IMG/VR virus record: IMGVR_UViG_3300021560_000060
Coordinates: 1-28,562 of that record
From: a virus
Lineage: Duplodnaviria; Caudoviricetes
Direction: 5' to 3' (one strand)
Length of the DNA: 28,562 bases
The notes beneath the pieces were generated by a model. It saw only the letters and a program-made list of their open reading frames with translations. It was not told where the DNA came from and did no database searches. Positions within the stretch are counted from its first letter, which is position 1, and each line of letters opens with the position of its first letter. Of this stretch, positions 1-28,562 are shown in pieces. The position numbers were made by a program, and so were the translations under genes.

Positions 1-529
1 GCGGTTGCCGTGCCGGTGCTGCGGCCGGTGCCGGGGTCTCTGGCGCCGCTGCGGTACGGGTCCGCCGTGCCGGTGCCGGCGCTGCGGCGGGTGCCGGTGC
101 CGGTTGTGCAGCAGCCGCCTTGGCAGCCGCCATCTGTGCGCGGTAGGCAGCCAGCCCGGCGCCGCGTCCTGACGTAGCAGGGGCCGGTGCAGGGGCCGGT
201 GTAGGTGCAGGGGCCGGCGGGGCGGCCTCGGCAGCCTCGGGATCATCTTCCAAGAACCCGTCAGGCAGCAGGATTTCCGTCTTTGCGTTGAACGCGCCGG
301 CCGCCAAGTCGTACCAGGCTTCGGCCTCTTCGGACATCGGATTCTCTTCACCGATGTTGTCGGCGATGCCCTGTACCAGGCGAATCATGAAGTCCTGATC
401 AGTCTCCGTCTCCTGCGGCGGTGGAAAGTCAGGACGGGCTTCAACCATTCTCCCCCAAATTTCGTCCCACACTGTTGGCAGCGGCTCAGGGGCCGGTGCC
501 GGTGCAGTTGCAGTTGCAGTACGCGCCAT
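1..529 (-). CDS. Pro/Ala-rich hypothetical protein, C-terminus runs off the window
   Basis: Not in ORF track (no stop). ATG at 529, AAGGAG at 542-547; MARTATATAPAPAPEPLPTVWDEIWGRMVEARPDF..., acidic core then PAPAPA linkers, open to base 1. Confidence 0.8.
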   Translation of the reverse strand, partial: MARTATATAPAPAPEPLPTVWDEIWGRMVEARPDFPPPQETETDQDFMIRLVQGIADNIGEENPMSEEAEAWYDLAAGAFNAKTEILLPDGFLEDDPEAAEAAPPAPAPTPAPAPAPATSGRGAGLAAYRAQMAAAKAAAAQPAPAPAAAPAPARRTRTAAAPETPAPAAAPARQP

Positions 530-625
530 GATCTGCTTCGACTCCTTGTGATTTAAGGACGTGAATTGCGAGCCGTACATCCGGCCCACATAAGCTCTAT
601 ACACAGATTGCGATCCGATGCAAGC

Positions 626-1285
626 CTATTCCGCGGTACGGATTTCCCGCAATGCCTGTACCACATCGAAGTCCGGCGCCACACCGGCCAGCCGGCAGAG
701 CCGTGCGTTGATCCGGCTCGGCTTGGACAATATCGCATCCTTGCGCTCAGCCGGCAGACGGGCAAACCAGTAGAGGATGCGATGCAGGCGGGGATTTTCC
801 AACAGTGCGATCAGCGACGGTGCGTCGTTGAAGTCGGCGCCGCCCCAATCATTCTGCATGAACGCCACGATATCGGCCTGATCACTGTCGCTTGGCAGAT
901 CAGCGGCATAGACCAGATTTTCCCGACGTAGCCGATCCTTCACCGCGAAGGTATTCCACGCGTTGATGACGGCGCGCTGATACAGCATCATGATCCACGC
1001 CGCAGACGGATCAGCGTATTGCGTGTACGAGGCGTACGAAGGCTTGTTGACGACCAGCGCGTATTTGTTGCGCACCTTGGTAAAGATCAGACCACATTCC
1101 TGCATGGCGTCGGCTTCGGTACAGAAATAGTGCTCAACCCGCCAGAAGTTTTTGTGTACGAAGCCTCGCGTCCAGCCCTGAAAGGAATCGCTCCATTCAC
1201 AGATGTACGGATGGTTGATCAGCTTGCGCCGCCGGAAGACTAAACATAGCCGGCGTCGCAGCACGCGGCGTTGATGGACTGACAT
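626..1285 (-). CDS. Phage sigma-factor-like protein (sigma-70 region 2-like)
   Basis: KNFWRVEHYFCTEADAMQECGLIFTKVRNKY...LYQRAVINAW resembles region 2 (eDlxQE..i...k...Y ... ai.N); helical C-terminus; GGGGAG upstream. Family call by eye. Confidence 0.5.
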   Translation of the reverse strand: MSVHQRRVLRRRLCLVFRRRKLINHPYICEWSDSFQGWTRGFVHKNFWRVEHYFCTEADAMQECGLIFTKVRNKYALVVNKPSYASYTQYADPSAAWIMMLYQRAVINAWNTFAVKDRLRRENLVYAADLPSDSDQADIVAFMQNDWGGADFNDAPSLIALLENPRLHRILYWFARLPAERKDAILSKPSRINARLCRLAGVAPDFDVVQALREIRTAE

Positions 1286-1303
1286 GACGACTCCCCAAAG
1301 TCG

Positions 1304-2224
1304 TTAGACCAGCCGCGATACCCATCGGACAATCTCTCCCTCTGGCATTGCACCAGGGTCGTTGAAACCGGCGGGAATGGCAGCTTCGGCTATCCTAACG
1401 CCGGGCGGGAAAAACGCAAGAGGCACCGCATCGAAGGTATCCACCGTGCGGTCCAAGGCTATGTAAAGTGTGGAGCATGTCATCACGTCCTGATAGATGC
1501 GCTCCAACCGCTCATTGGTATAGCCTAGACCCAGCATCGCGATCGGGCTGATCGGCATGTGCTCGGTTGGCGCCGCAATCTTCAACGCGTCCAACGGTCC
1601 TTCAACAATCAGGCCTATCGCACGCATCGGCCGGGGAATGTACACAGCCGAGCGCGATGTACCGGGCGGCCCGTCATAGCGGCGCGACAAGCCGTCATGC
1701 AGTGCGCGGCCGGTCCATGTCTGTATGCTGCCATCCGCGTTGTGGATGGGGATCAGCAGGCGTTGCGCCCAGCGTCCGGCCACGGCATAGCGCAGGTCAT
1801 AGCGCCGGCACAGTTGATCAGGGTCCGTGAAGCCACGGCTGTACAGATAGTCAATGCACTTCCGGTTTTGCGTCGCCGGGATGAAGCGTGACCACTGTAC
1901 CTCGATATCGGTCGGTACAGATTTGGCCGGTGTGTACGCAGCAATGGCGGTGACGTTGTGGCGGTTCAGCAGTCTTATCCGCTCGGTGTAATGCGAGCGT
2001 GGCATGATCGCGCCAAGCAGGTACACCAAGTCGCGGCCACGGTGCAGGCGCGAGCGATGGCAGAAATACGCGTCAATGTATTCGGATATCAGCAGATGCT
2101 CGGACGGATCGGCGTCACCGCAGTACGGACATTTGATGCAGATATTGCCTGCCCGATGATTGCGACCGCGATCAACCCACGGCACACCGATCTCATCCAG
2201 CAGTCGTCGCCAGTCAGTTGGCAT
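1304..2224 (-). CDS. DNA primase (N-terminal Zn finger + TOPRIM)
   Basis: CPYC...YFCHR Zn finger, YLYSRGF, RLLIPI...WTGR, TOPRIM IVEGPLDALK, YIALD, C-terminal DPG; GGGAGG RBS. Confidence 0.9.
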   Translation of the reverse strand: MPTDWRRLLDEIGVPWVDRGRNHRAGNICIKCPYCGDADPSEHLLISEYIDAYFCHRSRLHRGRDLVYLLGAIMPRSHYTERIRLLNRHNVTAIAAYTPAKSVPTDIEVQWSRFIPATQNRKCIDYLYSRGFTDPDQLCRRYDLRYAVAGRWAQRLLIPIHNADGSIQTWTGRALHDGLSRRYDGPPGTSRSAVYIPRPMRAIGLIVEGPLDALKIAAPTEHMPISPIAMLGLGYTNERLERIYQDVMTCSTLYIALDRTVDTFDAVPLAFFPPGVRIAEAAIPAGFNDPGAMPEGEIVRWVSRLV

Positions 2225-2257
2225 GATGCCTCCCTTTCAGGGAGACTATACAGATCG

Positions 2258-2300
2258 AAAAAAGCCCGCTGACAACGGGGATTGGAGTGTGTCAGCGGGC
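2258..2300 (-). terminator. Intrinsic terminator just upstream of primase
   Basis: 11-bp stem gcccgctgaca (2264-2274)/tgtcagcgggc (2290-2300) followed on the - strand by T6; loop is long (15 nt). Confidence 0.6.
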
Positions 2301-2372
2301 AGTGTGATGATGATAAACGCGCATCATTGCGTGCGTGGGTAGTATGGGAAGTGCGCACGCATTCTTGGCATA

Positions 2373-2615
2373 TCAGATGGTTTGGGCGGTGTCAATGCGG
2401 AGCGTGGCCGGTGGATGTAGCGGGTCGGCTTTGATGCGATCAGTGCGATGGACGCGGGCGTGATACGCTAAGCCTTCGCGATAGTTGCCTGTGTCAGTGC
2501 GTACGAAGTACCGGCTCCCCCAAACGATGACAGCGGCCGGTGACGGAAACGGCGGTACACTCACTATCGCGACAATGGTTGTACCGTCGGCGGCGTACAG
2601 GGTCGTTCTGATCAT
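2373..2615 (-). CDS. Hypothetical protein (80 aa)
   Basis: ATG 2615 with GAGG RBS; MIRTTLYAADGTTIVAIVSVPPFPSPAAVIVWGSRYF...; the longer track start (2702) runs through a terminator. Confidence 0.7.
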   Translation of the reverse strand: MIRTTLYAADGTTIVAIVSVPPFPSPAAVIVWGSRYFVRTDTGNYREGLAYHARVHRTDRIKADPLHPPATLRIDTAQTI

Positions 2616-2656
2616 AAATTCCTCGCTGTGATGGTAGCTAAAGAAATCGGTGGCTG

Positions 2657-2698
2657 AAAATAGAAGGGCGGGCAACTCCATCGAAGCGCCCGCCCTTC
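2657..2698 (-). terminator. Intrinsic terminator after 2710-3225
   Basis: 11-bp stem gaagggcgggc (2663-2673)/gcccgcccttc (2688-2698) followed on the - strand by TATTTT. Confidence 0.6.
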
Positions 2699-2709
2699 CC
2701 AATCCGTTT

Positions 2710-3225
2710 TCAAGCCGGCGTTGGGGCGCCAGCCCGTACTCGGATTAGCCGGTTCAACATGCCGCACTCTGCGTACCCTGGAAACGCGGCGTCAACCGCG
2801 TGCGGCATGTAGTTGATGCAGTTAAACAGCAACTCTACTCCCATAGGCAGCGGTTCGCCGTCGCGACCGTGAAGCTTCAACTCGCGTACATGATCGCGCA
2901 AGCACCGAAACAGCAGAAACATCAGGTCATACCGCTGTTGGCGCGTCAACTGTACCTGAATGTTGCGATCAATGTACGCGTGTACCTGCTCAGCGATATC
3001 CTTAACCTTTGCGACGCTGTACTTGATCCCGAAGATTTTGATATGTCGCTCCATGCCATTGCTGGCTTCACGTGCAGCAATAAACACGTCTTCCTCGGCG
3101 GTCGTGTAGTCTGCCCTTGCTGTACGCCTGTCGCCCTTTTTGTTGTACTTATATGCAAGGTCAGCCAGCAGCCGCCGCTGATCTGCCTCGGTCAGGTCGT
3201 TGATATCAATGATAGTTGCGCTCAT
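2710..3225 (-). CDS. Hypothetical helical phage protein (171 aa)
   Basis: Plausible composition, tiles with neighbours, terminator downstream. Confidence 0.75.
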   Translation of the reverse strand: MSATIIDINDLTEADQRRLLADLAYKYNKKGDRRTARADYTTAEEDVFIAAREASNGMERHIKIFGIKYSVAKVKDIAEQVHAYIDRNIQVQLTRQQRYDLMFLLFRCLRDHVRELKLHGRDGEPLPMGVELLFNCINYMPHAVDAAFPGYAECGMLNRLIRVRAGAPTPA

Positions 3226-3229
3226 TGCC

Positions 3230-3517
3230 TTATACTCTTATGTGCTCATCCCATCGAAGCCGTAAGTCAGGTCGGAAGTCACTCAGCCAGCGCAGCAACT
3301 CAGGCTCTAGGAATAGCACGCGTGCCTGTTTGCCATGCATCGTGTACAGCGCCGGCAGGGGCCGCCGCATCCTCTGGCCTCTGCGCCACGAAATGACGGT
3401 GACTTGGGTAACCCGAAGCCGATAGGTCACTTCGCGGGTGCTGACCTTGCGTCCAACCAATTCCACACGCTGCATCTGATCGTCCTGCCCCGTCATCGCC
3501 CCAGCCGGGCGAGCCAC
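3230..3517 (-). CDS. Excisionase/MerR-like HTH DNA-binding protein
   Basis: VSTREVTYRLRVTQVTVISWRRG...PLPA...RVLFLEPELLRWL matches the winged HTH (Xis-like) pattern; start uncertain. Confidence 0.65.
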   Translation of the reverse strand: MARPAGAMTGQDDQMQRVELVGRKVSTREVTYRLRVTQVTVISWRRGQRMRRPLPALYTMHGKQARVLFLEPELLRWLSDFRPDLRLRWDEHIRV

Positions 3518-3795
3518 TTAACATAGGATTTGCGTTGTGTAAACAATTGCGCGCCGCGAAATTTCAGTGACCGTCCAGCGGCAGTTTGGCAACAGAATTT
3601 AACGCTATTGTCGCCGTACCGAGGAAGATATTGCGTACAGCCGCCAGTTTGACCGGCTCGCCCCGGTCCATCACGTCGCAGTGCAACACGGAAAAGCGAG
3701 CGGGAAAACCGGACTGGCGCGGGGTGCTTGCCTGCACTCTCTTGCGCCAGCCCGGACCAGCCGGGATGCCTCCCGATCTCCCGGCCTCGATAGGG

Positions 3796-4116
3796 TTATA
3801 CGCGGCGTCGTATTCCGCTCGGCCGGAAGACGGTGTGGAAGCTGTTGGTATCGGTCATCCGCAGGATCAGGTCGGACAGCGTTTCGCCGGGTCGCAGCAA
3901 GGCGGTAAGCCGCACGATCGTCTTGGCAAGCAACGGTGCCTGCCAATTGCCGTTGGGCAGTCGATCACAGGATTTCAGGAATTCATCAAACCCTTCCGGG
4001 TGCTTGGCGTTTTGTCTGACAGCCTGCATGCTCACGTCGGTGATCTCCACGTTGATCACCGTTCCCATGTCATGTACCGCGGCGCGGCGTGCACCATCTG
4101 TCGTTGGCTGTTTCAT
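3796..4116 (-). CDS. RHH-like family paralogue A
   Basis: DGARRAAVHDM..INVEITD...RLPNGNW...RPGETLSDLILR shared with 4976, 5245 and 5817. Confidence 0.8.
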   Translation of the reverse strand: MKQPTTDGARRAAVHDMGTVINVEITDVSMQAVRQNAKHPEGFDEFLKSCDRLPNGNWQAPLLAKTIVRLTALLRPGETLSDLILRMTDTNSFHTVFRPSGIRRRV

Positions 4117-4336
4117 AGCTTGTTGTACCGTGCTTTCATCTGCGCTATGGTTTCATCGCGTTGCTGTATTCCGCCGCTGAACGTGTTGGTATTAAGCATT
4201 CGGATCACGGCAGTTGATCTAGCGGAAGGCTCGTGGTTAAAAGACAGGTACACGCATCTGCCGTCACTTCAACCCATAGCGTGATATTTTCGTTGTACGC
4301 ACTTGCACGTTGGCTGCCGTTTATTGTCGGCTTCAT
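4113..4336 (-). pseudogene. Interrupted fifth RHH-like paralogue
   Basis: ORF 4336-4205 MKPTINGSQRASAYNENITLWVEVTADA...LDQLP* matches the family N-terminus; the -1 frame continues ...QQRDETIAQMKARYNKL* with its TGA overlapping the ATG of 4116. Confidence 0.55.
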
Positions 4337-4381
4337 GGCTCACCCTTTCGATTGCGTAAATGGGACACTATCACGAAAAGC

Positions 4382-4433
4382 TGTCAAGTGTCAGACCGGC
4401 CACTAACGCGTTGATTTCCTTCACCGGTTGACA
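4382..4433. promoter_or_regulatory. Back-to-back TTGACA hexamers at the strand switch (possible divergent promoters)
   Basis: TTGACA on - strand 4387-4382 and on + strand 4428-4433; -10 boxes not canonical. Confidence 0.35.
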
Positions 4434-4480
4434 AGGCTTGGTCGCTGATTCTAACCTGCAAAAACCCTCCCCTCCGAAAC

Positions 4481-4535
4481 GCTCGCTCTGCTCGCTTTTT
4501 CTCCCCCTCCCACATGCGCTCGCCTTGTGGCTCGC
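4481..4535. repeat. Four GCTCGC direct repeats
   Basis: 4481-4486, 4490-4495, 4518-4523, 4530-4535 in a pyrimidine-rich non-coding tract. Confidence 0.6.
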
Positions 4536-4582
4536 TGACGGATCAGAGCTTAGGTTTTCCCTTTTCGGCCCTTTGGGCCGAC

Positions 4583-4687
4583 TGCCAAAGCTTTTTCGGC
4601 ACCGTAGCACCTGTGCTGAACCGGCTTGCATAGGGGCAAGCACATTGTGTACCTCTTGGTAATACCTGTGCCGAAAAAGCTTTGGCA
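4583..4687. repeat. Perfect 20-bp inverted repeat, 65-nt spacer
   Basis: tgccaaagctttttcggcac (4583-4602) / gtgccgaaaaagctttggca (4668-4687). Confidence 0.95.
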
Positions 4688-4752
4688 TGGCGCGTGCGTA
4701 CGCGCGAGGAAGAAATCCTAACACGTTAAAATGGCGAACTCCGTCCTTAAAC

Positions 4753-5001
4753 ATGCATCCCGGTACAAAGAGATTGCGCCCGGTTAGTACAGAAGACTTC
4801 GTACCCAGGCCACTGCAAAGTCTGTACCGGGTGACATCATCCCCGGATCGCAAAGTGCAATTCTGCGCCGGCTTCATATGTACAAAAGGTGTGGTGACGC
4901 GTACCGCACCGATTTTGCATTACCTCCGCAATCGGCGTATAACCGAAGCAATACGCATATTGCAGAGGCAGGGACATGAAGTACGCAGACTGGAAACTTG
5001 A
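4753..5001 (+). CDS. Small basic hypothetical phage protein
   Basis: ...LYRVTSSPDRKVQFCAGFICTKGVVTRTAPILHYLRNRRITEAIRILQRQGHEV is protein-like; start uncertain (4687 or 4753). Confidence 0.5.
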   Translation: MHPGTKRLRPVSTEDFVPRPLQSLYRVTSSPDRKVQFCAGFICTKGVVTRTAPILHYLRNRRITEAIRILQRQGHEVRRLET

Positions 5002-5248
5002 CGGCCAATCACGCGCCGGAGCGCATGATCCGGATCGCGTCATTGACGTGGAAATCACCCTGGAAGCGTACCAGGTATTGCGTGCAACCGGTGCACCGAG
5101 TGTTGACGATCTGATCGAGCATCTGCCGGACAACATGGTGCGCCTGAAACTGAATGTTAAACTGCACCAGATCATGTTGGCAGCAACCCGGCGTGGTGAA
5201 ACCATATCGGATACGCTGATCCGCAAGTGCAGGCAGGAGTACCGATGA
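4976..5248 (+). CDS. RHH-like family paralogue B
   Basis: DGQSRAGAHD..VIDVEITLEAYQVL...HLPDN...RRGETISDTLIR. Confidence 0.8.
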   Translation: MKYADWKLDGQSRAGAHDPDRVIDVEITLEAYQVLRATGAPSVDDLIEHLPDNMVRLKLNVKLHQIMLAATRRGETISDTLIRKCRQEYR

Positions 5249-5541
5249 CCACATTCGATCAGGACGGTACACAGCGTGCCGCTGCACGTGACATGCACCG
5301 GATGATGGCGGTCATCGTCAACGAGGAAGCGTACCAAATGTTGCTGGCGATCTCGCAGGATTTAAGCGATTACGCCACACAGTTGCCAACCGGTGAATGG
5401 TCGGTTAACCTGCAAGTGCGCAACGTCGTTGTCATGGACGCAGCGTGCTTGCCCGGTGAAACCATGTCGGATATGATAATACGATGCGGCCCACGTGTCG
5501 TTGCACGCATCAAGCGCGAAGAACGCCGTGTGCACAGATAA
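5245..5541 (+). CDS. RHH-like family paralogue C
   Basis: ATGA overlap with B, AGGAG RBS; DGTQRAAARDM..MAVIVNEEAYQML...QLPTGEW...PGETMSDMIIR. Confidence 0.8.
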   Translation: MTTFDQDGTQRAAARDMHRMMAVIVNEEAYQMLLAISQDLSDYATQLPTGEWSVNLQVRNVVVMDAACLPGETMSDMIIRCGPRVVARIKREERRVHR

Positions 5542-5559
5542 CCATCTCAGGCCGGACGC

Positions 5560-5812
5560 GGCTAGGACCTCCAAGGCGTCTTTAACGGGACGCGACTGCT
5601 GCCCCGCGAGGGAGGGTCCTTACCGCTGGATGGGTGCGTTGCAGCCGTACACAGGGCCGGTCACCTTTAACAGATCGCATGGGCTGGCGTGTTGGGATGT
5701 TTCAAGGGTCATTTCAATACGCATGCTGCCGTGAATCCAGTGGCAGCCCTGCGTGGGAGTAAGCCGGTCGCCTCCCGCTATCCCCGTGAACCGGCCAGAG
5801 AACGGGGATCAC
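5560..5812 (+). ncRNA. Candidate structured RNA / 5' leader
   Basis: Several stems incl. 13-bp G-U-containing 5687-5699/5710-5722 and 8-bp 5780-5787/5802-5809; no convincing CDS. Confidence 0.4.
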
Positions 5813-5816
5813 GCTA

Positions 5817-6068
5817 ATGAGCCAGAAGTTTGATCATGACGGTGCATCCCGTGCTGCCGCGTACAACATGCGCCGGCTTATTAAGATCGAGTTGACCGAT
5901 GCAGCCTATCAGGCGTTGAACCGTGCGGTTCGCATCAGCCATATCTCCACGCGCCTGCCCAACGGCAACTGGTCGATTGACATGGAAGCCGAGACAATCG
6001 GTACCATGGAACGCCTGCGCCGCTCGGGCGAAACCCTGTCGGATATGATTGTGCGCCGGCTACGGTGA
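5817..6068 (+). CDS. RHH-like family paralogue D
   Basis: DGASRAAAYNM..IKIELTDAAYQAL...RLPNGNWSIDM...RSGETLSDMIVR. Confidence 0.8.
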   Translation: MSQKFDHDGASRAAAYNMRRLIKIELTDAAYQALNRAVRISHISTRLPNGNWSIDMEAETIGTMERLRRSGETLSDMIVRRLR

Positions 6069-6097
6069 GAACGGCGATCACCGCCGATCAGCCAGCC

Positions 6098-6123
6098 AAA
6101 AAGATGGCCGGTCGCCCGGCCAT
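6098..6123 (-). terminator. Intrinsic terminator-like hairpin facing leftward
   Basis: 8-bp stem atggccgg (6104-6111)/ccggccat (6116-6123); on the - strand GCGA tetraloop followed by CTTTTT. Confidence 0.55.
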
Positions 6124-6478
6124 GAGGATACGCACGAAAGGAAACTGAGCGTCGGGCGGCGCTACCTCGCCGCCCGCTCCCGAGCTAACCAGCCGCCCCC
6201 CTCCCGCGTCAACCGGTTTCCGCTAAACGTTTGATTTGATTGTCGTACGCCCACGATTGCCAGTACGGCCCAACCCTCGATATAACGATAGCTCGCGAAA
6301 CCGGGATCAGATGCCCGGTAGCGGGGAAAGTCGCACCGTGCTCCCGCCGGAGCTTCCATTCGCAGCAATGCCGATGGAAGTGCGGTAGCCTCTCCCTGTA
6401 TATACAGCTTCCCTAAAAAGATATAAAGTCTGTACGTTAAACAATGGCGTACAGACCCTCACTCTGTACGAGGGTATC
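6124..6478 (+). promoter_or_regulatory. Hairpin-rich leader of the NusG-like gene / late operon
   Basis: Stems 6153-6161/6168-6176, 6213-6220/6297-6304, 6352-6360/6373-6381, 6428-6438/6446-6456; accctc (6455-6460) can pair with the RBS gagggt (6470-6475). Confidence 0.5.
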
Positions 6479-7144
6479 ATGGCGCATATGTGGTACGCTG
6501 TACAAGCCAAACCGCATGCCGGTGGCTTTGCCAATAGCAATCTGCAACGCATGGGCTTTGTCACTCTGATGCCCATGGTGACCAAGTTGCGCAAGCTACG
6601 CAACGGCAGATCAATGCCGGTCGAAGTACCCTTATTCGGTCCATATTTCTTCGTGCAATTCGATGTCACCGTGGATCGCTGGCAATCCATTACGTCAGCC
6701 TACGGTGTACGCCGCTTGTTTTCCGCATCACCGGAAATTCCCATACCGGTACCACGCCGATCAATTGATACCTTATTGACCTGCCTGCCCTCAGAGGCGA
6801 AATCTGCGATCCATCCCGGCGCCATAGTACGGGTCATTGAAGGTCCCTTGGCACAATACAACGTAGCCGGCGTATGCCGTTGGACGGATGGCGAGCGCGT
6901 ACAGCTATTCCTCGATATCATGGGCGGCGAGCGTATCGTGGAATTCGCCGTGACCGCTGTTGCGTTGATCGAAGATACCCGACGCGCAATTGACGCAACC
7001 GCAGATGATATGCTCGCGCAGGCGTCGATCACCGATAACGCCACACTTCGCCGTTCAAGCCGCCAATCCATTGATACAAGCCGTGCCGTGTTGGCTGCGG
7101 CAGACAGGAGCCTTCGTCATGCGACGCCAGCTTATCCATCGTGA
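6479..7144 (+). CDS. NusG/RfaH-family transcription antiterminator (NGN + KOW)
   Basis: WYAVQAKP...PLFGPYFFVQF...I.SAYGVRRL (NGN); PGAIVRVIEGPL...RVQLFLDIMG (KOW); ~55-aa C-terminal extension. Confidence 0.92.
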   Translation: MAHMWYAVQAKPHAGGFANSNLQRMGFVTLMPMVTKLRKLRNGRSMPVEVPLFGPYFFVQFDVTVDRWQSITSAYGVRRLFSASPEIPIPVPRRSIDTLLTCLPSEAKSAIHPGAIVRVIEGPLAQYNVAGVCRWTDGERVQLFLDIMGGERIVEFAVTAVALIEDTRRAIDATADDMLAQASITDNATLRRSSRQSIDTSRAVLAAADRSLRHATPAYPS

Positions 7145-7829
7145 CGATGTACCGCAGATCAAGCCGCGTTCAAACGGTCACGACGCCGGCTTTGTCAGCG
7201 ACGAGAAGCTGACCGAGCGCCGTCGTAAGATTCTCGGACCCAACGGTGGCAATATCGGTCCCGGTAGTCATAAGCGCGATGAATACGTTGAAGATATCGC
7301 ACGTCAGGCCGGTGAGGTATTTTCGCAGGACATTTACGATTGGCTGTACGAACGCGTTGAGTCGTACCAGCCAAAGACGACAACCAATCCTGCGTACAAT
7401 CCCACCATTCATCCACGCATGGTATTTCAATTGCGCCTGCTAGGTGCCGGCATGCCGTTGATCGCAAATGCGCTCAACGTGACTGAGGATACCATCAAAG
7501 CTTGGATCGAGAAGTACCCGCATTTCGGTGTCGCGTATCATCGTGGCGCGGAATTGGCCGATGCACGCGTTGCCGAGTCGCTGTACCATCGTGCCGTGGG
7601 TTACTCGCATGCCGCTGTCAAACACTTCTGTACAAATGGCATCGTGACCGAGGTACGCTACACACGGCATTTCCCGCCTGATCCGCATTGTGGTACATTC
7701 TGGCTGACCAATCGGCGACGCGACGCTTGGAAGAATCGTCAGGCTACCGAGTTGTCCGGTGCCAATGGTGAGCCTTTGATTCCGCCGCAGCTTGTCATCA
7801 ATCCGGTTAAACCGAACGGTGCTGCATAG
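7119..7829 (+). CDS. terS: Terminase small subunit
   Basis: HTH (IANALNVTEDTIKAWIEKYPHF), ADARVAESLYHRAVGY, HFPPD...FWLTNR...W, ELSGANGEPL; AGGAG at 7106-7110 supports ATG 7119. Confidence 0.88.
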   Translation: MRRQLIHRDDVPQIKPRSNGHDAGFVSDEKLTERRRKILGPNGGNIGPGSHKRDEYVEDIARQAGEVFSQDIYDWLYERVESYQPKTTTNPAYNPTIHPRMVFQLRLLGAGMPLIANALNVTEDTIKAWIEKYPHFGVAYHRGAELADARVAESLYHRAVGYSHAAVKHFCTNGIVTEVRYTRHFPPDPHCGTFWLTNRRRDAWKNRQATELSGANGEPLIPPQLVINPVKPNGAA

Positions 7830-7841
7830 GGAGGTTACGCC

Positions 7842-8033
7842 ATGGGTCTGATAGGCATCCTGATCACACTGATAATCATCCTGATTATCTTCGGTGTTAT
7901 CTGGCAGTACATCCTGCCGATGTTCAACTTTCCGCCGGGCATCAACAATGCGATTACCGCCGTGCTCGCATTGATCTTCCTGTTGGTCCTCTTGCATCTG
8001 TTGCTGCCGCTCGCTGGCGTACACGTATTCTGA
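7842..8033 (+). CDS. Two-TM small membrane protein (Thivi_2564-like)
   Basis: GGAGG RBS; two hydrophobic helices separated by a PMFNFPPG turn. Confidence 0.75.
   Translation: MGLIGILITLIIILIIFGVIWQYILPMFNFPPGINNAITAVLALIFLLVLLHLLLPLAGVHVF
7869..7897 (+). repeat. 29-bp direct repeat, copy 1
   Basis: ctgataatcatcctgattatcttcggtgt identical to 11361-11389. Confidence 0.95.
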
Positions 8034-8386
8034 TGGATACGTGCCCGGCGTGCGGTAGCCGTGCCGTACGCTTCAACTATGGTGGTGAGCGCGGCGAAGC
8101 CGGTCCATTCATGTACTGCGAAGATTGCGATTACGATCAAGAGGGTGCCATGAGCATGCAACCGAAGATACCGTATCGCGACATGCGGCAACTGATCAGC
8201 AAGTTGGAAGCCACGTTGCAGGACGTGGCACGGATTGCCAGTGCAACGCAACTGACCGAGTTTGAAGTCGCACCGTCGATCAGTGATTGCGAATTCATGG
8301 CAGTGTACGCATCCGGTATCACTGCGCTGTTGTCATCCATGATCGCAGCACGCGCCCACGCATTGCCGGTAGGAATGCAAACATGA
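8033..8386 (+). CDS. Zn-ribbon hypothetical protein
   Basis: CPAC...CEDC; TGATG coupling upstream, ATGA downstream. Confidence 0.7.
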   Translation: MDTCPACGSRAVRFNYGGERGEAGPFMYCEDCDYDQEGAMSMQPKIPYRDMRQLISKLEATLQDVARIASATQLTEFEVAPSISDCEFMAVYASGITALLSSMIAARAHALPVGMQT

Positions 8387-8667
8387 TGCTTCGCGTTGTC
8401 GCACTGCTTGTACTCGCCATGCCGGCTTATGCGGCGACCGAGCGATCAAGCACCATGGTCGCACACTTCAAGGCGACGCATCCGTGTCCGGCAAACGGTC
8501 ATACCAAAGGCGCCTGTCCCGGCTACGTTGTCGATCACATCATCCCGTTATGTGCCGGCGGCGATGATGCGGTGTACAACATGCAGTGGCAGACCTACGC
8601 CGAGTCAAAGACAAAGGACAAGCGCGAGGTTGCGTACTGCACGGCACACCGCAAGGCGAATCCATAG
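8383..8667 (+). CDS. HNH-motif protein with N-terminal signal peptide
   Basis: MMLRVVALLVLAMPAYA|A signal; CPGYVVDHIIPLCAGGDDAVYNMQWQT. Confidence 0.8.
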   Translation: MMLRVVALLVLAMPAYAATERSSTMVAHFKATHPCPANGHTKGACPGYVVDHIIPLCAGGDDAVYNMQWQTYAESKTKDKREVAYCTAHRKANP

Positions 8668-8679
8668 GGAGTACACCAC

Positions 8680-8850
8680 ATGCCGACGATCGAAGAAGCC
8701 GAGCAAATGGCCAAGCTGCGCGCCGAACAGGAAGAGGCGCATTGGAAGGTGCAGAACGCCATCATGGATTTGATCTGGCCACCGCCACCTGAACCGACAC
8801 CGGTTGCACAGCGTGCCGATCGCGAAGATGCCGATGCCGTGGAGCGGTGA
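8680..8850 (+). CDS. Hypothetical protein (56 aa)
   Basis: GGGAG RBS; MPTIEEAEQMAKLRAEQEEAHWKVQNAIMDLIWPPPPEP...; below track cut-off. Confidence 0.65.
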   Translation: MPTIEEAEQMAKLRAEQEEAHWKVQNAIMDLIWPPPPEPTPVAQRADREDADAVER

Positions 8851-8863
8851 AGCGATCATCGTT

Positions 8864-9004
8864 ATGTGGTACATCGACCGTGGCATCCTTTGCCGCCACA
8901 ACTTCTACCATGTCCCGTACAATCCACGCGCCGTTGATCATGCGCAGGAATGGGAATATGTACGCGGCTACGTGACGTGGCTGGAATATCGTCATGCCGT
9001 TTGA
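8864..9004 (+). CDS. Hypothetical protein (46 aa)
   Basis: Fills gap to terL; start uncertain. Confidence 0.4.
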   Translation: MWYIDRGILCRHNFYHVPYNPRAVDHAQEWEYVRGYVTWLEYRHAV

Positions 9005-10289
9005 TGCACCACCACAGATCAACGTCGGCATACCGGAAGCCTTCCTGCCGCTGTTCTGGAAAAGCTTTCCCGACGGTTCGCCGCTGCGGTACAAATGCTT
9101 CTACGGTGGCCGGTCATCCGGCAAGTCAACCAACCTCGCACGTGCACTGGTCGCCGAAGCGTACACCGAACCGCATTTAGTACTGTGCACGCGCGAATAT
9201 CAGAATACCATCGCCGATAGTGTGTACCGCGTATTGCAGAAGGCGATAAGCGATTTACAGATTACGCCGTACTTCATCTTCCTTGACGCCTCGATCACAT
9301 GCCGGCTCACCGGCAGTCAATTCATCTTCAAGGGATTACGCCGTGACATCCAGGGCATCCGCTCGCTTGAAGGCGTGACACGCTGTTGGATCGAAGAGGC
9401 GCATTGGCTGACACAGGATAGTTGGCTCATTCTCGATCCGACCATCCGTACCGCTGGCAGTCAGATTTTCGTCTCGTACAATCCGGTGAACGACGGCGAT
9501 CCGACGCATCGCATGTTTGCGTTGAAGACGCCGGAGCAAGCCAAGGCCATGGGCGCGTACGTCGCCAAGGTCGGTTGGCAGGATAATCCGTTCATCACGC
9601 CGGATATGGAACGCCTGCGCCTCAACATGATGCTGTCTGATCCCGACAATTACGATTGGGTGTGGGAAGGCCACACACGCAAGATATCCAACGCCACCAT
9701 CTTCAAGGATAAGGTTGAGATACTCGATTTCGACGTACCGAAGTGGCCGCTCATTGATCGCTTTTACTTCGGCCTCGATTGGGGCTTCGCCAACGATCCG
9801 CTCGCCGCCATCCGCTGTTGGATATTGGATAACTGTCTGTACGTTGACCACGAATTTTTTGGCATCAACGTGGAGATTGATCAGGTCCGCGCGGCGCTGT
9901 ACGGTGAAGACGGCTTCCACGGCATCCCCGGCGCCGAAGAGGGATTTTGGAAAGCCGACAATGCACGGCCGGAGTGCATAAGCTTTGTTGCACGCCAAGG
10001 CGTCAACATGAGCGCAGCCGAGAAGTGGCCGGGATCAGTTGAGGACGGCATACTGCATTTGAAGGCGTTCAAGAAGATTTACATTCATCCGCGCTGTACC
10101 AACATGGTGCAGGAGTCGCGGCTCTATTCGTACAAAACCGATGACAAGGTGCTGGATGCTAACGGCAACCCGTTGGTGCTGGCCAAGGTGGAAGACAAGC
10201 ACAATCACGGCTTTGACGCACTTCGCTATGCGCTTGACGGATATATACAAAAGCGTGGCGGGCTTGCGCAGTGGGAAGCCTTGGCATAG
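8994..10289 (+). CDS. terL: Terminase large subunit, PBSX/Terminase_3 type
   Basis: Walker A YGGRSSGKS, Walker B CWIEEA, YNP coupling motif, nuclease GLDWGF..DP, ADNARPE, HGFDALRYA. Confidence 0.97.
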   Translation: MPFDAPPQINVGIPEAFLPLFWKSFPDGSPLRYKCFYGGRSSGKSTNLARALVAEAYTEPHLVLCTREYQNTIADSVYRVLQKAISDLQITPYFIFLDASITCRLTGSQFIFKGLRRDIQGIRSLEGVTRCWIEEAHWLTQDSWLILDPTIRTAGSQIFVSYNPVNDGDPTHRMFALKTPEQAKAMGAYVAKVGWQDNPFITPDMERLRLNMMLSDPDNYDWVWEGHTRKISNATIFKDKVEILDFDVPKWPLIDRFYFGLDWGFANDPLAAIRCWILDNCLYVDHEFFGINVEIDQVRAALYGEDGFHGIPGAEEGFWKADNARPECISFVARQGVNMSAAEKWPGSVEDGILHLKAFKKIYIHPRCTNMVQESRLYSYKTDDKVLDANGNPLVLAKVEDKHNHGFDALRYALDGYIQKRGGLAQWEALA

Positions 10290-10314
10290 CGTCGCGTTTT
10301 CGGGGAGGCATCGC

Positions 10315-10605
10315 ATGCGTGACGGTGTGGAAATCCGGGTAACGGTCAGCGGACCCGCCGACCAGCGGCTGTACGCTTTCAATATGATGATCGACGGGGT
10401 GACGGCGGAAAGTTTGTACTATGGTGCGCCGCCACCGTTCGGTGAGATACCCGAGTTGAGCCGCATCGCGTTACTGTTACTGGATTATGCTGCCAAGCGT
10501 ACCAGGGCCGAGAAGCTTGCCGAGTACATCGCGGCGGATGTTGCAGCGAAAATCCTGCAATGCGTCAACGAGGTTACCGGTGCGCCGAGCATGCCGCGCG
10601 CATAG
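10315..10605 (+). CDS. Hypothetical protein
   Basis: GGGGAGG RBS before ATG 10315. Confidence 0.7.
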   Translation: MRDGVEIRVTVSGPADQRLYAFNMMIDGVTAESLYYGAPPPFGEIPELSRIALLLLDYAAKRTRAEKLAEYIAADVAAKILQCVNEVTGAPSMPRA

Positions 10606-10782
10606 GCGGTGTGAGATCGCAACTGCGGTGGAGGTTGATCATGTAAGCACGCATGGACTGCAAACCTCTTGTTTCGCTTGAATTGGGTTCGTACAAAAAC
10701 AGCGGTTGAGGGTGACGCGGTACAGTGCTGGTGCCTCTTGTGTAAGTGCCGGTGGAACCCTCGCAACAAAAGGAAACTGATC

Positions 10783-10887
10783 ATGGATAACACGCCAACC
10801 TCACCGAAAACCGCCAAGCGGACGACCATTGGCTTTATCGCTGCATTTGCCATCATCGGACTTGGCTTCATCGCAATGTACAGCTAG
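10783..10887 (+). CDS. Single-TM peptide (34 aa)
   Basis: AAGGAA RBS; MDNTPTSPKTAKRTTIGFIAAFAIIGLGFIAMYS. Confidence 0.6.
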   Translation: MDNTPTSPKTAKRTTIGFIAAFAIIGLGFIAMYS

Positions 10888-10899
10888 GAGGCGTACGCC

Positions 10900-11337
10900 A
10901 TGCCAGCACCGGTCGCATGGAAAGATGTACAATTCAGTGACAAGGAAGGCAACAATGTCGGCTATAAGGTGTCACTGTCGGCGCCCGGTGTGTGGCATCG
11001 CATACCGAAAGAGATCGCCGTCGCCGTAGTCAATTTGAATCCACCGTTGACTGTGACTGATCTGATCGACGACAAGGTGGTGGCGTTGTTTAAGTCGGAT
11101 GACGGCACCACTCTGGAGTACTACATCGGTCCGTACGACGAGGCTGTTGCAATGGGTTGGGATGCAGCAGCCGATGCGGAGTTCAAGAATAACGCCATCC
11201 CGGTCGAAGTGGCCGCCAACGTGGCGCAGGCGATCGGTGGTCAGGTGCAAATGTACTGCGATGCATCTGTACTGCGCGCCGATGGTACATGGGAAGGTCC
11301 GCTTCCCGGTGATGCGCCGCGTGGCAAGCCGCAGTGA
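10900..11337 (+). CDS. Hypothetical acidic protein
   Basis: AGGAGG RBS, 145 aa. Confidence 0.8.
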   Translation: MPAPVAWKDVQFSDKEGNNVGYKVSLSAPGVWHRIPKEIAVAVVNLNPPLTVTDLIDDKVVALFKSDDGTTLEYYIGPYDEAVAMGWDAAADAEFKNNAIPVEVAANVAQAIGGQVQMYCDASVLRADGTWEGPLPGDAPRGKPQ

Positions 11338-11489
11338 GCGAGCGTACCTGTACCGAATGGCTGATAATCATCCTGATTATCTTCGGTGTCATCCATTCTG
11401 GTAATCTGCACATGAGCGTGTTGCTGTTTGTCATTGCGATCCTTGCGTGCCTCGCTGCGTTTGCCTTGTGGTTGACAACATGGGTTTAA
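11334..11489 (+). CDS. Small hydrophobic membrane protein (51 aa)
   Basis: GTGA overlap; MSERTCTEWLIIILIIFGVIHSGNLHMSVLLFVIAILACLAAFALWLTTWV. Confidence 0.6.
   Translation: MSERTCTEWLIIILIIFGVIHSGNLHMSVLLFVIAILACLAAFALWLTTWV
11361..11389 (+). repeat. 29-bp direct repeat, copy 2
   Basis: Identical to 7869-7897, same reading frame (LIIILIIFGV). Confidence 0.95.
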
Positions 11490-11589
11490 GCTTGCGGCGG
11501 TGTGACCTGCCCCATCTGGCACACCGTGCGCGTACTGCCGCCAATGGCCAGATGTACAGCAGGGGAGTTGGCGGTGGGGAGGACAGACA

Positions 11590-11805
11590 ATGAGCGATGA
11601 TCCTGAGCCACCCTGGTGGGAGCCGGCCGACGACGAAGCGCCACGCATCGTTGGCCATATCAACTCACCGCTGATCGACCTGATCCGCAAGCATGCGCCG
11701 TGGAATAAAGACGATGCGCTGGCGCTGGGCGATCAGCTTTGGGCGGTGGTGGAGCCGGGCGATTTCGACACTGCCAAAGCGGTGCGTGTGAGGGAACGCG
11801 TATAG
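11590..11805 (+). CDS. Hypothetical protein
   Basis: GGGGAGG RBS. Confidence 0.7.
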   Translation: MSDDPEPPWWEPADDEAPRIVGHINSPLIDLIRKHAPWNKDDALALGDQLWAVVEPGDFDTAKAVRVRERV

Positions 11806-11812
11806 TAAGGAC

Positions 11813-12028
11813 ATGGCGCACGTCCCTTGCAACAAGTGCCGATGGGGCCGGAGTTGCAGCACGCACGGCTGCGTCGAGTTGAAAGCGATCGAGCTACGCG
11901 TCAGATATAGTGGCATGACGTACTGCAAGGACTGCAAGGATCATATCTTCTGTCACAGCGTGCATCACTGCGAAGCGGTGATCGAGGAACGGCTGCAACT
12001 GATACAACAACGTCAAAAGGAAACATGA
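11813..12028 (+). CDS. Cys-rich small protein
   Basis: Two Cx2Cx5Cx4-5C clusters; AAGGA RBS. Confidence 0.7.
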   Translation: MAHVPCNKCRWGRSCSTHGCVELKAIELRVRYSGMTYCKDCKDHIFCHSVHHCEAVIEERLQLIQQRQKET

Positions 12029-12031
12029 GCG

Positions 12032-13021
12032 ATGGCCAAGTACGAATTATCCAAGTACACATTACACGACCTGCGTGTGTCGATCAACGGTGCGGACTGC
12101 GGTTACTCCAAGTGTGCGGTCTGTCCGGATCAGGCTGAGTGCGACACGGCCGGGCATTGCATTGGATATGCTCAGAGACAGCAAGGCCACGCCGCGTTTA
12201 TGACTGCCATGGAAGCGAAGCTTGCCGTGGATCGGCCGCGTCATTTACTCGGTGAGCCGTTGGTTAAAATCAACAAGGAAGAGGAAGGCGCCCTTAATCC
12301 GCACTTGGCGGATCGGATCGAGCGCATACGTACCGGCATGCGTGCCGAACGCGCGCAGGGCAAGCCGCGTGTATATCAAGATGGCTGCAAGTTGTACTGG
12401 TGGTCCGGCATCAACGGCACACCGCGCTACCATACCAGCACGCGTGATTTGATCTTTGGTGGCTTGCCTGCGTACATTATCCGTAGTGAGTACAGCGGGC
12501 ATCCGTACGGTATGGAGGCGTGGACCGAATTGCATGAGCCGAGCGGTGAGTACCGTACCTACCCTAACGTTGAAGTATGCCGACGGCTTTGCAACACCGC
12601 ATTGATCGAGCCGACGTTGGCTGAACAGGCACCGGTTGATACACCGGATGATTACCGTACCAAGCAGGGCGATACGCAGCGCCGCGCTGGTACATTGCTG
12701 TTGTTGCCGGACAGCGATTTTCTTGTTTGCCTGCCACCGGATCACTTCGTACGCGCAAGGCAGAGTGGTGATGGTGCTTATACTGCATACATCATTGAAG
12801 GTCCGTGGCTGCCGGTGTGGCCTGATCGCAGCGTTATGCCGGAGTATATAAACATTCGCGTTACATCGAAGCGCACCGCAGGCGACGGTGCATTTGACAC
12901 TGGCGACACAATGTACACTGCGCAGTTTCAGACCAGCGATGGCCGGTGCAGCAAGCAATCGTGGGATGTCACCGCGTACATGCAGGCAAGAGGAAACCAT
13001 GACCGTGTACATGCGTCTTAA
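12032..13021 (+). CDS. Hypothetical protein with N-terminal Cys cluster
   Basis: 329 aa; CAVCPDQAECDTAGHC; rest unrecognised. Confidence 0.75.
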   Translation: MAKYELSKYTLHDLRVSINGADCGYSKCAVCPDQAECDTAGHCIGYAQRQQGHAAFMTAMEAKLAVDRPRHLLGEPLVKINKEEEGALNPHLADRIERIRTGMRAERAQGKPRVYQDGCKLYWWSGINGTPRYHTSTRDLIFGGLPAYIIRSEYSGHPYGMEAWTELHEPSGEYRTYPNVEVCRRLCNTALIEPTLAEQAPVDTPDDYRTKQGDTQRRAGTLLLLPDSDFLVCLPPDHFVRARQSGDGAYTAYIIEGPWLPVWPDRSVMPEYINIRVTSKRTAGDGAFDTGDTMYTAQFQTSDGRCSKQSWDVTAYMQARGNHDRVHAS

Positions 13022-13412
13022 CGAGTTCCAAAGCACTGCAACACGCTGGGCACGCGCGACGTTCGGCGATGCGCCTGTTGCAGATAAGCAAGAGCGCGCC
13101 TATCGCTTCTTTGAGGAAGCCGTGGAGTTGGCGCAGGCATGCGGCATGAGTGCTGCCGATTGCGTGCGCATGGTTGAGTTGATGTACAGTCGCCCGGTTG
13201 GCGAGATCAACCGGGAAGTCGGCGGCGTGGCCAACACCTTGGCAATTCTTTGCAGTGCGCTAGGCGTCAGCATGGGTGCGGCGGCGGAAGACGAAATGGA
13301 GCGGTGTTGGCGCAACATTGAACAGATACGTGCCAAGGGCTTCGCCAAGGCTATCCGCTCGGCCACACTACCGGAAAGCGGTACTACGAGTTATGTTGGT
13401 ACCGACCGATGA
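12999..13412 (+). CDS. MazG-like (all-alpha NTP pyrophosphohydrolase) protein
   Basis: FQ..ATRWARATFG...RFFEEAVELAQA (EExxE) ...REVGGVANTLAILC; usual ExxD acidic residue is replaced by G. Confidence 0.65.
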   Translation: MTVYMRLNEFQSTATRWARATFGDAPVADKQERAYRFFEEAVELAQACGMSAADCVRMVELMYSRPVGEINREVGGVANTLAILCSALGVSMGAAAEDEMERCWRNIEQIRAKGFAKAIRSATLPESGTTSYVGTDR

Positions 13413-13741
13413 TGCGTATCGTATTCTTCATTGGCATTTTCGTACTGGCCGTCGTCGCTGTGCAGTTTGGCATGCCGAAGCTGTGGCTCATGGTGCTGGC
13501 GTTTACCATGGTGATCGGCGGTACGCTCTATGATTTCGTGTTCTGGCCGGAGTCCAATACGCCGATGTACCGCAGGCGTGGTCGGACATGGGTTGCGCTG
13601 GGATGCTTTGGGCTGGCCATCCCGTTGATCATGCTGGTGCAGCCGATCGACTACGCGATGATTACCATCCTCGTGCTCATGATGGTGGGTCAGGTGCGGC
13701 GCTTGTGGGCGATCCGCAACTGGCAGTGGGATGCGTCGTGA
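13409..13741 (+). CDS. Four-TM membrane protein
   Basis: ATGA overlap; four hydrophobic segments with an Arg-rich loop. Confidence 0.75.
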   Translation: MMRIVFFIGIFVLAVVAVQFGMPKLWLMVLAFTMVIGGTLYDFVFWPESNTPMYRRRGRTWVALGCFGLAIPLIMLVQPIDYAMITILVLMMVGQVRRLWAIRNWQWDAS

Positions 13742-14010
13742 ACGATAAGGTTGAACACGTACGTGCGGTAGGTCGCAAGCCTAATCCGACTCGGCATCTT
13801 TGCCATTGGCCGGGTTGCAATCAAATTGTACCGCCGGCCATGTGGGGATGCCGCCGACATTGGTTCAAATTGCCGAAGCCGATGCGCGACAAGATATGGC
13901 GCACCTATCGCCCCGGACAGGAAGACGATAAGAGGCCATCGGCCGAGTATATCGAAGCAGCGCGCGAAGTGCAATATTGGATCATAATGCAAAACACGAT
14001 GGGACGTTGA
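13738..14010 (+). CDS. Zn-binding phage protein (Cx4C...Cx2H)
   Basis: GTGA overlap; HLCHWPGC...VPPAMWGCRRHWFKLP...IWRTYRPGQE. Confidence 0.75.
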   Translation: MNDKVEHVRAVGRKPNPTRHLCHWPGCNQIVPPAMWGCRRHWFKLPKPMRDKIWRTYRPGQEDDKRPSAEYIEAAREVQYWIIMQNTMGR

Positions 14011-14034
14011 ACCACAAACCAAAAGGAAACAGCC

Positions 14035-14655
14035 ATGAGTGACACGTTGGGCAATGGCGGCGGCGATGCAACAAATGCCGGTACGTCCGATGTCTCGGGC
14101 GGATTCGGTGGTGGGATCGGTAATGCCGCCGCATCTGGCTCTGGCCAGTCAGGTACCGTCGGCAACGGTGACGTATCCGGTGGTGGAACTGGGACCGGGG
14201 GCGGTGGCGGTGCCGCCGGAAGCACTGGTACAGGTCTTGCAACTACAGCAACCGACGTTGCAGTTCTTGGTGGTGCGGTACTTACGACTGGTGGGATCGT
14301 GATGGTCGGCGGTCCAACAGCCGGTGTTGCAGTCACGCTTGCCGGTACAGCACTGACGTTTGGATCAACTGAGGCGGTGCAGACGGCATTTGAACATGCC
14401 GCAACCGATATCTCCAACTCATTCGGCGCCACGGCAGCCAATCCAAATGCGGTTGGCTTGGGCATATTCGAGACATCGGCACAAGGTGTACTGGATGCAA
14501 CCAGTTATGGTGCAGATGGTACTGCGATCATCGGTTCGCTGCCAAACGGCGGCGGTCAGATTTGGGCGTTGTCCGGCAACGGTAATATCGGCATTACAAG
14601 CGGCAACGGCTTCGGACCACTTGGTACGGATGCGTTCAACGCCAGCATGGTTTAA
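14035..14655 (+). CDS. Gly-rich protein with central hydrophobic hairpin
   Basis: AAGGAA RBS; 206 aa, no Lys/Arg/Cys; VAVLGGAVLTTGGIVMVGGPTAGVAVTLAGTALTFG. Confidence 0.8.
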   Translation: MSDTLGNGGGDATNAGTSDVSGGFGGGIGNAAASGSGQSGTVGNGDVSGGGTGTGGGGGAAGSTGTGLATTATDVAVLGGAVLTTGGIVMVGGPTAGVAVTLAGTALTFGSTEAVQTAFEHAATDISNSFGATAANPNAVGLGIFETSAQGVLDATSYGADGTAIIGSLPNGGGQIWALSGNGNIGITSGNGFGPLGTDAFNASMV

Positions 14656-14666
14656 GGAGTACGCAC

Positions 14667-14873
14667 ATGGACACGGTTGCAGTGTTGCAGCAGCAGGTCG
14701 CTGATCTGACTGCGCGCATGGAGGAAGCTGAGCGCAAGCTTGTCGCACTCTCCCGTGCCCAACCTCCGGTACAAGCGATTGCCAGCATGCGGATAAGCGG
14801 CGGCATGGCCGGAGGACGTGGACGTAGCAGCGAGCCGCGTACGTGGACCAGCAACATCGGTGATCCGGTTTGA
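14667..14873 (+). CDS. Short coiled-coil protein
   Basis: AAGGAG RBS; VLQQQVADLTARMEEAERKL. Confidence 0.7.
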   Translation: MDTVAVLQQQVADLTARMEEAERKLVALSRAQPPVQAIASMRISGGMAGGRGRSSEPRTWTSNIGDPV

Positions 14874-14878
14874 AATTT

Positions 14879-14950
14879 ATGCGCGGTACCGTGTTTGGCG
14901 TTTTGCTGTCTGTGCCGTGCTGGTCGTTGATCATTTGGTTGCTGTGGTGA
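14879..14950 (+). CDS. Possible 23-aa TM peptide
   Basis: MRGTVFGVLLSVPCWSLIIWLLW*; weak RBS. Confidence 0.35.
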   Translation: MRGTVFGVLLSVPCWSLIIWLLW

Positions 14951-15004
14951 TGCCATGTTGTTACCGCTTGTACGGGAGATTGAGCACGGGAGAGTGCGGC
15001 ATGT
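14950..15004 (+). repeat. 55-bp direct repeat, copy 1
   Basis: atgccatgttgttaccgcttgtacgggagattgagcacgggagagtgcggcatgt identical to 15425-15479. Confidence 0.95.
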
Positions 15005-15098
15005 GCCTTCGTACAACGAGATCGTACGCTTGCAGGTCAAGGACCCGAGGTCCAAGGCCCGGTGATCCGCCACCGCACTTGAAGAACGGTGATGCGTG

Positions 15099-15287
15099 AT
15101 GGCCGACGAACGCGCCACTGTGGTGTACGCGGATGAATTCAAACCGCACAAGCATGCAACCGTGATCACCACATACAAAAACATCATCCATGGCGGTAAG
15201 CTGGTCAAAACCGAAGTCTTCCGTGTACATGGCAACCACGACAGCGAGTTGCTACAGATGAGCACGGCATGGATACCCGAGCGATGA
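15099..15287 (+). CDS. Hypothetical protein
   Basis: Coupled stops/starts on both sides. Confidence 0.6.
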   Translation: MADERATVVYADEFKPHKHATVITTYKNIIHGGKLVKTEVFRVHGNHDSELLQMSTAWIPER

Positions 15288-15403
15288 CTATCAGGCTACT
15301 GCGTATCTTCGCGCGGTACTTCGCACTTGGGCTGGCACAATCGCTTGGATGGGTAACCGGCGCCTTGATAGTGATCAGCCTGTACAAACACTATTGGCCA
15401 TAA
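15284..15403 (+). CDS. Small TM peptide (39 aa)
   Basis: ATGA overlap; MTIRLLRIFARYFALGLAQSLGWVTGALIVISLYKHYWP. Confidence 0.55.
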   Translation: MTIRLLRIFARYFALGLAQSLGWVTGALIVISLYKHYWP

Positions 15404-15424
15404 GGCCAAAGAAAACACATGACC

Positions 15425-15479
15425 ATGCCATGTTGTTACCGCTTGTACGGGAGATTGAGCACGGGAGAGTGCGGCATGT
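15425..15479 (+). repeat. 55-bp direct repeat, copy 2
   Basis: Identical to 14950-15004. Confidence 0.95.
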
Positions 15480-15757
15480 TGTACAGGTTGCCGAGTGGCG
15501 AGTGGCTGACGTTGAGGGATGTATGTGGGATTACTGTTTGCGAGCGTAGCTATCCGCCGGAAGACGCAGGCAAATGGGACGTATGCCTGATCGCGGTCAT
15601 CGGCAAGCAGAAGCCGGATGATATGGGCTGCGAAACCTATTTCCGCGTCAGGTTTGACGGCGAAGCGCCGGCCAAGGACTTCGCTGATCAGATGGCCAAG
15701 CTGGTCAACGAAGCACAGATGGAAGTAATCCCTGTGCTGCCGGGCTTTGTCGAATGA
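15476..15757 (+). CDS. Hypothetical protein
   Basis: GGGAGAG RBS inside the repeat; MLYRLPSGEWLTLRDV... Confidence 0.7.
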   Translation: MLYRLPSGEWLTLRDVCGITVCERSYPPEDAGKWDVCLIAVIGKQKPDDMGCETYFRVRFDGEAPAKDFADQMAKLVNEAQMEVIPVLPGFVE

Positions 15758-15960
15758 CTTCTGAGGAAAAGGCATACGTGGCGTTGTTGCACAATCCGGC
15801 GCCGACGATCCGCGATTACGATATTGATGCCTTCGCCGATGGCATCATAGCACACCGCGCCGGGGCCGGGTTTCACGAGAACCCGCACGGTGCCAATGCG
15901 CTGACAGTTGCACGTCTATCGTGGTCAATGGGCTGGAATGAACGCGCATTGTGTCAATGA
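15754..15960 (+). CDS. Rmf/CrpP-fold-like small protein
   Basis: AFADGIIAHRAG...NPH...WSMGW follows the AxxxGxxA..G...(C/N)PY....W..GW pattern. Confidence 0.55.
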   Translation: MTSEEKAYVALLHNPAPTIRDYDIDAFADGIIAHRAGAGFHENPHGANALTVARLSWSMGWNERALCQ

Positions 15961-16111
15961 CAAGCCCAAGAGCCGGTTGCTGCGGTGTACCCACTGCGGC
16001 AAGCTGATCACGCGCATTGAGTGGGACGCGTTCAAATTTACGCAGACTTTCCGCTGTTGCAGCAGTACCAACCTGCAACCGTATGACGTACCGGTACGAC
16101 CGCTGAACTAA
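15938..16111 (+). CDS. Zn-ribbon small protein
   Basis: LLRCTHCGKL...RCCSSTNL; start uncertain. Confidence 0.55.
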   Translation: MNAHCVNDKPKSRLLRCTHCGKLITRIEWDAFKFTQTFRCCSSTNLQPYDVPVRPLN

Positions 16112-16159
16112 ACGGCGGTGGGCCGCCACGCGCGGTCCTTTCCTTCAAGGTGTACAATC

Positions 16160-18265
16160 ATGAGCGGCACAGTGAAGCCACGGATCACCGTGAGCGGCAA
16201 TACGATCACACGTGTCAACACGGGTGATAACTTTCAAAACTTCTATGCCAACGTCGGATTTGGTACACTCAATCCGATGTCCGGCAGCACGTACGGCTTC
16301 AATCCGTTAAGCCGCAATCGTACGCTGTTGGAGTGGATGTACCGCGGCTCATGGCTGGTGCGCAAGGTCATTGACTGCCCGGCCGAGGATATGACCCGCG
16401 AAGGCGTCAACATCGAATCCGACATGGAGCCGGATGCGATCGACGCGCTGACGCAGTACTGGACCAACCTACAGATTTGGGAGCGCATATCCGATACGTT
16501 GAAGTGGTCGCGGCTGTACGGCGGCTGCCTCGCGGTCATCATGATCGACGGGCAACGCATGGAGGACCCGCTGCGCATCGGCACGGTGAGTACGAATCAG
16601 TTTCAAGGCTTGCTGGTGCTTGATCGCTGGCAGGTCTATCCGCATGTTGAATCGCTGGTGAAAACCTTTGGCGCCGACTTCGGCTTGCCGGAGTACTATG
16701 AGGTTGTCGCCGACGCGCGCTCGGTACCGCGCATGAAGATACATCACTCGCGCTGCATCCGGTTTGACGGCATACGTCTGCCGTACTGGCAGAAGATGGC
16801 GGAAAACGAGTGGGGCCTGTCGGTCATCGAACCGATGTGGGATCGGATGATCGCATTTGACAGTGCAACATCGGGTGCCGCGCAGCTTGTGTACAAAGCC
16901 CATCTGCGAGTACTGAAGTTGCAGCAATTCCGACAGATCATGGCGCAGTCCGGTGGTCCGGCATTTCAGGGCCTTGCGAATATGATCAAAACCATTCGTG
17001 CGATGCAGACCAATGAGGGACTGACCTGCATCGACGCCGACGATGATTTCGTGGTCAACCAGTACGCATTCAGCGGATTGAGCGATATGCTCATTCAGTT
17101 TGCGCAGCAAGTGTCGGGCGCGGCTGATGTACCGATGACGCGCATGTTTTCGCAATCGCCGGCCGGCATGAATGCGACCGGTGAAAGCGATCTGCGCAAT
17201 TACTATGACGGCATTAAGAGCGCACAGGAGACACGGCTGCGGCGCATCCTGAAAGTGCTGTTTGATCTGACGCATCGCTCGCTGTTCGGCAAGCCACTGC
17301 CGAACGGTTTCAACTTCACCTTCAAGCCGCTATGGCAGTTGACCGAGGAAAGCAAGGCACAGATCGCCACGCAGATCGCCACGGCGGTTGAAGGTCTATT
17401 CCAGACCGGTATCTTCACGCCGGCCATGGCGTTGAAGGAAATCCGTCAGTACAGCCGCATCACCGGCTTTGGTTCCAACATCACCGATGAAGACATTGAG
17501 CACGCCGAACAGGCGCCGCCACCGATGCCCGGCATGGAAGGCGGGGAGGGTGCCGGCGGCATGCCCGGTGGAGGATCACCACTGCCCGGATCAGCCGGGC
17601 CGGACGTGGCGCCGCCCACGGTGCCGCGCGAGCCGGTGCCCGATCAGCTACCCGCCGACGACACGCCGAAGCGGGCGCTGCGACTGCTGGCCGGCGGCAA
17701 GGGCGCCATCGGCCATGCGGTCGGCGGTGCCGAACAGGATGACGCGGCAATGGGGCGTGCGCGCTCGCTGATCCCGGGCGAAGATATCACGACGGCGCAT
17801 GTCAACCTGCACACCGGTACCGCCAACCTACCCGGTGGCGTACGCGTCAACTTCCTCGATCAGCAGCGCAGCATTATCGACGTGGGAGGCTTGCAATGCG
17901 TGGTCGAAACCGAAAAAGGCCAGAAGCGTACCGGCTATGGCTGGGCCGTCAACATGCCGTGCCATTATGGCTACATCCGCGGTACATCGTCCATGGAAGG
18001 TCCGCAAGAGCAATTCGACTGCTATATCGGCGATGATTTGGAATCCGACAACGTGTGGGTCATTGATCAGCTCGTCCGTGGTACAGACAAGGTGGATGAA
18101 CAGAAGGCCATGCTCGGCTTCTCGTCGCGCGATGAAGCCGTTGCTGCGTACAAAGCCAGCTTCAATGACTTCGGCGAAGATCGCATCGGCACGATACGCA
18201 AAATGTCGGTCGGTACATTGAAGCGGTACCTTGAAGGCTGGCAGTATGGCCGGAAGCAGGCGTGA
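16160..18265 (+). CDS. Portal protein (DUF1073 type) fused to C-terminal inorganic-pyrophosphatase-like domain
   Basis: MYRGSWLVRKVIDCPAEDMTRE, WSRLYGG, IHHSR, WGLSV, FSGL, ADVPMTRMFSQSPAGMNATGESDLRNYYD, FKPLW; Pro/Gly linker; from ~17882 VVETEKG..R...M..HYGYIRGT...D.YIG...IDQ...DEQKAMLGF. Confidence 0.9.
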   Translation: MSGTVKPRITVSGNTITRVNTGDNFQNFYANVGFGTLNPMSGSTYGFNPLSRNRTLLEWMYRGSWLVRKVIDCPAEDMTREGVNIESDMEPDAIDALTQYWTNLQIWERISDTLKWSRLYGGCLAVIMIDGQRMEDPLRIGTVSTNQFQGLLVLDRWQVYPHVESLVKTFGADFGLPEYYEVVADARSVPRMKIHHSRCIRFDGIRLPYWQKMAENEWGLSVIEPMWDRMIAFDSATSGAAQLVYKAHLRVLKLQQFRQIMAQSGGPAFQGLANMIKTIRAMQTNEGLTCIDADDDFVVNQYAFSGLSDMLIQFAQQVSGAADVPMTRMFSQSPAGMNATGESDLRNYYDGIKSAQETRLRRILKVLFDLTHRSLFGKPLPNGFNFTFKPLWQLTEESKAQIATQIATAVEGLFQTGIFTPAMALKEIRQYSRITGFGSNITDEDIEHAEQAPPPMPGMEGGEGAGGMPGGGSPLPGSAGPDVAPPTVPREPVPDQLPADDTPKRALRLLAGGKGAIGHAVGGAEQDDAAMGRARSLIPGEDITTAHVNLHTGTANLPGGVRVNFLDQQRSIIDVGGLQCVVETEKGQKRTGYGWAVNMPCHYGYIRGTSSMEGPQEQFDCYIGDDLESDNVWVIDQLVRGTDKVDEQKAMLGFSSRDEAVAAYKASFNDFGEDRIGTIRKMSVGTLKRYLEGWQYGRKQA

Positions 18266-18668
18266 GGCGTATAATCTATGCGCTGTACCTGTGTCAGACG
18301 ACGAAGATCAACTGCCGCAGAGTATTATCGCTCACGTTTGGGAGACAATGGGAATGGTTGTCGAGAATCCGACCGAGGCCACGCAAGCCCGGTTCAATGA
18401 CCTGATGACGTATATCCAGCATGTACATCCAAGAGTGTTCGATCTGATCAGTCGGATTAGCGTGTACGGTGTTAAGTCATCGGAATTTCAGGTTGCCCTA
18501 CTGGAAACCCATGTTGCCGCGCTCAACCTGATCCTAGCTGCGGCGAAACTCAGAATCGGTGCAATGCGACGTATTGAAGATTTGGAGGTTGGTCTGTCCA
18601 CCGTGGAAGGCCGGGTTGATCAGTTGGAGGTACAGGCGCACGAGATTGAGCGTCTGCGGCAGGCTTAA
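18246..18668 (+). CDS. Hypothetical protein, C-terminal coiled coil
   Basis: Fills gap after portal; start uncertain. Confidence 0.6.
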   Translation: MAGSRREAYNLCAVPVSDDEDQLPQSIIAHVWETMGMVVENPTEATQARFNDLMTYIQHVHPRVFDLISRISVYGVKSSEFQVALLETHVAALNLILAAAKLRIGAMRRIEDLEVGLSTVEGRVDQLEVQAHEIERLRQA

Positions 18669-18690
18669 ACAATAAAACCGGAGAGAAGTC

Positions 18691-19035
18691 ATGATATCGC
18701 CGCTGCTGACTGAGCTACTGTTGATCATGGATAACATCCAGAACGTCAACCCGGTGATCGAAGACGCTGACGTATGGTGCCGTGAGCATGTGCCACCGTT
18801 CAAGTACTGGGCTGTGCAAATCGAGTTTGGTCAGTTTGAAGCCAAGTCTGACATTCAGGCCAAGCTCAACACAATGTTTGGCCGGTTGCGTGCAGCGCGC
18901 GAGACCGGCTTGGACGGCGCCGCAGTCGGATCAGCCACTTACCGTACTGCGCCGTACGAAGATGCTGACGGTCGCGTGCACGTAGTGTTCTATGCCAACC
19001 TGTTGGGCGGCGCGCAGGCGCTAAGGATGCAGTGA
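18691..19035 (+). CDS. Hypothetical protein
   Basis: GGAGAG RBS. Confidence 0.7.
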   Translation: MISPLLTELLLIMDNIQNVNPVIEDADVWCREHVPPFKYWAVQIEFGQFEAKSDIQAKLNTMFGRLRAARETGLDGAAVGSATYRTAPYEDADGRVHVVFYANLLGGAQALRMQ

Positions 19036-19271
19036 TGCCAGAAGTCATTGAAGAATTGCGCGATGATCCGTACCAACTGTTGGAGGACTTGCGCAACATG
19101 GGCTGGTTTGTCGGCGTGCACAATGACTATAAGCTCAACGGTGTACGCTACACGTTCTGGATGCTGACGCGTCCCTCTGACAACACATTCATCAAAGGTG
19201 AGGGTACAACCGATTACGAAGCCTTGCAGCAATGCTTGGTTGAGCATCGCAAGCTTGGGGGTTTCTGGTAA
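19035..19271 (+). CDS. Hypothetical phage protein
   Basis: TGATG coupling; GWFVGVHNDY...TFWMLT...KGEG.TD.EAL. Confidence 0.7.
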   Translation: MPEVIEELRDDPYQLLEDLRNMGWFVGVHNDYKLNGVRYTFWMLTRPSDNTFIKGEGTTDYEALQQCLVEHRKLGGFW

Positions 19272-19489
19272 TGGCACATCCGCGTGATCCCGGCTATCTG
19301 GTGATCATCAAATGGAAGGATACCGACGGCAACGCCTGCGACTGGCGCTATTTCATGAGGAAGGAAGACGTGATCGACGATGACGATGCCATGCTACAGG
19401 CTCGCGCGCGCTTCGACGCGGAGTCGGCGAACGTCTGTCGTGAAGTCAACGATACGCAATGCGTTGAAACGGGAATATTTGAGGGATGA
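19271..19489 (+). CDS. Small acidic hypothetical protein
   Basis: TAATG coupling. Confidence 0.65.
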   Translation: MAHPRDPGYLVIIKWKDTDGNACDWRYFMRKEDVIDDDDAMLQARARFDAESANVCREVNDTQCVETGIFEG

Positions 19490-19683
19490 TCTTTGCGGTC
19501 TGGTTGATGGCTGCGATCAACCTTGCACCGGCTTACTATCCGCCGTGTACGCCAGTGCGCACCGATAGCTGTACCGAGGCGCCGCCGCAGACACAGTGGC
19601 CGACATTGTACATTCCCTGTCCGCCTGACACGTACTGCCCGCCGCACGATATCCCGCATAGCGGCAAGCAGCAGCGTCAGTGA
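19486..19683 (+). CDS. Pro/Cys-rich protein with hydrophobic N-terminus
   Basis: ATGA overlap; MIFAVWLMAAINLAPAYYPPC... Confidence 0.55.
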   Translation: MIFAVWLMAAINLAPAYYPPCTPVRTDSCTEAPPQTQWPTLYIPCPPDTYCPPHDIPHSGKQQRQ

Positions 19684-19919
19684 AACCAGTTCAGCTAGGC
19701 GTTTACAACAGGACGCTAAGAAAGCACGGAGTCAAATTCTGCCGTGGCTGCGGTGAGATAAAGCCGCTGAGCGACTTCGGCAACGTCATAAAGACGAATA
19801 GCAAAGGCGGCAAGTACTTCACGCGGTATTACCGGTGCCGGACCTGCGTCACCGCGATCAGCCCGTTGATGGTTGTACAACGTAGGAAACGCCTTGCTCG
19901 CAGCAGGGAAAATGTTTGA
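19680..19919 (+). CDS. Basic Zn-finger protein
   Basis: KFCRGCGEIKPLSDF...CRTC, like the N-terminal Zn finger of EndoVII/HNH phage nucleases but with no nuclease domain. Confidence 0.7.
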   Translation: MKPVQLGVYNRTLRKHGVKFCRGCGEIKPLSDFGNVIKTNSKGGKYFTRYYRCRTCVTAISPLMVVQRRKRLARSRENV

Positions 19920-19992
19920 AGCGATCACCAGCATCGTGGCGCTTGCCTTGCTGCTGATCGCTGGCTGTTTAGCCGTCTGGTGGCATCTCTAA
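19912..19992 (+). CDS. Single-TM peptide (26 aa)
   Basis: MFEAITSIVALALLLIAGCLAVWWHL; AGGGA upstream. Confidence 0.45.
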   Translation: MFEAITSIVALALLLIAGCLAVWWHL

Positions 19993-20059
19993 AAATTCAC
20001 GCATTGCACGAGCGTCATCGTGCATCATCGCATGGTTGGTAAACAAAGGAGTCAGGGCC

Positions 20060-20587
20060 ATGGCTCTTGAACTTCGCCATCAACGCCTGCCCGACAATAC
20101 CATACAGATCATGTTTGGCGGCAGCATTGATCTGAACCTTGGTTTACGTTGGCCGCCACCGCGACGCGAAATCGTGCCGTTGCTGACGGCACGATACCAA
20201 GGCTTCACTGTAACCGCGAGAGGACATCACATGGCGTACACGCTTCCCGATGACCATATGGTTGATGTGCAGGTGGTTTGGGCCGATGCACATGGTCATC
20301 CTGCACAGGTACAGGGCGATACCACATGGGCATCGTCCGACGAGAGTATTGTCACGGTCGCTGCGGATAGCGGCGATTCAACCATGTGTGCGATCAGCCC
20401 GTCCGCGTCGGCCAATCTCGGTACTGCACAGGTCACCGCGACCGCTGATGCCGATCTGGGCGACGGCGTAACCGCAGTGGTGGCGACGTTTGATGTCACC
20501 ACGGTTGCCGGTACTGCGGTGGCCGGCACAATCTCGCCGACCGGTGATGCGCAGCCGATTGCGCCGACACCGACGCCGACTGCCTGA
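20060..20587 (+). CDS. Ig-like (Big_2-type) domain protein
   Basis: TWASSDESIVTV...GTAQVTATA; AAGGAG before ATG 20060, second in-frame ATG 20231 with GAGAGGA. Confidence 0.75.
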   Translation: MALELRHQRLPDNTIQIMFGGSIDLNLGLRWPPPRREIVPLLTARYQGFTVTARGHHMAYTLPDDHMVDVQVVWADAHGHPAQVQGDTTWASSDESIVTVAADSGDSTMCAISPSASANLGTAQVTATADADLGDGVTAVVATFDVTTVAGTAVAGTISPTGDAQPIAPTPTPTA

Positions 20588-20614
20588 TCAAAACTTTTAG
20601 CAGGGGCGCAGCAA

Positions 20615-20782
20615 ATGCGAGCCGTACTGCTGTTTGCTGCGCTACTGCTGACTAGCTGTACACGGATGAAAGAACACGCCGTCTGTTATGTGTTCGGTTG
20701 GAATGCCGTCATTTATTGCTGGCCGGATGGTGCAGCACTAAAGCCGCCATTGCCGCCGACCTATGATGAACGGTATCCGTAA
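20615..20782 (+). CDS. Small lipoprotein (55 aa)
   Basis: MRAVLLFAALLLTS|C lipobox, Pro-rich tail; AGGGG upstream; below track cut-off. Confidence 0.6.
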   Translation: MRAVLLFAALLLTSCTRMKEHAVCYVFGWNAVIYCWPDGAALKPPLPPTYDERYP

Positions 20783-20792
20783 GGCATGCAAC

Positions 20793-23700
20793 ATGGTTTG
20801 GGTTGTCACCGTGAATGGCACGAGTCTGGTGCGTCCTCCCCGTCATCAGACTTTCACACGCGACCTTGCCGGGATAGCGTGTCAGTGTGATGCTTGTACC
20901 AACGATGCCCGTTGGGAAGAAAGCAAGCATCCACGGGGGCAGCCCGATAACCCTGGTCAGTTTGCTTCCGCTCCAAGTGGCGGGGCCGGTAAGCAAGCTG
21001 ATCAGGGTGACTTACCCAAGCCGCATGCAAGCTCGCCGTACCAAAAGGAATTGCATGCGATCGCCACCGGCTCGGGCAGCGCCGCAGAAAAGGTACAGCG
21101 GATCAGGAACCATCCGCAGGTCAAGGGCATGCCGTCCGGCTTCACGGCAAAATACGCCAAGGAATTGATCGGCGCATTGGGCGGTGGCGAAACCAAGCTG
21201 CCACCGAAGGAAGCCGCACCACCGCAGGAAACCAAAGCGGAAACGCCGAAGGAAGCGCCGCCTAAAGTCAAGCTGCCACCGCCATCGGGCAAGCAATCAC
21301 AGCTTGTCACCGAATACTCCAAGCTTGATCCGTCACCGGAGAGTTTGAACGGTGTTGCATTCAAGAAGTGGGATGCACCGTCATCGGAAGACAAGGATGC
21401 ATGGAACGCGCTGGCCGATGAAGACAAGGTGGATGAACCCGAGTTGCCGAAGAATGTACGCGGTGCCGGTGTGATCATCCGTGAGCCGGACGGGCGTTTC
21501 TGGCTGACCAAGCCAACCAATATGTACGGCGGCTATCTGCACACTCTGCCGAAAGGCACGATCGAAAAGGATATGTCGGCACAGGCCACGGCGATCAAAG
21601 AGGCATTTGAAGAAACCGGCCTACACGTGAAGCTGGTCGCCTACGCCGGAGACTTCAAGCGGACCACGGGCAGCGCGCGCTATTACTATGCCGAGCGCGT
21701 CGGCGGTGATCCGGCTGAGCACGGTTGGGAAAGCGAAGCCACCGTACTGGCGCCGCCGGATGAATTGTTTGAGCATTTGAATATGCCGGTGGACAAGAAG
21801 ATCGCCGCTGAGCATATGGATGCGACGCCGACCAAGCCATTGCAACTGTCCGACATGACGAAGATCGGCAAGCAGCTTGGCAGCAATCCCGGTGGCAAGT
21901 ACAAAGACAACAAAACCGGCAAGCAGTACTACGTCAAGCTGTCGAAGTCGCCTGATCACGCGAAGAATGAACTGCTGGCGTCCAAGCTGTACGAAATCGC
22001 GGGTGCGCCGATCCTGCATGCCCGCCAAGTCGATATGGGCAACGGCAAGATCGGCACCGCGACCGAGTGGAAGGATGTCCGGCTGATCGACGCCGACGAT
22101 CCCGAGGAACGCCGCTTTGCACAGAAGAATTTCGCCACGCATGCATGGCTGGCGAACTGGGATGCCGCCGGACTCGAGTACGACAATCAGGGCATCGTCG
22201 GCGGCAAGATGACGACGCTTGATCCTGGCGGCTCGCTGATCTTTCGTGCACAGGGCGCACCGAAGGGCGAAGCGTTCGGCAACAAGGTGACCGAATGGGA
22301 AAGCCTGCGCAGTCCTAACAATGCGCAGGCGCACACCGTGTACGGTGAAATGTCAAAGAAGCGGTTGCAGGACAGTGCATCGCGCGTAGTCAACATTCCA
22401 TCCCATGTTATCCGTGAGATGGTGATGGAGCATGGACCGGGCGATGAAGCGGCGCGCAAGGCGCTTGCCGAGAAGCTGATCAAACGCCGCGACGATATCC
22501 ACGACAAGGCATTCCCGCCGTCAAAGGAGTCGAAGGGCGGCGGTGAAACCTCATGGCTTGGCAGCAAGTTTTGGGCACCGTCGCACGATGCAGTACCGGA
22601 GAACGACGAAAACTTGCAGCGCATTGCCGAAGCGTTGGAGGAAGCCAATCAGCTATGGGAAAGCCGGATGTACTTCGGCACCGAACCGCTGAGCAATTCG
22701 CTGCTTGAAGCCCATGCGCATGATGCGCTCGGCCTCGATGATTTTGTTGAATCCAAGCATCCGCGTGATCGCGGTGGCCGCTTTGCCCGCGTGGCCGGTG
22801 CGGTTGGCGGCAAGCTGAGCGGTGCTGTACGTGGCTTCACGCATCACGACACACATATCCTGCGCAACAGCCTGCACCGCGCCAATTCGCAGCCACGCCG
22901 GCACCTTGGATATCAGGTGGCGGCGATCGGCAAATCACTGCCGAAGCTCATGGCGTCGCATCTGCGCGAGGAAAAAGAGCACGCTGTACATGCGGCCGGC
23001 GCATTGCGCGCTATGGTCAACCGGGTACCGATGACGCCGGAGCAGAAGAAGGGCTTGCAGTCCTTCGGTGTGCGCTTGCTCATGACCGCCGGATCAATGG
23101 CGGCCTTCGGCGAGCCGACCGGCACCGTCGCACACCTTGCGGAGTCCATCGCGCACGAGATCACCCAGCACGTGATCGGCGAGCATGCCATCCAATTGGG
23201 TGCTGCGGCGGCGCGTGTCGGCGGGGGCAGTATCTTGAACAGGATCACACGACGCGGCCAGACCGACGCGATGCCCGAGCTTGGCGATCTGTCCGAAGCC
23301 GACTACGCGCTGCTGCAAGAGTTCATCGCGCATCTGGCCAAGGCGGCGCAAGAGCGTGACATCAGCGATCAGGATTACAAGCGCATGGCGTCCGACGCGT
23401 TGCACATCGTCGGCGATGCGTGGGAGGAAAGCGAGCATCCACGTGGTCAGCCAACCAACAAAGGCCAGTTCGCCGCGCACAACGCGGAAGCCGGCGGCAA
23501 GTCATTTCTCTCTGGTCTGTTCTCCAAATTCAAATCGGCCGGTGGTTCGCTGGCCAATGTGGTGAGCGGTGGTACACCGGAATTCTATCAGCCCGATCAA
23601 ATCCAGTCGGCCTATGCAGGCTTTAAGACGCGGTACGGCTCGGAGTTGTACGGTGACGTAGTACCGAAGCTGGATGAAGGCGGCAAGTCGTCGGATCAGA

Positions 23701-24257
23701 TCAATGAAGCGTTGCGTTCACTGACACCGCGCGAGAAGGCTTTGATGGGCAAGGTGTTGGTACGCAATCAGCCGCAGATGGGGCCGCAGGTTGCGCAGGC
23801 CAGCGGCATAAGCGGTAGTGGTACATCCATACCGGTCGGCCTTACCCTGACGCACACGACATTGCCACAGCAGGTTTTTGTCTATGATGGCGGTGTGGTT
23901 GGCGGCGTCAAAGCGCCGAACCGTGATCCGGCTGGTACAACCTTGCATGAGCTTGCACATGCGATGGACGGCAAGCAGGAGCGTTTTTCCAGTGATCCTG
24001 AATTTCGTGCAGGCGTGGCATTCGGTCGGCGTGTGCTGGAGAAGCACTTTCCGCCAATCGCCTATGCGTTGAAGTACTATATTGGAGATGACAGCGAAGC
24101 CTTCGCTGAGTTGTATTCGTACAGCAAGCGAAGGGACGATCCAAACTGCCGCGCCTTCGATGGCTTCTGCGCTGATCCAAACGGTCGCAACTGCATTGAT
24201 CAGTGCTTCGCACAGGCGCTCGGCGCCATTCGCAAAATTGTGGGTACACAGCCATGA
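20793..24257 (+). CDS. Multidomain enzyme: helical repeat + NUDIX hydrolase + PI3/4-kinase/HipA-like domain + helical domain + HExxH metallopeptidase
   Basis: Nudix box PKGTIEKDMSAQATAIKEAFEETGL; kinase-like LGSNPGG, YYVK, NELLASKLY, WLANWD, DN, LDPGGSL; zincin TLHELAHAMD...FSSDPEF...SEAFAELY; three HPR tags. Start 20763-20829 uncertain. Confidence 0.85.
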   Translation: MVWVVTVNGTSLVRPPRHQTFTRDLAGIACQCDACTNDARWEESKHPRGQPDNPGQFASAPSGGAGKQADQGDLPKPHASSPYQKELHAIATGSGSAAEKVQRIRNHPQVKGMPSGFTAKYAKELIGALGGGETKLPPKEAAPPQETKAETPKEAPPKVKLPPPSGKQSQLVTEYSKLDPSPESLNGVAFKKWDAPSSEDKDAWNALADEDKVDEPELPKNVRGAGVIIREPDGRFWLTKPTNMYGGYLHTLPKGTIEKDMSAQATAIKEAFEETGLHVKLVAYAGDFKRTTGSARYYYAERVGGDPAEHGWESEATVLAPPDELFEHLNMPVDKKIAAEHMDATPTKPLQLSDMTKIGKQLGSNPGGKYKDNKTGKQYYVKLSKSPDHAKNELLASKLYEIAGAPILHARQVDMGNGKIGTATEWKDVRLIDADDPEERRFAQKNFATHAWLANWDAAGLEYDNQGIVGGKMTTLDPGGSLIFRAQGAPKGEAFGNKVTEWESLRSPNNAQAHTVYGEMSKKRLQDSASRVVNIPSHVIREMVMEHGPGDEAARKALAEKLIKRRDDIHDKAFPPSKESKGGGETSWLGSKFWAPSHDAVPENDENLQRIAEALEEANQLWESRMYFGTEPLSNSLLEAHAHDALGLDDFVESKHPRDRGGRFARVAGAVGGKLSGAVRGFTHHDTHILRNSLHRANSQPRRHLGYQVAAIGKSLPKLMASHLREEKEHAVHAAGALRAMVNRVPMTPEQKKGLQSFGVRLLMTAGSMAAFGEPTGTVAHLAESIAHEITQHVIGEHAIQLGAAAARVGGGSILNRITRRGQTDAMPELGDLSEADYALLQEFIAHLAKAAQERDISDQDYKRMASDALHIVGDAWEESEHPRGQPTNKGQFAAHNAEAGGKSFLSGLFSKFKSAGGSLANVVSGGTPEFYQPDQIQSAYAGFKTRYGSELYGDVVPKLDEGGKSSDQINEALRSLTPREKALMGKVLVRNQPQMGPQVAQASGISGSGTSIPVGLTLTHTTLPQQVFVYDGGVVGGVKAPNRDPAGTTLHELAHAMDGKQERFSSDPEFRAGVAFGRRVLEKHFPPIAYALKYYIGDDSEAFAELYSYSKRRDDPNCRAFDGFCADPNGRNCIDQCFAQALGAIRKIVGTQP

Positions 24258-25375
24258 TGAATCGGTTGGTTGTCATGCCGAGCGGTGAGATATCGGTGCA
24301 GCAGATCACCGAAGGCGGCAGAGTGTACGGACTTGGGCCGGTGCCGGAGTTTCAGCACATGCAGCCCGGTCTGTACGACGAAGATATGCAGTTGATCACG
24401 CATGAGGACGTGCCGCCGGAGTTGATGAAGCACACGTACGACGCCTTTGTTGAAGGTGAGCATCCACGCGGCCAGCCGGAGAATAAGGGGCAGTTTACCT
24501 CGAAATCCGGTGGGCACGTCGCAGCCACGGCGGGGCGGGGCAAAACGTCGGCGACGGCGCATATGCAACCGGCGCATCATGATCGCACACAGTGGCCGAC
24601 GCATATTCAGAAGCTCCGTGTACCGCCGGCATGGCAGAATGTGCAGTACAGCCACAATGCCGAGGCACCGCTACAGGTTGTTGGTTACGACACAAAGGGC
24701 CGCAAGCAGTACATATACCATCAGAATTTTGCAACGCAGCAAGCACAGGTGAAGTACGCCCGTATTCGCGAGCTAGAGGATAAGTTTGATTCCATCCTTG
24801 CGCAGAACCGGGAAAACCAGCAGAGTAGCGATCCGCGGGTGCGCGAGCATGCCGATGCGGCAGCTTTGATTATGGCCATGGGCGTGCGGCCCGGCTCGGA
24901 AGCCGATACCCAAGCGGAAACCAAAGCCTACGGTGCGACAACCCTGCTAGGGCGCCATGTGGTGCCGCTGGTCAAAGGGACGCGGCTGCGCTTCACCGGC
25001 AAGAAGGGTGTGCCGTTGGACCTGCCGGTGGATGACCCGGAGATCAGCAAGATGCTGATCAGCCGTGCGAGCAAGTCTGGCCGGACGGGGCAGCTATTCC
25101 CGAGCGTGTCATCGCACTCCATGCTGGATTACATCCACTCATTCGACGGCGGCGGCTTCAAGAGCAAGGACATGCGTACACACCTTGCGGCGAAAACCGC
25201 GCAATCCATGATGCGCGATATGACGGCGCCAACATCGGCGACACAGTACAAAAAGTCTGTACGCGAAGTGGCGAAGGCGGTATCGGAAAAGCTCGGCAAC
25301 ACGCCGGCCATTGCGCTGCAATCGTACATTCCGCCATCCACCTTCGCCGAATGGCGTTCAACGTCGGGAGTGTGA
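24254..25375 (+). CDS. DNA topoisomerase IB (bacterial/poxvirus-like) with N-terminal HPR tag
   Basis: ATGA overlap; VPPAW, GYDTKGRKQYIYH, catalytic set GVRPG (R), FTGKKG (K), KDMRT (R), LGNTP (N), SYI (Y). Confidence 0.93.
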   Translation: MMNRLVVMPSGEISVQQITEGGRVYGLGPVPEFQHMQPGLYDEDMQLITHEDVPPELMKHTYDAFVEGEHPRGQPENKGQFTSKSGGHVAATAGRGKTSATAHMQPAHHDRTQWPTHIQKLRVPPAWQNVQYSHNAEAPLQVVGYDTKGRKQYIYHQNFATQQAQVKYARIRELEDKFDSILAQNRENQQSSDPRVREHADAAALIMAMGVRPGSEADTQAETKAYGATTLLGRHVVPLVKGTRLRFTGKKGVPLDLPVDDPEISKMLISRASKSGRTGQLFPSVSSHSMLDYIHSFDGGGFKSKDMRTHLAAKTAQSMMRDMTAPTSATQYKKSVREVAKAVSEKLGNTPAIALQSYIPPSTFAEWRSTSGV

Positions 25376-25378
25376 TCA

Positions 25379-25609
25379 ATGGCGCTTCCTGTTTATCTCC
25401 CCGATGTACACTTCGGCGGACCACGCCAGACGCCGATCGACTGGCGCAGCAATACCAACCCCGACGACGATCGCGATGACGACGACGAGTTGATGTACAC
25501 GCCGCCGCATGTCACGTTGATGTTGGGTTTTGATCCAAAAGATATCGACGTGGACGATCCCGAAAGCTCAAGCTTCGGCATCGGCAACCCGCTGCACGAT
25601 CGTCGGTAG
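25379..25609 (+). CDS. Small Asp-rich protein
   Basis: DWR...DDDRDDDDELMYTPPHVTLMLGFDP; GGGAG upstream. Confidence 0.7.
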   Translation: MALPVYLPDVHFGGPRQTPIDWRSNTNPDDDRDDDDELMYTPPHVTLMLGFDPKDIDVDDPESSSFGIGNPLHDRR

Positions 25610-25739
25610 GAATTAGGCTACGCATCCTGCATTCCACGTAGCCTGATCCCGAGGGTCGCCGGGGGTTTTTGCGGCCGACTTCTCGCCGGAAACTGGTACG
25701 ACCGGTTTTAGTTTCCTCCGGTGCGTACACAGAAACTCA
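25609..25739 (+). ncRNA. Candidate structured RNA/attenuator
   Basis: Three consecutive stems with G-U pairs on the + strand preceding a terminator. Confidence 0.4.
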
Positions 25740-25775
25740 CCCTTGGCGTATCCGACAGTACGCCAAGGGCTTTTT
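25740..25775 (+). terminator. Intrinsic terminator about 20 nt before the last gene
   Basis: cccttggcgta (25740-25750)/tacgccaaggg (25759-25769) then CTTTTT. Confidence 0.75.
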
Positions 25776-25794
25776 CCTCCCAAAAGGTACGGCG

Positions 25795-28562
25795 ATGTTC
25801 ACAATCGACATCCGTTATGTTGATTCGGACTTCAAAGAGTCTGATCATCCGCGCGGACAGCCCGGCAATGCCGGTCAGTTTGTCAAGTCGGGTGAGGGTG
25901 TGCAATCGACCAAGGGAAAGAAGGTCGCGATCCCCAAGGCGGAACTGCCGAAGCAGTTGAACCCGAAATACTTCGCCAAGCCGAATGCGATGATCAACGC
26001 AGCGGTCAGCGGCAATTACAGCGCGTCCGAAGCGGCGGCGAAAATCAAGGAGATCACCAGCAAGTACAAGCACAACATGGTGGCGCACTATGCGACACAG
26101 GTGTTGCAGAAGCTTGCCGCCACAACCGGACGCTCAACGAGCCATTATGGCGCGGCCGAAGTGCATCCCGGATCAAGCAAGGCGAAGGCTGCACCACCGA
26201 AGCCAGTGACAACCTCGTACACCGCGCAGCATGGTCAGCAGGCGAGTACAAAGGGCGAGTTGCCAGCAAGCGCGTGGGTCGAATCAACTGGTGGTCAGGG
26301 CAAGCAGGTATCCGAGGAATCGGAAAAGGCGTACAAGTCGTGGAAGGACTTGCGCAAGGAACATGGACCGAATGATCCCAAGGCGATCAAAGCACTGACC
26401 GATTGGCTGCACACGCCGACCACGTTGGTCAAGGGCATCACCGGGTACTGGGCGAGTCATACCGACGAATTCACCAAGCAGGAAGTGAAGACGTTGCTGG
26501 ATTTGATCCCATCCAGCAAGTCGCAGACCAAAGAAGCGCAAAGCCTGTACCAAGCGTACAAGCAGATGAAGGAAGACGGCGGTCAGAAGGTACTGCCGGA
26601 AGACAAGCCAGAGCCGGCACCGAAGTTTGGTCCGCATACCGAGGCGCTGGAAAAAGCGCAGGCAATGGCGAACATGCCGGAAGCCTATTCCTATCAGCAG
26701 ATGAAAGAGCATTGGGAGAACATCGGCCATCTGCCGTTTAACGATCTGCCGCAAGGCTCGCAGCAGGCGATGTACGACATTTACAACGCGCTCGGCGAAG
26801 CGGTGATAACCAAGTCCAAAGAGCCGTCGCCCGAGCAAAACAAGGCGGCGCAGGACAATCAGATTTGGGAGCACGCCAAGTCGATCTTCAACAAAGGCTG
26901 GTCGAAGGACCAGAAGATCAACGCGCTGCGCGGTTTGCTGGATAATCCCAATCTCTCACCGGAGACGCGCGAAGCGATCAAGGGTCTGATCGCCGAGTTG
27001 CAGGGCAAGAAGCCGGAACCCGAAAAAGCAGCGGGCGATATCCCGAAGTCGCCGGGGCTGACCAATCTGCAAAACAAGCTGTACACGATTGCGTCTGATC
27101 CGAATACCGATATCGGCGTGAAGATACAGGAGATCGAGAACACGCCGACCGCAGCGCAGTCTTCCGCCGAGTACAAGCAAAATGTGTTGAAGGCGTTGAA
27201 AGCGCAGCAGAAGGCGCAGGAAGCACCGGGCGCCGACAAGCCCGAGCCGAAATGGGACTTCAAGGCTCACAGCGCGACCGAGAATAATCACGCGTCATGG
27301 ATGGAGATTTACGCCAAGGACCCGAGTTGGAGCCACGATCAGAAGATTTCCCATATCAACACTGAGTACAATGACGCGGTGCAGAGCGGCCACGGTACAA
27401 CCACGCTCGGCGAGTACAAAAATCAGTGGATCAACTATCTGAAATTGGTCGGTCATCCGAAGCCGATGGAGACTCCTTCGGCAAAAACTGTACAGGCTGC
27501 GAAGGAGTTCTTGCAGTCAGAGTTGAATCCAAAGGCCAAGATTTCTGCACTGACCGGCTTGCAGAATCAGGTGGACGATCCAAGCTCCAAAGCCGCCATC
27601 CAGACGATGATTGATCAGGTGCAGAGCGGTATTGAGAAGCCCAAGGTCAGCGCGCCGACATCATCGGCTGAACTGCCGAAAAGCGACGGCTCCAATTCGC
27701 ACGAGGCCATGCTGGCGATCGCGTTGAACAAGAGTACCAGCAAAGAGGAAAAGCTGCGCGAGTTGCAGTCGATGCATGATAAGCTGGCGACGCCGAAGAA
27801 TAAGGTGTACGCGCAAAAGCTGATTGACGCATTGAACGCCGAGGCGCCGGCCGAGCCGGAAGCAGCGGCGGTACCAGCACCGAAGCCGGAGGACCCGTAC
27901 GAGTCCACGTTGTTGGTTGGCGAACCTGATCTGCCGGAGCCGTTCGGTGGGTCCAAGCATCAGGTCACGCTGTACAACATCGCCAAGAGCAATAAGGACA
28001 ACAGTCAGAAGATCAAAGAGATTGCCACCTATCCCACGGTGAAGGATTACCCGAACGACTACACCGCGAAATACGCGAAGTCATTGATTACAGCGTTGGG
28101 CGGTGATCCTGATAAGGCGATCAAAAAGCCTGTGACGCCTGCGGCGTCACAGCCGAGTACGCCGTCGCCGTACGCGAAGCAGAAATCCCCGCAGACGATC
28201 AACGTGGCGCAGCCTTCGCTCAAAGCCGACAAGAAGACGTACGCATGGGCGATCGAGCTATTCGATGGCGCGGCCAAGCCATCCAGCATTCATAGCGCCG
28301 AAGCGAAGGAAATCTGCCCGTCGTTGAAGCAGGAGTTTTGGGACGGGACGCCGAAGAATCAGGTATCCGCTGTAAAGTGGTACACCGACGAAGGATCGCA
28401 ATACATCAACGCGTACCTGCGTGCGCAGGATTTGGAGAATATTTCCAAGAGTACCGTACAGAAGGCGCATCTGGTCCGCGATTGCTTCAAGCGCAAGGGT
28501 GTACCGGTAACCAAAGACGTGGTGCTGCGGCGCGGCCTCAGTGATTGGAACGAGCAAGAGAA
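25795..28562 (+). CDS. Large HPR-tagged helical-repeat protein with VIP2/C3-like ADP-ribosyltransferase domain (truncated by window)
   Basis: Not in track (no stop); MFTIDIRYVDSDFKESDHPRGQPGNAGQF...; ends AVKWYTDEGSQYINAYLR...KDVVLRRGL (YT..G...IN..LR and first-strand RG of R-S-E ARTs); catalytic STS/ExE would lie beyond the window. Confidence 0.85.
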   Translation, partial: MFTIDIRYVDSDFKESDHPRGQPGNAGQFVKSGEGVQSTKGKKVAIPKAELPKQLNPKYFAKPNAMINAAVSGNYSASEAAAKIKEITSKYKHNMVAHYATQVLQKLAATTGRSTSHYGAAEVHPGSSKAKAAPPKPVTTSYTAQHGQQASTKGELPASAWVESTGGQGKQVSEESEKAYKSWKDLRKEHGPNDPKAIKALTDWLHTPTTLVKGITGYWASHTDEFTKQEVKTLLDLIPSSKSQTKEAQSLYQAYKQMKEDGGQKVLPEDKPEPAPKFGPHTEALEKAQAMANMPEAYSYQQMKEHWENIGHLPFNDLPQGSQQAMYDIYNALGEAVITKSKEPSPEQNKAAQDNQIWEHAKSIFNKGWSKDQKINALRGLLDNPNLSPETREAIKGLIAELQGKKPEPEKAAGDIPKSPGLTNLQNKLYTIASDPNTDIGVKIQEIENTPTAAQSSAEYKQNVLKALKAQQKAQEAPGADKPEPKWDFKAHSATENNHASWMEIYAKDPSWSHDQKISHINTEYNDAVQSGHGTTTLGEYKNQWINYLKLVGHPKPMETPSAKTVQAAKEFLQSELNPKAKISALTGLQNQVDDPSSKAAIQTMIDQVQSGIEKPKVSAPTSSAELPKSDGSNSHEAMLAIALNKSTSKEEKLRELQSMHDKLATPKNKVYAQKLIDALNAEAPAEPEAAAVPAPKPEDPYESTLLVGEPDLPEPFGGSKHQVTLYNIAKSNKDNSQKIKEIATYPTVKDYPNDYTAKYAKSLITALGGDPDKAIKKPVTPAASQPSTPSPYAKQKSPQTINVAQPSLKADKKTYAWAIELFDGAAKPSSIHSAEAKEICPSLKQEFWDGTPKNQVSAVKWYTDEGSQYINAYLRAQDLENISKSTVQKAHLVRDCFKRKGVPVTKDVVLRRGLSDWNEQE

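Follow-up and report, generated by a model that had tools for sequence, protein, structure and literature searches.

Why should one short peptide recur five times downstream of the portal gene of a single tailed phage, each time ahead of a different protein module? The question is raised by the window analysed here, the whole 28,562-nucleotide stretch of IMG/VR virus record IMGVR_UViG_3300021560_000060 (Caudoviricetes), and an earlier note on its sequence had answered it with a plug-and-play tag of about 20 residues that loads diverse enzymes into the head for co-ejection with the DNA. The features concerned are listed by position in the window.

8994..10289, + strand: terminase large subunit (Pfam Terminase_3, E 3e-35, also Terminase_3C)
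14035-14655: 206-aa Gly-rich ORF upstream of the portal (no Pfam match)
16118..18265, + strand: DUF1073-type portal with C-terminal InPase (Pfam Phage_portal_3, E 5e-108; InPase, E 6e-26)
18231-20587: six small ORFs between the portal and the tagged genes (no MuF recognised)
20763..24257, + strand: 1164-aa polyprotein with three tagged modules (start possibly 20793)
20880-20897, + strand: Cys-x-Cys-x-x-Cys in the polyprotein leader, just before the predicted cut
20904..20963, + strand: tag copy 1, its first Asp the predicted protease P1 residue (tag profile, covariation)
21456..21800, + strand: NUDIX hydrolase domain of module 1 (Pfam NUDIX, E 5e-13, above cut-off)
21831..22520, + strand: conserved phage domain with kinase-like motifs (motifs, local homologues)
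22737..22784, + strand: tag copy 2, short HPRDxxGRF form
22785..23414, + strand: module 2, no assigned function (homologues in other tag-bearing proteins)
23415..23471, + strand: tag copy 3
23472..24254, + strand: module 3, zincin-like by motif only (HExxH at 23946-23960, downstream Glu motif at 24096-24110)
24251..25375, + strand: topoisomerase IB (TopoIB) with 63-aa leader (Pfam Topoisom_I, E 2e-21, and Top1B_N_bact; 361 homologues)
24440..24496, + strand: tag copy 4
25379-25609: 76-aa acidic ORF between TopoIB and the ART protein (no family match)
25795..25821, + strand: short hydrophobic leader before the predicted cut, a candidate removed loading peptide (similar leaders elsewhere)
25795..28560, + strand: helical-repeat protein with the start of a probable ART domain at its end (Pfam ADPrib_exo_Tox, E 0.0035, below cut-off)
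25822..25881, + strand: tag copy 5

The TopoIB start overlaps the stop of the upstream ORF, and the ORF from 25795, together with its ART match, is truncated by the contig end; since the contig ends inside this last tagged ORF, the record does not include the protease, MuF and capsid genes of this phage. Among sequencing runs, none of RNA was listed as carrying the sequence, and the single DNA run, which may be its source, showed no differences.

All five peptides were recovered on the + strand at the positions that the earlier note had given, far above chance: the pattern HPR.{2,6}G[QRK]F gave 5 six-frame matches in the window, whereas 300 codon shuffles averaged 0.013 and never exceeded 1, and the tag profile scored the five copies at 24-42 bits versus 5.5 bits for the next best match. 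No part of the portal ORF matched the profile. Three consecutive + strand ORFs hold the copies (three in 20763-24257, one in the TopoIB ORF and one in the ORF from 25795). In ten pairwise comparisons of their 14-codon stretches, DNA identity was 19-30 of 42 and different codons were used at 41 of 78 identical residues; because synonymous positions are scrambled to this extent, the tag is conserved as protein, with selection on the peptide, as the earlier note had held. Its description of a shared HPRGQP sequence applies to four copies, which have the GQP form, and fails for copy 2 with the shorter form. Of the proposed placement at N-termini or domain boundaries, one copy per module stands, whereas an initiator Met never directly precedes a tag in the window, the first copies lying about 10-64 residues into their ORFs.

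The modules themselves had been called unrelated, yet modules 1 and 5 share a helical repeat (21009-21221 in the polyprotein and about 27928-28140 in the ART protein; 42% identity, E 6e-12). Among the proposed enzyme labels, NUDIX and TopoIB passed the Pfam cut-off, ART fell below it, and the kinase-like and HExxH labels are by motif. The kinase-like domain has a Gly-rich loop, YVK, NE, D..N and DxG, and found 27 local matches (self and near-duplicates included), no Pfam or PDB match, and a negative result on profile comparison; we infer a kinase fold from the motifs. This phage domain usually lies near NUDIX. Module 3 gave no Pfam or meaningful PDB match despite its HExxH and downstream Glu, and the ESM Atlas returned no match at 0.9 or above, module 2 included.

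The motif is [W/F]xExxHPR(x2-6)G[R/K/Q]F followed by a Gly-rich linker; in a 58-row alignment H, P, R, G and F do not vary and E hardly varies. Relative to the shorter HPRDxxG[R/K]F form, GQP is inserted sequence, and the Gly/Ser-rich linker comes after it. A profile of the copies with a catalogue of attached domains and neighbourhoods, which the earlier note had suggested as a check, was built over 34 positions and matched 4,112 protein clusters at 50% identity, carrying diverse enzymes and mostly from head-gene modules, with up to 18 matched stretches in a single protein. Exact DNA patterns were present in at least 127 and at least 124 viral stretches (estimates ~130 and ~260) and in at least 124 stretches from prokaryotic genomes of many phyla (estimate ~230). 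Cultured carriers are PhiXhv-5, Bups phi1, FP_Brigit, GodonK and the archaeal virus HHTV-1, and their tags lie between terminase and capsid genes or predicted capsid-region genes. The tag was located in the portal tail of PhiXhv-5 (a Xanthomonas phage), in gp67 of GodonK (a Gordonia phage) and in gp13 of HHTV-1, and Streptomyces phage Gilgamesh gave only a weak tblastn match, in gp48. Searches of the five tag windows gave no NCBIfam match, the full ORFs had no Pfam family over the tag, and there was no PDB match; PHROGs gave only a weak match, in the tail of portal phrog_113, and tblastn with one short-form tag gave no matches. The literature search returned no paper naming the motif, which is a weak test since the results were partly swamped by unrelated acronyms, no kept motif common to unrelated head types in the literature on head-packaged effector systems, and no virion proteomics for a tag-bearing phage (the scope here being HHTV-1 only).

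For the counts that follow, copies scoring below 14 bits or without an aromatic-x4-H/Q-P/R-R anchor were dropped (which loses an actinophage variant), as were loci below 3 kb (162 of 250 kept), duplicates and two annotated phage loci; four genome loci in sugar-metabolism operons that match the DNA pattern without a tag hit were left out. Among loci of 10 kb or more, a head gene was found within the locus in 78 of 92 viral and 33 of 57 bacterial-genome cases. The 209 non-redundant viral copies comprise 74 in portal, protease or MuF fusions (MuF in only 8) and 135 (65%) in stand-alone proteins, with none fused to a capsid protein and only 5 followed by fewer than 60 residues. The tag lies downstream of the structural domain in 67 of 76 cases, and 10 residues or fewer from the start in 19 of 105 stand-alone genes. 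MuF as an obligate partner was rejected: a local profile, which may overlook divergent copies, recognised it in only 39 of 67 portal-bearing loci.

A Pfam scan covering 158 of 207 tag-bearing proteins identified ART, NUDIX, TopoIB, Zeta-type kinase, PBECR1-3, LPD3, LPD13, RelA/SpoT, SAM lyase, PI3/4-kinase-like, GNAT, KptA, zincin, Acb1/2H and DUF7178 domains. Some head-fused enzymes go without the tag, namely the InPase of this portal and a NUDIX before DUF2213. TopoIB homologues with room upstream (n=116) split into 88 with the tag, 21 with a related G-x-F/W leader and 7 with neither, so that the tag is the commonest of a family of leaders; as a control, the looser leader pattern matched 8 of 119 in-domain windows. 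The alternative TopoIB leaders are of Asn-Pro-Cys-His, Tyr-Asn-Pro-Tyr-His and Asp-Pro-Asp-Gln-Pro-Arg types, all ending G-x-F/W, and would be candidate members of a wider leader superfamily. We consider it very likely that the tag marks head cargo. The earlier note had named a motif common outside head modules as what would refute it, and this was found in part: head genes accompany the tag in only the 33 of 57 genome loci given above, though the largest set of orphans is found alongside a phage-like head cluster. Orphan chromosomal copies stood in genomes without a DUF1073 portal in 4 of 5 cases, DUF1073 portals being the only ones searched. Chromosomal tagged genes also occur at five loci in Desulfovibrio, one with a YD-repeat-like match and mostly with no phage genes nearby.

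The residue ahead of the tag follows head type. Taking positions -4..-2 before the aromatic as the P1 window and -10..-8 as control, Asp was present in 96 of 107 copies in DUF1073/DUF2213/DUF2184 heads versus 2 of 39 in HK97-type heads, and Lys in 6 of 107 versus 33 of 39; p-values on such counts overstate independence, because head types are lineages and the contrasts are few, not hundreds. With one copy per locus the same comparison gave Asp 50/58 versus 1/23 and Lys 3/58 versus 18/23, and, when restricted to loci with an observed protease gene, Asp 56/59 versus 2/20 and Lys 4/59 versus 17/20; the control window gave Asp 29/107 versus 6/39 and Lys 17/107 versus 9/39. Bacterial-genome loci replicated the pattern (Asp 9/15 versus 1/17, Lys 2/15 versus 10/17). 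Copies within one polyprotein shared their upstream residue in 506 of 1034 pairs (49%; the window's own protein is included) versus 19% after shuffling (maximum 23% of 500), and in the control window agreement was 17% versus 12%. Spacing between tags is domain-sized, with 381 of 421 gaps at 80-600 aa and a median of 269 aa.

Capsid-protein leaders in the same loci, compared by eye, mostly end x-x-Asp or x-Lys in agreement with head type. The related Pbunavirus capsid protein has an Ala-Met-Asp that ends at residue 64, and the E217 capsid model begins at residue 66, the preceding part being cleaved or disordered according to the available text of PMC10329688. Glu-, Phe- and Ala-type upstream residue sets also occur, and no protease was identified in the search of Glu- and Phe-type loci. 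SPP1-type heads, which to our knowledge have no maturation protease, carry the tag right after the start Met in 10 of 13 loci versus 10 of 105 other loci (native N-termini were called by Met within 7 residues and stop within 45, a rule of thumb with some false calls).

As the upstream residue follows head type, the tag likely stays on the mature module, at or near its N-terminus, and we are fairly confident that the prohead protease cuts just upstream of it. In the window's phage type the cut is predicted to fall after Asp, a specificity borrowed from relatives because the contig is without its own protease. The cut at Asp that the earlier note had proposed is thus likely, given the covariation with protease family. 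Its statement that the copies begin with Asp needs amending: Asp does precede them, but the residue at this place varies with head type, so that the leading Asp would be the cut site and lie outside the tag.

Gastranaerophilales provided a setting in which a loading peptide could be sought separately. Each genome has 1-2 chromosomal genes that start Met-x-tag and end in lysozyme-like, M23, deamidase-like or unassigned domains, and one terminase, in a podophage-like head-tail cluster, was found in 5 of 5 checked genomes versus 4 of 60 others sampled from the order (the capsid gene of the cluster was read in 4 of the 5, the fifth contig ending there). Scaffold tails bind coat protein, as in P22 and 80alpha. 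The tagged cargo also holds the C-terminal peptide of its own scaffold, typically 20-80 residues after the tag (a strict pattern matched 12 of 21, versus 1 of 134 other ORFs), and its Pro- or Gly-ending form matches the genome's own scaffold in 9 of 9 tagged genes from 5 genomes. A 52-aa cargo N-terminus comprising the tag and the scaffold-like peptide scored 0.45 against its capsid protein versus 0.00 for the best control. This is weak: 116 of 157 solved pairs reach the mark, as do 2 of 215 mismatched ones, but only 18 of the solved pairs and both mismatches do so at 0.60 or below; contact agreement between runs was at least 32% and partner pLDDT 41-44, and since no contacts are given either peptide may be responsible. 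Tag, scaffold-tail copy and variable toxin-like domain together may form a capsid-delivered polymorphic toxin system, restricted to a sub-lineage. A gene transfer agent spanning the order was rejected, since only 5 of 61 sampled genomes have the capsid gene and only 1 of these 5, the seed genome, has a strong match to the tagged cargo. Several of these tagged genes are followed by a membrane-protein gene.

Is the tag then an address for loading? On that account it would bind a prohead component and release would be passive. Short N-terminal packaging signals are used by T4 and P1 (available text of PMC9958956 and PMC9024508), most tag copies (135 of 209) sit in stand-alone proteins, those near the start (within 10 residues) in 19 of 105 such genes could themselves load, in SPP1-type heads the tag is often the sole shared N-terminal feature, and the cargo N-terminus has its weak capsid score. 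Against this, polyproteins carry one copy per module, the tag would be redundant in portal or protease fusions, a separate scaffold-tail copy is present where this could be checked (Gastranaerophilales), and the tag hardly varies between head types with portals of different families. Pure loading is doubtful because tags repeat per module, follow portal and protease fusions and coexist with the separate peptide, and we regard a loading address as rather unlikely. Of the earlier note's proposal, the protein-level tag on diverse head-module enzymes survives, and loading as its sole role does not fit the 74 of 209 copies in fusions.

Other readings account for less. In one, the tag would fold by itself or associate with other tags and so keep freed cargo in the head, in an inner body close to the portal or on DNA, so that none is lost as the head matures, and it would have no part in exit. 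This would suit the invariant H, P, R, G and F with near-invariant E and a modest compact predicted model (core pLDDT ~70), and needs no conserved phage partner; the net charge of the core, however, is -1 or lower in 143 of 207 and +1 or higher in 16, and self-association alone leaves the required N-terminal position unexplained, which makes this improbable. AT-hooks have a basic Arg-Gly-Arg-Pro core with positive flanks, which the tag resembles, and AT-hook-like DNA binding or tethering was rejected on a mean net charge of -1.2 (16 of 207 positive). In another, the tag would work in the infected cell, where a chaperone, membrane channel or protease conserved among hosts would recognise it and the ejected enzymes would thereby be refolded, routed or stabilised. 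Its presence in phages from many phyla and in an archaeal virus would agree with this, yet likely periplasmic (lysozyme-like, M23 peptidase) and cytoplasmic (ART, TopoIB) cargo share the tag, so it is no destination signal, and we rate this as highly improbable. Least credible of all is a role only as a protease docking site or as a DNA recombination junction for module swapping: the tags do lie at module boundaries and adjoin predicted cut sites, but native N-termini in SPP1-type heads, several different upstream residues, absence of the motif from capsid-protein leader ends and scrambled synonymous sites all speak against it.

In T4, gp21 removes the N-terminal peptides of internal proteins (IPs), where the capsid-targeting sequence (CTS) lies, and the tag resembles the CTS of IPII and IPIII in being a short peptide on non-structural head proteins with a prohead protease cut nearby and cargo thought to be injected (available text of PMC9958956). 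The T4 CTS is, on the same source, a lineage-specific N-terminal peptide of ~10 aa that gp21 removes, whereas the tag lies downstream of the predicted cut, is repeated internally, is common to unrelated head types and stands at a native N-terminus in a subset only. The analogy with the CTS drawn by the earlier note is therefore not supported, the conserved part being predicted to be kept here and removed in T4; by analogy, the variable upstream leader is the better CTS counterpart. In P1 the N-terminal 30 residues of DarB direct the protein into the head, and the portion of PMC9024508 available gives no shared consensus for Dar proteins, with loading shown for DarB; in the tag's system a separate loading peptide is likely.

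Tagged proteins carry the same cargo types as polyvalent proteins and are likewise fused to or beside head genes; polyvalent proteins, including portal/MuF-fused effectors, have ART, NUDIX, InPase, PBECR, 2H, RelA/SpoT and zincin domains and are predicted to be packaged and injected (PMC5512222, PMC9503650, in the text available). ORF 20763-24257 has the disparate domains of that class (NUDIX and three conserved or motif-bearing domains), and TerL and portal-InPase lie upstream of the tagged ORFs. The available text of these papers proposes processing by embedded metallopeptidases, whereas we propose the prohead protease; 'HPR' had 0 matches in the main text of PMC5512222, whose supplements, outside this scope, may bear on the motif. 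MuF polymorphic toxins are head-module toxins with variable C-termini and downstream immunity ORFs, the delivery determinant being the MuF domain, and 'motif' and 'cleav' had 0 matches in the available text of PMC5576092. Unlike these, the three tagged ORFs have no MuF domain by Pfam, in a contig that ends before any MuF gene.

If loading is likely achieved by lineage-specific peptides or by fusion, the universal tag likely acts later, and since cargo with periplasmic and with cytoplasmic targets shares it, the common step is leaving the head. On balance we think the tag probably acts after loading; that it acts specifically in ejection has slightly less than an even chance. Our preferred reading, which we hold with only marginal confidence, is that the tag is a kept N-terminal leader, cut free by the prohead protease and acting after loading in release or ejection. 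Cargo would enter the prohead fused to portal, MuF or protease, or through a lineage-specific scaffold-mimicking peptide; at three loci of DUF2213-type phages, an anecdotal set, the leader that the cut would remove shows a hydrophobic/His beta-strand pattern also seen in protease or scaffold tails. The DUF2213-type protease would then cut after Asp, just upstream of each tag, the kept tag with its Gly-rich linker would lead each freed module out with the DNA, and the ejected enzymes would act in the host early in infection. In its widest form, which we put forward tentatively, the tag may be a near-universal ejection signal of tailed phages and archaeal tailed viruses that selects the head proteins that exit with the DNA, unmasked by the virus's prohead protease or encoded at the start where there is none, separate from loading peptides, and also used by chromosomal toxin genes riding a resident phage-like particle.

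We know of no account of how head-packaged proteins are selected to leave with the DNA, the T4 and P1 studies addressing loading. Head-packaged, protease-processed effectors are already known; what is new is the covariation across families, together with the grounds for setting the tag apart from loading. With a kept cross-family tag, loading and ejection could be separated directly by mutation. The tag also shows where modules meet, and which protease specificity is likely, in thousands of uncharacterised proteins, and it can be used to mine for early-acting counter-defence enzymes (Acb1-like, SAM lyase, ART, PBECR, RelA/SpoT and unassigned domains). Should the tag indeed drive ejection, it could be put to use in delivering proteins to bacteria by means of phage.

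Two features of the window's leaders deserve mention. Stretches in the portal tail (17798-17812 and 17840-17854) are beta-strand-like and resemble the leader of the ART protein (25801-25812) as well as protease and scaffold tails, and are a candidate loading or cut-site motif. Cys motifs similar to that of the polyprotein leader occur in other DUF2213-type leaders.
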